Below are positions 1 to 64,000 of a stretch of DNA of 64,000 bases, one piece after another (positions within the stretch are counted from its first letter, which is position 1; every line of letters begins with the position of its first letter). A program made the position numbers and the translations under genes. Source of the stretch: Nitrospirota bacterium (lineage in GTDB: Bacteria; Nitrospirota; Thermodesulfovibrionia; Thermodesulfovibrionales; UBA9159); contig CAVOUE010000003.1 in the NCBI GenBank assembly GCA_963699545.1, positions 128,001 to 192,000 on the forward strand, given 5' to 3'. The notes below the pieces were generated by a model. That model did no database searches and was not told where the DNA came from. It saw only the letters and a program-made list of their open reading frames with translations.

Positions 1-171
1 TCTGGATACCCTATCAGCAATCCCGGATACTCTCCAGGTGCAAGTGAAGATGCAGGTGCAGGTAAAGGTGAAGAGAAAGGTTCCGGACAAGGTGAAAGGA
101 AGAAGGGAAAAGAAGAGAAAAAGAATATCAGTCCTTCATGGGATCAAATTCAGAAAAAGGAACCATTTTAG
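1..171 (+). CDS. 3' end of an ORF of the integrative element (low-complexity G/E/K tail ending ...KKEPF), truncated by window edge
   Basis: Frame 1 open from base 1 to TAG at 169-171, followed by an AAGGAG RBS for the next gene. Confidence 0.5.
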   Translation, partial: SGYPISNPGYSPGASEDAGAGKGEEKGSGQGERKKGKEEKKNISPSWDQIQKKEPF

Positions 172-184
172 AAAGGAGCTTGAG

Positions 185-517
185 TTGAAGCAACTGACCC
201 CTTTAAAATCGATTCGTGCAAAATGCGTTGATTGTTCCGGTAACGAGTTCAAGGAAGTAAGAAACTGCCAGCATGATGGTTGCCCCCTTTATCCTCTCAG
301 GATGGGGAAGGGAAGCAGGGCAACACTTAAACAGATCAGGGCCTATTGTATCTGGTGCTGTGCAGGTCAGAGAAATGAAGTAAAACTGTGTCCTTCCGTC
401 AAGTGTCCTCTATGGGTATATCGGTTTGGGAAAAGGCTCAGGAATAGCCCTGATTTGTCAGAAATCGCAACGACAGAGGGGGTTTTGCAGACAATCGAGG
501 CCGGGGAAAGGCAATAG
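185..517 (+). CDS. Hypothetical protein with two tandem Cys-rich (CxxC...CxxxxCPL) putative Zn-binding repeats
   Basis: IRAKCVDC...EVRNCQHDGCPLYPLRMG and IRAYCIWC...EVKLCPSVKCPLWVYRFG; TTG at 185 behind AAGGAG. Confidence 0.65.
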   Translation: MKQLTPLKSIRAKCVDCSGNEFKEVRNCQHDGCPLYPLRMGKGSRATLKQIRAYCIWCCAGQRNEVKLCPSVKCPLWVYRFGKRLRNSPDLSEIATTEGVLQTIEAGERQ

Positions 518-845
518 CCATGAGAAGGCCCCTTTTATTTATTTTGCCCTGTGAATACTGCCAAAATAGACGGTTGAAGCAGGAATCTCTTTTTTGTATG
601 TTGGCCTTAACATTCTTTTATACTACCACGCCGATGCTGATAGCAAAAAAACACACTATATCAAATACTTATCGTAACTGCCATGTTGTGTTGAAAGTCA
701 ATAACATTGTCAACTTAGTCAAGTTAGAAATGCCTTTTTATTTTCGCAGCCACAGCGAGGATACAATAACAAGGTTTATTAGGCACATTCCCCCCCTGGC
801 GTATGGGATAGCGGGGGGCTTGGAGTCCCTGAGAGGGCATGACAG

Positions 846-1172
846 ATGAAGGCTGAGCTTTCATTACCTCAGGAGCTTGTCGATCAGATAGCTGACAAAG
901 TTATCGAGAAGCTGAAGCCTATGCTTTCAGGTAGTGGCAAGAGCGAGACAGACGAGACGATCTTCGATGTCAAGGGCCTCTGTGAATATCTGAAGGTCGC
1001 TAGACAGTGGATATACGAGCGAACCCACCTGAAGGAAATACCGCACCTGAAGATAGACGGGCAGTTAAGATTCAGAAAGAGGGATATAGATAAATGGGTG
1101 AACTCCTTCAGTATCCCGGCAATAACTGCTCCCCTCAGAGCATTGAGGGGTATTAGGGGCGGGGGGCGGTAA
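846..1172 (+). CDS. Excisionase-family helix-turn-helix DNA-binding protein
   Basis: IFDVKGLCEYLKVARQWIYE...IPHLKIDGQLRFRKRDIDKWV pattern; upstream of integrase. Confidence 0.8.
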   Translation: MKAELSLPQELVDQIADKVIEKLKPMLSGSGKSETDETIFDVKGLCEYLKVARQWIYERTHLKEIPHLKIDGQLRFRKRDIDKWVNSFSIPAITAPLRALRGIRGGGR

Positions 1173-1264
1173 CTCCCCTCAAAGGGTAGTGACTCGCTCC
1201 TTAAAGCCTGATAACAAAGAACAGTTTTGACGCTGTATAGTGAATTGTATACTAAAAAAACTTA

Positions 1265-1300
1265 TTGACAGAGCGGTGAAGATGTGCTAACATAGTTAGC
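1265..1300 (+). promoter_or_regulatory. Sigma70 promoter with overlapping palindromic operator
   Basis: TTGACA(1265)-17 bp-TAACAT(1288) with TG extension; GCTAAC-ata-GTTAGC at 1286-1300. Confidence 0.7.
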
Positions 1301-1531
1301 ATGAAGGAATGGACACCAGAGATGATAAGAGAACTGAGAAGAAAACGTGGGCTTTCTCAGAAGAGACTTGCAAACCTGGTAGGGGTAACAAGGAACTATA
1401 TTTACTATCTGGAAGGAGGTGAGAGGGAACCGAGCAAGACATTGATGCTGTTATTGGATTGCGTAGAGAAGCAGTTACACGAAAACGAAAAAGGAAAGGA
1501 GAAAGGAAGGCATGGCAAAAGGCATTTATAA
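1301..1531 (+). CDS. XRE-family HTH transcriptional regulator
   Basis: IRELRRKRGLSQKRLANLVGVTRNYIYYLEGGEREPS. Confidence 0.85.
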   Translation: MKEWTPEMIRELRRKRGLSQKRLANLVGVTRNYIYYLEGGEREPSKTLMLLLDCVEKQLHENEKGKEKGRHGKRHL

Positions 1532-2589
1532 GCGTGGAAAGGTTTTCTGGATACGCTATGCCGGGCTTGACGGTAGGACAGCATATGAATCATCAGGCTC
1601 AGACAAGTTCAGGGAGGCAGAGGCCCTGCTTATCCAGAGAAGACAGTCTATTCAGGAAGGCAAACAACCGGAGATTAAGAAGATCGCTAATTACACCTTT
1701 AAAGAGCTTTCAGAAAAATACCGCTCATGGATCACGGGAAGACAGGACTCCGCAAAGATCAAAGCTTACTACATCGGGCAATTGCTTGAGACCTTTGGGA
1801 GCCTTCCACTGAGAAGATTCAATACTGTTTTGGTTGAGCAATTGCAAACGGACCACATGAAGAGGGGCTTAAAGAACAGCAGTGTTAACAAGCTCCTAAA
1901 TGTCTTAAAGCATATGTTCAGTAAGGCGGTAGAATGGGAAATGGTAGAATCGGAGACCCTGAAGCGTATCAGGAAAGTGAAACTCTTGAAGACAAATAGT
2001 CGTTTAAGGTATCTCTCAAGGGAAGAGTGTCAGAGCCTTATTAATGCTTGCCAGGGCCATACAAAGGCTATCGTAATAACGGCACTTAACACTGGTATGA
2101 GGAGGGGTGAGATACTTTCCCTCAAATGGGATAATGTAGACCTGAAACATGGCTTTATCCTGCTTGATAGGACCAAGAACGGAGAGAGAAGGGAAATCCC
2201 CATAAATGACACTCTGAGGGGTGTTTTACAGGGCATTACCCGGAGGCTTGATGTTCCCTATGTCTTTCACGATATGGCCAAAGGAAAGCGATATGGGGAT
2301 GTTAAGCGGTCTTTTAGCACGGCATTGAGAAGGACAGGAATCAGGGACTTTCACTTCCACGATCTCAGGCATACCTTTGCCTCTCACCTTGTCATGGCGG
2401 GAGTGGATATTACCACGGGTCTCCAAGCTGTTAGGCCATAAGAGCCTTACTATGACCCTCAGATATACGCATTTGGCTCCTTCTCACATGGTTAAGGCAG
2501 TAGACATACTGGACAACACATTGAATGGCAAGCCTACTATACAAAAACTATACACTCCAATGAAAAAGGAGCTAACCGTAAATGGCTAA
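1512..2589 (+). CDS. int: Tyrosine recombinase/phage integrase (one frameshift at ~2417)
   Basis: TGMRRGE, TKNG, HDLRH; the shifted frame gives LLGHKS...RYTH; extra G in a GGG run. Confidence 0.92.
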
Positions 2590-2595
2590 CTCCTT
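2563..2595 (-). terminator. Rho-independent terminator downstream of tRNA-Val
   Basis: Minus strand AAGGAGTTAGCC-loop-GGTTAGCTCCTT followed by T-run. Confidence 0.65.
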
Positions 2596-2603
2596 GATTC
2601 AAA

Positions 2604-2678
2604 TGGTAGGCGATGCTGGGATTGAACCAGCGACCTCTCCCGTGTGAAGGGAGCGCTCTCCCACTGAGCTAATCGCCC
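2604..2678 (-). tRNA. tRNA-Val(CAC)
   Basis: GGGCGATTAGCTCAGTGGGAGAGCG-CTCCC-TT-CAC-AC-GGGAG...GGTTCAATCC...CCTACCA cloverleaf. Confidence 0.96.
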
Positions 2679-2785
2679 AACCGGTTTCCATTATATAACA
2701 GGATTCAGGTCAAGGTAAAGGCGCTCGGGGGCTATGGAGCGAAAGAACAGAGGGTGCAAGGGGGACATGTATCCGAGAAATGCCC

Positions 2786-4087
2786 TTAACTTCTCCCCAC
2801 GCAGAAATACTTAAACCCGAGTTTCTTCATCTTCTGCGGTTCGTAAATATTCCTTAGATCAAAGAAAAAGGGTTGCCTGAGCAGCCCCTTTATTCTTTCG
2901 AGGTCAAGGTTCCTGAACTGGTTCCATTCCGTCACGATGACGAGGGCGTCAGCGCCCTTTACCGCGTCATAGGGGTCTTTACAGAAAGCAACCCCGGGGA
3001 ACAGCGGCTTTGCGCTCGCCATAGCAACCGGGTCATAGATCCTGATCTTCGCCTTTTCCTTCAGCAGCCTTCCGACGAGATAGAGGGACGGGGCATCCCT
3101 CAGGTCATCCGTGTTCGGCTTGAAGGAGAGTCCGAGGACCGCGATACCCTTGCCCTTCACCTCACCCATGCCACGCTTTATCTTGTCGAACATTATGCTC
3201 CTCTGTCTCTCATTGGCCGAAATCGCCGCACTGACAACAGAGAGTGCAGTGTCATGTTCCTCTGCAAGCTTCAGAAGCGCCTTTGTGTCCTTGGGAAAAC
3301 AGGAGCCGCCGAAACCGGGGCCTGCATGGAGAAACTTGGAGCCTATCCTGTGGTCCAGGCCCATGCCTTTTGCCACCACGTTCACATCCGCGCCGACCTT
3401 CTCGCAGAGGTTTGCGATCTCATTGATAAAGGAAATCTTGGCGGCGAGAAAGGAGTTGGAGGCATATTTGATCAACTCCGCCGTCTCGATGCTGGTGATC
3501 ACAAAGGGGGTCTCGATGAGATAGAGGGGCTTATACAGGTCCTTCAGGATCGCTACCGCCTGCTGACTGCTTGCGCCGACCACCACCCGGTTCGGCCTCA
3601 TGAAGTCCTCGATAGCAGCGCCTTCTCTCAAGAATTCGGGGTTGGAGACGATATCGAAATTGTTCTGCTCCTTAAGGTTCTCTGCAATGATCTGCCTTAC
3701 CCTCTTCCCGGTCCCCACCGGAACCGTGCTCTTGGTGACGATCACCTTATAGCCGTTCATGTGACGGGCGATCTCCCTGGCGACATCATCGATATACTTG
3801 AGATCCGCAGAACCGTCTCCCCGCGGAGGCGTTCCCACTGCGATAAAGATGACCAGGGAATCATCAACCGCCTCTCCTATCTTCTTGGTGAACCTGAGTC
3901 TGCCCTGCTGAACGTTCCTCTTTACCAGGTCATCGAGCCCGGGTTCATAAAAGGGCACGATGCCCTTTTTCAGGGCTTTTATTTTTTTCTCATCCTTGTC
4001 GACGCAGGTGACGAATACGCCGAATTCCGCAAAGCAGGCGCCTGTCACAAGCCCTACGTATCCTGTCCCGATTATCCCTATGTGCAT
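2786..4087 (-). CDS. ugd: UDP-glucose 6-dehydrogenase
   Basis: GTGYVG, SNPEFLREG, GFGGSCFPKD motifs. Confidence 0.95.
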   Translation of the reverse strand: MHIGIIGTGYVGLVTGACFAEFGVFVTCVDKDEKKIKALKKGIVPFYEPGLDDLVKRNVQQGRLRFTKKIGEAVDDSLVIFIAVGTPPRGDGSADLKYIDDVAREIARHMNGYKVIVTKSTVPVGTGKRVRQIIAENLKEQNNFDIVSNPEFLREGAAIEDFMRPNRVVVGASSQQAVAILKDLYKPLYLIETPFVITSIETAELIKYASNSFLAAKISFINEIANLCEKVGADVNVVAKGMGLDHRIGSKFLHAGPGFGGSCFPKDTKALLKLAEEHDTALSVVSAAISANERQRSIMFDKIKRGMGEVKGKGIAVLGLSFKPNTDDLRDAPSLYLVGRLLKEKAKIRIYDPVAMASAKPLFPGVAFCKDPYDAVKGADALVIVTEWNQFRNLDLERIKGLLRQPFFFDLRNIYEPQKMKKLGFKYFCVGRS

Positions 4088-4180
4088 ACCATCTCCCGTC
4101 TTCCAGGATTTCGAACGTGCTTCAGACAGCGGTTATATTATGTCAAAAGTGACCCGTGATGTAAACCGCTCCGGGGCTTG

Positions 4181-5210
4181 TCATTCAACGTCAGCATATC
4201 CACTCAGCATTCCTTCCAGACCCTCGAAGACCGCTTCCACACTGATGTTCTCAGCCCGCTTGCCTTCGCCCTGCAGAAGGATATGCTTCACTCCCCACGG
4301 TCTCCATCTCACCGGATCCGTTGACCCCCACATCGTCACGATCCGTTTCCCCAATGCTGCGGCAATATGCATGGCTCCTCCGTCACCGCATACAACGACG
4401 TCACTCACGCTGAGAGCTGCGACGAGTTCCCTGAGGGCTCGGGTTTCGTATGCGGCAGGGTAGGGACGTACCGAACGCATGATGAATTCTGCCTTTTCAT
4501 CATCTCCCGGGTGGTAGACATTCTTCTCGCTGCCCGGTGACCATAGAAGCATGATCCCGGCTTCTCTGCGGTTGTGTATGATCTCTGCCAGCTCTATGAA
4601 TTTTTTCGCGGGCCAGCGATTTTCCGGACGCCTGCTGCTTATATGAAAGGCAATGAGAGGCTTTTCCCCATTGATACCCGCTGCCTTCAGGACATCCCCG
4701 ACCTTCCGCACTTCTTCCTCCAAAGGAAACAGTTGCATAGATGGGGGAATACCGGTGATGTCAAGAGCGGAGAGCAGATGGAACACTTTTTCAACTTCGT
4801 GAACGTGAAGGTCAGGTTCCAGGACAGGGGCATTGTATCCATGGGAGCGGCGGAAATCCCGGAGATAGCCGATACGTTCCCTCGCCCCGGTGAGGCGCGT
4901 ATATCGCGCGAGACGCGGTGAGTACGAACCGCAGCCAATGGCAATGTCATAGCGCCCCCTCCGCACCCTCATGAGCACCTTTGCGTTCTCCCACCATACG
5001 GCAATTTTGTTCCTCTCCGGAGCGTGCTTCGCCTTTTCGTAGACAAAGATCTCATTGATATCGGGGTTGTTCATGATAACATCGGCATTGTAGGTATTTA
5101 TCAGCACCCCGATCGTCGCACCAGGAAACCTTTCCCTTGCAGCATGGATTGCCGGAGTGGTACATATAAGGTCACCGATATTGTCGCGGCGGATGAAGAG
5201 GTATCTTCAT
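4181..5210 (-). CDS. Glycosyltransferase family 9 (heptosyltransferase-like), N-terminal frameshift
   Basis: N-terminus MKI/LFIRRDNIGDLICTTP from ATG 5210; DGGAMHIAAA motif. Confidence 0.85.
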
Positions 5211-5213
5211 TGC

Positions 5214-6367
5214 CTAAACAACCAGATCACTAATAACGCCCAGGATCTTTTCAGCCCGTCTCTCGTAGGTGTAGTTCCGCGCATCTTCCTTGGCGGCAAG
5301 GGCAATCTGTGAGGCGAGCCCCGGATCGTCAAGGAGCGTTCTTATGCCCTCTGCCAGTGCCACAGGGTCGCCGGGCTTAAAGAGGATCGCATTTTTGCCA
5401 TTGGCGAGGATCTCCTGAAATACCGGCATATCCGATGCCACGATGGGAATGCCATAGGCCATGTATTCAAAGAGTTTCAGCGGGGAGGAGAACTGGGATG
5501 GAACAGAAGGGACATTGGGAAGGACCGCGACCTTTGCCCGGGGAAGATAATCCCTGATCACCGTGCGCGGGACAGCACCGGCAAATTCGATCCTCCCTGC
5601 AACGCCCTCATCCCGGTGAGCTGCTTCAACTCCTCGATCCTCCCGCCTCCGCCCAGGATGAGAAGTTTTTCCCCTGTCAGGTATTTCATGGCCGAGATCA
5701 GCGTGTCCACCCCCTTCCAGGGATAGAGGCTCCCTGTATAACAAATATATGAGCCCGGGGTGCTCCTTTCTCTGTCAAGCCATTCCGCCTCGATCCCATT
5801 GTGAACCACATGGATCGATTCAGCGGGTATCCCCAGAGTGATCAGGTACGCCTTGATGGAGCGGGATATGGAGATGATGACGTTCACTCTGCGGTAAACC
5901 TTATCTTCAAGGTTCCTCACTCTCTCCCGCTTCCTTTCGCTATTGGCGTTCATGGAGAATATTTCATGCACTTCGAACGCCATACGGTTCTTGATGAATC
6001 TTCTGAACCTCAGGACGAAACCGGCAAGTTTGATGTGCCGTATGAACAGCACGGCCTCTTTATTCCTGCACAACCCCGTGAAGAGCAGGTACAGGAGAAA
6101 AAAGAAATGGAATACGCCGTGCCACGAAAATCTGAAATGCTTTTCCTGCTCCCGCCGTATTATGGGCATGCGAATTACCGTCAACCGGGGATCCTCGGAA
6201 ATACCGTAAAACCTGAGGACACTTTTCTGAGTGAAACCTTTCTTAAAACCGGCTATAAGGATGACATCCGCACCCGCCTTCGCAAAGGCATTGCATGTAT
6301 TCATGATCTGGATGAACCGTGCTCTTGGGTCCGGGAGTATCTCGGGTACCGGATAGATGATGGTCAT
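5214..6367 (-). CDS. Glycosyltransferase family 4 (frameshifted ~5610)
   Basis: YTGSLYPWKGVD and SPLKLFEYMA motifs in two overlapping ORFs. Confidence 0.85.
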
Positions 6368-7617
6368 CCTTCCCCCCTGCCTTTGCCTTCTTCTCTCACG
6401 TTCAGATAGGCGCCGGCCATGCCCAGGAGCAGACCGAGGGGGACCAGGCTCCGGTCTTCTGTCAGGCACCGTATCACATATTCCCCGAGTACCACTGCTA
6501 TGACGGCGATCCCCTCAAAGGCATGATCGCGTTCCCGGTACCTGACAAATGTTGGTATCACTCTGGAAAAAAGAATGCCGAGTAATCCGATGTAAAAAAG
6601 GAGGCCTGCGACCCCCTGCTGGTAGAGGATCTTGATGAACTGGTTGTGCGGTGTGGTGGGGGTGAACCCTTCCAACGGGTATGCTCCTCTGAGCGCTTTA
6701 TAAAAGTCCCGGTAGTGTTCGGTCATTGCCGTATCGTCAAGACCGTGGCCCGCGAACAAACGCTCCTGCGACATCATGAGGAAGGTGTTCCATGTCTCTG
6801 CCCTCAGGGACATCTGCACTTTCTGAAGTGTATGCTCTTTAATGACCCTGTATTGCCCGGGAAAGAGAAGAAAGATCGCCAGAACCGCGGCAACGATCAA
6901 AGGGGTTCCTATTTTGAGCATCGTCGAAGCAGATCGGGTCTTTCCCCTGCGGAAATAGACCCAGATACACACAATGCCAAAAAGCCCCAACCAGCTTCCC
7001 CGCACCCCTATGATGAGGATCCCCGCGAGGATTGCGAGGAGAGGGATCGTCCACAACACCTTCTTGAGTTTCGTTCCATCGAGAGCCTGAAGGAGAATGA
7101 AGGAAGAGAAATACAGGAAGACCGTAGCGTAATACCTCGTTTCTTCATACTGGATCATTCCTGTCCTGAGCAGGTCGGCGGCTATCCGGGTGTATCCTGC
7201 CACCAGATACACCACTCCTGTGAAGGCCAGCAACAGGGCGAACCTTTTCAGTATCTCGCGGTGAGCAAAGGTTGAGGAGATGACGACGTAGAGGAGGATC
7301 ATCTTGAGATATTCCTTTTTAAGGAAATGGAAGGACTGCGAAGGCGAGGAGGACAGAAGGGACGACACCACGGCCGACAGCACGAGAGCGATGAGGGCTA
7401 TGAAGAGGGGCTCCCGCCATTGCAGATCGAATTTCTTCCTCAGAATGCCCTGAAGAAGCCAGAGGAATGCAGGGAGATAGAGCCCTATCTCTCTGAGGGT
7501 GCCGAACTTTCCCGCAAACATAAGGACGACAAAGAGATACGTGCCGTATTCCATAATCAGCGGAAATACGCTCTCTGTCCAGTAGATCCTATCTCCGACC
7601 CTTGCAGTCATTGTCAT
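6364..7617 (-). CDS. O-antigen ligase family protein (WaaL-like)
   Basis: Multi-TM; RGSW, GHG and PHNQF motifs; LPS cluster context. Confidence 0.85.
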   Translation of the reverse strand: MTMTARVGDRIYWTESVFPLIMEYGTYLFVVLMFAGKFGTLREIGLYLPAFLWLLQGILRKKFDLQWREPLFIALIALVLSAVVSSLLSSSPSQSFHFLKKEYLKMILLYVVISSTFAHREILKRFALLLAFTGVVYLVAGYTRIAADLLRTGMIQYEETRYYATVFLYFSSFILLQALDGTKLKKVLWTIPLLAILAGILIIGVRGSWLGLFGIVCIWVYFRRGKTRSASTMLKIGTPLIVAAVLAIFLLFPGQYRVIKEHTLQKVQMSLRAETWNTFLMMSQERLFAGHGLDDTAMTEHYRDFYKALRGAYPLEGFTPTTPHNQFIKILYQQGVAGLLFYIGLLGILFSRVIPTFVRYRERDHAFEGIAVIAVVLGEYVIRCLTEDRSLVPLGLLLGMAGAYLNVREEGKGRGEG

Positions 7618-8759
7618 TTCAGAAGAGAATAGAATCTCTCAACATCAGAGGCTATTTTCTCCCATGAAAACCCCTCCTCTATCGTTGTCCTTGCGTTTCT
7701 TGAGAGGTTCTCCCTCAGTCCTCTGTCGGCCGTGAGCATCTTGATCTTCTCGGCTATGTCCCTTGAGGGACCCCCCCCGTTGATGAAGAGACCGTTCACC
7801 CCATCAACGATGTATTCCGTTATGCCTCCCTTTTGGGAAGCAATAACCGGCAGCCCGGTTGCCATAGCCTCAATGCCGACCATTGAGAAGGCCTCGAAAT
7901 TCGAGGGAAGAACGAGCAGGTCTCCCAGAAGATAGAGCAGGTGTATCTTTAGCGGCGGGAAGTCACCGACAAACCTTATCTTATCTCCGAGAGGCGCTGC
8001 CATCCGCATCATATCGTCTGCGTATTTTCTCCTCTCACCCTTTTCCGGTATATCTCCCACAACAAAAAACCGTACGTTATCCGTCTCCTGAAGCAGGAGG
8101 GCGCTCTGGATAAAATGCTCCAATCCTTTTTCAGGTGATATTCTGCCCACATAGAGACATATGAATTCGTCCCTTCCTATTCCAAACCTGTTCCTCACAT
8201 CTTCTCTCAAGGGCCCAACCTTCCAAAACGGCATAAAACGTGTCAGGTCTACCCCGCAGTGAAGGTGGGAGAAACTTTTCGACCTTAATGGAGTTTTGTT
8301 GTATGAATCGACGATAAACTTGCTGCATCCGACAAAAGCATCAACCTCTGTCTTGGGAATCACACTGGATTCATTGTGCATATGGAGTATGGTTTTCATG
8401 CCCTCTTTCCTGATAATCTTTGCCAGCGGATCAAGCCAGCGTGTGAATTGATGCAAGTGAACGATATCGGGGTCAACCTCGGCAATAAGCTGTCCGACCC
8501 TTTTGGGGTATGAAAGGGGGTCCAGTTTCGTCAGCTTCTGAAAAAGCCTCTTATAGAGGCGGCTGAAATGTATCCGGTAAAAGAATATCCCATCTTTGTG
8601 TTCTCTGGCAGGATAAAAAGGATCGGAGATGGATACGATGTGAGGCTCAAAACTTGTCAACCTCTTCGATACCTCATACATCCAGGTTTCCACGGCAGCC
8701 CCCCTGAGAGGGGGAACGGGGTGAAAAGGACCCGCAACCATCAACACCTTCTTAGGCAT
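7614..8759 (-). CDS. Glycosyltransferase family 4
   Basis: VGRISPEKG, EAFSMVGIEAMATGLPV. Confidence 0.9.
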   Translation of the reverse strand: MPKKVLMVAGPFHPVPPLRGAAVETWMYEVSKRLTSFEPHIVSISDPFYPAREHKDGIFFYRIHFSRLYKRLFQKLTKLDPLSYPKRVGQLIAEVDPDIVHLHQFTRWLDPLAKIIRKEGMKTILHMHNESSVIPKTEVDAFVGCSKFIVDSYNKTPLRSKSFSHLHCGVDLTRFMPFWKVGPLREDVRNRFGIGRDEFICLYVGRISPEKGLEHFIQSALLLQETDNVRFFVVGDIPEKGERRKYADDMMRMAAPLGDKIRFVGDFPPLKIHLLYLLGDLLVLPSNFEAFSMVGIEAMATGLPVIASQKGGITEYIVDGVNGLFINGGGPSRDIAEKIKMLTADRGLRENLSRNARTTIEEGFSWEKIASDVERFYSLLK

Positions 8760-9861
8760 TACCGATATACCTCCCAAACCTTTCTACTATAACATCCCAG
8801 CTGAAATTTTCTATAATCCGCCTTCTTCCCTCGGCACTCATCTTTTCCCTCAGTGCCCTGTCAGTGATAAGGGTTTCCAAGGCCCCTGAAAGGGTTATCT
8901 CATCCATGGGGGGCACCAGGAGCCCCGTACCCTCCGCCACCACTTCAGGAATTCCTCCTGCTGTGGTAGAGACCACGGGCACCCCGCATGACATGGCCTC
9001 GGCAATGGAGATGCCGAAGGTCTCGATCCCGGTACTCGGGAAGACCGCGACCTGAGCAATCGAATAATAACGCGGCAACTCCGAATTCTTTAGGCCCCCT
9101 TGAAAAAGGATCCTGTTTTCGACACCAAGGGTTCTTGCAAGATTCTCCAGTTTCTGCCTGTATTCGCCGCCCCCGATTATCACATACTTGATGCAATATC
9201 CTTCCCCTATGAGTCTTGCAACGGCCTTTATGGCGTACTGAATCCCCTTCCATCCCACAAGACGGCATGCGCTTATGATAACGGTATCGTCGCTCTCAAG
9301 CCCGAGTCTCCGGAGAACCTCCCCGGCGGGCTCCATGGGCCTGAAGAGTTCGGTGTCGACGCCATTGGGCAGGACCTCTGGCCTGATCCCACAGTACTCC
9401 TCTATCTGCGAGGCATTAAATCTGCTGCACGCGAAGAAGTGGTCCACCTTCTTCACCAGGTATCTATACCCCGGGAAGAACTCGGTTCCTCCGGAACCAA
9501 AAACAGTATGCGCGCCTGAAATCCTCGATGCGAGAAGTGCTACGGGCAGGTCATAGGGCTTATGGACATATATAATGTCATACTGCCCTTTTATGAGAGA
9601 TCCAATAGAGAATATACTGAAAGATAATCTCTCCACAAACTTTCTGAATCTCGACCCGAGGTTCGGTATCTTCGCCCGATCAAGATAGGGGAATGTGAAT
9701 ATCTTCACTCCATTATCGACAGCAGGTCTTATTTCTCCTTTCCCTCCATATACATGAACATCATGTCCTTTCTCAGCAAGGACGCCTGCCATGGCCCACA
9801 CAAAGGTTTGTATGCCGCCATAGCTGACGGTGGATGTAATCTCGTATAAAGCAATCCTCAT
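8752..9861 (-). CDS. Glycosyltransferase family 4
   Basis: RLVGWKG, ETFGISIAEAMSCGVPV. Confidence 0.9.
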   Translation of the reverse strand: MRIALYEITSTVSYGGIQTFVWAMAGVLAEKGHDVHVYGGKGEIRPAVDNGVKIFTFPYLDRAKIPNLGSRFRKFVERLSFSIFSIGSLIKGQYDIIYVHKPYDLPVALLASRISGAHTVFGSGGTEFFPGYRYLVKKVDHFFACSRFNASQIEEYCGIRPEVLPNGVDTELFRPMEPAGEVLRRLGLESDDTVIISACRLVGWKGIQYAIKAVARLIGEGYCIKYVIIGGGEYRQKLENLARTLGVENRILFQGGLKNSELPRYYSIAQVAVFPSTGIETFGISIAEAMSCGVPVVSTTAGGIPEVVAEGTGLLVPPMDEITLSGALETLITDRALREKMSAEGRRRIIENFSWDVIVERFGRYIGNA

Positions 9862-10565
9862 GGATTATCCTCGCTCTTCTTGTATACAAGCAGGTTCAGA
9901 AAACACCAGTGGGGAAAAGGGAGGAGAAGATTCAAGAGATCATAAAGCCACTGATACCTGTATGGATACTTTTGAATACGCTTATACACTACAGGCAATG
10001 TTGGAAAAAACCCTTTCTTTTTTTGTAAAAGGAAACCGTTTTTCAAAAATACGTTTAAGAATTCTATTATTGGTCTGTCCCCTGGATGCTTTTCCACAGA
10101 GGCTGTTCTTACAAGTTTGCCCTTCAATAGAAATCCTATCCGCGAAGCCAGATGAGCTAAATTTGGGATTGAAACTACTAAAGTTCCACCAGCTCTAAGT
10201 ATCCTGAATATCTCTTTAATCGCGATCTCCTGTTTTTCAATTGAGATGTGTTCTAAAACATCAAGAAAGAGGACCACGTCAAAACTTTTATCCTGGAATG
10301 GCAGGGACAAGGCGCTTCCCTTCACCACTATATCTGAAGAATAGTTTTCATCTATTCCCATAACATTGGAGAAGCCATTTCTTAACAGTTCTTCAACAAA
10401 TACACCTTCCCCGCATCCAACATCCAGGAGCGCAGCATCTTTTGGAAATCTGGAAAGAACGGTAGTGACAAAGCTTGTCTTGGAAATATACAGCGGATAA
10501 TAAGACCATTCCTTTGAAAGGCACTTATGATAATCCCCTCTGTCTTTGTATTCGCCGGACTTCAA
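9858..10565 (-). CDS. Class I SAM-dependent methyltransferase
   Basis: LLDVGCGEG, LPFQDKSFDVV, DVLEH, ILRAGG; AT-rich. Confidence 0.88.
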   Translation of the reverse strand: MKSGEYKDRGDYHKCLSKEWSYYPLYISKTSFVTTVLSRFPKDAALLDVGCGEGVFVEELLRNGFSNVMGIDENYSSDIVVKGSALSLPFQDKSFDVVLFLDVLEHISIEKQEIAIKEIFRILRAGGTLVVSIPNLAHLASRIGFLLKGKLVRTASVEKHPGDRPIIEFLNVFLKNGFLLQKKKGFFPTLPVVYKRIQKYPYRYQWLYDLLNLLLPFPHWCFLNLLVYKKSEDNP

Positions 10566-11706
10566 TTTTGCTCCTCTCTGCGTTCAACGCGCGTATTTAA
10601 AAGCTTCTTCACCTCCTCAAACACCTCATCCACGGTAATCAGTTTCATGCAGTAGGGGTTAACGCACCTTTTTGAGACACACGGATCGCAGGGCCTGTCC
10701 TTTTTTATGACCCTGTGGAGATGCAGGTCCTGGAGGGGCCCTACTCCCCAGGAGTTCGTGGGGCAGAACAGGGATACGGTCTTTGTCTGTAACGCGATAG
10801 CGATGTGCATCGCACCGGTATCATTCGTCACAAGGAGATCCATCTCCTTTACCAGTGCCCTCAATTGCCGCAAGGAGAGCTCCCCGGCTGTCGATACTAC
10901 ACGCCCTCCCATTTCCCGGGCTACGAAAGAGCAGAGGATCCTTTTCCCCGCTTGCACCGGTGAGGATGACCGGGATAGAAGGGTTGTATTCATGGATTCT
11001 CCTGCCAAGTTCCGCGAACCGCTCCTTTGGCCATTCCTTATATGGCGATGCTGCGCCCACCTGGAAGCCCACGATCCTCTCTCCCCGCTCGATCCCCTTC
11101 CTTTTGAGATAATCAAACAGAGGGTCTCGTTCCTCTTCCTCTGCTATAAGCACCATGGTCCTGTTGTTCTCCCCTGCAACCGACAAGGGAAGCCGTTTTG
11201 AGCCTCACCTCGATGGCATGGTGGTCCCAGGGGTTGCGAAACCCGTTGTCCCTGTTGCTCAGAAGGAACCCATACTCTTTTGACATGGGGATCTTTACAA
11301 TGAACCTTGCACCCGAAAGATAGGCCATGGGGGTGGCCTGGGGCTCATTCCCGTGAAAGATCAGCACGAGGTCCAACTTCTGTCTCCGGAACCTTCTGAC
11401 AGTTTTCAGAAACTTCCTGTATCCCCCATAGTACGGTATGACTCCCCTGATGTGGGGGTTATTTTCAAAGAGTTCCTTGTTCTTTTCGTTGAAATGGGCG
11501 ATGATGTGTGCGTTCGGATACCGTTCGCTCACCGCCCTGATGGCAGGGGTCGAAAGGAGAGTGTCCCCTATGGCCGTTGAGGAGACCACCAGGATATTCT
11601 TAACGTCCTCCGGCTCAAAGTGGTTCAGGTCGGTTTCTCTGCGATCCAGAGATTTCAGGAGCCTCACCGTGCAGAAAAGCAGACCGTCAATAGGATGCAT
11701 TCTCAT
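10562..11706 (-). CDS. Glycosyltransferase family 9 (two frameshifts)
   Basis: AIGDTLLSTPAI, KEWP and NDTGAMHIA spread across three overlapping ORFs. Confidence 0.85.
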
Positions 11707-12488
11707 TTTTTCCTCGTGGCAAGATAGAGAAAGGCAAGGATCGGGTTTGTATAGAGGAACATCCTTTTCTCGAACCATTCCCTCCTGTCTTTCACCACAA
11801 TCCTCTTGACTGAAAAGGGGTCAGAGCCGGCCTTCACGACGCCATGGTCTGTGGTATAGAGAGCTCTATAGCCCACCGCCTTTGCCACCTGCACCGCACC
11901 GTGAGTGTACTTCCCGTATGGCCAGCAGAGGAAGGGACACGTCCTCCCCAGGTTCTCCTCCATAATCTGCTTCGATTGCCCCAGTTCCTCGAAAAGCTCC
12001 CTTTCAGATAACTGGTCACATTTCCTGTGGCTCTTTGTATGGGAATAAAACTGCACCAGACCGCTCCCCGCCATTTCCTCCACGAGCTTCCAGTTCAGCG
12101 CCACCCTGCATGCCTCTCCCTTTTCGATCAAAGCCTTCGATTCATTGTGAGTGGGAACATAGTCCGGAAGGGATACCATCCTCCCTGACGCCCTTTCGAT
12201 CCGGTCGGTGACGATGAAGACGGTAGCATTGAGGTGGTTCTTCTTCAGCACGGGAAAGGCGTAGAGATAATTGTCAAGCCAGCCGTCGTCAAAGGTGATA
12301 ACCACTGCCTTCTGCTTCAGTGCCAGGTCCCCGTTCATATACTCGAGGAGTTCCGCTGCGGTCAGGGTTCTGTATCCGGACTCGCGGAGATGTTCCATCT
12401 GAGCCTCAAAGACCTCCGGGGTCACCGTCACCGTATCTCCGTGGTGAGGGTTCACGTGGTGGTACATCAAGACCGGGACAGGCCTCAT
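11703..12488 (-). CDS. Polysaccharide deacetylase (NodB/CE4)
   Basis: LMYHH, TFDDG, HTKSH, WPYG. Confidence 0.92.
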   Translation of the reverse strand: MRPVPVLMYHHVNPHHGDTVTVTPEVFEAQMEHLRESGYRTLTAAELLEYMNGDLALKQKAVVITFDDGWLDNYLYAFPVLKKNHLNATVFIVTDRIERASGRMVSLPDYVPTHNESKALIEKGEACRVALNWKLVEEMAGSGLVQFYSHTKSHRKCDQLSERELFEELGQSKQIMEENLGRTCPFLCWPYGKYTHGAVQVAKAVGYRALYTTDHGVVKAGSDPFSVKRIVVKDRREWFEKRMFLYTNPILAFLYLATRKK

Positions 12489-13579
12489 GGATTCTTTCCT
12501 CTGAGGAGGGAGAGATAGAGGGCATGGATCCTTTCACACATCCTTTCCACCGTGAAATGTTCAAGAACGATTTTTCGCCCCTCCTTTCCCATGTTTCCGG
12601 CCCGTCCTCTGTCTTTCAGCACGGTGACCATGGCCCCGGCCAGTGCAGAAGGATTATCAGGCTCCACAAGGAAACCGTTTATCCCGTCTTTTATGACCTC
12701 ACCCACGCCCCCCACGCTTGTGCCTATTACCGGCTTTTCCATGGCCATGGCCTCTATGAACGAGGTGCCCAGGGCTTCCTGGAGGGTGGGGAGCACGAAG
12801 AGGTCAAGAGACTTGAGAATATCCGGGATGTCCCTTCTCAGCCCCAGTATATGCACCTTGTCCTGTAATGCCAGCCGTTCGATTTTGCTCATGATATTCT
12901 TCTTTTGCGGCCCGTCACCTGCAAACACAAACACCGCCTCGGGTATCTCTCTCAGGACCAGGGGAATGGCGTCCAGGAGGATGTGATGCCCCTTCTTAAC
13001 CCTCATGATCCCCACCGTCCCTGCGAGGGGGACATCCCCTTCAAGCCCTAATTCCTGTCTCAGTCTACCTTCCGCATTCCCAGGGCTGAAATGGTCGACA
13101 TCCACCCCTGTGGGTATGGCAACCACCCTTCCGGCACTGACCCCTGCTCCAATGAGATAGCGCCTTACATATTCACTCACGGTGATCACACGGTGAGGCA
13201 AGAGGCTGTATGAGATCCTCGATGTTATGGGCATGGCCAGATGCCGTGTCCTCACCACCACCGGTTTCTTCCCCGAGATACGGCCTGCCACCCCGGCGAG
13301 GAAGCTGTCCCTGCCGCTGTGGGTGCTGATCACATCGATGGCCTCCGCTTTTATCAGCGTGAGAATGTACCGTATAGCGGGGAGGTCATAGCTTTTTCTC
13401 ATCCTGCACGTCCTCACCTCAAACCCTTCGGCCTCTGCCCTTTTCCCGAGGAGGCTCCCTGGCTGGCACAGGATGACGGCCCTTGCGCCGAGTTTCCTCA
13501 GTCCCATGGATTCGTGGAGTATCCTGTTCTCCTGGCCGCCCCAGCCCTTTGACGACTCTGTATGAAGTACGGTATACAT
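12485..13579 (-). CDS. Glycosyltransferase family 4
   Basis: GGQE, KKGH, EALGTSFIEAMAM. Confidence 0.9.
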   Translation of the reverse strand: MYTVLHTESSKGWGGQENRILHESMGLRKLGARAVILCQPGSLLGKRAEAEGFEVRTCRMRKSYDLPAIRYILTLIKAEAIDVISTHSGRDSFLAGVAGRISGKKPVVVRTRHLAMPITSRISYSLLPHRVITVSEYVRRYLIGAGVSAGRVVAIPTGVDVDHFSPGNAEGRLRQELGLEGDVPLAGTVGIMRVKKGHHILLDAIPLVLREIPEAVFVFAGDGPQKKNIMSKIERLALQDKVHILGLRRDIPDILKSLDLFVLPTLQEALGTSFIEAMAMEKPVIGTSVGGVGEVIKDGINGFLVEPDNPSALAGAMVTVLKDRGRAGNMGKEGRKIVLEHFTVERMCERIHALYLSLLRGKNP

Positions 13580-14734
13580 TTATTTTCCCCGCCTTCTCAG
13601 TCTCTCTTCGATAACAGTCCTGACTTCATCCACAGATATCTCTTCAAGGCATCTGCTTATCTTACTCCCCTCGCATCCGTCGCTCCCGCAGGGAATACAG
13701 TCCTGTTCCCTCTGGATCACGGTGTGTTCTCCAAAGACCTGCGTGCCGTTCCTCCTGACATAGGGGTTCCATGACCCCGAGATCCGAACTCCGGACCTCG
13801 AACTCTCATTGTCCCACGGCCCCCAGTTGAAAGCACCGCTCGGCCCGAAGAGGGCGATGACAGGGGTTCCCACTGCAGCAGCGATATGCATCGGGGCGGA
13901 ATCGACCCCGAAGAAAAGAGAAGAGACTTCTGATACAGCTCCCAGCTGTTTGATCGTCGTCTTTCCGCACAGGTCAAGGAGCCTTTGATTCGGCGCCACC
14001 AGGGAAAGGATCTTCTTCGCCTTTTCCATTTCGCGCATCTCCGGCGATGAGGTGACGATCACAATGATATTCCTGCCCAGGAGCCATTCCATGATCTCTG
14101 CCATATATTCATCCTTCCAGCACTTGAACAGCCACCGTGACGTTGGATGGATATGCACGATGGTATCATGTTCCGTTACATTGTTCGTCCGAGGATTGCT
14201 CATCACATATGCCCTGTCTCCTTCAGGGATGTGAAAATTCACAGAAAGATCTTCCCGTGTTTATTCCGAACTGGCTGACCACATCAAGGTTCTGTAAGAC
14301 CATATGCCGATTCCCGCTCGGGGGTGGAGAGATGGGTATAGAGGCGCTTCTTTTCCCGATAAACCCCTTCTTGGGTCTCCACCCCAGTCTGTATCTCGCT
14401 CCTGAAACAAACGAGATAATTGCTGCCCGGTCACCTCCGGTGAGGTCAACGGTCATGTCAAACCCCTTGTCCCTGAGCCGTTTCAGGAACCCTATCTCGT
14501 TCAGATACCGCTCTCGCCGGCGACAGCCCTTTTATCGTCCTCTCGAAAAGCAGTATCTCATCGATGAGAGGATTTCCCTTGAGAACATCTTCAGTGCCGG
14601 AATTCACCAATGCCGAGATATGCGCATCCAGGGAAATTTCTCCCTCAGCGCCCTGAACACCGGGACCGTGAGAAGGACATCTCCGAGGTGACGAAGTTTA
14701 TTACGAGGATCCTCTGTATTCCCACAAAGTTCAT
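13580..14734 (-). CDS. rfaQ: Lipopolysaccharide heptosyltransferase III-like GT9 (several frameshifts)
   Basis: N-terminal KLRHLGDVLLTVP near 14700; HPTSRWLFKCW; GVDSAPMHIAAA. Confidence 0.8.
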
Positions 14735-14836
14735 TTGTTCTTAATGTCCCTGAGATATGTCATCAGATGCAGTGAGACATGAGCGCTCATAATCCCGCCG
14801 ATAGTACGTGAGCAGACAATATCCTGCGCACCCAAA

Positions 14837-15961
14837 CTAACTATTATTTACCTTTTGGATCGTTTCTGTAAATTCCCTGACTGCCCTCTCGATGGGAAAT
14901 TGGTCTGCCTTCTCCCGCGCCCGCTCTCCCATGAACTTCAGATGCCCCACGGAACGATGTATCTTGTCCGCCAGTTCCGGCGGATCAGAGAGGGTCGGGA
15001 TAACATAACCCTTCCCTTCCGTTTTCGATGAGCTCAGCCGCACCGTTATTTTTTGTCGTGATCACCGGAAGCCCGGATGCCATGGCCTCCAGCGTGGCGT
15101 TGCTAAACGGGTCATAAAGGGTCGGGAGGACAAAGAGATCTGCCGCAGCGTAGAACTTCTCTATCTCCTTCCTGGGCGCCGAGGAAGATGATTCTCTCGC
15201 GGATTCCGCACTTGAACGGCGAGAACTCCATAGCGGCCCTCATCCCCTTTCCCGATCACCACCGCCCTGATATCCTCATCCTTAAGGAGGGACAGGGCAT
15301 TTATAAGGGTTCCCAGACCCTTTCTCTCGAAACCCGATCCCACAAAGAGCAGGAGTTTGCCATGCTCTGATACCGAAATCTCCTCCGCACCTCCTCACGC
15401 CACATCTCCTGTTTCCAGGAGTGAACCTCACAGGATCGACGCCGTTATATACTATCGTTATTCTTGTCTCCGGAACCGCATAGTGGTTCATGATCTGGTC
15501 CCTCACCATTCTCGAATTGGCAGATAATGAGCCCCGTATTCGAAAAGAGTCTCTTCTCTATGGAGAGCAATGCGCAAGATGGAGCGGGATTTATTCTAAA
15601 CGAGATTTTTTTGTAAACAGGCTCCACTCTTGACCGTATTTCGAGCCACTCTGCGTGACATCCTTCTCCCGCCCTGTAGATGTCCTGACAGGTTGTCCTC
15701 TCAAAGCTGATCACACAGTCAAACCCTGACGCGGTCGCCATCGCCTTTCTTGCATTCCTGTTGAACGTGACCACGGAGAGAAAAGAGCTGAGGGCACAGG
15801 ACATCCACCTTGTGGAAGATTATGCCCCTTTCTTCCGTCCATTGGTTTGCGAAGAGGTGAATTTCATGTCCTGCCTTTTTCAGATGTCCCATGAGGGTCT
15901 GGAGATAGCGCTCCGCCCCTCCGTGGAGAGAGAACCTCTTTTTTATGAATGCCAGTTTCAT
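14837..15961 (-). CDS. GT4 glycosyltransferase, WaaG/RfaG-like (several frameshifts)
   Basis: MKLAF...GGAERY; GSGFERKG; YDPFSNATLEAMASGLP in pieces. Confidence 0.8.
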
Positions 15962-16028
15962 ACGCAGCGCGAACGATGGCTGAAAGAGGAAAGGGACGTG
16001 TGATACAGGGCGGGCGGGCAAAGAATTC

Positions 16029-16778
16029 TTATACGACACCCCCTCTTCTTTTCTCCCAGATCTTTGCATACTTGAGAAAGGTATAGAAACTGTAGAGCCC
16101 GGCAAGGATGAACCCGTGCATGCCGTCCCTGAACCCCTGCCTCAGAAAAAACATCTTAATGAACACGGCAAAGGGATTGAGCACCATCGACATGAGGGGC
16201 GCATGCCTTTTATCGCCCAGTTCCTGTGTCGACAGGGTGGAATAGTTTTCCATCTTCCTTATGTAGTCGGAAATGGTCCGGTAGGTGTAGTGCTCAAGGG
16301 CCCCTTCAGATAGCCCACCGCACCATTCGACCACCACCTTCTCATGCACTTCCCGCGGTTCGATATGCGCTATGTCCTTCCTGAAAAGTCTCAGGATATA
16401 ATCAGGCCACCACCCGCTGTGGCGCATCCATTTGCCAAGGAAAAAGCTCTTCCTCGGCAGATAATAGCCGCTTATGCCGCCCTCCTGTATTCTTTCGGCG
16501 ATCTCTTTCTTCAATTCGGAGTGACCCGTTCGTCGGCATCGAGGATCAGGACCCACTGCTTCTCCGCACGGTCCACCGCCGTCTGCTTCTGCCTCGCGTA
16601 CCCCCTCCACTCCTGCTGATACACCCGGCTGGTATATTCCCTGCATGATGGCCAGCGTGCCATCAGTGCTGAAGGCATCCAGGACAACGATATCCTCAAA
16701 ATCCCTGACGCTCTCCAGCGCGTCCCTGATATTCGTCTCTTCGTCCTTTGTGACGATGACCACGGAAACCGGAATCAA
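16029..16778 (-). CDS. Glycosyltransferase family 2 (LPS core type), internal compensating frameshifts
   Basis: SVVIVTKDEE, STDGT, LDADER in alternate frame, WWPDY. Confidence 0.85.
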   Translation of the reverse strand: MIPVSVVIVTKDEETNIRDALESVRDFEDIVVLDAFSTDGTLAIMQGIYQPGVSAGVEGVREAEADGGGPCGEAVGPDPRCRRTGHSELKKEIAERIQEGGISGYYLPRKSFFLGKWMRHSGWWPDYILRLFRKDIAHIEPREVHEKVVVEWCGGLSEGALEHYTYRTISDYIRKMENYSTLSTQELGDKRHAPLMSMVLNPFAVFIKMFFLRQGFRDGMHGFILAGLYSFYTFLKYAKIWEKRRGGVV

Positions 16779-17571
16779 CGTGCCTCCCCCACAAGCAGTG
16801 CGTTCACCGACCCGATCTTCACCTTTGTCTTCAGCATCACGGGGATGCGCCTTTCATCGTCAGTCAGCCAGATGTATATCTCCCCTTTGCGGTAGAAGAT
16901 CCCTTCGGACTGCATAAGCGGTTTAACCACGATGGTATTAAATTCCCCCGCAGGTACTTCGACCTTCTCCTTTCTCAGCACCTGCACCTCGACATTCCAG
17001 ACCTTCTTGCTGTCAAAGACCGTCACATACACGGATTTGCCTACCTCAAGATGCTGTGTCCTGAGGAAGTAAAAGCTCGACAGGGGATCGAGAATGAAAG
17101 AGGGTACCTCAAACTCCTTCCGTTCGCTTTCCAGGTGATCGATATATGTCGCCTTTAATGCAGCGTGATCGAAGATCACCTCTTTGTTCTTGCGGTTCTT
17201 CCCCTCACGTATATTGAGACGGTAATTCACGGGCCGGCCGATCCCGGGGTCTTCTGGTTCCTCTGAAGCCTGGTCTCGGCGATATCATTCACCATATAAA
17301 AGACCGATATCCATCTAGCGGATCTTGCCGTGGACGTTATCGTGATATCGTCTCCGTTCTGCCGTATCGCGAGGGATGCCTCCCCCGCCTTGATCCCCGT
17401 CCAGGTGAGGTCATAGTTCAGGGTTTCCGGGATCTTAACGGAAAAGACTTCAGCAGCAAAAACACTCACGGGGCAGACGACGAGAATGAGCAGAAGAACC
17501 GCGCTCCTGAGAGATCTGAGAGTCACATGCCGCGGGGTACACCTATCGCTGTTTCTGAAAAGGGATAACAT
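16775..17571 (-). CDS. DUF3108-like exported protein (frameshift ~17230)
   Basis: Signal peptide, ETLNYDLTWTGIKAGEA, DPLSSFYFLR, VPAGEF, IWLTDD. Confidence 0.7.
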
Positions 17572-17589
17572 CTTTTGTTATATTAATAC

Positions 17590-18331
17590 ATGAGGGTAAT
17601 TCCTGCAATAGATTTGAAGGCGGGCAAGTGCGTCAGGCTCCTCCAGGGCAGGGACGACGCGGTAACTGTCTATTCGGATGATCCGGTGTCAACGGCAATA
17701 CGCTGGCAGTCATGTGGCGCCCGGCTCCTCCATGTGGTCGACCTCGACGGCGCATTCACCGGCGATCAGAAGAACCTTGAAGCTATCAGCAAGATCCGTG
17801 ACGCTGTAGAGATGGAGATCGAGGTAGGAGGAGGGATAAGGGACCTGAAAAAGATGGAAGAACTTATCACCCTGGGGATTGACAGGATGATCCTGGGAAC
17901 TGTGGCCGTGGAACAGCCGGAGCTGGTATCCGAGGCATGCAGGAGAGTTCCCGGGACGCATCCTTGCGGGTATCGACGCCAGGGACGGAAAGGTCGCGGT
18001 CAAGGGATGGGTCGAAGTCACTTCAGTGGATGCAAAGACCCTGGCAAGAGAAGCGGAAAGAAAAGGTGTTGCCGGAATAATCTATACTGACATCTCGACG
18101 GACGGCATGATGACCGGACCGAATATGCGCGCAATGGAGGAGATGGTGAAGACGGTGAGCATCCCGGTCATAGCATCCGGGGGCGTATCTTCCCTTGAGG
18201 ATATCAGACATCTCATGGGGATACATGGTCTCTGGGGCGTGATCACCGGCAAGGCCATCTATTCGGGAAGTCTTGATCTGAAAGAGGCGATAAAGCTTGG
18301 GAGTCGTGAAACCGTGAGGAGCGAGACGTGA
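17590..18331 (+). CDS. hisA: ProFAR isomerase HisA (frameshift ~17950)
   Basis: [32 protein letters not shown]. Confidence 0.93.
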
Positions 18332-18412
18332 AAAGCAAAGACACACCGAGAAAGAGTTTTCTCGTGCTCTTTACCCCTTGCTGTCCACGATTTACCCCAT
18401 ACTTTTTTTGAT

Positions 18413-19252
18413 ATGCTTGCAAAAAGAATAATTCCATGTCTGGACGTAAAGGACGGCAGGGTCGTCAAAGGGGTGAGTTTCGTCAACCTGCGGGACGCGG
18501 GGGACCCTGTAGAGGATGCCAAGTTCTATGATGAGCAGGGCGCTGATGAACTCATCTTCCTCGACATCACCGCATCCCACGAAAAGAGAAAGATCATCAT
18601 TGATGTGGTCGAAAGAACCGCCAATGATGTCTTCATGCCCCTCACCGTGGGCGGCGGGATAAAGAGCCTTGATGATATCAGGGACCTCCTTCGGGCAGGC
18701 TGTGATAAGGTCTCGGTGAATACCACTGCGGTGAAAGACCCCTTCTTCATCAAGAGGGCTGCAGAGCGGTTCGGAAGCCAGTGCATCGTGGTTGCCATAG
18801 ATGCCAAGAGAGTGACAGGGAACATGTCCGGGGCAACCGGTGAAGACTGGTTTGACGACCCTTCCCTGAAAGATGTCTGTCTGACGCTGCCCGCCCGTGA
18901 GCTGACGTGGGCCATCTCGACCCACGGCGGAAGAAAAATGAAGCTCATCGATGCCGTACAATGGGCGAAGAGAATAGAGGAACTGGGCGCAGGAGAAATC
19001 ATGCTCACCAGCATGGACATGGACGGGACAAAGGACGGTTATGACATAGAGCTGACCAAAGCGGTGTCAGAGGCGATCTCTATCCCCGTGATCGCATCAG
19101 GGGGTGCGGGGACCCTTGAGCACCTCTATGAAGGGCTTGTGCACGGGAAGGCGGATGCTGCCCTTGCAGCGTCCATATTTCACTTCAGGGAATACACCGT
19201 CAGGGAAGCAAAGGAATATCTAAGAGCAAAGGGAGTGGCGGTCAGGCTGTGA
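18413..19252 (+). CDS. hisF: Imidazole glycerol phosphate synthase cyclase subunit
   Basis: [32 protein letters not shown]. Confidence 0.96.
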
Positions 19253-19287
19253 TCGTAATGCGTCACCAGGGCACCAGGCCTTTGACA

Positions 19288-20388
19288 CTATGACACCTTG
19301 ACACGCTGACACTCATTCCGCTTTTCGATCCTGTGCTCTTCGATCAGTTCGCGGCCGGCAGGGGGCACAGTGATTGTCGCCGCGCTACCCGCGATGCTCG
19401 CTCCATACGGACTGTTCTCATCACGCTCCCTGGCCCTTCCGCCTGGAGCTCTGCGACCTCTCGTGATGGTCACTTCAACGAAGGGAAGATGTTTTGCATC
19501 CGAATACCGTGCACAGAAAGAGGCTGCAAGGGGAATAAAATGCCCGGAATCCGCGCCGCAGAGAAGCACCACCGGGCTTCCCACTCCTGCCACCCTGAAG
19601 AGATAACTGTCTGCAGCTGCAAAGGACTCTATGACCCCGTTTTCCTTCTCATCCCTGCCCACAATGGCCTTGCACGTAGGCGAGAGCCTGAAGTGTCTTC
19701 CCGCCCGGAGGAGATGCAGGTCATTAAGGGAAGGCTCAGGGGTATGGTCAAGGAGTTCACGCAACCTGAAGGAGAAGTTCGGCTCGGTAAGAAGGCACCC
19801 CCCGGCCGGTGCAGGGTAATCCGTCAATCCCAGTTCCTTCGCCAGGGCCATCTGGGGCCTTCTTGACCTGCCGCTGAAGTTATAGAGCAGTTCTCTCTTC
19901 ACGAGCCCTTCCCGTTCGGGCACGGTTTCATTGAAGAGTTGCGCGCTCAGGGGTCTCAGCACATATCCTTTCACGCCTGCGTCCCTGTCGATGATATTCA
20001 GCGTATCCCTCCTCTGGCTCATGGGCCTCTGGCCCAGTACCTCACCGGTAACAATAAAATCGGCACCGATCAGCCCCATGAGTTCCTTTGCCTCCCTGAG
20101 CATGAGGATCCTGCAGTCAATGCACGGGTTCATGTTCCTGCCGTGGCCGTATTTCGGATTCTTCACGATCTCGATGAACTCATCCGCCAGGTGTGAGAGC
20201 TTCACTTTAAACCCGAACTTCTCGGCGGCAGGATAGGGATTCTTCGAACACGAGGAACTGTCGCTTATATCGCAGCCGAAGTGCGTGAGGAACGTGACCG
20301 CTGTAATATCAATGCCTTGCCTCAGTAATACAAGGATCGCCAGAGTGCTGTCCAGTCCGCCAGAGAGCAATGCTATCGCTCTTGCCAT
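19288..20388 (-). CDS. PP-loop tRNA thiouridylase-like protein (ThiI/MnmA-related)
   Basis: SGGLDS, NPCIDCR, GEVLGQRPMSQ, PAGGCLLT. Confidence 0.8.
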   Translation of the reverse strand: MARAIALLSGGLDSTLAILVLLRQGIDITAVTFLTHFGCDISDSSSCSKNPYPAAEKFGFKVKLSHLADEFIEIVKNPKYGHGRNMNPCIDCRILMLREAKELMGLIGADFIVTGEVLGQRPMSQRRDTLNIIDRDAGVKGYVLRPLSAQLFNETVPEREGLVKRELLYNFSGRSRRPQMALAKELGLTDYPAPAGGCLLTEPNFSFRLRELLDHTPEPSLNDLHLLRAGRHFRLSPTCKAIVGRDEKENGVIESFAAADSYLFRVAGVGSPVVLLCGADSGHFIPLAASFCARYSDAKHLPFVEVTITRGRRAPGGRARERDENSPYGASIAGSAATITVPPAGRELIEEHRIEKRNECQRVKVS

Positions 20389-20427
20389 TTCAGCTGCCGT
20401 CGCCTTTCACGCCTCACTCCTCACACT

Positions 20428-21405
20428 TCACACCTTGCGCTTTGTGGTTTCTTTCAATGATTCGCCGATTTTCTCCGGGGTTACCACCGCAGCCCCCACC
20501 TCACCCACCACGATGCCCGCAGCATGGTTTGCGATGACCGCAGCCTCCTGCATAGACGCTCCGGAGGCACAGGCAAGGGTAAATGTTGCGATCACGGTAT
20601 CACCTGCGCCAGTGACATCATACACGTGCCTCGCCACAGTGGGAATATGGGTGATCCTGTTCTTCTCAAAAAGGCTCATCCCTTCTTCACCCCTTGTTAT
20701 CAGCACAGCCCCGCAGGAGAGTCTGCTCATGAGGGCCTTCCCCGCCTTGATAAGGGACATCCCGTCCTTTATCTCCACGCCCGATCCCTGGGAAGCCTCC
20801 ACAAGATTTGGAGTGATGATAGAGACGCCTTTATAGAAGTGAAAATGGCCCACCTTCGGGTCAACAGCCAGGAGCTTTTTCTGTGGCCTTGAAACCCGCA
20901 GGACCCCCTGAATGAGCTCATGGGACACCATTCCCTTCTTATAGTCGGACACGATGATCGCATCATGCTCATGGACGGCATGTTTCAGAAATCCTATGAT
21001 ATCCTCCATGACTTTTCCGGCGATCCTGCTCTTGTCCTCTTTGTCAAAGCGCACCACCTGCTGGTTATGGGCTATCACCCTCGTCTTCATGGTGGTCGGC
21101 CTTGAATCTTCGAAGAGTGCGCACCCAATACCCTTGTCTTCAAGGAGCTGCGCAAGGACCTCCCCTGCCCTGTCCTTTCCCGCCACCCCTGCCACGGTAA
21201 CATCACCTCCCAGGGAAATGATGTTGTTTGCCACATTGGCCGCCCCGCCGAGCATGAAGTTGTCGGCAGTGACCTCGACCACGGGAACAGGCGCCTCGGG
21301 AGAAATCCGGCTCACTTTGCCCCATATGTACCGGTCAAGGATGAGGTCGCCTATCACCAGTATCCTGCTCTTCTTGAAGTTTCTGAGAATACCCTCGAGT
21401 TTCAT
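20428..21405 (-). CDS. rfaE1: D-glycero-beta-D-manno-heptose-7-phosphate kinase
   Basis: RISPEAPVPV, GGAANVA, DVTGAGDT. Confidence 0.93.
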   Translation of the reverse strand: MKLEGILRNFKKSRILVIGDLILDRYIWGKVSRISPEAPVPVVEVTADNFMLGGAANVANNIISLGGDVTVAGVAGKDRAGEVLAQLLEDKGIGCALFEDSRPTTMKTRVIAHNQQVVRFDKEDKSRIAGKVMEDIIGFLKHAVHEHDAIIVSDYKKGMVSHELIQGVLRVSRPQKKLLAVDPKVGHFHFYKGVSIITPNLVEASQGSGVEIKDGMSLIKAGKALMSRLSCGAVLITRGEEGMSLFEKNRITHIPTVARHVYDVTGAGDTVIATFTLACASGASMQEAAVIANHAAGIVVGEVGAAVVTPEKIGESLKETTKRKV

Positions 21406-21502
21406 AATAAGAAAATACCGCACCTCACTCGAAAAAAGCAACAAATGGATTAGGGAAGTTACTGATCTTCAGGATTTTCCCCTTGATCAAGGCCGTGATG
21501 TG

Positions 21503-21578
21503 AAGCACGGTCTCATAAAACCTGCGCGGCGCAACAGGAACCGGTTCTGTTCCGAGAACAATATCAGGGGCTCAGGTG
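21503..21578 (+). repeat. Degenerate 76-bp copy of an internal segment (21780-21856) of the downstream MerR gene
   Basis: Manual alignment: about 6 substitutions and 1 indel. Confidence 0.9.
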
Positions 21579-21655
21579 CAGCAGACATAAAGCTCAGGAA
21601 TGATTTTGCTTGATTTCTTAAGTAGCAGGTGTTTTATAATTAGCAGCACGAACAC

Positions 21656-22100
21656 ATGGCGGGAAGAAAGCTCACAAAAGAATTGACCGACGACGAAAAA
21701 AAGAGGCATGCCCCTCTATCCCATCGGGGTCGTCTCCGAACTCCTCGGAACCACGGACCAGACATTACGACTCTATGAAAAGCACGGCCTCATAAAACCT
21801 GCGCGGCGCAACAAGAACCGGTTCTATTCCGAGAACGACATCAAGTGGCTCAGGTGTGTGCGGGACCTCATCCATGTGAAAAAAATCAGCATCGAAGGGA
21901 TCAAGAAACTCCTCGAATTTGCGCCGTGCTGGGAAATCACCGCCTGTCCCGATGAGAGGAAGATCAGGTGCACCGCCTTCATCGACAAGACAAAACCGTG
22001 CTGGGAACTGAACAGGATGATCTGCAACAAGGAAGCCGGGAAGGACTGCGACGAGTGCATCGTGTACCTTGCGCGCTACGACAGAAAGAGGAAAAACTAA
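21656..22100 (+). CDS. MerR/HspR-like regulator with C-terminal Cys-rich (two CW motifs) domain; 1-nt frameshift ~21707
   Basis: YPIGVVSELL...TLRLYEKHGLIKPAR; CWE...C...C...CWE...C...CDECIVY. Confidence 0.85.
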
Positions 22101-22193
22101 CCTCTTCTCCTGAAAAGCATACGCCTCCCCGTGCCTTCACGGATGCCGGAGTGACTTCAGAATCGTGAACGCCTTACCCGATAAGAAGACGGA

Positions 22194-22541
22194 TTACTTC
22201 CCCTTCTTCATGTCAATGGATTTGGCAGAGACTTTGGGATCGATGAGATACGCCTCCTTGAAATACCGGGCGGTCTCGGTATCGCCCCAGAAGTTCTCCT
22301 TCCCCTTGCGAGATCCTTTTCTCTTTACCTCGTAGTTCGCATAGCCGAGCAGATAAAGCGCCTCCGCGTCCGGCTTCTGTGCAACGTAATCACTGAGATA
22401 CTTCACCGCGGTACTGTAGTCTTTCTTGAGATACGCGCGGCGGCCCTTCTCGAACAGTTCGTCCTGTGCATACAGCACCTGGACCGAAAAGATTACAGCA
22501 ACCAGAACAGCGAAGAAGAGTACTGCGGTTCTTTGCATCAT
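22194..22541 (-). CDS. Exported TPR-like protein
   Basis: Signal peptide; GRRAYLKKDY...ALYLLGYA. Confidence 0.65.
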   Translation of the reverse strand: MMQRTAVLFFAVLVAVIFSVQVLYAQDELFEKGRRAYLKKDYSTAVKYLSDYVAQKPDAEALYLLGYANYEVKRKGSRKGKENFWGDTETARYFKEAYLIDPKVSAKSIDMKKGK

Positions 22542-22548
22542 GCACCTC

Positions 22549-24856
22549 CTAATCAAAATCCGGTTTCAACGGTTCCCTTGTCTCTCTGATCCCCGGGGAC
22601 AAAGAATACTCCCTGGGCTGGGTACCGCGTTTAAAATATTCCCTTATCCCTGACCCCGTATCTTTTGCAAGGAGTCCACTGCCGGGATCTATGGGATAAC
22701 TCACGATCCCTTCCGGCATTGCAAAAGTATGCTCTCCGATCTCCACGGCTCTCATGAAACTGACCCAGACGGGGGATGCAGCCCGCGCTCCCGTCTCCTG
22801 ATTCCCGAGAGGTCGCATGTCATCAAAGCCCACCCACACAGCTGCAAGCATATCCGGCACATACCCGACAAACCATGCGTCCCGGTAGTCATTGGTCGTC
22901 CCGGTTTTTCCCGCCACGGGTCTTCCCAGGGCCTTTGCCCTCCATCCTGTCCCATAGTTTACAACATCTTCCATCATCGAGGTAATCAAGAAAGCGGTCT
23001 CAGCGGCTATGACCTGATCTCCCGCCGGTTCACTGCTCTCCAGAACTCTCCCCTGTGAGTCGGTGACATACTTAACGGAAATGGGCTTCATCTTCATGCC
23101 GCCGCTGGCAAACACGCTGTACCCAGCGGCCAGTTCCAGGGGTGTCACGCTCATGCTGCCAAGGGCAATGCTCAGATTGTGGGGCATGTCGCTGTCGATC
23201 CCGATCTTTCTGGTAAATTCGATCAGCTTGTCGACCCCCATCGCGTCCACCAGTTTTACGGTAACAACGTTCCGGGAATATGCCAGCGCTTCCCGCAGCC
23301 GCGTAAGGCCGTAGTGTTTGCGGTCATAGTTCTCGGGACTCCAGTCCCCCTTCGGCCCGCCCTTGTACGTTACCGGCTCGTCGTTGATCACGCTGGCAGG
23401 GGTAAACCCATTATCCATGGCAGCGGCATAGATCACCGGCTTGAAGGCAGAACCGGGCTGCCTCTTTGCGAACACAGCCCTGTTGAATTCTGACCGCGAG
23501 TAATCGTATCCACCCACCAGCGCCCTGATAAACCCTGTGCTGGGATCCATGGCCACGAGAGCTCCCTCTGCCTCCGGCTCCTGCTCCAGGGTCAGCTCCG
23601 CCATGTGACCCTTTGATGACCTGAATCCCACTTTCACCACGTCGCCGACCTTGAGTATCTTGTCCAGCGTGAAATTGCTGATCTGGCTTGTCTTGCCGCT
23701 TTTCGGATCCAGCCGGGTGGCCGCCCACCGCGCGTTCTCCATTGAGAGTCTCCCGATCACCCCCCTCGCCTTCAGGATCGCCTCTTTGGCACTCACCCTG
23801 AGGACGACTCCCGATACAACATCTCCGGTGTTGGTGATGACGGAAGAGACGGAATCCTTTTTCTTCATTTCCTTGTCCACATCCACGTCCCGGTGATCAA
23901 TGCGGCCCCTCCATCCCCTTCTCTTGTCAAGCTCCCGCAGCCCTTCCTGAAGGGCCTGGGCAGCCGCGGCCTGCGCACGCTTGTCCAGCGTGGTATGGAC
24001 GCTCAGTCCGCCCTTGTATACCGCATCAACCCCGTATCTCTCCTCGAGGTATTTCCTCACATACTCCACGAAGTAGTTGTTTGCCTCCTGACCCTTCCGG
24101 ATGGTCGAAAGATAGAGCGGCTGTTTTGCCGCCTTTTCCTTCTCGGACCGCTTTATATACCCTTCCTCTTCCATGCGCCCAAGGACCGTTCTCCTGCCTG
24201 TCCTTGGCCTTTGTGAGATTGTTATAGGGAGAATAAGTAGCAGGCGCCTTAATCAGACCGGCCAGAAGGGCTGCCTCGGGAACGGTGACCTCCTTGACGG
24301 ATTTACCGAAATATACCCTCGACGCCATCTCCATACCGTAGGCGCCGTGTCCGAGATATACCCTGTTGAGATAGAGTTCAAGGATATCCGTTTTATCCAG
24401 GTTCTTTTCGATCTTCATCGCCAGGGCGGCTTCCCTCACCTTTCTCTGCAGCGTCTTTTCGGGCGTGAGAAAGGTGATCTTGGCAAGCTGCTGCGTTATG
24501 GTGCTCCCGCCTTCCTTAAGACCGACATGGAGCACGTCCTTCACCGCCGCCCTTACAATGGCAAGGTAGTCTATGCCCTTATGCTTCCAGAACCTCCCGT
24601 CCTCCACAGCCACCACCGCATTCACCAGGTATTGGGGCATCCTGTTCAGGGGCACAAAGACCCCTTTTTCTATCTTGAGCTCTCCCACCAGGGTATCGTC
24701 ATCAGCATAGACCTTCGTACCCGGGACTGCCTTGTACTGCTTAAGCTCTTCCACAGAGGGAACCCCTCCCAGGGCGATATACGCCCCTGCTGAAATACCC
24801 AGGACAACTGCGATAATGATTAAGAAAAGGAGGTTCCGTACCCGCGAGGATTTCAT
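22549..24856 (-). CDS. mrcA: Penicillin-binding protein 1A (frameshift ~24185)
   Basis: Transglycosylase EDGRF, GGSTITQQL; transpeptidase SAFK, SRN, KTG. Confidence 0.93.
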
Positions 24857-25059
24857 TGATTTCCGCTACGCCTGATCGTCATTCAAAATTATACCCCCCG
24901 ACACGCTTTTCTGTCAAAATAAAGAGCCTGTAAAGAGAGCGCTGTGGATCCGGAAAAGTCTTTGCGTGCCTGTGCTGGAAGGCAAGCGTTTGTCATTCCA
25001 TGCGCTCATTATCCATTTCACAATGGACCAACAATCATTTCACAGCAAAATATAATATA

Positions 25060-25156
25060 AATCAAGGACTTACGTTTTTCTTATTTTTTTCTTGACAGAT
25101 ACCATATATTGTGGTTAAATCTACTCTGGACAGCAAAAGAATACAAAACCTAGAGA
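25060..25156 (+). promoter_or_regulatory. nrdJ promoter with IHF-like site and two NrdR boxes
   Basis: AATCAAGGACTTA (25060); TTGACA (25092)-17 bp-TTAAAT; ATACCATATATTGTGG (25099) and degenerate ATACAAAACCTAGAGA (25141), 42 bp apart. Confidence 0.75.
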
Positions 25157-25310
25157 TAATCCATTGTGATAACGAGGTTCTTGAAGGAAGTAGAGAAAGG
25201 GGTCAGTAACCAGCCTGTTTTCCCAGCATACGGAAGATTTTACAAAGCTTTACTGTTCAGAAATCCCTTTTTTCGATAACACCGAATTCATACATTTCAG
25301 AGGAGGAATC

Positions 25311-27587
25311 ATGAAGGTTTCAAGCGGTCTCAGCCTCACCCCGAATGCGGTGAAGGTCCTCGAGAAGAGGTACCTTAAGAAAGACGAAGAGGGCAAGATC
25401 GTAGAGACCCCTGATGAGATGTTCAGGAGGATCTCAAAGGCGGTGGCATCTGCTGACCTGGCCTACGGAAAGACCCCCGAGAAAGTGGCGAGGACAGAAG
25501 AGGAATTCTATGGCATGATGACCTCCCTCTCCTTCCTTCCCAACAGTCCCACCCTCATGAACGCAGGCAGGAGGCTGGGACAACTCAGCGCCTGTTTTGT
25601 TCTTCCTGTGGGCGACTCAATGGAATCCATATTCGATGCGGTGAAGAATGCTGCTATCATTCACAAGTCAGGGGGCGGTACCGGTTTCAGTTTCTCGAGG
25701 CTGAGACCTAACGGCGACGTGGTGGGTTCCACAAAAGGCATCTCCTCCGGCCCCATATCCTTTATGACCGTCTTCGATACCGCCACAGAGGCGGTGAAAC
25801 AGGGGGGGACAAGGCGTGGTGCCAACATGGGCCTGCTGAGGGTGGACCATCCCGACATCCTCGATTTCATCACCTGCAAGGACGAAAATACCAGGCTCAA
25901 CAACTTCAATATCTCGGTGGGCCTCACCGAAGAGTTTATGAAGGCCCTGGATGAAGACCGGGAATATTACCTCCTCAACCCCAGGACCAAGCAGGTGACG
26001 CAAAAGCTCAGGGCAAAGGACGTCTTCCACCTCATCGTGAACCACGCATGGAAGAACGGTGAGCCCGGGATCGTCTTTCTCGACAGGTTGAACGAGTCGA
26101 ATCCCACCCCGCACCTGGGAGAGATTGAGTCCACAAACCCCTGCGGTGAACAGCCTCTCCTCCCTTTCGAGTCCTGCAACCTCGGTTCTATAAACCTCCT
26201 GAAGATGGTAAAGACCGTCAGCGGTCAGCGGTCAGCGGTCAGCGATCAAAACGCATCGCCGCGCTATGAGGTTGACTGGGAAGGCCTGAAGGACATCACA
26301 TGGAAGGCGGTGCACTTCCTTGACAATGTCATCGAAGTCAACAAATATCCCCTTACCCAGATCGAAGAGATGACAAAGGCAAACAGGAAGATCGGCCTCG
26401 GGGTCATGGGATGGGCGGACATGCTCATCCGCCTCGGCATCCCCTATAACTCACCTGACGCGGTCGTACTCGCCGAAGAGGTGATGGGGTTCATGCAGAA
26501 GGAAGGGAAGAACGCATCCGCTGCCCTTGCAGAAAAGCGGGGTGTCTTCCCGAACTATACAGGGAGCATCTATGACGGAAAGATTCGCCTGAGGAACGGC
26601 ACGGTCACTACTATCGCACCCACCGGCACCCTTTCGATCATCGCAGGCTGTTCATCAGGCATCGAGCCCCTCTTTGCGGTCTCCTATGTAAGGACCGTGA
26701 TGGAGGGCACAAAGCTGATCGAGGTGAACCCTCATTTCGAGGAAGTGGCAAAAGGAAGAGGCTTCTGGACGCGGAAGCTCATGGAGCAGGTGGCGGAGAA
26801 GGGAAGCCTCCACGGGTTCACCGAAATACCGGAAGAGGTGAGAAAGGTCTTTGTCACGGCCCATGACATCACGCCCCTTGAGCACGTGAAGATGCAGGGC
26901 GCGTTCCAGAAATATGTGGACAATGCAGTATCAAAGACCGTGAATTTCCCCCACCATGCGTCGCCTAAGGACGTGGAGGATGTCTATCTCCTGGCCTACA
27001 AACTCGGGTGCAAGGGGGTCACGGTGTACCGCGACGGCTCCAGGGAAGAACAGGTCCTTTCCACGGGAAAGACGGAACAGAAGACGCAGCGTCACGAGCA
27101 GACCGAAAAGATCCTCCCGAAGAAGAGACCCGAAGTGATACGGGGCACCACCCGGTTCATGAAGACCGGATGCGGCAACCTCTATGTCACCATCAACGAG
27201 GACGAAAACGGCCATCTCTTCGAGCTCTTCACCTCGATGGGCAAGGCAGGGGGGTGCGCCTCGAGCCAGGCAGAGGCCATAGGGAGGCTTGTCTCCCTTG
27301 CCTTCAGGTCGAATATCGACCCCTCAGAGGTGGTGAAGCAGCTTAAGGGAATCTCGTGCCACCAACCCGCGTGGTCCAATGGAGGGAAGATCCACTCCTG
27401 CTCCGACGCGATAGCAAAGGCCATGGAGAAATATCATATGAGATCCGAAAAAGGGAACGGCAACGGCCATAAGGACGGCCACCAGGAGATGATGATCATG
27501 GGCGCCTGTCCTGAATGCGGCGGAGCGGTTGAGCACGAAGGAGGCTGTGCGGTCTGTCATAACTGCGGGTTCACCCGCTGCGGATAG
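25311..27587 (+). CDS. nrdJ: Vitamin B12-dependent class II ribonucleotide reductase
   Basis: PNSPTLMNAG, SACF, TNPCGEQ, TIAPTG, C-terminal TGCG domain and CPECGG...CHNCG. Confidence 0.95.
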   Translation: MKVSSGLSLTPNAVKVLEKRYLKKDEEGKIVETPDEMFRRISKAVASADLAYGKTPEKVARTEEEFYGMMTSLSFLPNSPTLMNAGRRLGQLSACFVLPVGDSMESIFDAVKNAAIIHKSGGGTGFSFSRLRPNGDVVGSTKGISSGPISFMTVFDTATEAVKQGGTRRGANMGLLRVDHPDILDFITCKDENTRLNNFNISVGLTEEFMKALDEDREYYLLNPRTKQVTQKLRAKDVFHLIVNHAWKNGEPGIVFLDRLNESNPTPHLGEIESTNPCGEQPLLPFESCNLGSINLLKMVKTVSGQRSAVSDQNASPRYEVDWEGLKDITWKAVHFLDNVIEVNKYPLTQIEEMTKANRKIGLGVMGWADMLIRLGIPYNSPDAVVLAEEVMGFMQKEGKNASAALAEKRGVFPNYTGSIYDGKIRLRNGTVTTIAPTGTLSIIAGCSSGIEPLFAVSYVRTVMEGTKLIEVNPHFEEVAKGRGFWTRKLMEQVAEKGSLHGFTEIPEEVRKVFVTAHDITPLEHVKMQGAFQKYVDNAVSKTVNFPHHASPKDVEDVYLLAYKLGCKGVTVYRDGSREEQVLSTGKTEQKTQRHEQTEKILPKKRPEVIRGTTRFMKTGCGNLYVTINEDENGHLFELFTSMGKAGGCASSQAEAIGRLVSLAFRSNIDPSEVVKQLKGISCHQPAWSNGGKIHSCSDAIAKAMEKYHMRSEKGNGNGHKDGHQEMMIMGACPECGGAVEHEGGCAVCHNCGFTRCG
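26217..26244 (+). repeat. (GTCAGCG)4 tandem heptamer inside nrdJ
   Basis: Four perfect copies read directly. Confidence 0.9.
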
Positions 27588-27598
27588 GGGGGCCAGGG

Positions 27599-28006
27599 AT
27601 GCAGCCAGATACCCGCACCTGTATCGCATACATAGCAGGCAGGATCGTCTCAGGCAGGGGACATTTTGTCCTGTACGACTATGCCCGCGCCCTGCATATC
27701 GATATGTCAGGCCGCACCCATTCCCACTGCCTGAGACAGTTCGGGAACGCGAGGAAGATTTCTCTGTCCCGCTCTGACAGGGGAGGCAGGTACCGGTATA
27801 CCTGCAGAAGCGGCCATTTCTTCGACGTCGCCGTCCACGACACTACCTTCATCGGATATGTGAGCGAAGGCTCTTCTCATTTCATCGGTACGGTAAGGGG
27901 AGAAGCCATCTACCTCTATGACTACAGTGAATCTGCCGATTTCAGTTACAGGATATCAAGACGTGCAGTGGAGGACGACACGTATTCTCTGCTTTGCATT
28001 GACTGA
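27599..28006 (+). CDS. Hypothetical protein with repeated LYDY motif
   Basis: ORF directly behind nrdJ; LYDY near both ends. Confidence 0.55.
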   Translation: MQPDTRTCIAYIAGRIVSGRGHFVLYDYARALHIDMSGRTHSHCLRQFGNARKISLSRSDRGGRYRYTCRSGHFFDVAVHDTTFIGYVSEGSSHFIGTVRGEAIYLYDYSESADFSYRISRRAVEDDTYSLLCID

Positions 28007-28031
28007 AGCGTAGCGGACAACGGGAGGATGT

Positions 28032-28529
28032 ATGAAACACGATAACGGGAAGAGGCGCTTCAAGAGGCTTTCGTGGGATGAATACTTCATAGAGATATCC
28101 CTGGTAGTATCCGCTCGATCCACCTGCCTCCGGAGGAGATACGGCGCGGTCATCGTGAAGGACAACGTCATCGTCAGCACGGGCTACAACGGCGCGCCGC
28201 GCGGCTCGGTGAACTGCACTGACCGCGGCACCTGCAAGCGGCAGGAACTGAACATCCCGGCCGGGGAGCGGTATGAACTCTGCGAGGCGGTCCATGCAGA
28301 ACAGAACGCCATCATCAACGGAGCCCCCGAGCGAATGAAGGACGCCACCATCTACATCGCGGGGTTCGAGGACAGCGACCTGTTCGCAGAAGGAAGGCCT
28401 TGCCTCCTCTGCAGGAGGATGATACGGAACGCGCGAATACAGCACGTTGTCTACCTCTCGAAGGACGGCAGCATCGTACGCGTGGAGGATGTGCAGGAGC
28501 TGGATGCTGCGCCGATCACAATGGAATGA
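28032..28529 (+). CDS. dCMP deaminase-family protein
   Basis: STGYNG, HAEQNA, PCLLC. Confidence 0.9.
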   Translation: MKHDNGKRRFKRLSWDEYFIEISLVVSARSTCLRRRYGAVIVKDNVIVSTGYNGAPRGSVNCTDRGTCKRQELNIPAGERYELCEAVHAEQNAIINGAPERMKDATIYIAGFEDSDLFAEGRPCLLCRRMIRNARIQHVVYLSKDGSIVRVEDVQELDAAPITME

Positions 28530-28563
28530 GGATTCCGATCCTGGAGCAAAAAGGAGCGCACTC

Positions 28564-29424
28564 ATGGGGCTGAGAGGGAAGATGCTGTTTGCCGTGCTTC
28601 TCGTGTTTCTTGCGGTCACTGTTGCCGCGGCACAAGAGGATGAAGGAGGACAGGCGTATAAGGACACCCCCTACTTCTCGGGAATGCCGAACTATTACAT
28701 CAGTGACGCCGGCGATAAAGAGTTTGACGAATACCACTTCTACAATGGCAAGAACTGCACCACAGTGGAAGGGCAGAAGTTCTTGAGGGTGTACTCATGG
28801 AAGCAGACCGCGAAGCAGGGCAGCGACCTCCAGATCACCCGGAATTACGCAAACGCTGTGCGGAGCATGGGGGGAACTGTCTTCTTCGAGGGACAGTGCT
28901 CAGGCGCCGACTGCGCGGAGAATTGCGGCTACCGGATGATGACAGGCAAGATCACAAAAGGTGGCAATGAGGTGTGGGTCGAAGTCGTTCCATACAACGA
29001 TGGGGGAGATTACCACATGACCATCATCGTCAAAGAGGCGATGAAACAGGACGTCACTGCAGGCGATATGCTGAAGGCCTTAAATGCCGACGGGCACATC
29101 GCCCTTTATATCAATTTTGATACCGGCATGGCGATCATCAAACCTGAATCACAGCCCGTCATCAACGAGATTGCCGCGCTCATGAAGAAGAACCCCGACC
29201 TCAGGCTTGGCATAGAGGGCCATACCGATAACGTGGGCGACCGCAAAAACAATAAGTTTCTTTCAGAAGAGCGCGCCAGGTCCGTTGTAGGAGCATTAGT
29301 GAACCTGGGCATCGATCCAAAACGTCTCACCCCTGCCGGATTCGGGCCGGACAGGCCCATTGCCGACAATAAGACTGAGGAAGGAAAGGCAAAGAATAGA
29401 AGAGTGGAATTGGTGAAGAAGTAA
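28564..29424 (+). CDS. OmpA-family protein
   Basis: Signal peptide; IEGHTD, LSEERA, NRRVEL. Confidence 0.88.
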   Translation: MGLRGKMLFAVLLVFLAVTVAAAQEDEGGQAYKDTPYFSGMPNYYISDAGDKEFDEYHFYNGKNCTTVEGQKFLRVYSWKQTAKQGSDLQITRNYANAVRSMGGTVFFEGQCSGADCAENCGYRMMTGKITKGGNEVWVEVVPYNDGGDYHMTIIVKEAMKQDVTAGDMLKALNADGHIALYINFDTGMAIIKPESQPVINEIAALMKKNPDLRLGIEGHTDNVGDRKNNKFLSEERARSVVGALVNLGIDPKRLTPAGFGPDRPIADNKTEEGKAKNRRVELVKK

Positions 29425-29522
29425 GGAGAAACCAGAGGGCAGTTCATCGAGAACTGCCTTAGGCGTAGGCTGTGCGGCAAGAGTTTCCCGTGGTACTCTT
29501 TAATTACTCGAGGAGGTGAAAG

Positions 29523-29819
29523 ATGGGGGAAAAACGCTCTCTATTTTTCTTGGGAGCTCTGCTCATAGTGATTTCTTTAAGTGCCTGTGCCACCACGCGC
29601 ACCGAAGATCCGGAAGAGAGGGTCATTGCGGCCTATATACAGCAATGCAAGAGCCTGGAATATAAGTGGAAACATGGGGAAGTGTACGTCGTGGACCCCA
29701 CAAGGAACATAACGGACAGGGGATGTCCCACTGCATTGATGCGGGGATGGAGGGACGGCGTCCTGATCGTGGAAAAGGAAGTGGAAGTGTGCGAGTGTAA
29801 AGAGCGGCACAGGAAATAG
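29523..29819 (+). CDS. Hypothetical lipoprotein
   Basis: GGAGGTG RBS; lipobox LSAC. Confidence 0.7.
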   Translation: MGEKRSLFFLGALLIVISLSACATTRTEDPEERVIAAYIQQCKSLEYKWKHGEVYVVDPTRNITDRGCPTALMRGWRDGVLIVEKEVEVCECKERHRK

Positions 29820-29888
29820 GGAGACACGGAAGAGAAGAACCGGGGTGCGGCAGACCCAGCGGCAAATATAAGACCCGGAAGGTAAGAC

Positions 29889-30142
29889 ATGAACTACAAA
29901 CAATTTATCAACCTGAACTGCGAATTCCTTCCGTGCCATACTCTGAAAGACTGGCATTCATGCCTGTTCTGCTATGCCCCTTATTTCTGCTTTCCTGCCC
30001 CGGTTCATTCTCAGTCCTGCCCTCGGGCATGAAAGACTGTTCCAGGTGCGTTATCCCCCACACCGTAACCGGCTGGGACGTCATCCAGAATGAACTCCAG
30101 GAACAGTTGTACAGTCAGGGCAAAAGATCTATAGAGGTTTAG
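29889..30142 (+). CDS. Cysteine-rich small domain protein (frameshift ~29974)
   Basis: NCEFLPCH...CLFC/(Y)CPL...KDCSRCVIPH across two frames. Confidence 0.7.
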
Positions 30143-30175
30143 ACTTACCGTTTTCCGTGTTTCCGGTCTGTTTAG

Positions 30176-30400
30176 CCCCCCTTTGAAAATCTTAGTGAGC
30201 GAAAGAGGCCCAAGGGTTAAGAATTTTAGAGTGTCTGAGCCCCGAAATTCTTAAATCAGAGAAATCCTTGCGGGGCGAGTTTGCTAAAATTTACCGGAGG
30301 CCGACTGAGCGAACGCCCGAAGATTTTCAGGGGTGCCGTTCTTTTGGTTACTTTTCTTGGGCAAGCAAGAAAAGTAACCGGGGTAGGGGGCAGCGCCCTC
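30176..30400. repeat. Intergenic nested inverted-repeat element
   Basis: Three nested stems plus perfect 14-bp hairpin GGTTACTTTTCTTG/CAAGAAAAGTAACC (30346-30379). Confidence 0.75.
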
Positions 30401-30513
30401 TTCCGAGCCACATTGCTTTTCTTCCGGGAAAAGAATTAGTATCGGTACAAGGGGAGGGAAAGCAATTTCCCGCTTTTGGTAGTAAACCTTCTCGTTCTTG
30501 CAGAGGTCTGAGA

Positions 30514-30975
30514 ATGAAGTACCACATATTCAGGCCGGGGCATCTCTGGATAAACTTCAATATTGCTCTCTTTCTTGGATATACCCTGTTCGGCATCCCT
30601 TCACTGTTCTGGCCCGCCCCGCTAAAGAATGTTGGATTTATTCTGCTCCACCTCGCCACATTGGCAGTTGACGCCTTTGTCGTCTATGCGCTGATCATGA
30701 GGAAATTCCGCATCAACTATCTTATCGTGCTCATTTCTCTTCTCATGGTCGTGCATCTCCTGCTTTTCATATTGGTCCCCCTGGGGATGGTGCTCGCCTA
30801 CATCGGTCCCTCAAGGGCGTTTTACACGCTTTTTCTCACCCTCACGTCCCAGTTTGGAGGGGTGAAATTCTCCTCGTACGCACTCCTGACATTCAATGCT
30901 GTTATGGTCATCATTCATCTCAAGAATATCTTTTACTTCAAGAGAAGAGACGTGGCTGCTCTGTTCCACGCATAG
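30514..30975 (+). CDS. Hypothetical membrane protein
   Basis: About 4 hydrophobic segments; ATG 30514. Confidence 0.6.
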   Translation: MKYHIFRPGHLWINFNIALFLGYTLFGIPSLFWPAPLKNVGFILLHLATLAVDAFVVYALIMRKFRINYLIVLISLLMVVHLLLFILVPLGMVLAYIGPSRAFYTLFLTLTSQFGGVKFSSYALLTFNAVMVIIHLKNIFYFKRRDVAALFHA

Positions 30976-31058
30976 TGCTTCTTGCGCCTCTTTTTTCTAC
31001 AATAGCCTGCATCTCATCTGTTCTGTTACAATAGTGAACCCAACAAACGGAGGAGAAC

Positions 31059-31583
31059 ATGAAAAGAATAGCTTATTTTGTTGTGCTCATCCTCATCATC
31101 GGCGGATGTCAGCAGCAGAAGGAAGAGCCGCAGTCCAAACCCCAATTCCCTGCAGGCCCGATTCTGGCACCGGACACCCTGAGGCTGGCCCAGGAGGCGG
31201 TAAAGGTGGACCCGAAGAACGTGAATGCATGGATACAACTCGGCAACATGCTGATGGACTCTTCCCGTTTCAACGAGGCCGTCGACGCATATCAAAAGGC
31301 GCTGGAGCTTGACCCCAAGAACGTCGACGTAAGGGTTGATATGGGAACGTGCTACAGGAACAGCGGCAAGGCTGATATGGCACTGAAGGAATACAGGAAG
31401 GCCGTGGAACTGAACCCGAACCATGCCTTTGCACACCTGAACCTGGCTGTTGTTCTGGGAAGCGACTTTAAAGACAAGGCCCAGGCCATAAAGGAATATG
31501 AGAAATATCTTCAGCTTGTGCCAAATGCGCAGAACGCAGCGCAGGTCAGGCAGCAGATACAGAACCTGAAGACTTCAAAATAA
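31059..31583 (+). CDS. TPR-repeat lipoprotein
   Basis: Lipobox IGGC; AWIQLGN...AYQKALELDP repeats. Confidence 0.85.
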   Translation: MKRIAYFVVLILIIGGCQQQKEEPQSKPQFPAGPILAPDTLRLAQEAVKVDPKNVNAWIQLGNMLMDSSRFNEAVDAYQKALELDPKNVDVRVDMGTCYRNSGKADMALKEYRKAVELNPNHAFAHLNLAVVLGSDFKDKAQAIKEYEKYLQLVPNAQNAAQVRQQIQNLKTSK

Positions 31584-31641
31584 GAAACCCCTTCACCATG
31601 GGGTGTCCTCTCTATGCCGACAATGATCTTAGGAGGGATAT

Positions 31642-31842
31642 ATGCCGTATGTGAATATCAGGATAACAAAGGACGGCGCCACTGCTGAACAGAAGGCAGA
31701 AGTTATCAAAGGCGTCACAAAGCTCCTTGCGGACATCCTTGGAAAGAACCCGCAGACCACGATGGTCGTCATTGACGAAGTCGAGACCGACAACTGGGGG
31801 ATCGGTGGGGAGACCGTGACAGTGCGGCGGAAACGCGGTTAG
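31642..31842 (+). CDS. 4-oxalocrotonate tautomerase family protein
   Basis: Catalytic Pro1 (MPYVNI), NWGIGG. Confidence 0.9.
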   Translation: MPYVNIRITKDGATAEQKAEVIKGVTKLLADILGKNPQTTMVVIDEVETDNWGIGGETVTVRRKRG

Positions 31843-31873
31843 AGTCTGAGAACGGGCGGCCACCATTGTTGAT

Positions 31874-33055
31874 ATGGGAACATCAGACGAAAGAGGCTTT
31901 AATCTTAAGGTCCTTCTCATCCTTTCCCTGGGACATCTCACCACGGACATCTATCAGAGTTCTCTCCCTGCGGTCCTGCCCTTCCTGAAAGACAAGCTGG
32001 ACCTTTCTTACACCGCCGCGGGAATCATCGTGATGGCCTCGAGTGTGAGTTCCTCCGTTATCCAGCCGGTCTTCGGGTTCCTCTCCGACAAAAAGGAGAA
32101 ACCCCTTCTTCTTCCCTTCGGCTGTCTCTGCGCAGGAGCGGGATTTTCTCTTATTCCCCTGTCCTCCTCATATGCCGTCATACTCGCCCTGGTGATCCTG
32201 AGCGGACTGGGGGTCGCTTCTTATCACCCCGAAGGCTACCGGACAGCATATTTCTTCACCGGAGAGAGAAAGGCAACGGGGATGTCCATCTTCTCTGTGG
32301 GAGGGAATCTCGGGTTTGCCCTCGGTCCCCTCGTCTCCCTCTCCATCATCACCCATGCAGGCTTTTCCTTCCTTCCGGTGGTGATCATTTTTTCCCTTTT
32401 CTTCATCGCCGTGCTCACGGTCTTCTGGAAAAGGCTCGCTCTCCCCAGGGCGAAGGAGCAGACGAGAAAGGAAGAAAAGGAAAAGATGCTGAAGGGAACA
32501 ACTCTCTCCCTTTCGCTGATCATCGCAGTCGTGGTGATGCGCTCGTGGACCCAGTTCGGGCTCATGACCTACATCCCCTTCTACTTTATCGACTACCTGA
32601 AAGGTGACCCTGCCCAGGCGGGAAAGCTTCTCTCGGTCTTCCTCCTTGGCGGCGTCGTGGGCACTCTCGGAGGGTCTCCCCTAGCCGACCGCTGGGGACA
32701 TAAGTTCTATTTGACCCTTTCGATGCTCTTCACCGCCCTGATCTTTCCCATGGTCTTTGTCGCCAGTGGGTTCCTCCTGTTCCTGACCGTCGGGGTTCTC
32801 GGCATGGTGCTCATCTCGACCTTCACCGTCACGATTGTGATGGCACAGCAACTCCTGCCAAGGAACCTTGGCGTTGCATCCGGCCTGATGGTGGGTTTTG
32901 CTATCGGGACAGGAGGGATCGGGGTGACTCTCCTCGGGATTATCGCAGATCATGTCGGAGTACCGGCTGCCCTGAAGGCGATAATCGTCCTCCCCCTCAC
33001 AGGACTTATGCTGAGCATGCTCCTCAGGTATCCTGTGAAAAAAAACGACTCATGA
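31874..33055 (+). CDS. MFS transporter (Fsr-like)
   Basis: GHLTTD, QPVFGFLSD, YHPEG, FSVGGNLG; about 12 TM. Confidence 0.88.
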   Translation: MGTSDERGFNLKVLLILSLGHLTTDIYQSSLPAVLPFLKDKLDLSYTAAGIIVMASSVSSSVIQPVFGFLSDKKEKPLLLPFGCLCAGAGFSLIPLSSSYAVILALVILSGLGVASYHPEGYRTAYFFTGERKATGMSIFSVGGNLGFALGPLVSLSIITHAGFSFLPVVIIFSLFFIAVLTVFWKRLALPRAKEQTRKEEKEKMLKGTTLSLSLIIAVVVMRSWTQFGLMTYIPFYFIDYLKGDPAQAGKLLSVFLLGGVVGTLGGSPLADRWGHKFYLTLSMLFTALIFPMVFVASGFLLFLTVGVLGMVLISTFTVTIVMAQQLLPRNLGVASGLMVGFAIGTGGIGVTLLGIIADHVGVPAALKAIIVLPLTGLMLSMLLRYPVKKNDS

Positions 33056-33092
33056 GAAAAGAGAAAACATTGTGTTAGAATTTTAGAGCGCG

Positions 33093-34787
33093 ATGAAGAA
33101 AACGTACGGCACAAAAGAGAGCCTCCTGAGAGAACTGGACGAGATGAGGCGAAAGCTCCACGAGATCGAGCAGTGCAGGCGCGACTTCCGGAGTGTGCAG
33201 GAGAAGTATGAAAAGCTCCTGGAGTCTGCTCCCGATGCCCTGGTGTTCGTTAACAGAGAGGCAAAAATCGTGCTGATAAACGCACAGCTTGAAAGGCTCT
33301 TCGGGTACTCGGAAGAAGAACTGGTGGGGAAAGACCTGCACGTCCTGATACCGGAACGGTTCCGCTCAAAGCACCGCGAGCATATGGCAGCGTATTTTTC
33401 CGTCCCCCGCATCCGGCCCATGGGCAGCGGCCTGAAGATCGTCGGCCTGAGAAAGGACGGGACTGAATTCCCCGCCGACATCAGTCTGAGTCCCCTGGAG
33501 AACGGAAGGCGAGTTCCTCGCCACAGGGGCCGTCAGGGACATTTCCGAACGGAAGCGTGCCGAGGAGCTCATCGAGCGGAACTACCATATCCAGCGGGTG
33601 ATCAGCTCGGTCCTCAGGATCTCCCTGGAGCCTGTCCCGGTGGACGAGCAGATGGAACGTGTCCTCAACCTCATCTTCACCATACCGGGCCTTGCCTTGG
33701 AGTCAAAGGGGGCCATCTACCTCGTGGAGGATGAACCGGGGATCCTCGTGCTGAAGGCCCCGCGCAAGGATTCCTTTTCCGGGGAGCTCCCGTGCGAGAG
33801 GATTGCCTTCGGGAAATGTCTCTGCGGCGCGGCAGCATCAACCTGCACCACGGTATTTGCTGACTGCCTTGATGGCCGTCATGAGATCACCGCCGTGAAC
33901 GACTTCCCCCACGGTCACTACTGCGTGCCCATTGTTTCGGGCAATGAGACCCTGGGACTGATCAATGTCTTTGTGAGGGAGGGGCATAAGAGAAGCATTG
34001 GTGAGGAGGAATTCCTCACCAATGTCGCCCATACCCTTGCCGGCGTCATCCGGCGCTCCAGGACAGAACGGGAAAAGGACCGGCTCCGGGAGCAGCTTGC
34101 TCAGTCAGAAAAACTCTCTGCCCTGGGAAGGATCACCGCCAGCGTAGCGGACGAGATCAGGAATCCCCTCACCTCCGTGGGCGGATTTGCCAGGAACTCT
34201 ACAGGAAGATCCCTGACGGCGCCACCGAGAAGGAATATGCTGATTTCATTATCTCCGAGGTGAACCGTCTGGAGAGTATCCTCCACGACGTCCTTGTCTT
34301 TTCACGGGGAGGAGGTCCCCGGAGAAGGGAAAACGACCTTCACGCGATTATCGAAGATGCAGTGAAGCCTTTTGAAGAACGCTGCAGAAGTCTGTCCATA
34401 GTAGTTCAGAGATCATTCGGAGATATTCCCCATTTGAACATCGACAAAGAGCAGGTCCTTGAGGCGGTGAAGAACCTCGTTGCCAACGCGGTTGACGCGA
34501 TGCCGCAGGGCGGGACCCTGAATCTCATCACCGCCGTGGAGACGGTGGAAGAGAAGCCCTACGTCACCGTGAAGATAGGAGATACCGGCCAGGGGATCCC
34601 TGAAGAGACAATGAAAATGATCTTTGAACCTTTCTTCACCACAAAGATCCAGCCAAAGGGAACGGGTCTCGGCCTTCCCATCGCAAAGAAGATCGTGGAA
34701 GATCACGGAGGCCTCATCCTGGTCGAAAGCGCGCCTGGTTCCGGTTCGACCTTCAGCCTTTCTTTCCCGCGCGATATCCCTGCTTAA
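33093..34787 (+). CDS. PAS-GAF sensor histidine kinase (two frameshifts)
   Basis: PAS, GAF, EIRNPL, NLVANA, DTGQGI, FFTTK, GTGLGL. Confidence 0.88.
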
Positions 34788-34850
34788 GGGATGGGGGCTC
34801 AAGGGAAAATATCCGGGGGACAGGAGGTACCTGTCCCCCTTTGGGACCGC

Positions 34851-35108
34851 TTACTGAGCGAGCTTCAGACTCTTCGCTGCTGTTTTGATGTCATCGTCAT
34901 TAAACTTTGCATGCATCTTGGCAGAGGGGCCTTCCTTGACCGCCTTCATAAAATCCGCAGCATTCTTGATGTTCTTTTTTGCCACGATCTTATCCAATGC
35001 CTTGTCGCCCTTGTGGCAGGACGCACACTTATCTTCCGCGGTAAAGCCAAGGGCCGCAACCCCAAGGACGAAAACAAGAGCAACGATGATTGCCGTAACT
35101 CTTTTCAT
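34851..35108 (-). CDS. Small periplasmic monoheme cytochrome c
   Basis: Signal peptide, CASCH, downstream Met/His; AGGAGGTG RBS. Confidence 0.8.
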   Translation of the reverse strand: MKRVTAIIVALVFVLGVAALGFTAEDKCASCHKGDKALDKIVAKKNIKNAADFMKAVKEGPSAKMHAKFNDDDIKTAAKSLKLAQ

Positions 35109-35219
35109 TCTTTCTCACCTCCTTTCCCATTTAAGCGCCTTCTCGCAGACCCCACCATGGGGCACTGCTTGTGTTCTTCTTGATGGCCTCAGTCGTTGAG
35201 GAGCACACAGCCCCGAACC

Positions 35220-35256
35220 AAAAAATGGCTTACTCCCCGGAAGGGGAGCAAGCCAT
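35220..35256 (-). terminator. Rho-independent terminator of the SWIB gene
   Basis: ATGGCTTGCTCCCC-TTCC-GGGGAGTAAGCCAT followed by T6. Confidence 0.8.
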
Positions 35257-35290
35257 GGGATAACAGAACGGTCTTCGACTGCCTGGCAGA

Positions 35291-35623
35291 TCAGCTCAGA
35301 TGCTTGCTGACCAGCTTGGTCATCTCGAACATCGTGACGGTCCTCTTTCCTCCGAACACTGCCCTGAGGTTCTCATCGGCATTGATATTTCTCTTGTTCA
35401 CCGCATCCTGTAGCTTGTTCTTCTTGATGTACTGCCAAAGTTTCTTCACCACCTCTGTCCTCGGGATGGGCTTGTTCCCCACAACCTTGGCAAGGGCATC
35501 GCTGATCTTCATCGCTTTCATGAATGCTGGGTTCGGTTTCCTCTTGGCCTTCACGGTCTTCTTCTTTGCTACCTTTTTCACCACCTTCTTTGTCACCTTC
35601 TTTGCGACCTTTTTTGGTGCCAT
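35291..35623 (-). CDS. SWIB/MDM2-domain protein with histone H1-like Lys-rich N-terminus
   Basis: KKVAKKVTKKVVKKVAKK; RTEVVKKLWQYIKKNKLQD...INAD...MFEMTK. Confidence 0.9.
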   Translation of the reverse strand: MAPKKVAKKVTKKVVKKVAKKKTVKAKRKPNPAFMKAMKISDALAKVVGNKPIPRTEVVKKLWQYIKKNKLQDAVNKRNINADENLRAVFGGKRTVTMFEMTKLVSKHLS

Positions 35624-35814
35624 CTCTCCCTCCTTGTATCGTGAGCATCTCAATGATGCCATTGAGTTCCCTCTGTGCTAACTACATCCTACTAAACATC
35701 TCTCATCTTGTCAACCAATTTTCTTTATCCCCCGGGAATCGTTCCGGCTGCTGAAAAGGACGATCAGCAGTGACAGCCGGTCCTGTGCACCCCGCCCCTG
35801 ACGGATTTGGACGA

Positions 35815-36504
35815 CTACTTGACAGAGATCAGCTCCACCTCAAAGATCAGTGTCGCATTGGGGCCGATAACGCCCCCTGCCCCCTTCTCACCATAGGCAA
35901 GACTCGAAGGGATAACGAGCACCCACTTTGCCTCTTCTTTCATGAGCTGCAATGCCTCGGTCCACCCCGATATGACGCCGTTGACCGGAAAAGTTGCCGG
36001 TTGTCCGCGTTTATACGAACTGTCAAACTCCGAACCATCGATGAACGTCCCGCGGTAATGTACCGTAACAGTGTCTGTTGCCTTCGGCGACTTGCCTGTG
36101 CCCTCAGTGATCACCTTGTACTGCAACCCGCTGGGGAGGGTCTTCACTCCCTCCTTTTTCTTGTTGTCCGCGAGGAACTCCTCCCCCTCTTTCTTGCTCT
36201 TCTCGGCCACCTTCTTTGTTTCCTCAGCCTGCCTTGTCGTCATTTCCTGCCTGAAGGCATTCTTCACGGCAAGCATCTCCTCTTCGCTCATCAGGAGGGC
36301 GCTTCCCGAAAGGGAGTCCTTCAACCCCTGCAAAAGGACATCGGGATCAACATCAACCGCTTGTTTCTTCATGTTGTTCCCGGCCTCTACCCCCATAGTG
36401 TAGCTCAACTTCTCCTTCTGCGTCTTCAGTGTCATCTTCTCTGCAGCGCCTGCCTGGCCAGCCAGAAGAAAAATACCCAGGGCAACGAACCATCCGAATT
36501 TCAT
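35815..36504 (-). CDS. FKBP-type peptidyl-prolyl isomerase (Mip/FkpA-like)
   Basis: Signal peptide; VTVHYRG, FDSS, VISGWTEAL, AYG, LIFEVEL. Confidence 0.95.
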   Translation of the reverse strand: MKFGWFVALGIFLLAGQAGAAEKMTLKTQKEKLSYTMGVEAGNNMKKQAVDVDPDVLLQGLKDSLSGSALLMSEEEMLAVKNAFRQEMTTRQAEETKKVAEKSKKEGEEFLADNKKKEGVKTLPSGLQYKVITEGTGKSPKATDTVTVHYRGTFIDGSEFDSSYKRGQPATFPVNGVISGWTEALQLMKEEAKWVLVIPSSLAYGEKGAGGVIGPNATLIFEVELISVK

Positions 36505-36746
36505 GAAAACTCCTTTCTGATTTCGATATTTCCGACGTGTCCCTGTCGGTTCGCTCATGAGGTATTGTAAATGTTTCCTTCGTGCGATGCAACGCTTTCC
36601 CTGAAAAGTGAGCACTGGGCAAAGGCCCACTTTCCCCGACATTTCACCGAGCCGGCGAGATGCCGGTCTCTCTTCAAGGACGAAAGGGGTCTTGAGAGGA
36701 AAAACGTGCTATACTATTGCTAACAACGTGCAAAGGAGGAATCGTT

Positions 36747-36998
36747 ATGGCAAGAATGGTTACCTATGAGTGTGATGAATGCGGGTGTGAGATCGTCGTC
36801 ACCGAGATGCCGGAAACCGAGTTGACTCCCATCTCCTGCTGCGGCATGGAAGTGACCGAGGTGTCATCTGCGGCCGCGAAGCCGGCGCAGAAGACGGTGA
36901 AAAAGACAGCAAAGAGGGTGGCGAAAAAAGTCGCAAAGAAAAAGGTCGTTTCACGGAAGAAACCGGCCGCAAAAAAGACCGCGAAGAAATCCAGATAG
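36747..36998 (+). CDS. Desulforedoxin-like metal-binding domain fused to a histone H1-like tail
   Basis: YECDECG...SCCG followed by KKTAKRVAKKVAKKK; AAGGAGG RBS. Confidence 0.75.
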   Translation: MARMVTYECDECGCEIVVTEMPETELTPISCCGMEVTEVSSAAAKPAQKTVKKTAKRVAKKVAKKKVVSRKKPAAKKTAKKSR

Positions 36999-37150
36999 AC
37001 CGGAAGGCTGCGGAAATACTTTTTCAAAAAAAAAGAAGGCTGCGATCAATATCGTTCTGAGCCGTATTACAGAGGATGGCTCCGAAAGGGAATTGGTCCG
37101 CCCTTCTCATGATCTCTGCCGGGGAACCCGCTCCCTTAATTGCCCCAGGG

Positions 37151-37552
37151 TCAAGGCTTCTTCCGGTAGAAAGAAGATTTGAATTTCTCCGGATGGAACG
37201 GATGCAGCCGGATGACCGTACACCCGGGGAGCTTTTCCTTTATCTGCTCATCCCTTACCCGCTGGTCATATCCCAGGGCGACGATATCGGGAGCAAGGTT
37301 GAGGAGAATAGAGAAGAGGTCCCCTTCCGGATTGCCGAGGACAACCCTGTCGGGGATGCCGGTCTGCTCCACGTTGGACCGCCGGCATTGCTCGTCATGA
37401 TCCGGCTTGATACCCTTTATCTTCAGGACATTTGTGTCCCTGGCGACAATCACGACAAGTTCGCTTCCCAGGGCCTTTGCCTGGTTGAGAAAATCAACAT
37501 GCCCCGGATGAAGATGGTCGAAGGTCCCCGCGCAGACGACCATCATGCCCAT
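37151..37552 (-). CDS. Cytidylyltransferase-fold protein, RibL-like FAD synthase
   Basis: AGTFDHLHPGH, VIVARD, PDIVALGYDQ. Confidence 0.78.
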   Translation of the reverse strand: MGMMVVCAGTFDHLHPGHVDFLNQAKALGSELVVIVARDTNVLKIKGIKPDHDEQCRRSNVEQTGIPDRVVLGNPEGDLFSILLNLAPDIVALGYDQRVRDEQIKEKLPGCTVIRLHPFHPEKFKSSFYRKKP

Positions 37553-37705
37553 CCGGATGCTCCCTTCTTTCGGTTATGGTAACGCACGCTTCACCCTATT
37601 GTAGTAGAAAATGGTATAATGACGAAACCTTTATTTTCACTACCCTGTCGCATGCTCTCCGTCAACCGTGAGCGCACGATACGGTGAAAAGAGACGAAGG
37701 AAGCA

Positions 37706-38008
37706 ATGGGAAACAGTGTCAATGATGTCCGTCGGGATGCGGTCCAAAAGATAAGAACCGCAGTGGAGCAGGGGTCTTCGTTTGAGGAGGCATGCTCCCT
37801 GATAGTGGTCAGGGACACCGGATTGAGGGAATCCATCATCAGCGACTCTCTGAAAGCTCTCATTGCCGAGATGCACGTTTCCCGGGGCATTCCCCTAAAA
37901 AACCTTGCCATGAGGCTGCGGGTGTCCCTCAGCCGGTTGTTGAATGCAAAGGAAGGCATGCCGGGAGAGAGCGGAGAAGCCGCGTCTGCAGGATCGCAGG
38001 TCGCATAG
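37706..38008 (+). CDS. Hypothetical protein, paralog of 39858-40214
   Basis: FEEAC...IISDSLKALIAEMH aligns with FDLAC...IIDDALKIEIAEMH. Confidence 0.7.
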   Translation: MGNSVNDVRRDAVQKIRTAVEQGSSFEEACSLIVVRDTGLRESIISDSLKALIAEMHVSRGIPLKNLAMRLRVSLSRLLNAKEGMPGESGEAASAGSQVA

Positions 38009-38038
38009 GGATCACTCCGGGGCAACCGGAAGGAATGG

Positions 38039-39703
38039 TCACCTATTCAAGGAAAAGGCCCGGGCGTATTCGATAACCGCCGCTGCCTGTTCTGCCAGGG
38101 CGGTGGCAAATTCGATCTCATCTTCGTGAAACGTCCTGTGAGCCTTCTTCGTCAGCACCCTGAGAACCCCGATCACGCTTCCCCGGAAAATCATAGGGAT
38201 GACGAGCATGCTCCGTATGCCCTCCTCCTCCGCCTCTTTCCGGTATACGATTCTCGGGTCTGTCCTAACGTCGTAGAGAGCAACGGACTTGCCTTTCAGG
38301 GCATCTGCCACGCCTTTTTCGGCATCCACCGGCCCCTTCTTCAGATACCCTTCGCTCAGCCCGTATGCAGCAACGAGTTCCAGTCTCTTCCGGTGCGTGT
38401 CCAGCAGCCTGATGGTGGCGGCATCGGTATTCATGGCATCGGCAATCCGTCTGACGATAAGGTCCATCACTTCCTGCGCATTCAGCAATGAGCTCGCGGC
38501 CTTTGCAATATCCTGGAGGGCCTTCAGATATTTTGCCTCTTTATATTGCTGTTCGTACATCCTTGCATTCTCTATGGCGGTGCCGCACTGCTCAGCGAGG
38601 GCCGCGGCAAAGTCTGTATCCTGCCGGGTAAAATGTCTCACCTGCGCCGTGAGCAGTCTCAGGATCCCTATGACCCTGCCTCTCGCAATGACCGGAAGGG
38701 TGAGCATGCTCTTGATGCCTTCCTCTTCGGCCTCCTTCCGGTAATGGACCCTCGGGTCCGTGGACACATCGACCATAGCCACAGGCTTCTCATTAAGGGC
38801 CTCCCTGATATTCTCTTCCATATCCACCGGCCCCCTGCCGAGATATCGCTCGCTCAATCCGTAGGCGGCAGCCAGTTCGAGATATTTTCCCGATTCGTCC
38901 AGAAGTCGTATGGTTGCAGCCTTCAGGCCCATGACTTCCGGAAGTGTCCTCACGATCATATCGAGGACTTCCGTGAGCTGAAGAGATGAGCTCACCGCCT
39001 TGCTAACCTTCCGGTAGACCCTGAGATATTCCTTCTCCTTCGAAAGGGTCTTTTCAAAGACCCGGGCATTCACGATGGCAATGGCTGCCTGCTCGGCAAT
39101 GGCAGCCACGAACTTCAGGTCATCCCCTGAATATTCCGTTGGTTCGGACGTATACATCCTGAGCACTCCGATCACCTCATCGCCGAATCGCAACGGGATC
39201 GAAAGGATGCTCCTGATCCCCTCGGCCAGGGCTTCTTCCCGGTACTTTGTATTCTCGTCGGCAGTGATGTCGTATATGGAAACAGGTTTTCCGGCCAGCG
39301 CATCAACAATGCTTCCGTCATAAACCACGGGACCCTTATTGGCATAGCGCTCATTCAGCCCATGGTAGGCCGCGAGCTCGAGCTGGTTTGTTTCCCTGTT
39401 CAGAAGTCTGAGGGAGCTCGCCTTCACGTTCATCACCTTCACCACATTGGTCACAATGAGGTTCAGGACCTCGTCGAGGGCAAGGCTCGCGCTGATGGCC
39501 TTGCAGATGTTCTGATAGCTTTCGAGATAGACCCGTTTGGAGAATATCTTCTCCGCGCATACCGTGCAAATGGAGTGAGTGAACTCGCCGTGTCCCCTCC
39601 TGGTGAGGTAGACCTCCACTTCCTCCCACTTCTCCTGCTCCGTCCGTATCTTCTTGCACCACCCGCAGATGGGTATCAGTCTCTCTCTCTCGTCTCCGCT
39701 CAC
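38039..39703 (-). CDS. Triple-GAF protein with N-terminal Cys/His module and no output domain
   Basis: PICGWCKKIR...HSICTVC followed by three homologous GAF repeats. Confidence 0.88.
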   Translation of the reverse strand: MSGDERERLIPICGWCKKIRTEQEKWEEVEVYLTRRGHGEFTHSICTVCAEKIFSKRVYLESYQNICKAISASLALDEVLNLIVTNVVKVMNVKASSLRLLNRETNQLELAAYHGLNERYANKGPVVYDGSIVDALAGKPVSIYDITADENTKYREEALAEGIRSILSIPLRFGDEVIGVLRMYTSEPTEYSGDDLKFVAAIAEQAAIAIVNARVFEKTLSKEKEYLRVYRKVSKAVSSSLQLTEVLDMIVRTLPEVMGLKAATIRLLDESGKYLELAAAYGLSERYLGRGPVDMEENIREALNEKPVAMVDVSTDPRVHYRKEAEEEGIKSMLTLPVIARGRVIGILRLLTAQVRHFTRQDTDFAAALAEQCGTAIENARMYEQQYKEAKYLKALQDIAKAASSLLNAQEVMDLIVRRIADAMNTDAATIRLLDTHRKRLELVAAYGLSEGYLKKGPVDAEKGVADALKGKSVALYDVRTDPRIVYRKEAEEEGIRSMLVIPMIFRGSVIGVLRVLTKKAHRTFHEDEIEFATALAEQAAAVIEYARAFSLNR

Positions 39704-39857
39704 ACAAACCCTCTCCTTCTTCTGCTTTTCCCGCCCTGGTCGCTTCCTTTATTCTTTTCGTGCGCGTCTGTTTCTGTCAAGACGTTTTGTATTAATTCTT
39801 TTAATCCGCCCATTCCCGTGGGGTGCCCGGCAGGTGCCTGATGTGCTATAATGGACT

Positions 39858-40214
39858 ATGTCGGAGAAGGTCAATTACAGGCAGCTCACCGAGGAAGAAG
39901 ACAGCATCTACAAGAGGAGCATCGGGGTCATCAGGTCGAATATCAGCAACGGGGTGAAGTTCGACCTCGCCTGCGAATTCATCACGGTGGATGACAGCGG
40001 ACTGAAGACCCTGATCATTGATGACGCCCTCAAAATAGAGATTGCAGAGATGCACTATGGAACAGGGCTCCCGCTCCTGGACGTGTCAAGAAAGCTCGGC
40101 GTTCCCGTAGAACGACTCTTAAAGGCAACTGCCGAGATGATGGAAGATGTGTTCCATACAGCCGATGAGGTCTCCCGGGAACAGTACGGAGACCCCGGTC
40201 CCCTTGCCCGCTGA
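39858..40214 (+). CDS. Hypothetical protein with possible C-terminal HTH
   Basis: GLPLLDVSRKLGVPVERL; first gene of the grx-FTR run. Confidence 0.7.
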   Translation: MSEKVNYRQLTEEEDSIYKRSIGVIRSNISNGVKFDLACEFITVDDSGLKTLIIDDALKIEIAEMHYGTGLPLLDVSRKLGVPVERLLKATAEMMEDVFHTADEVSREQYGDPGPLAR

Positions 40215-40221
40215 GGAGGAA

Positions 40222-40485
40222 ATGAAGCGAGTCACCCTCTTCTCCCTGAGCACCTGCGCCGCCTGCAAGAAAGTAAAGAAGTTCCTTGACGATCACACGA
40301 TCCCGCATACGATGATCGAGGTCGATACCCTGGACAGCGGAGAGCAGTGGCTCATGACAAAGGAACTCGCCAAACGCAACCCTCGGGGAACCTATCCCAC
40401 CCTTGTCATAGAGGACGTTATCGAAGGATATGACATCGGGGCCCTGGAGTCAAAGCTCTTGCCGGGAAAGCCCGAAGCATCATAA
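40222..40485 (+). CDS. Glutaredoxin-like protein
   Basis: STCAAC, TYPTLVI, IEGYD; GAGGAGG RBS. Confidence 0.88.
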   Translation: MKRVTLFSLSTCAACKKVKKFLDDHTIPHTMIEVDTLDSGEQWLMTKELAKRNPRGTYPTLVIEDVIEGYDIGALESKLLPGKPEAS

Positions 40486-40501
40486 CTGTCCGGGGGAACC
40501 A

Positions 40502-40828
40502 ATGACACCCGAAAAGCTCTATGAGGCCCTTATGCGCTATGCCGGATCTCAGGGCATGGAATTGTATAATGACCGGGATTTTGTATTGGATATTGTCCGC
40601 GGCCTTCTCAGGAACGAAGAACGTTACGGGTACCGGTCCTGTCCGTGCAGGCTCGCCACAGGCATCAAAGAACGTGACGAGGATATCATCTGTCCCTGCA
40701 GCTATAGGGATGATGATGTGAGGGAATACGGGAGCTGTTACTGTTCTCTCTATGTGTCAAGGGATTGGAACGAGGGGAAGATACCGCATGGAGTTGTGCC
40801 GGAGAGACGAGCCCAGAGGAGGGAATGA
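40502..40828 (+). CDS. Ferredoxin-thioredoxin reductase catalytic subunit-like protein
   Basis: CPC, CPC and CYC motifs. Confidence 0.92.
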   Translation: MTPEKLYEALMRYAGSQGMELYNDRDFVLDIVRGLLRNEERYGYRSCPCRLATGIKERDEDIICPCSYRDDDVREYGSCYCSLYVSRDWNEGKIPHGVVPERRAQRRE

Positions 40829-41223
40829 ACATGAGCGATGAAGAAAAATGTGATCTGAACATCTTTGATGTGCCGGGCCTCAATGACATCAGGCAGAGCC
40901 CCGACATCCTCGAAAAGATCAAATGGGAGGTGACGCCTCAGATGGTGATGGAACCGAGATTCCAGTTAGAGTCGGAAGGCCTGCGGAAACTCAGTGAGAT
41001 ATCCGGATATATGTTTTACATCGAGTCCCAGTGCAATCCCCCGGCGCTCATGCTTCTGAAGGTGGGGAAAACCGATATCGCTTCAACAGTAGGAAAGGTT
41101 GACGAGGTCCCTCAGGAGCTTATCAGAAAGGCGATGGAGAACCCTGTGGACAAACCGGCCAACGGGATGTACGCGATCACAGCCGAGATCAGGGAGTGGC
41201 TGAAAAAGGAGCTGGGGGTTTAG
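40825..41223 (+). CDS. Conserved hypothetical protein, resembles DVU0772-family proteins
   Basis: IKWEVTP...GMYAITAEIREWLKKEL; resemblance recalled, not searched. Confidence 0.55.
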   Translation: MNMSDEEKCDLNIFDVPGLNDIRQSPDILEKIKWEVTPQMVMEPRFQLESEGLRKLSEISGYMFYIESQCNPPALMLLKVGKTDIASTVGKVDEVPQELIRKAMENPVDKPANGMYAITAEIREWLKKELGV

Positions 41224-41987
41224 GCCTTCCGCTTCGCCTTCAGCGTCTCTTCCATCATCAGAATATATTTCACGAACTTGAAGCCGAAGAGCATGAGTTC
41301 GACATCATCGGTACGCATCTTCTCCCGTGACGCTTCATCCACCTCAAAGTTATCAAGGAACTTGCTATTGAATACGAACCTGCGGAACCGGTCCACATCA
41401 TAGTTTGCCATATAGAACATCGCCAGTTTCTTCCCCTCCAGCGCCATTTCCGGCATGTTCCTCATCAGGAGAATGCTCTTCCAGTCCCTGTTCAGCACAT
41501 CATACCGGTCGACGCCCTGGTCTTCCCTCCAGCCCGCCACCGTCCACTCCTGAGACTCTTCAAACCCCTTGCAGTGGTCTTCCCTGACAAAGAAGAAGAA
41601 TTCCTCATCCACCACTTTGTCATCCACCGCCTTTTTCAGCGTGCCCTGGCCGATGGGATAGTATCTGCAGTTGGCGGGCCTGTCCTCGTACACCGTGCAT
41701 CCCTCGGCGCTCACGAAGGGGCAGGTCCTTGTCTCATCAGCATTCATACGGAGATAGATCAGGGGAAAGGACGCCTTCCCATCGGTCTGTGTGTAGGTAT
41801 ATTTTTCGAGAAATTCCTCGGAGGGAATACCGAGCTTCTTCTTAAGGGCGACCACGTCATAGGGGGTGAGCATGATATCGATATTGCTGCAGCACTTCGT
41901 AAAACAGGAAATCCCCTTATGACATTTGAACCTGAACCTGCTCTTCAGGGTGAGCTGGACTTTGTCAACCGCCGCCATGTTCGCCAT
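41220..41987 (-). CDS. YkgJ-family cysteine-cluster protein
   Basis: CHKGISCFTKCC, CPF, CTVYEDRPANCRYYP. Confidence 0.88.
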   Translation of the reverse strand: MANMAAVDKVQLTLKSRFRFKCHKGISCFTKCCSNIDIMLTPYDVVALKKKLGIPSEEFLEKYTYTQTDGKASFPLIYLRMNADETRTCPFVSAEGCTVYEDRPANCRYYPIGQGTLKKAVDDKVVDEEFFFFVREDHCKGFEESQEWTVAGWREDQGVDRYDVLNRDWKSILLMRNMPEMALEGKKLAMFYMANYDVDRFRRFVFNSKFLDNFEVDEASREKMRTDDVELMLFGFKFVKYILMMEETLKAKRKA

Positions 41988-42154
41988 ACAAACCTCCACA
42001 TTCTTGCTTATCTATTATAATCACCGCTTCGGAGAAAATGCTATTCATGAGGGCAAGGGGCCACCGGTAATGGGCGATACGGAAACATCCGGGCGGTATT
42101 TGTAGTCCCATTGCCTCTTGCCAATAGCTATTGCCGGATTTGAATCTGAAAAAC

Positions 42155-42187
42155 AAAAAAGGGGCTGGCCGGTAAGGCCAGCCCCTT
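42155..42187 (-). terminator. Terminator of hppA
   Basis: GGGGCTGGCC/GGCCAGCCCC stem followed by T-run on minus strand. Confidence 0.85.
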
Positions 42188-42201
42188 GCATCTCAAAACC
42201 A

Positions 42202-44278
42202 CTATATTAACGGCACGATAAGAAGCGCTACGATGTTGATGACCTTGATCATAGGGTTGATCGCCGGGCCCGCTGTGTCTTTGTAAGGGTCTCCGACGGT
42301 ATCGCCTGTTACAGAGGCCTTATGCCCATCGCTCCCCTTCTTATGAACTTTCCCTTTGTCGTCGGTAACGCCCTCTTCAAAGGATTTCTTGGCGTTGTCC
42401 CATGCTCCGCCGCCGCTTGTCATGGCGATAGCCTGGAAGAGTCCGGTCAGGATACTACCGATAAGGACTCCACCGAGGGCTTCCCTGCCGAGGAGAAGAC
42501 CTACTGCGATAGGAACTACCACCGGGATAAGGGCAGGGACCATCATCTGCTTGATAGCGCCTTTTGTGACGATGTCAACGCACTTGCCGTATTCCGGCTT
42601 TGCCTTATATTCCATAATTCCGGGGATCTCCCTGAACTGTCTTCTGACCTCCTCAACAATACTGCCGGCTGCCTTTCCAACCGCCTCCATAAGGAGTGAG
42701 CCGTAATAATAAGGGAGAAGACCGCCGATGAAAAGACCTGCCAGGACCATCGGGTTTGAAAGGTCAAATTTCAGCGCGGTCGGGAAAGACCTTGAATACT
42801 CGGCAAAAAGGACCAGCGCTGCAAGACCTGCTGAGCCGATCGCATAACCCTTTGTAACAGCCTTTGTCGTATTTCCGACTGCATCCAATGGGTCTGTGAT
42901 GTTACGGATCTCTGCAGGCAGTCCCGACATTTCCGCTATACCGCCTGCGTTGTCAGTAATCGGACCGTATGAGTCGATCGCAACAACGATGCCTGTCATT
43001 GAAAGCATGGAAACCGCTGACAGGGCGATAGCAAAAAGACCGCCTGCTGCATCACCGGCGAATCCGCCGCCCAAAGCATATGCGCCGAGGATTGAGGCAA
43101 CAATAACTATAACAGGCGCGGCGGTTGACTTCATGCTGACCGCGAGACCGGCGATCACGTTTGTTCCGTGACCGGTCAGACTGGCCTTTGCAATGTGTTT
43201 CACCGGGGGATACTGCGAAGCAGTGAAGTACTCAGTTATAACCACGATCAGTCCGGTCAATGCAAGGCCGATAACCGCCATAAGGAAAACGTTCATTTGA
43301 GTAAATGACGCATGAGCAACCAATGAAGCCTGCGCTGAAGCGCCCTTCAGGAACTCGCCTGTCACAAAATAAAATACTATTGCCGCAAGCACGCCTGCAA
43401 CGGCAAGCCCCTTATAGAGGGCCCCCATGATGTACTGGCTTTTACCGAGCCTTACTGCAAAGGTTCCGATAATGGATGCGATGATCGATATTCCGCCGAG
43501 GAGCATCGGAAACTCAATCCAGTCGCTACCTACGCCAAAAACCGTCTTTGCCAAGAGCATTGCTGCAACAAGTGTAACCGTGTATGTTTCATAAAGGTCA
43601 GCTGCCATACCTGCGCAGTCCCCTACATTGTCTCCTACGTTATCTGCGATAACAGCAGGGTTTCTGGGATCGTCCTCGGGGATTCCCGCTTCAACTTTTC
43701 CAACGAGGTCAGCGCCTACGTCAGCAGCCTTTGTGTAGATACCGCCTGCGATACGGGCAAACACGCTCATAAGTGAGCATCCGAAGCCGAGGCCTACCAA
43801 GGCATGGAATACCATCTCAGGATTTGCTGCCTTTGCAATCGTATAAAAGCCTGCAAGGCCTATAATTCCAAGACCAACAACCATAACGCCGGTAACCGAG
43901 CCGCCCTTGAACGCAAGACTGAGCGCAGCCTGGAGAACCTCTGTGCGCGGCCTGTGTAGTGCGGACGTTAGCGCGGACAGTAACCCACATACCCACAAAG
44001 CCGGCAAGCGCAGAACCGAACGTGCCGACAATAAAGCCAATAGCGGTCCAAATGCCGAGATTCATCGCCGCGATAAGAACGACAAGGACCACTGCAACCA
44101 TCGCAACTGTCTTATATTCGCGTGCCAGGAACGCATATGCGCCCTCTTTGACCGCATTCGAGATCTCCTGCATCTTTGCACTGCCGGCGTCCTGCTTCGA
44201 TACCCACATTGCGGTCATAATTGCGTATATGACACCTAGTACACCGCAACCTAAGGCAAACAATATCGTTAGACTCAT
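42202..44278 (-). CDS. hppA: Membrane-bound ion-pumping pyrophosphatase, K+-independent signature (frameshift ~43945)
   Basis: [36 protein letters not shown]. Confidence 0.95.
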
Positions 44279-44436
44279 TTATCTTCCTCCTTTGCTGAGA
44301 TTTGATAGCACCGAGATTATCATAAGAATATTTTATAAATCAATAAGCAGCTCTCATGACCTAAAAAGAACGGCCCCCCTCCATCCATAGGGTAACTCCT
44401 CCTCACCTCCTTTTGGTTTTTGCTCAGGGAACAGCT

Positions 44437-44868
44437 TCAGGAACCGAGGATATAGTCTTTCAGATAGTGGACCTCCGCCTCCAGGTTCCCTGTGTGATAC
44501 TTCACCACGTCACGCATGGACACCACACCCACAAGCCTTCCCCTGTCGATCACCGGAAGATGGCGTATCTGCTTATTGGTCATAATGGTCATGGCATAAT
44601 CGAGGTCATCTTCAGGCTCTATCACCAGAAGGTCTCTGCTCATCACATCCTTTATCGCGACCTTGTCAAAGGAACTGTGGCGCGTCCAGCACTTCAGGAC
44701 GTCCCGCTCGGTGAACAGCCCGACGCATGTATTATCTTCCATCACGAGGATCGCCCCGATGTTCCTTTCGACCATTTTCTTCACTGCGGAATCCACCGTG
44801 ACATCGCTGTGTATCGCGATGACCTCGAGTCCCTTATCCTTCAGGATATCCTTCACCTTCATGGCCAT
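44437..44868 (-). CDS. Stand-alone CBS-pair protein
   Basis: GLFTERD, IRHLPV, GVVSMRD. Confidence 0.9.
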   Translation of the reverse strand: MAMKVKDILKDKGLEVIAIHSDVTVDSAVKKMVERNIGAILVMEDNTCVGLFTERDVLKCWTRHSSFDKVAIKDVMSRDLLVIEPEDDLDYAMTIMTNKQIRHLPVIDRGRLVGVVSMRDVVKYHTGNLEAEVHYLKDYILGS

Positions 44869-44874
44869 AGGTCT

Positions 44875-46014
44875 CTACTCTCTTCCCGCCTGCTTCGCAA
44901 ACACCATGGCGGTAGCACGGTATACCATATGGGCCATCTTCGAAAAGGGCGCATATGCAAAGAGGAAGAAAACGAACACGAGGTGGATGAAATACGTAGG
45001 ATACGCCAGAGCAGCGATGTCCGCAAGCCTGAAGAGCTCCGAGAGTATGCCTGTGGCCATGATGGCGAAGACCACCAGGATGAAGAGCCAGTCATAATAA
45101 CTCCCGGCACCCGCTTTTTCCTTGTTCTTGAGCCGGTTGGTGATCACCAGCATAGTGCCGGCCAGGAGCGCAAGTGCGCTCACATTTCCGACAATCTTGA
45201 GCGGATCGTAGAGCGGAAAGGGCGAGTCCCCGAAGTGAAAAATGGAGAACGCCTCGATACCGAAGATCTTGTGCCCGTAGAGGTAAACAACCGCCCAGCT
45301 TGTTGTTATGGCAAGGCCGATGAAGGCATAGAAAACCAGGAGATGGGAGGTTGATCGGGCCATGGTCACATTGCACTTCTTGAACCTGCTGTGGGAGAGG
45401 ATATCTGCAATGACCCCCTTGAAACTCCCCATGATATCTCCCCTGACCTTCGCCCCTTCGCTCATGGCTGCCCAGTATTTCTTCACGCCGAGGACGAAGG
45501 AAACGACCGCAAAGATCGCCGCGGCAGTAAAGATCGGATCGACAAAATGGATGGGGATGAACTTTGAGTACACGATCTTCCCCTCGGGGAACGACGAAAG
45601 CTGGCCCTCATAGCCGGCAACACCGAGGAAAATGAGCACCGGCAGCGCAAAGAGGAGGATCAGGTACTTCGAGTCGCTCACCATATTGGCAAGGAACGAA
45701 GGCGCGGAAAATTCCCTTATGGTCATCTTTCGTATCGCACCGAGGACCTCACCCGGCTTGGCACCCCGGGGACAGTATGCGGTACAGTCACTGCACTGAT
45801 GACAGAGCCAGATGTCCGGGTTGCTGATGAGCCTGTCCTTCAGACCCCATTGCGCATACATCATCTCTTTCCGGGGAAAAGGTTTGCTGTCCGGGGTGAC
45901 ATTGCAGACCACCGAACAGGTGGCACACTGGAAACACTTTTTCAGCGATTCTCCCCCGCTGTTCATAACCTCTTTTACAAAATTCAAATCCGGGCTTATT
46001 GCCTGTTCTGCCAT
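44875..46014 (-). CDS. qmoC: Quinone-interacting membrane oxidoreductase subunit C
   Basis: CFQCATCSVVC, CHQCSDCTAYCP, TM region, SKMAHM. Confidence 0.93.
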   Translation of the reverse strand: MAEQAISPDLNFVKEVMNSGGESLKKCFQCATCSVVCNVTPDSKPFPRKEMMYAQWGLKDRLISNPDIWLCHQCSDCTAYCPRGAKPGEVLGAIRKMTIREFSAPSFLANMVSDSKYLILLFALPVLIFLGVAGYEGQLSSFPEGKIVYSKFIPIHFVDPIFTAAAIFAVVSFVLGVKKYWAAMSEGAKVRGDIMGSFKGVIADILSHSRFKKCNVTMARSTSHLLVFYAFIGLAITTSWAVVYLYGHKIFGIEAFSIFHFGDSPFPLYDPLKIVGNVSALALLAGTMLVITNRLKNKEKAGAGSYYDWLFILVVFAIMATGILSELFRLADIAALAYPTYFIHLVFVFFLFAYAPFSKMAHMVYRATAMVFAKQAGRE

Positions 46015-46142
46015 CTATACTTACCTCCTCTTAAAACAAAGGTTGCGGTTAAGGTTCAGGGTAAGACAGGAGGTTTTCGCAGCATTGTCCATCATCTCCC
46101 GTTTTCTTCTCAACCTTAAACCTCTGCCCTGACCTGTTGTAT

Positions 46143-48374
46143 TTAAAATTCCTTAAACGGATTAGGCCCTATTTCTTTGACCTTTGCGACAAACTCGTTG
46201 ATCATGTCGGGGAGTTTGTCATACTCATTGATCGCGACCTGCATCATCTGGACCCTTTCGGACTCAAGTTGGAGCCTGTTCAGTGTCTCTCCGATCTTGC
46301 TGAACCGGTAGTTTGCAAGCTCACTGCCCTTCACAAAGTGACACTGATAGTTTTCTCCGTATTTACAGCCGAGGAGCAGCACCCCGTCAACGCCTTTGGA
46401 GAGGGCGTCTGCAACCCACACGAGGTTCATGCCCCCGAGGCATCTCAGCGAAATAAACCTGACACTCGCATCGATCTCTTTACGGTTAATACCTGCGGTA
46501 TCAAGCGCCGGATATGCGTCGTTTTCGCAGGCAAGGCAGATGATCCTGAACTCCTCCTCGGGACAATCAAGCGACTTAATCATGGAGCCGATGATGTCAA
46601 CGCTGTAATCTTTAAATTGCACAATTCTTTCCGGACATGCGCCCATACAGGTCCCGCACCGTCTGCACCGGTTCAACTTATAAAAGGGTATACCCTTCTC
46701 GTCTTCTTCAATGGCCCCAAAGGGACATTCTTCCGTACACCTTTTGCACGCGGTACACCTGATGAGCATCGGGTCGGGGAACGTGATGTCCCAGGCCCTC
46801 GGATGGACGGCCATTCCTCTTGAGGCGTGATCGACGCATTGTATCGCCTTAAAGGCCGCGCCCGCCGCATCTTCCTGCGCTTCGGACATATTCATGGGCT
46901 GCCTCACACAGCCCGCAGCGTAGACACCGGTCCTCCTCGTTTCATACTGAAAGCAGATGAAGTTCGAATCCGCAAACCCGCACGCACCTTCAAGTGAAGG
47001 GAGCTCCGGGCCCTGCCTGTAAGCGAGGTTCAGGATATATTCCGGCTTCGGTGTTGTCTCAAGATATGCCTTCTTGGCGTCATCACCCTTTGCAGCTTCC
47101 AGGGCGAGATTATCGAGATATTCCTGTGGCGCCCTCGTCGTCGGGACCATGCCCGTTGCAAGAACGACCAGATCGGCCTCAACCGTCACCTTTTCGCCAA
47201 GAAGCGAATTCTCCATCTCGACAAGGAGGTTGCCGTTTCCGACCTCGGTAACGCCGGTAACATCGGCTTTCGTGAGCATGACGCCCGGATCGTTCTGGGC
47301 CTCCATGTAATATGATTCGAGCCTCCCCGGTGTTCTTATATCAATATAGAAGATCATTGCAAGCGCATCGGGGTTCTGCCTCACATACTTTGCCTGTTTC
47401 AGCGATGTCGCGCAGCACATGGACGAGCAATAGGGAAGATGATTCGGGTTCCTCTGCCCTGCACATTGAATAAAGGCCACCTTCCTCGCCTCTTTACCGT
47501 TGGAGGGCTTTATGATCTTTCCGTTGTTCTTCTTTGCGATTTCCTCGAATTCTATGTTTGTCACCACGTCTTTGGATTTCCCGTATCCGAGGTAATCAAG
47601 CTTTGTGGCGTCATAGGGCTTCCAGCCTGTGGCCATGACAATTGCGCCGATCTTTACGGTCTCGGAGTTGCCGTTTGACGCTATCGTCACGTCATACAGA
47701 CCCGGCTGACCTTCTGTCTTCTCAACCTTTGCGGACTTATAGACCTTAATATCCGGATTGCTTTCCACTTCTTTGATAAGCGCATCTGCGTCGGTATCCA
47801 CTATGAGGGGCTCTCTGAAAAACACCCCCATCGGAATTTTCTTGTAGAGTTTATTCATAAAGCCGCCGAGCTGGGGCTCCTTTTCCACAAGGACGACCTT
47901 CTGCCCCGCCTTTGCCGCCTCAATAGCTGCTGTCATGCCGCTTATGCCGCCGCCGATGACCAGGATTGTACTGCTCAGGTTCTCAAGGATGTTCGGCTCC
48001 GGCAGATCCCCTTTCTGCGTCTTGACGATACCCATGATAAGATAGTCCGCCGCAATGGTCTGGGTCTCATCGGTCTTCGGAGGCTTGCTCCAGGCGACGA
48101 ATTCCCTCATATTCACTCTCTCGGTAATAGTTCCGGAAAAGGAAAACTCATCATACTTCACACGCGGAGAGCAGGCCGCTATGATGATCGTGTTCACTCC
48201 GTCCTTGATATCGTCCTTGATCAACTGGACTCCGGCGGGACCGCATAAGATATCGTGGGTCTTGCAGTTAGCGATCTTCATGTCCTTTGTGGCCACATTC
48301 GAGAGCTTCTCTATGTCAATGGCATCGCCAATGCCGCAGCCTTTGCAGATATATACGCCGAATTTCTTCTCCAT
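46143..48374 (-). CDS. qmoB: QmoB (HdrA-like with MvhD-like domain)
   Basis: GGGISG, YCSSMCC, two ferredoxin motifs, CENDAYPA. Confidence 0.93.
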   Translation of the reverse strand: MEKKFGVYICKGCGIGDAIDIEKLSNVATKDMKIANCKTHDILCGPAGVQLIKDDIKDGVNTIIIAACSPRVKYDEFSFSGTITERVNMREFVAWSKPPKTDETQTIAADYLIMGIVKTQKGDLPEPNILENLSSTILVIGGGISGMTAAIEAAKAGQKVVLVEKEPQLGGFMNKLYKKIPMGVFFREPLIVDTDADALIKEVESNPDIKVYKSAKVEKTEGQPGLYDVTIASNGNSETVKIGAIVMATGWKPYDATKLDYLGYGKSKDVVTNIEFEEIAKKNNGKIIKPSNGKEARKVAFIQCAGQRNPNHLPYCSSMCCATSLKQAKYVRQNPDALAMIFYIDIRTPGRLESYYMEAQNDPGVMLTKADVTGVTEVGNGNLLVEMENSLLGEKVTVEADLVVLATGMVPTTRAPQEYLDNLALEAAKGDDAKKAYLETTPKPEYILNLAYRQGPELPSLEGACGFADSNFICFQYETRRTGVYAAGCVRQPMNMSEAQEDAAGAAFKAIQCVDHASRGMAVHPRAWDITFPDPMLIRCTACKRCTEECPFGAIEEDEKGIPFYKLNRCRRCGTCMGACPERIVQFKDYSVDIIGSMIKSLDCPEEEFRIICLACENDAYPALDTAGINRKEIDASVRFISLRCLGGMNLVWVADALSKGVDGVLLLGCKYGENYQCHFVKGSELANYRFSKIGETLNRLQLESERVQMMQVAINEYDKLPDMINEFVAKVKEIGPNPFKEF

Positions 48375-48376
48375 CG

Positions 48377-49639
48377 CTATTTCCTCCTCAAACTCTGCAT
48401 GCTCTTGATCGCAACACCCGTGGCGTCCTGAACAGACCGAACAACATCAGCAGGACTCTTCAGTGTCCCCACGGCATATATGCCTTTTTTCGCGCTGCCA
48501 GCGTCCACAAACCCATCAGGCGTATAAGAGATATCCTTGACGATTTTCGAGTCCTTTGTGCCGGGGACCATACCTGCGGCAAGGACCACCATATCAAAGG
48601 TCGCCTTGATCTTCTTGCCGCCCAGAATATCTTCTACCTCAACGATGACATCCTTCGTAGCAGGGTCTTCGGTAATCCCCGCAACCTTGCCCTTTGTTAG
48701 GGTGACATTGGGATCGTCCTTCACCTTCCACAGGAATCTGTTCTCATAAAGCCCGGGAGTCCTAAGGTCGATGTAAAATATCTGCGCCTTTGAATCCGGG
48801 TATTGTTCCCTGATATACATGGTCTGCTTCAGTGAAGCAAGGCAGCATATATACGAACAGTAGGGAAGATGGTTCTCGTCCCTCGATCCCGCGCACTGGA
48901 CAAAGGCGATGTTCTTCACCTCTTTGCCGTCAGACGGACGGACGATTTTGCCGCCCGTAGGCCCGTTCGCCGCAGCCAGCCTCTCCATCATCATGTTCGT
49001 GATCACATTCTGGACTTTTCCAAAGCCCGAGGTTGTCCATTCTGGTGGCATCGTACAGGTTCCATCCTGTAGCCATAACAATGGCGCCGACCTTGAGGCT
49101 TACTGTTTCCGTCTTCATATTCAGGTCAATGGCGTCGTATTTGCAGGCGTCAAAACACGCCTTCATGCAGTCTTTTGCGCAGGCTGAATCGTCGATCACA
49201 TATGTGAAGGGAAATGCCTGATTAAAAGGGAAGATACGCTGCCTTCGTCTTGTCCATTCCGAAATTAAAATCATTACTGCGATATGACGGACATGCTTGC
49301 GCACAGGCATCGCAGCCCACGCACTTGTCATTTACGTACCTCGGATTGACCTTCACGGTCACATCGAAAGTTGCCCTCTTCTCCCTTGATTTCCTGCACC
49401 TCGGCCAGCGTATAGAATTTAATCTGTCCGCTGTTCTTTATCCTCTTGAACTGTATCTCAAGGCCACACACTGGCGGGCATAGTTTCCAGAAGTACTTAT
49501 TCAACTGCGCCACCTTGCCGCCAAGATAGGGGTTCTTCTCGACGATAACAACGTCGTTACCGGCCTCAGCGATTTCCACTGCTGCAGTGAGACCGCTGAA
49601 ACCTCCTCCGATTATTAAAGCTGTTTTATTCTCTGCCAT
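48377..49639 (-). CDS. qmoA: QmoA (HdrA-like; frameshifted)
   Basis: [30 protein letters not shown] across three ORFs. Confidence 0.9.
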
Positions 49640-49763
49640 TTCTTTCCTCCTCTTTCTGCTTGGCGAATCCGCCCGTGGCGGAAAGGCAGCCAGTCACAAA
49701 GAGATTCTTATATCTCAGTCGTTGAGTAATATAAACGCCTCTTTTTGACCTGCTGAAGGATCA

Positions 49764-49785
49764 GGGGAGGGCAGTCGCCCTCCCC
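49764..49785 (-). terminator. Stem-loop 3' of aprA (terminator or mRNA stabiliser)
   Basis: GGGGAGGGC-agtc-GCCCTCCCC; no clear U-tract. Confidence 0.55.
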
Positions 49786-49797
49786 CATCCCGATCAG

Positions 49798-51801
49798 TTA
49801 CTTATACATCTCGACATAGGGAACCTTCTTGAATTCCCATTTGTTGGTCGCGCTGTCGTACTTCGAATTGGTGAAGCACTTCCAGTTTGTGTCATCGATC
49901 TTGTTAAAGTCGCCCCTGTAGTAGTACCCGGGGTACCTGGACTCCTCCCTGAAGAGGATATGCCTTGCATGCGCCTCGACCGACAGAATTCTGTGGTAGT
50001 TCTCGAAGCACCTTAAGAGCTCGTGGAGGTCTTTTGCCGCCATCTTTGCGGCATCCTCTTTGAGCATCTCAAGCTTCTTGAGGCCTTCTTCAAGCATCGT
50101 CTTTGAGGTCATGTACCAGGTGGCAACCCCACCGAAGTACTCGTCGGAAATCTTCTGGAGTCTCAGCTGAAGCGATTTCGGACCGATGTAATTGGGGTTG
50201 ATCGTGGGATCCGTCGAATAGGTCTTGTATTTCTCATACATCTCGAACGGCAGATAGAGCTCGGCCGCAATCTCATCAAGGGACAATTTCGGTGACGGCT
50301 TGTAGTCTGCGTGGTCGAGGATGAATGCCAACGCGCCCTTTGCTGCGATCCTGCCCTCTGCATGGGAACCGGATGAGAATTTGTGGCCTGAGGCGCCGAC
50401 AACGTCACCAGCCATGAAGAGACCGGGTACGGTAGACATCCTGTTGTATCCCCAACTGTAATGTGCGGGTGTGCCGGCAATATCGCCGGGGCCGCTCACC
50501 CAGAATCCTGCGCAGCCTGCGTGTGAACCCAAGAGATAGGGCTCTGTCGGCATAATTTCGGATGTACTCTTATCCGGCTCAATATTACTTGCCGCCCACA
50601 GGGACGCCTGTCCGATAGCCATGTCAAGGAAGTCTTCCCATGCCTCTGCCTCGAGGTGTTTCATCTTCTTGGCGCCTTCTTTATCGCCAAGTTTCTCTTT
50701 GAAGCCTTTCCCCAGGGCCTCCATAGCCGCAGGGGTCTGCATGAGGATCGGGCCCCTGCCGTCCCTCATGGCCCTCATCATAAGATGGTTCCTGATCGCC
50801 GTACCGAGACCTTTTGCATAGTCTCCGTATCTGGCAACCGCATCATCAAAATATTCCTTGTCCGCGCAGTAGTCGTTCCCGAAGCTGTCTGTTGCCTTTG
50901 CCTTAAAGAACAGGAACCATGCGCCGACAGGACCATATCCGTCCTTAAATCTTGCGGGCACGAACCTGTTCTCCATCAGGGTCAGCTCGGCGCCGGCCTG
51001 CATGCCGAACGCATACCCCGAACCGCAGCTGAATACCGGGTACCAGGTCCTTCCCATACCTTCACCAACCGACCTCGGTCTGAAGCAGTTAACTGCTCCC
51101 GCAGTCGCACAGATCATCGCCTTTGCTTTAAAGGAGTAAATCTTGTTTTCCCTCACGCTGAACCCGATGGCCGCTGCCACGTTTTTCCCATTGGTATCCA
51201 TTACCGCCTTCACAATGAATACCCTTTCAAAATGGTTCTGCGCCATACCGGTTTTTTCCCTGTTGACCTGAAGGGCCTTCTTCGCAGCCTCTGCAACGAC
51301 AACCTTATAGGACTCGCCATTGATCATGATCTGCCATTTGCCGGACCTTACCGGTGTTCCGCCGTCCTTCAGGCTCGCCTTACCGGCATCTTTTGCCTGG
51401 AAGCCATCGAGTGAGAACCCGTCATCGCCCTTCTTCCAGATGGGGAGACCCCATTCTTCAAAGAGCTGGACCGAATCGTCAACGTGCCTGCCGAGGTCAA
51501 ACACAAGGTCTTCCCTGATGATACCCATCAGGTCGTTTCTCACGTATTTAACATAATCAGCAACCTTGTTCTCACCAACATAGGTGTTAATGGCGGACAG
51601 GCCCATTGCGACTGCGCCGCTTCTGTCTGTTGCAGCCTTGTCAACCAGGACAACCTTAAGTCCCTTTTCATTTGCCCAGCGGCATGCTTCGAACGCAGCG
51701 CCGCACCCTGCCATACCGCCGCCCATGATCAGGAGATCGGTTTCAACTTCAGTTACTTCAGGCTTCGCACAAAATGAAAATGTACAAGTTTCTTTTTCCA
51801 T
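49798..51801 (-). CDS. aprA: Adenylylsulfate reductase alpha subunit
   Basis: RSGAVAMGLSAINTY, WQIMINGESY, HKFSSGSH. Confidence 0.97.
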   Translation of the reverse strand: MEKETCTFSFCAKPEVTEVETDLLIMGGGMAGCGAAFEACRWANEKGLKVVLVDKAATDRSGAVAMGLSAINTYVGENKVADYVKYVRNDLMGIIREDLVFDLGRHVDDSVQLFEEWGLPIWKKGDDGFSLDGFQAKDAGKASLKDGGTPVRSGKWQIMINGESYKVVVAEAAKKALQVNREKTGMAQNHFERVFIVKAVMDTNGKNVAAAIGFSVRENKIYSFKAKAMICATAGAVNCFRPRSVGEGMGRTWYPVFSCGSGYAFGMQAGAELTLMENRFVPARFKDGYGPVGAWFLFFKAKATDSFGNDYCADKEYFDDAVARYGDYAKGLGTAIRNHLMMRAMRDGRGPILMQTPAAMEALGKGFKEKLGDKEGAKKMKHLEAEAWEDFLDMAIGQASLWAASNIEPDKSTSEIMPTEPYLLGSHAGCAGFWVSGPGDIAGTPAHYSWGYNRMSTVPGLFMAGDVVGASGHKFSSGSHAEGRIAAKGALAFILDHADYKPSPKLSLDEIAAELYLPFEMYEKYKTYSTDPTINPNYIGPKSLQLRLQKISDEYFGGVATWYMTSKTMLEEGLKKLEMLKEDAAKMAAKDLHELLRCFENYHRILSVEAHARHILFREESRYPGYYYRGDFNKIDDTNWKCFTNSKYDSATNKWEFKKVPYVEMYK

Positions 51802-51814
51802 GTATATTCACCTC

Positions 51815-52234
51815 CTATTCATTTCTTGCCGGGCCGGTAAAGAAACCAGGCTTCTTAAGTGTCGCAAAATCAGGCGCCGGTTTCCCTGCATACGGATCAA
51901 CCGAACCCTCTGCTGTTGTCCTGATGGGGAACTTGAACCTCTTGAGGACCCCGTTCCTGAACTTGATCGTCCACATAATGGAGTCGGTGCCTCTCAAGGG
52001 GATAGTGCTGGACCCGAGGGGAACGAAGTCTGAATAACCCCTGACCTCGATCGCCTGCTGCGGGCAGATCTTGACACAGTTAAAGCACTCCCAGCACTGC
52101 TCAGGCTCCTGATTGTATGCCTTCATCTTTTCTCTGTTGAGGGCCATCAAATCATGAGGACAGATATACTGGCATGCGGTCTTATCCTGGGCCTTACATC
52201 CATCACATTTCTCGGTAATCACAAAACTTGGCAT
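51815..52234 (-). CDS. aprB: Adenylylsulfate reductase beta subunit
   Basis: CDGC, CWECFNCVKICP, KRFKFPIRTT. Confidence 0.97.
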   Translation of the reverse strand: MPSFVITEKCDGCKAQDKTACQYICPHDLMALNREKMKAYNQEPEQCWECFNCVKICPQQAIEVRGYSDFVPLGSSTIPLRGTDSIMWTIKFRNGVLKRFKFPIRTTAEGSVDPYAGKPAPDFATLKKPGFFTGPARNE

Positions 52235-52379
52235 GTTCCTTAACCTCCTTTACGGTTTCTCAATATCAGCCTTAGCACCTAAGGCAGTAATCCAAAACTT
52301 TCCGATGAGCTAAATCTCCACCTCCTCTCACTTCTGAATATTTGTGTACCTTTATCTCGGCCTTTAATACGACATGAAT

Positions 52380-53579
52380 CTATTTATCAAGACTCTGATA
52401 ATACTTAATCAGAATTTCCGCCACCTCAGGACGTGAGAATTCTTTCGGCGGCGCAATACCCTTCCCTAACATTTCACGGACTTTTGTACCCGAAAGCAGA
52501 ACGAAATCTTCTTTTGTATGATCAGGCGCTTCACACATCATCACGACCTTGTTCAGTTTCTTCGAGTATGCAGTATGGTCTGCCTTGAAGATTTCGATTT
52601 TCAGCGCACCGGCAGGTACTTCATCGTCGAAGATTTTTTGCGCATCAAATGCACCGTAGTGATCACCCACACCCGCATGGTCACGACCAACAATGAAGTG
52701 AGTTGCGCCCATGTTTTGACGGAATATAGCGTGCAATACACCTTCCCGTGGTCCGGCATACAGCATATCGAAACCGTAACCAGTAATCATTGCACTGTTT
52801 TTTGGGAAGTACAGCTCAACCATTTTACGGATCGCAGCATCACGAACAGGTGCCGGGATATCTCCTTTTTTCAATTTACCAAGTAACATGTGAATAACCA
52901 GACCATCACAACCTAAACGCTTCATTGCCATGTGACAAAGTTCTTCGTGGGCCAGATGCATCGGGTTACGGGTCTGGAAAGCAACAACCTTACTCCAGCC
53001 GCGCTCAGTGATTTCGTTGCGAATTTCGACTGCTGTGCGGAACGTGTCCGGGAATTCATCCTGGAAGTAAGAGAAGTTTAATACTTTAATTGGACCTGAC
53101 AGACAAACTTTACCCTGAGCGTTGAATGCTTCAACACCTGGATGTGCTTCCCCAGCCCTGGGCCGGTAAACTTTTTCAGACATCAGCGCCATCTCTGCAT
53201 CGCTGAATTCTTCAACCGCGACAACATCCATAACTGCAAGGATTGGATTGCCTTCAACGTTCGGATCTTTCAGTGCAATGCGATTACCCGCCTTGATTGA
53301 GCCTGCATTGTTAACCAGGTTTAAAATCGGAGTAGGCCAGAACAAACCGGATGTTGTTTTCATATTTTTCGCAACAGACAGCGCATCAGCTTTATTCATG
53401 TAGCCTGTCAATGGATTGAAGTAACCGCCACCCAGCATAACTGCATTCGCTGCAGTAGCTGAGCTCACAACAATAGAAGCCAGACCTTCAGCTTCTTTCT
53501 GCAGGGTTTCATTCTCAGTCGTGTCATACACGAATAGTGGATTCAGTTTGTCTGAACCATGTGGTTTAATTAATGCCAT
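52380..53579 (-). CDS. sat: Sulfate adenylyltransferase (ATP sulfurylase)
   Basis: AFQTRNPMHLAH, YAGPREG, GRDHAG, SGTKVR. Confidence 0.97.
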   Translation of the reverse strand: MALIKPHGSDKLNPLFVYDTTENETLQKEAEGLASIVVSSATAANAVMLGGGYFNPLTGYMNKADALSVAKNMKTTSGLFWPTPILNLVNNAGSIKAGNRIALKDPNVEGNPILAVMDVVAVEEFSDAEMALMSEKVYRPRAGEAHPGVEAFNAQGKVCLSGPIKVLNFSYFQDEFPDTFRTAVEIRNEITERGWSKVVAFQTRNPMHLAHEELCHMAMKRLGCDGLVIHMLLGKLKKGDIPAPVRDAAIRKMVELYFPKNSAMITGYGFDMLYAGPREGVLHAIFRQNMGATHFIVGRDHAGVGDHYGAFDAQKIFDDEVPAGALKIEIFKADHTAYSKKLNKVVMMCEAPDHTKEDFVLLSGTKVREMLGKGIAPPKEFSRPEVAEILIKYYQSLDK

Positions 53580-53878
53580 TTTCCCCTCCTGTTAAGGTAT
53601 TTTTTGTAGGGCAATGCTGAACCCTTAATCCACAATGACCTTTTGCCTGATCCGCGCTTCCGGGCTCCATGAAGCCGCCTAAGAACGTTTTTTCAGAGAC
53701 CGTTCACGCGATGATGTTCGAAAGAGCACTATAAATTAATCGATGTCGGGATTTAATGCAATTTTAAAATTATAATTCAAAGATTAGTTTTCCTTATAAA
53801 AATTGACGAGGGACGGAAAAAGTCGACGGCAGGAGCCCAAGCCCCCGCCGTCGGACGGGAAAAACGCAATACCGCAGG

Positions 53879-54526
53879 CTATTTCAATCCCAGGGAATTA
53901 CAAACCGCCTTAAAGATATCATCGATGCTTCCTGTTCCGCTGACAGAACTTAATATCCCCTTCTTCTTGTAGTAATCGAAGAGAGGCGCCGTTTGTGAGC
54001 TGTACACATCGAGCCGCTTCTTGATCGTCTCTTCCTTGTCGTCATCCCTTTGGAATAATGCCCCCCCGCATTTATCACAGGTCCCCTCCTTCTTCGGAGA
54101 GTTGAAGTAGACGTTATACATCTGGCCACAGCCCTTGCAGGTCCTTCTGCCGGTAAGCCTCTTCATGAGGTCGTCAAGGGGAACATCAACGCTTAATGCG
54201 GCGGTCAGGGGCATCTTCAGCGTGTCAAGCATCGCATCCAGGGCTTCGGCCTGGGCCGTGTTCCTCGGGAAACCATCAAGGATATATCCTTTTTTGCAGT
54301 CATCCTGTTTCAGCCTCTCCCCGACCATACCAAGCACCACCCTGTCGGGAACAAGCTCCCCCTTGTCCATAAAAGATTTCGCCTCTTTGCCGAGGGAAGT
54401 TCCGGCCGCAACTGCTGCCCGCAGAAGGTCGCCGGTGGAGATTTGAGGAATTCCGTATTTTTCGATAAGTTTTTTCGCCTGAGTCCCCTTACCGGCACCT
54501 GGTGCGCCAAGTAGTACAAGTCTCAT
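53879..54526 (-). CDS. adk: Adenylate kinase (Zn-lid type)
   Basis: GAPGAGKGTQ, LDGFPR, CxxC...CxxC. Confidence 0.97.
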   Translation of the reverse strand: MRLVLLGAPGAGKGTQAKKLIEKYGIPQISTGDLLRAAVAAGTSLGKEAKSFMDKGELVPDRVVLGMVGERLKQDDCKKGYILDGFPRNTAQAEALDAMLDTLKMPLTAALSVDVPLDDLMKRLTGRRTCKGCGQMYNVYFNSPKKEGTCDKCGGALFQRDDDKEETIKKRLDVYSSQTAPLFDYYKKKGILSSVSGTGSIDDIFKAVCNSLGLK

Positions 54527-54695
54527 AATGCCTCCTTATATTAGGTTAAGATTTGGGTATTCGCGGAATGACAGTTACTTTATGACAACAATTGAACTTT
54601 TTTCAAGAAAAATGACTCGTCTTAACGATTAAATTCTCTTATCTTCCTATAATTTGATGATTCCAGGCGAACCATTGAGCAAAATCGCTCAGCCG

Positions 54696-55289
54696 TCATA
54701 AGGAAGAGAGATAGGCCCTCAACTTTCTCAATGCTGCACCCCGGTGACTCAATGCATCCTTTTCATCGGCGCTCATCTCCGCAAAGGTTGTGTTATGGCC
54801 CTTCGGGTAAAATACCGGGTCATAGCCAAAGCCACTGACACCTTTTGGTTCCATCCCTATCTTGCCTTCCGAAAAACCAAGAAAGGTCTTTACCCTGCCA
54901 TCAGGAAATGCAAGGGCCACGCAGCAGACAAAGCGTGCCCCCCTTTTGCCCTCTTCCACCCCCTGCAGTTCAGCGAGCAGTTTATCGAGGTTCTTTCTGT
55001 CATCGGCACCGACACCTGCATATCGCGCCGACCAGACACCCGGAGCGCCGTTCAGGGTGTATACCTCAAGGCCTGAATCATCGGCAATGGCCGGTTTTTT
55101 TGTGTATCGTGCCACCGCCTCCGCCTTTTTCACCGCGTTCCCTTCGAAGGTGCCTGCGTCTTCTTCCACATCGGGACACCCGGGGAAGTCATCAAGGGTG
55201 TAAAGCGCCACCGGAACGCCCTGCAGTATCCTCTTTATCTCCCCGACCTTCTTCTTGTTCCTTGTGGCGATCACAAGTTCACGTTCCAT
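54696..55289 (-). CDS. rdgB: XTP/dITP diphosphatase (Ham1 family)
   Basis: ATRNKKK, ADDSGL, FGYDPVF, SHRG. Confidence 0.93.
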   Translation of the reverse strand: MERELVIATRNKKKVGEIKRILQGVPVALYTLDDFPGCPDVEEDAGTFEGNAVKKAEAVARYTKKPAIADDSGLEVYTLNGAPGVWSARYAGVGADDRKNLDKLLAELQGVEEGKRGARFVCCVALAFPDGRVKTFLGFSEGKIGMEPKGVSGFGYDPVFYPKGHNTTFAEMSADEKDALSHRGAALRKLRAYLSSL

Positions 55290-55464
55290 GGTACCCCCGT
55301 GTTCATCATATCCGCCGCAACAGCCCTCATAAGATACCCGACTCCAGCGCAAAGGTAAACGAAAAAATTCATGCTGCAGTTGCTTTTCCCGTAACAAAAT
55401 CTGATACTATAGACCGTGCTGGAGCACTGCTGCATACGGAGAAGTCTTCATTTTCTGAGGAGAT

Positions 55465-55785
55465 ATGATGTTGCCGGAACTGAAATATGACGAAAAAGGA
55501 TTGATCCCGGCCATAGTCCAGGATATTGACAACGGCGAGGTACTGATGATGGCGTACATGAATGAATCGTCACTTAAAATGACCATGGAGACGGGATATA
55601 CTCATTTCTGGTCCCGCTCGCGGCAGAAATACTGGAAAAAAGGCGAAACCTCCGGCTGTGTGCAGGAGGTGAGAGAGATATGCTATGACTGCGACTCTGA
55701 CACTCTCTTGATCAAGGTGAAACAGCACGGCGCCGGCGCGTGTCATACAGGGACCAGGACGTGCTTTTTTAGAAAGATAGAATAG
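55465..55785 (+). CDS. hisI: Phosphoribosyl-AMP cyclohydrolase
   Basis: [26 protein letters not shown]. Confidence 0.95.
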
Positions 55786-55860
55786 CAGCTGAGAGATGGA
55801 CTCAAGACGACTCAGACCAGATTACTCATAAAGATTAGTCATAAAGAAATTAATAAATGA

Positions 55861-56015
55861 GGGGCTCGACCGGTCTGAGGCAAGATACCCCGGGTTATTG
55901 GTGCGGCCGGTTATGAGGCCGCATGAGTTCAGTTATTCACAGACCGTACATAGGTTCCCTTTGATAGGAAGAGGCACAGAGGCCTATTGTATATTGCCTC
56001 AGACCGGGTGAGGCC
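55861..56015. ncRNA. Candidate structured RNA or MITE-like element, family unknown
   Basis: 18/19-bp inverted repeat (55870-55888 / 55989-56007) enclosing internal hairpins. Confidence 0.4.
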
Positions 56016-56045
56016 TGGATCGAAAAGAAACATACGGAGGATTTA

Positions 56046-56393
56046 GTGACTGATTGTATTTTCTGTAAGATCATCGAGAAGAAGATACCTTCGAAGCTCG
56101 TTTACGAAGACGACCTCGCCATTGCCTTTGAAGACATCAACCCCCAGGCCCCGGTCCACACCCTCGTGATACCCAAAAAGCATATCCCTACGGTCCTTGA
56201 CCTGAAGGAGGGGGACGACGATCATCTTATCGGCCATCTCTTTAAGATCGCAAATAAGATTGCGCAAGATAAGGGTATCGCCGACAGGGGGTTCAGGCTG
56301 GTAACGAACTGCAACCCGGAAAGCGGCCAGACGGTCTATCATGTCCACCTTCATGTGCTGGGCGGACGGGGAATGCACTGGCCGCCGGGCTAG
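56046..56393 (+). CDS. HIT-family (Hint) nucleotide-binding protein
   Basis: CIFC, PQAPVH, HVHLHVLGG, WPPG. Confidence 0.95.
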   Translation: MTDCIFCKIIEKKIPSKLVYEDDLAIAFEDINPQAPVHTLVIPKKHIPTVLDLKEGDDDHLIGHLFKIANKIAQDKGIADRGFRLVTNCNPESGQTVYHVHLHVLGGRGMHWPPG

Positions 56394-56401
56394 AACCGAA
56401 G

Positions 56402-56932
56402 TTATGCGGGATCAGCCTCCACATCCAGGGTGATCCGGACTTCTCTGCCGACCACAACGCCTCCTTTTTCAAGGCTAGCCACATTCCACAGTATCCCGTA
56501 ATCTTCACGGTTGATTTCGGCAACAGCCGTAAAGCCGAGGCACGTCTCGCCCTCCTCAGTGCCCTTTACCGGACCCACATACTCTGCATCGAAGCTCACG
56601 GAGCGGGTTACCCCATGAAGGGTCAGATTGCCGGTGAGGCTGAACCGTTTGCCGCCGACGGCATTGACTTTGGCACTCCTGAAGAAGATCTTCGGATATT
56701 GTGCGACATCGAAAAAATCAGGGCTGCGGAGATGCTCGTCACGTTTTTGGATCCCGGTCCAAATGCCTTCGGTCTCTATTTCCACTTCCACCGATGAATG
56801 TGCAATATCGGCAGGATCAAACTGGATCGCGCCCGAAAGTTTATTGAACTGCCCACGCACGTTCGAAACCATCATGTGCCGCACGGTAAATGCCGCCACG
56901 GAGTGGTCCGGATCGATAATCCACTTCGCCAT
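56402..56932 (-). CDS. YceI-family protein
   Basis: WIIDPDHS, RDEHLRSPDFFD, GNLTLHG. Confidence 0.92.
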   Translation of the reverse strand: MAKWIIDPDHSVAAFTVRHMMVSNVRGQFNKLSGAIQFDPADIAHSSVEVEIETEGIWTGIQKRDEHLRSPDFFDVAQYPKIFFRSAKVNAVGGKRFSLTGNLTLHGVTRSVSFDAEYVGPVKGTEEGETCLGFTAVAEINREDYGILWNVASLEKGGVVVGREVRITLDVEADPA

Positions 56933-57037
56933 TGTTATCCCCTCCTTAGGAAAAAAATGACCTTTTACCCTCATTGTATCAGACAAAAAAGAGATTGCAA
57001 TGGCAGGGAGAAGAGCAAGCAACAGGTATCGGTAGGG

Positions 57038-57586
57038 CTATATTTGTATTCTGGGTCTGGGTACTTGTTCACCTGTGAGAAGCTCCTGTAGCATCTCTAT
57101 CGGGTAAAGATGTCTGCTCCCCCTCATGAGGCTTCTGTTTATGTCCTTGTTGACCGCAAGAATCCGTGTTTTTTCGATACCCTCGTACCGCTGGATAATA
57201 AGGTACTCAGCTTCAAAGGCAAGCTGGGTCATAGCTCCCAAAACCGTCTTGCTTGCAGTCTTCGCAAACCCCATCTCCGTGTACTCAGTCATAACCCTGT
57301 TTATGACCTCAAGGGGAAATCCCTCTGCCTGTAAATTCATGTTCAGGTGAAACAGGAACTCATCTATGATGTTTGTAAGGTTCTCCTTCTTCACCTTGGG
57401 GATAAGAAAACTGTAAAGGGTTTTCTCATTCGTAAACAGGATGCACTTCCTGCGGTCAATCCGTAGGAGGTTGGCGTACCAGTTACCGAGACATTGTGTG
57501 TCGGGTTCATAGGCAGGAGTCTGAAGGGGAGGGTTTCCGAGTTCCTTGAGGAGCTTTTGGGTGCAGTGGAGGAGTGTCATTTTCAA
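57038..57586 (-). CDS. DUF6933-like protein
   Basis: CTQKLL...LGNWYANLL...RKCILFTNEKT; family recalled, not searched. Confidence 0.6.
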   Translation of the reverse strand: MKMTLLHCTQKLLKELGNPPLQTPAYEPDTQCLGNWYANLLRIDRRKCILFTNEKTLYSFLIPKVKKENLTNIIDEFLFHLNMNLQAEGFPLEVINRVMTEYTEMGFAKTASKTVLGAMTQLAFEAEYLIIQRYEGIEKTRILAVNKDINRSLMRGSRHLYPIEMLQELLTGEQVPRPRIQI

Positions 57587-57588
57587 GG

Positions 57589-58284
57589 CTATTCACGCAA
57601 AATATTTCCACATTTGGAGCAATAATATGCGTCTTCGTCATTTTGAGTTCCGCACTTTTCACAGAGGGATGGTATTATTTTGTTCCCGCATTGGCTGCAA
57701 AATACTGCTCCCTTACCAATGATTTTCCCACATGTCGGACATAAGTCATCTCTTATCTTAAAGCCGCAATAAGTGCATACAATCTTGTGCGATAGGAGCA
57801 TCGCTTTGCATTTTGGACACCAGATAAATACGTCAGACCCATCATCTTCAACATCTTTATCTGGAATTCCCTGCTTATGTACATTCTCGCTCTGTTCTTC
57901 CGTTTTCTCTCTGCTTAATTCAATTTTAGGTTCAGAGTGGCGTGTTTCACGAACATAAAATATTGAAACCATAAATAAGACACTTGCAACAATATCTATA
58001 ACAGCCCATGTCTCTCTATCAAAACGAAAAGGTATTATGGGATTAAAGATAAGAGCAACTACTCCGAATACAATTTGCACCCCTTTCTTAGACTGATTAG
58101 AGGCAAGGGATACAGTATAAGCTCCAACTCCAAAGGTTATCACCCGTAGGAAAAAGTAGTATCCATAGGGGAGCGGTGTAAGAGCTAATAACAGCATCGC
58201 TGAAACAACACCTCTTAGAATTATTGATGGCGGGAGTTCTGTGAGCTTCATAGGGTATCTCTCATAATGAATGCACTGAGTCAA
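57589..58284 (-). CDS. Membrane protein (DUF6804-like) with C-terminal zinc ribbons
   Basis: PYGYYFFLR, FNPIIP, WAVID; six CxxC motifs. Confidence 0.7.
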   Translation of the reverse strand: MTQCIHYERYPMKLTELPPSIILRGVVSAMLLLALTPLPYGYYFFLRVITFGVGAYTVSLASNQSKKGVQIVFGVVALIFNPIIPFRFDRETWAVIDIVASVLFMVSIFYVRETRHSEPKIELSREKTEEQSENVHKQGIPDKDVEDDGSDVFIWCPKCKAMLLSHKIVCTYCGFKIRDDLCPTCGKIIGKGAVFCSQCGNKIIPSLCEKCGTQNDEDAYYCSKCGNILRE

Positions 58285-58466
58285 CCATCCTTCGGTAACA
58301 TTTTCCTATGAGGCAACTGGTCATAAAAACTTCGGCTCACGGTAATCGGAATAGGCTTCGCACCTGCTTTTCTTCTTGCAAGATGCCTCACAGCCTTCAA
58401 TGTACTGATAATGTCCTCCTGCTGGGCACCATATTTTGTCTGTTTTTTTACTTTCAATATTGGCAT
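58281..58466 (-). CDS. Small hypothetical protein
   Basis: ATGA overlap with next gene; AAGG RBS. Confidence 0.35.
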   Translation of the reverse strand: MPILKVKKQTKYGAQQEDIISTLKAVRHLARRKAGAKPIPITVSRSFYDQLPHRKMLPKDG

Positions 58467-58536
58467 CCTTGGTCAGTGGCTTATCGAGTTTCTTTACCAT
58501 TTGTTTTGTCTGTCCTATATCCTGAAAGCGGGGAAA

Positions 58537-59073
58537 TTAGCTATATTTGGTTTCACGATATTTCCCCGTCAGTCTAAAAAATATTTTTTCGATACGATAA
58601 GTGATAAAACCGAGCTTATGCTTATATATACGAAATCTGATTCTTTCTGTTCTCCCCTTGGTAGATTTAAACTTATACTGCCGAAAGAAATAAAAAACTA
58701 TATCTTCACCGTAATCAGGGTCACTGAGAATGCTGTCCTCTTTTGCTACTGCCTCGATGACTGTTGGCACATGAGCGTTTAGCGTTCTCTCTTTAGATGT
58801 GATTTCGAACTTAATTCTCTTAGCTTTCATCTTTGGATTTAAGCCAGTCAAAACTATTTCTTTGTCTAAAGAGGTTACTTGAGAACCTAGATTTTCAACT
58901 TCGAAACTTACGCTATATTTGTTGTCGCTAAAATGTTCTTTCAATAATTCAATCCTCAAGCGTATGCGATTTTTCCAGCGGTCCCAAACAAACAAAATTC
59001 CGCCAGACCCACCAATCAGATAAAGAATTCGTAAGGGGTCGGCTAAAAAATAATCAAAAAGCTTGCTAAACAT
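58537..59073 (-). CDS. Hypothetical protein with N-terminal membrane anchor
   Basis: 178-aa AT-rich ORF. Confidence 0.6.
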   Translation of the reverse strand: MFSKLFDYFLADPLRILYLIGGSGGILFVWDRWKNRIRLRIELLKEHFSDNKYSVSFEVENLGSQVTSLDKEIVLTGLNPKMKAKRIKFEITSKERTLNAHVPTVIEAVAKEDSILSDPDYGEDIVFYFFRQYKFKSTKGRTERIRFRIYKHKLGFITYRIEKIFFRLTGKYRETKYS

Positions 59074-59505
59074 ATTTTAATCGTCCATTCATCAAGTTTT
59101 GTATCCCGTATGGATATAAAATACTTCTCGATAATGGAAAGGTCAAGGACTCATGGCATTGACTAAGAAAATTTTGCCGAAAACTCAGCATTGACCTTGT
59201 GGCTCGGTGCGATATGCACATGTAACATTTAATTAGGAGGTAGCTAGAATTGCCCTGCAGAATGGGTCCAAATCGAGTTTAAGAGGGGGACAGGCGAATG
59301 GCGAAGCTCGGATATGGGTGGGGAGGCTAGAAGGCTTAGAATGGATTTGAATCGGGGAAGCTCAAATCAGTATTTTGCGGTTCTTTCGTTGGGGACTGAT
59401 TCAGGGACAATCTGGGGGGGAATCCGAAAGTGGACTGTTCACGGTTTGTTCACGGTATTTTTGAAGATTTCAGGGGGATAACATATTAACGTAAAAAGAA
59501 AGAAA

Positions 59506-59591
59506 TGGTGCCGAAGGCGGGATTTGAACCCGCACGGGTTACCCCACACGCCCCTCAAACGTGCGTGTCTACCAGGTTCCACCACTTCGGC
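59506..59591 (-). tRNA. tRNA-Leu(GAG)
   Basis: GCCGAAGTGGTGGAA...CACGT-TT-GAG-GG-GCGTG, long variable arm, GGTTCAAATCC, CCA. Confidence 0.95.
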
Positions 59592-59678
59592 ATACTGGAT
59601 GATACTATAAAAAAACCGTTGATTTCAACACGCGTGTCCCGGACGAGGGGAAAACGGTCCTCGGAATATCCGCTTATT

Positions 59679-60761
59679 TCAAAAACCCGGATATAGCCTT
59701 GCCTTGCATTCGGGACAGATGCTGTGGCTGAAGTCAGCGTCGGTTCGCTCACGCACGTATGCTTCTATCTGCTGCCAGTGCCCTTTGTCATCACGGATCT
59801 TTTTGCACGAAGCGCAGATGGGCAGCAGGCCACTTAATGACCTGATATTGGCGAGGGCTTCATGAAGCTCGGCAACCATCTTCTCCCGTTCTTCCGCCAG
59901 GGTCCTGAATTGTTCCTCGGACTCCTTCAAAGCCGTCTCCATCTGCTTGCGCCCGGTGATGTCTCTCACGGCCTCGATCCCGGCTATGATCTCCCCCTTC
60001 GCATCCCTCAGCGGGGACGAAATGATCTCGTAGTAGAACGTCCCTTTCTCCGTCTTTCGGGACTGTTCCTTCTTGTGGATCTTCCCGTCGTCAAAGGACA
60101 TGGCGACGTGACATCCATCGCAGACATGATCCTTTTTCTGATACCCCTGGTAACAATACTCCCCAATATGATCTCCCACCAGCTCCCTGTGGATCCGGTT
60201 CTGGTACAAGACCCGGAAGTTCCTGTCCTGAATGCTTATCCCATCTCCCATAGCCGCGATGATAGCCTCGGACCTGGCCTTCTCGTCCGCTGCCTTCCTG
60301 AAGGCGAACCTCAGGCGTTCTTCCATCTGCTTTCGTTCAGTGATGTCCAGGAGTGTTCCGATGATGGCGGGCCTGCCGTCAATGTGGGTAAGGGTCCCGT
60401 GCACTTCGAAATCGACGGGGAGACCATCCTTTCGTTTTCCCCGTACTGTATAGTGTACGCTGTCGGTCTCGCCCTGGATGCGTCTTCGGATGTTCTCCTC
60501 CACCAGGGGGCGGTCGCTCTCGTGAATGAGCTCCAATACAGACCCCAGGGAGAGGAGTTCCTGCTGTGGATAACCGAAGATATCCTCGCACTTCGGATTT
60601 GCATAGCGCACCTTGCCGTCCTGGAGGATGTATATGCCGACAAGAGACTGCTCGACAAGGCTGCGGAACTTCTCTTCTGATTCCCTGAGACGCACGCATT
60701 CGCCCCGCGCGTTCTTCAGTTCCTCAATGAGCTGGTCTCTGGTTTTCTCTTTGTCATTCAT
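59679..60761 (-). CDS. Two-PAS protein with C-terminal Cys/His module
   Basis: Two PAS-PAC units (DITERK, DITGRK); LPICASCKKIRD...HSICPEC. Confidence 0.88.
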   Translation of the reverse strand: MNDKEKTRDQLIEELKNARGECVRLRESEEKFRSLVEQSLVGIYILQDGKVRYANPKCEDIFGYPQQELLSLGSVLELIHESDRPLVEENIRRRIQGETDSVHYTVRGKRKDGLPVDFEVHGTLTHIDGRPAIIGTLLDITERKQMEERLRFAFRKAADEKARSEAIIAAMGDGISIQDRNFRVLYQNRIHRELVGDHIGEYCYQGYQKKDHVCDGCHVAMSFDDGKIHKKEQSRKTEKGTFYYEIISSPLRDAKGEIIAGIEAVRDITGRKQMETALKESEEQFRTLAEEREKMVAELHEALANIRSLSGLLPICASCKKIRDDKGHWQQIEAYVRERTDADFSHSICPECKARLYPGF

Positions 60762-60943
60762 CTTTGAATTTGCCGCAACCACGCGGAGCACGGCGTTGCG
60801 TGGTGCATCAGCGCTTAGATTATAACCTAATTTGTTTCTAACTTCTATTATTTGGAACCGATCCCCTGATGACGAGGGGGATCGCCGGATACGCGTGTTT
60901 CTTTTTAATTCTCCCGCCCTTTGGTATAATATTGCGCATATCT

Positions 60944-61033
60944 GGAGGGGTGGCCGAGCGGTTGAAGGCGACGGTCTTGAAAATCGTTGTAGGGGTAACT
61001 CTACCGTGAGTTCGAATCTCACCCCCTCCGCCA
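60944..61033 (+). tRNA. tRNA-Ser(TGA)
   Basis: GGAGGGGTGGCCGAGCGG...ACGGT-CT-TGA-AA-ATCGT, variable arm, GTTCGAATC, GCCA. Confidence 0.96.
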
Positions 61034-61091
61034 CTTATTCCTTAACAATCAAGGAGCAGCTTCTTTCCACTTTACCGACAGCGGGGATGCC

Positions 61092-62591
61092 ATGAAGACC
61101 TTTGAACCCTACGTCTTTCTGAGAAAAAAGAGGTACTGGATCTTTTCCTCCGTCCTTTTCATGCTGATGGTTGCCCGCACCTGGACCGGTTTCTGGCTTG
61201 GTGATTTTTGGGAACATGCGGCGGTTGTCCGGGAGCTTGCAACAAACCCCCTCTCGCCCGGACACCCCCAACTGCTCGTGGAAGCTCAGCACGCCTATTT
61301 TTCCCCTTACAGCCTCGGTGTCGCCCTGCTTGCAAGGATTATGGACCTCAACCCAATCTCTTCCCTCGCCCTCGCAGGGCTGGGGAATCTTGTCTTATTC
61401 CTCATCGCTTTCCGGTGGTTCATCGTCCTCTTCTTTGATGACCATGGGGATGCGATACCTTTCTATGCCCTCGTATTCATCCTCATGCTCTGGGGAAGAG
61501 ACCCGTGGTTCTGGAGTGCCTTTTTTCATATCTCCGTCCTGGGCTTTGTCCTGCCCTATCCGTCCACTTTTGCTTCTGCGTGCGTATTCATTTCGTTCGG
61601 GCTTTACCTGACGCACCTGAAGACCGGGAAGATCATCTATGTCCTGTTGCTTATCCCGGTCATAAGCGTGGTTTTCCTCACTCACCCCACGACCGCGGTT
61701 GTAATGTGCATCGCCCTGACATCCTTTTCCCTGGGCTTCCCGGAGAGGGTTTTGTTCCGGAACGTCATGACCCTCTTCGCTGCCTTTATGATCTCCTTCA
61801 CCATAGCCGCTGCCTGGCCGTATTATAGCTTCATCTCGCTCATCACCGTGCAGTCTCCCGATTTTCACGGGCACAGCAGGCTGCTGTATCAGCACGTCCT
61901 CAGCAGAACCTTTCCTGCACTGATCGGCATCCCCCTGCTCGTCATCAGGCTCAGAAAGAATATCCTTGATCCCCTGGCCCTGACCTTCCTGGGATTAACC
62001 GCGGTTTACTTCTACGGCTATATTTCGGATCTATGGGGATACGGCAGGGTTATTTCCCATATGGTAATGGTTCTTCAGATCTCGCTCGCTTGGCTCACAG
62101 CCCGCGTCGAGTCGCGATGGCAGGCTGATAAGGCTGTCGTGAAAGTGAGCTGTGCGGCCATGCTTTTGCTGTCCGCCATATATGTTTTTAAGATGGCAAC
62201 CTACAAAGGAGAGGATTACCAGAAATATTCAATCCTCTCCCGGTACACGAAGCAGTACGACCTTGTCTTGTCAGACCTGCAGACGAGCTTGTATATACCC
62301 GTCTTTGGGGGCAAGGTCATAGCGCATCCCTATCCCGTCTACTTTGTCGCGGATCATGCGGAGAGGAGGAGGGACCTCGTGCATTTTTTTGATCAGGCGA
62401 CCACGAATCAGGAGAGGGTGGAGATCATCAGGAAATACCAGCCGGCTTTTCTGCTCTACAAGAGGGCTTTTTCAAGAACAAGCCCCTCGCTCTATAATTC
62501 CTTAGGGCAGTTCGGCACGGTCATCTATTCGGACGGGGATTTTATATTGCTGTCCCTGAAAAAAGCGTCATCGGAGCGTCAGCAAAATTGA
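61092..62591 (+). CDS. Polytopic membrane protein, possibly GT-C glycosyltransferase-like
   Basis: About 11-12 TM; GDFWEH in first loop; soluble C-terminal domain. Confidence 0.6.
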   Translation: MKTFEPYVFLRKKRYWIFSSVLFMLMVARTWTGFWLGDFWEHAAVVRELATNPLSPGHPQLLVEAQHAYFSPYSLGVALLARIMDLNPISSLALAGLGNLVLFLIAFRWFIVLFFDDHGDAIPFYALVFILMLWGRDPWFWSAFFHISVLGFVLPYPSTFASACVFISFGLYLTHLKTGKIIYVLLLIPVISVVFLTHPTTAVVMCIALTSFSLGFPERVLFRNVMTLFAAFMISFTIAAAWPYYSFISLITVQSPDFHGHSRLLYQHVLSRTFPALIGIPLLVIRLRKNILDPLALTFLGLTAVYFYGYISDLWGYGRVISHMVMVLQISLAWLTARVESRWQADKAVVKVSCAAMLLLSAIYVFKMATYKGEDYQKYSILSRYTKQYDLVLSDLQTSLYIPVFGGKVIAHPYPVYFVADHAERRRDLVHFFDQATTNQERVEIIRKYQPAFLLYKRAFSRTSPSLYNSLGQFGTVIYSDGDFILLSLKKASSERQQN

Positions 62592-62645
62592 TTATCTCAA
62601 GAAATAACTTTTATTTTTTAAGGACTTCTGGAATGAGTTGGAGAG

Positions 62646-62669
62646 GTTCGCATCTCATCCCCGCCGCCA
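62646..62669 (+). repeat. Degenerate duplicate of the tRNA-Ser 3' end (att-like)
   Basis: GTTCGCATCTCATCCCCGCCGCCA vs GTTCGAATCTCACCCCCTCCGCCA (61010-61033): 21/24. Confidence 0.8.
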
Positions 62670-62739
62670 TGTGAACTGAGTTACCAAACCTAAAATTACA
62701 AGTTGACAACGGCATGTTTTCATGATAAAAGATAATTAG

Positions 62740-62820
62740 TCCCGACAAGGCCTAACCCTCTGTGAGGAGGCGACGGAAAGCGGCGGGTCTTAAGAGAAGA
62801 TGGCCGAGCTGCCGAAGGAA
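62740..62820 (+). promoter_or_regulatory. c-di-GMP-I (GEMM-I) riboswitch
   Basis: CGACAAGGCCTAACC-stem-GTGA tetraloop-GACGGAAAG-P3-TGCCGAA; TTGACA at 62703 upstream. Confidence 0.85.
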
Positions 62821-62917
62821 GGAACCTTTGGTTTGTTCGGCTTTTTACTTTGTGAGACGATGGCTTGATAAGAGACCACTGTAATGACTGGGGTAACTGA
62901 AAGAAGAGAGTGAACCC

Positions 62918-64000
62918 ATGATCCTCGAAGAGGTAGTAAATTTTCTGAAAAAGGAGCCCCCTTTTCAGTTTCTCGATGACGCTGCCCTGAGGTCCGTTGC
63001 CGACAGTTTATCAATTGAATTCTATCCCAAAGATACCGTCATCCTGAAACAGGACGGTCCTCCCAGTGTCTTCCCTCAGGGTCATCAAGAAGGGGGCTGT
63101 AAAGGTCTTCATGAAATCGGAAAGTGGGAGACGAGGTCCCGGTGGATTACAAGGGGGAAGGGGATAACTTCGGCTTCTCATCCATGATCGGTCAGGACAT
63201 TCAGAGGACAACGGTCGTCGCCGTTGATGATACCATCTGCTATTTGCTCCGTAAGGAAAGGGTCTTAAAACTGCTGGAGTCAAGCCCTGCGTTCTCTGAG
63301 TACTTTATGTCCTATCTCTCAAAATATCTCGACAGGACTCATAAGGAGATGCAGGGCAAGAGCATGTTCTACGGCAGCAGTGGCCGCGTTTTATTTACCA
63401 CCCCTGTGGAGGATATCGCAAAAGAGGTTGTTCTCCGTAGGGGAAGAGACATCCATACAGGAAGCAGCGCAGCTCATGGCAAAAAAGAAAATAGGCTCTC
63501 TCATAATCCTTGATAAGAGGAATCTCCCCGTCGGCATCGTGACCGAGAAGGACCTCAGTGAAAAAGTGGTGGCAAAGGCAAGAAGCGTATCTGAACCCGT
63601 GAAAAATATTATGACCATCTCGCTCATACGGGTCGATGCGAGCGATCCCTGTTTCGAGGCTGTCCTAAAGATGATCAAGTACAACATTCATCATATGCTC
63701 GTCATTAAGGAGGGGGCCCTGAAAGGTATTATGACCGATCATGATCTTACGCTCCCCCAGGCGGCATCTCCCCTGTCCTCTGCAAGCGATGTGGAGAACC
63801 AGCAGACCATTGACGGGCTTATCCCGGCATCAGTGAAGATGGACACCATAGTCGGGATGCTTCTCGAAGAGGGAACCAAGGCAAGCTGCATTACAAAGAT
63901 TATCACCGAAATCAATGACAGGCTCGTAAAGAAGGTTCTCGAGATCGCTGAGAAGACACACGGGCAACCTCCCGTTCCCTATTGCTGGATCGCCTCCGGC
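62918..64000 (+). CDS. cNMP-binding + CBS protein, probably with a DUF294 nucleotidyltransferase-like domain; frameshifted and truncated by window end
   Basis: FLKKEPPFQFL, cNMP GEGDNFG, CBS GIVTEKDL, ITEINDRLV...PPVPYCWI. Confidence 0.8.

Follow-up and report, generated by a model that had tools for sequence, protein, structure and literature searches.

Does the ATP sulfurylase gene (sat) in a sulfate-reduction operon of a Nitrospirota bacterium belong to its host, or has it been exchanged in place for the gene of a sulfur oxidizer? In the window, by which we mean the entire 64,000-nucleotide stretch of DNA that was analyzed, genome G000 carries the order rdgB–adk–sat–aprB–aprA–qmoABC–CBS–hppA (Table 1). 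The initial annotation had proposed that an oxidizer-type enzyme replaced the resident one here. Our main reading, to which we assign a probability of roughly three in four, is that the native sat was swapped in place for an oxidizer-type sat whose clade is now found in at least 77 of 390 genomes of the class Thermodesulfovibrionia, and that this gene probably entered the class once and was then re-inserted many times across families. Two genes of the operon, qmoA and hppA, are frame-broken in the window and intact in relatives, probably as a result of long-read indels. A stretch adjoining the operon (39858–41999) encodes a glutaredoxin, a ferredoxin-thioredoxin reductase beta chain, two unnamed ORFs and a CxxCxxCC protein whose relatives also lie 3' of aprBA in Thiothrix and alphaproteobacterial loci. 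A promoter scan at the sat locus returned no sigma-70 site.

Table 1. Features of the sat locus and its operon, with positions numbered within the window
Feature	Position	Strand	Basis
Foreign sat (ATP sulfurylase, gammaproteobacterial sulfur-oxidizer type), 399 aa, without zinc motif	52380..53579	-	Codon use, structure relatives, TIGR00339, trees
sat RNP loop and HxxH motif, residues 202-211; MHLAH variant as in donor clade, both histidines retained	52947..52976	-	
14-nt trailer 3' of the foreign sat stop; probably the donor-side end of the inserted segment	52366..52379	-	
Relic of native sat 3' end, reading as the K-E-IK-HKY-E tail of native Sats	52331..52365	-	
Host-type spacer and ribosome-binding region upstream of aprB	52235..52330	-	Matches same-family native-allele genomes
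adk-sat spacer	53580..53878	-	Matches only host-family genomes
Terminator-like hairpin within adk-sat spacer	53824-53853		
adk, host-type	53879..54526	-	95% to congener G001; sister on tree
aprB, host-type	51815..52234	-	92% to G001
aprA, host-type	49798..51801	-	94% to G001; sister on tree, SH-aLRT 84
qmoA, split over several frames in the assembly; likely sequencing indels	48377..49639	-	
qmoB	46143..48374	-	
qmoC, membrane subunit, reducer-type QmoABC	44875..46014	-	
hppA, membrane pyrophosphatase, in two frames	42202..44278	-	

The protein encoded by sat is a Sat-type ATP sulfurylase (TIGR00339, 395.6 bits against a cut-off of 322.95) with PF14306 (PUA-like) and PF01747 (ATP-sulfurylase) domains, and it is the only Sat match found in a genome that is 87% complete. 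The initial annotation had described sat as more AT-rich than aprA and as using CGT/CGC, TTA and GGT codons where aprA favors AGG, and full counts bear out each of these points. The GC content is 0.460 for sat and 0.530 for aprA, with GC3 values of 0.43 and 0.65. Arginine is encoded by CGT or CGC in 12 of 15 positions in sat against 1 of 28 in aprA, and by AGG in 1 of 15 against 20 of 28; TTA accounts for 6 of 33 leucines against 1 of 45, and GGT for 22 of 32 glycines against 18 of 65. In a ranking of 1517 long ORFs from the genome, sat falls at the 2.2 percentile for GC3s (0.40, with a median of 0.63) and at the 1.8 percentile for codon fit, so that the codon statistics proposed as a check also mark it as atypical. 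Its CGY share of 0.80 is the joint highest of 1468 ORFs with at least 10 arginines, and shares of 0.79–1.0 are found across all foreign sat loci examined.

The relatives of the enzyme point to the same source. Its closest solved structures are those of the Riftia symbiont (1jhd, 655 bits) and Allochromatium vinosum (4dnx, 630 bits), with the next at 213 bits, and the four peptides that had been likened to the Riftia-symbiont type are all present in the translation. The most similar proteins (90–95% identity) are, where named, from Nitrospirae or Thermodesulfovibrionia, and it is from these labels that we take the name of the class; Thiothrix and other Gammaproteobacteria follow at 82–89% (best 80 of 586 matches). 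In a tree rooted with 6 of the 40 native and third-type Sats, 59 Sats from the class form a single clade (SH-aLRT 99) nested within a gammaproteobacterial clade defined by MHLAH (98), and a smaller, more careful tree recovers both the enclosing clade (97/88) and the class clade (92/85). Approximately unbiased (AU) tests reject a Sat clade of the host family f1 (p 2e-22) as well as a single clade of all class Sats (p 0.016). The Sat, AprA and adk trees were computed under LG+G4; AprA sequences shorter than 550 aa and adk products shorter than 190 aa were excluded, and titled Nitrospirota loci L001–L015, L017–L020, L037 and L051 were omitted as duplicates. These results show that sat of G000 is foreign and of gammaproteobacterial sulfur-oxidizer type.

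All four motifs named by Parey et al. (2013, PMC3779200), RNP, HxxH, GxxKxxD and GRD, are present in the G000 enzyme. The initial annotation had remarked that the usual MHRAH reads MHLAH; the reading itself is correct, but the variant is not peculiar to this gene, being found in 59/59 foreign Sats of the class and 54/59 proteobacterial Sats, with native Sats reading MHRSH. We therefore reject MHLAH as an adaptation to the host and regard it as inherited from the donor. The zinc motif CxxC-x8/9-CxH occurs in 35/35 native and 5/5 third-type Sats and in none of 59 foreign or 59 proteobacterial Sats, and these motif counts show that it was lost with the swap. The IVYWREL fraction is 0.347 in foreign Sats and 0.375 in native ones.

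What the locus held before is apparent from the congener G001, where the same slot reads rdgB–adk–native sat–aprB–aprA and the Sat is only 45% identical to that of G000. By contrast with Sat, the neighboring products of the two genomes are 92–95% identical, and the two are sisters on both the adk tree (95) and the aprA tree (84), so that separate Sat and AprA phylogenies, as the initial annotation had suggested comparing, place the two genes of one operon in different lineages. The downstream spacer is up to 97% identical over 104 nt to native-allele genomes of the same family, and a block of the adk–sat spacer (53718–53801) is 93% identical to a native-allele genome, with matches within the host family only. 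Since both spacers match only or mainly genomes of the host family, the swapped piece amounts to approximately the reading frame plus 14 bases; the first bases of this trailer recur 3' of the stop codon in other carriers. Beyond the foreign stop and trailer, bases 52365–52331 match the last codons of native sat in the G000/G001 alignment. This 35-bp relic, whose best match is a native sat of the host family (91% over 35 nt), sets the direction of the exchange as native to foreign.

The exchange was therefore of a single gene, with the host adk, both spacers and aprBA retained, and apart from the relic the native copy is gone from G000 (87% complete). In the donor-clade gammaproteobacterial loci L026, L043, L044, L047, L048 and L056, adk and hppA also lie near sat; they are only 47–62% identical to those of the host, which indicates that they did not travel with sat. 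The nesting of Sat and its AU test, the native allele in the slot of the congener and the remnant of the old gene together give strong support to an in situ xenologous replacement between adk and aprB, as had been claimed.

Scars of this kind are found at other foreign loci. A protein profile of 35 native tails detects a relic above all 100 shuffles in 12 of the 59 foreign loci, and DNA alignment detects one in 21 of 59, against 0 of 59 proteobacterial control loci, leaving 38 of 59 foreign loci with no relic. No relic of the 5' end of native sat was found in the 59 foreign loci. Relic offsets vary from +1 to +64, relic ends fit the carrier lineage's own native tail in genus g38 and families f22 and f2, and in 7 of the 14 cases listed, G000 among them, the best native DNA match belongs to the family of the carrier. 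The varied offsets and lineage-matched ends point to several separate events, although some of the junction differences could be later deletions.

The distribution of the foreign clade extends well beyond the single genome considered in the initial annotation, which identified the foreign sat of G000 and missed its class-wide and probably repeated occurrence. At ≥86% identity it is found in at least 77 of 390 class genomes, or approximately one fifth, from families f1, f2, f6, f11, f12, f18, f19 and f22; 329 of the 390 have any Sat match, and 205 weaker matches were unlisted. In a sample of 401 genomes from the phylum, all 26 strong matches lie inside the class. Of the foreign loci, which number at least 77, we examined 59, together with 35 native ones; this selection was set by available coordinates rather than random. 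Both alleles occur within six genera, verified by sequence (g1, g31, g38, g44, g48 and g163), and within two more by score. We conclude that the replacement is genuine, that its limits are sharp, that it left a scar and that it is found class-wide.

Silent-site divergence indicates how the gene moved within the class. Divergence at fourfold sites falls below 0.35 in 191 of 1303 cross-family foreign pairs and in 0 of 300 native pairs, and its minimum across families is 0.20 for foreign sat, even across orders, as compared with 0.49 for native sat; adk is saturated. The dS between sat of G000 and that of a genome of family f11 is 0.32, whereas adk and aprA differ from those of its own congener by 0.59 and 0.49. 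Foreign sat has a dN/dS of 0.05–0.10 and is under purifying selection. For the same 51 genomes, the sat tree requires 20 changes of family label and the adk tree 9 (28.9 in shuffles). Because silent divergence is unsaturated across families, repeated spread within the class is the most likely history suggested by these sequences. Set against this, family clades survive AU tests on the foreign-sat DNA tree (p 0.76, 0.37 and 0.18), for which the tree search was quick and poor. Families f22 and f18 branch basally, which is a hint only. In searches for a vector, viral contigs held no relative of foreign sat, and the best plasmid matches were below 60%.

Other Sat types are found in the class as well. 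A second oxidizer-type Sat (L175 and L176; 73–74% identity, MHRAH) occurs in G045 and G049, in the latter before aprBA, and joining it to the main foreign clade is rejected (AU p 0.031). The AprA of G049 is sister to that of the native-Sat genome G047, and G049 has a second Sat match. A third Sat type, 28–32% identical, with a differing HxxH context and the zinc motif, fills the adk–aprB slot in five fetched genomes of four families (L204, L205, L214, L215 and L216). In G005, G006 and G026 this third type accompanies one AprA clade, indicating that sat–aprBA can move as a block. The aprA tree also contains a shallow clade of 19 AprA sequences over families f1, f2, f6, f11 and f22, of which 18 lie behind foreign sat, and this suggests that a block of foreign sat and f1-type aprBA spreads too. 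Across the aprA tree, Sat type does not track AprA type.

We also compared the sulfur metabolism of the hosts. The main dsr cluster of G000 contains dsrAB, a DsrD-like gene, dsrN, dsrC, a dsrT-like gene and dsrMKJOP, followed 3' by dsrH-, dsrE- and dsrF-like genes and then tusA; napA and a cbb3-like oxidase (checked by family scan) are also encoded. Its dsrA is 95% identical to that of the native-allele congener, and this identity, along with the gene order, leads us to type the G000 dsr genes as reductive-looking. The DsrD-like gene 3' of dsrB scores 22.8 bits against a Pfam cut-off of 24.2, and such a gene is found by tblastn at each of the 30 dsrA loci fetched; the Pfam search itself returned no match in 80 genomes or in controls and is uninformative. 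No oxidative-type dsrA was seen (TIGR03012, 0 of 80 genomes), no DsrL was recognized in the ORF lists of both G000 dsr clusters, and soxB was not above cut-off in five genomes. In the dsr typing that the initial annotation had called for, carriers keep a host-type dsrA. G000 was also considered as a canonical rDsr sulfur oxidizer and rejected on its host-type dsrA, DsrD-like gene and dsrT-like gene. A second, divergent dsrAB pair is present in G000 (G000:C4:38370-40647; L112 and L115), its DsrA being 33% identical to the main copy and below the dsrA cut-off; among 80 genomes, similar second copies occur only in G011, G317 and G117, three of the four genomes that carry narG, and in G317 both copies lie on one contig.

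For trait comparison we used 40 carriers and 40 native-allele genomes, hand-picked from the same families. The two groups do not differ in napA (15 carriers and 10 native, p 0.33), narG (2 and 2), YeeE (39 and 40) or canonical dsrE (0 and 0), and neither heme-copper oxidase (34 and 31) nor DsrF-like genes (40 and 34) track the allele. A cbb3-like oxidase, its class read from score bands of 319–366 bits, is found in 23 carriers and 12 native-allele genomes (p 0.024, post hoc), and this trend vanishes in six independent pairs (1.4 and 0.3, median p 1). The DsrEFH-like and tusA relay genes have been proposed as a marker of sulfur-oxidation capacity in sulfate reducers (PMC13293266, in its available portion). 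Because they are common in both groups, the background appears to allow reversal and the allele is no marker for it. The suggested relevance of the swap to reversed flux or disproportionation is neither demonstrated nor refuted by this comparison, in which dsrA type did not differ either. PF04143 (YeeE/TsuA-family) matches with two in-frame TGA codons, possibly a selenoprotein form, occur in G011, G074, G075, G076, G080, G081, G082, G084, G085, G086, G112, G113, G114 and G115.

Two other histories of the locus would make repeated replacement unnecessary. The junctions could be a product of chimeric assembly, which the initial annotation had named as a refutation, or of misbinning; there are indel-like breaks nearby in qmoA and hppA, the assembly has 5% contamination, and the source reads were not found (best word share 0.14). 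However, aprB is adjacent to sat in 58 of 59 foreign loci and adk lies upstream in 51, which argues against a chimera; sat sits inside a 903-kb contig; and a contig of an independent run covering 52330–52707 crosses both the stop codon and the relic, although no single contig of that run spans the entire stretch. For the arrangement as such, we regard an artifact as refuted. It is also conceivable that one ancient replacement occurred in an ancestor of several families and that the native allele later returned, as the single foreign clade and the failure of AU tests to reject family monophyly would allow. This version is largely refuted, and we consider it very improbable: cross-family and cross-order silent divergence is unsaturated while adk is saturated, relics match their own lineages at differing junctions, and sat is closer in dS to other families than adk and aprA are to the congener. 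Repeated replacement would instead begin with a single likely entry of a gammaproteobacterial sat into the class, followed by re-insertion between families rather than directly from Gammaproteobacteria. Flanking homology would have anchored the recombination, and a short join would lie just beyond the foreign stop; the swap in G000 probably postdates the split from G001.

Why the gene spread is less certain, and of three possible reasons we place first, tentatively and at somewhat less than even odds, selection through faster ATP-forming catalysis, which is the weakest step of the explanation. The foreign Sat may produce ATP and sulfate faster from APS and pyrophosphate, which would benefit reductive-Dsr bacteria during the oxidation or disproportionation of sulfur compounds with nitrate or trace oxygen; being the sole Sat found, it would serve sulfate reduction too. 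In the available text of Parey et al. (PMC3779200), A. vinosum Sat has 433 U/mg in ATP synthesis and 72 in molybdolysis, and oxidizer Sats are described as adapted to ATP synthesis, while the metabolic classes of ATP sulfurylase are described as not separable on structure. The same text ties the zinc site to thermophiles and stability, and zinc independence or cold performance could be what was selected: it would be a cheaper form of an abundantly made enzyme, used for ordinary sulfate reduction where habitats are sulfidic, temperate and poor in zinc. The absence of the zinc motif from every foreign Sat, the lower IVYWREL fraction and the retention by carriers of host-type dsrA with no oxidative marker all favor this, but native alleles persist within the same genera and the literature yielded nothing specific on zinc, and we rank it second, as unlikely though worth keeping in view. 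Near-neutral shuffling, in which adk–sat–aprBA is a recombination hot spot into which any working Sat may drift, ranks third and seems less probable again. It would account for the third Sat type in the slot, for aprA alleles that cross families and for the lack of any trait associated with the allele. On the other hand, a 45%-identical gene cannot recombine freely along its length and yet has been fixed with many junctions, a second oxidizer-type Sat entered separately, and all relics point from native to foreign, although this last asymmetry is weak evidence because a reverse relic would not be detectable likewise.

As a type of event xenologous displacement is known already, and the sat case in Thermodesulfovibrionia appears to be undescribed. 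Displacement of genes in situ within mosaic operons was reportedly recognized by Omelchenko and colleagues in 2003. As in such operons, one gene has been replaced by a distant orthologue with gene order retained; unlike them, the present case is probably repeated across families and orders and carries a dated relic of the displaced gene. Xenologous replacement of aprBA and dsrAB among bacteria of the sulfur cycle is described in the accessible portion of Watanabe et al. (2016, PMC5099947), and dsrAB transfer within Nitrospirae in that of Zecchin et al. (2018, PMC5812927); in these, as here, core sulfur-pathway genes were exchanged across lineages. The aprBA and dsrAB cases they cover ran mostly from reducers to oxidizers or among reducers, whereas here one oxidizer gene entered a reducer operon, probably many times and with scars. 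The enzyme shares its RNP, HxxH, GxxKxxD and GRD motifs and its lack of a zinc motif with the Sats of 'Ca. Endoriftia persephone' (PDB 1JHD) and A. vinosum (PDB 4DNX; PMC3779200), but differs from them in reading HLAH instead of HRAH and in belonging to a host that has QmoABC and a dsrABD of reductive appearance. It is 82–89% identical to the Sats of Thiothrix, Cocleimonas and uncultured Gammaproteobacteria, with which it shares MHLAH, CGT/CGC use and the enclosing clade of both trees.

In its reductive-looking Dsr, DsrEFH-like and tusA genes and napA, G000 resembles the reductive-Dsr oxidizers and disproportionators Desulfurivibrio, cable bacteria and Dissulfurispira, whose Sat is treated in the available portions of PMC13293266, PMC13047784 and PMC12998232 as part of a vertically inherited pathway. 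DiSCo, as far as its accessible text goes, records both reducer- and oxidizer-type proteins across Nitrospira genomes without detail. No report of this sat swap was found in the open literature, outside which subscription papers fall, including the accessible portions of PMC10504309, PMC8477390, PMC13047784, PMC13657043, PMC11033732, PMC5099947, PMC10591310, PMC12998232, PMC5812927, PMC13293266 and PMC11406059; the supplements seen carry untyped Sat labels, and other supplementary figures and tables could contain typed Sat hits.

For bacteria with a reductive Dsr, it is still an open problem to separate sulfate reducers from oxidizers and disproportionators on genomic grounds, and the class Thermodesulfovibrionia is abundant in aquifers, wetlands and sediments. 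A core energy gene here appears to be spreading over families and orders with fossil junctions. Surveys will class sat reads from these organisms as gammaproteobacterial and oxidative, which is a warning for their use. In six or more genera, operons that are nearly identical apart from their Sat type offer matched enzyme pairs for examining kinetic direction, zinc need and temperature. The boldest interpretation, which we consider rather unlikely, is that one oxidizer-derived allele is sweeping the class through dozens of scarred swaps because many members run Sat–Apr–Qmo in the ATP-yielding direction. If this were true, the net direction of flux in reductive-Dsr genomes could be read from Sat type, and the congeneric pairs would serve as a natural experiment in pathway reversibility.
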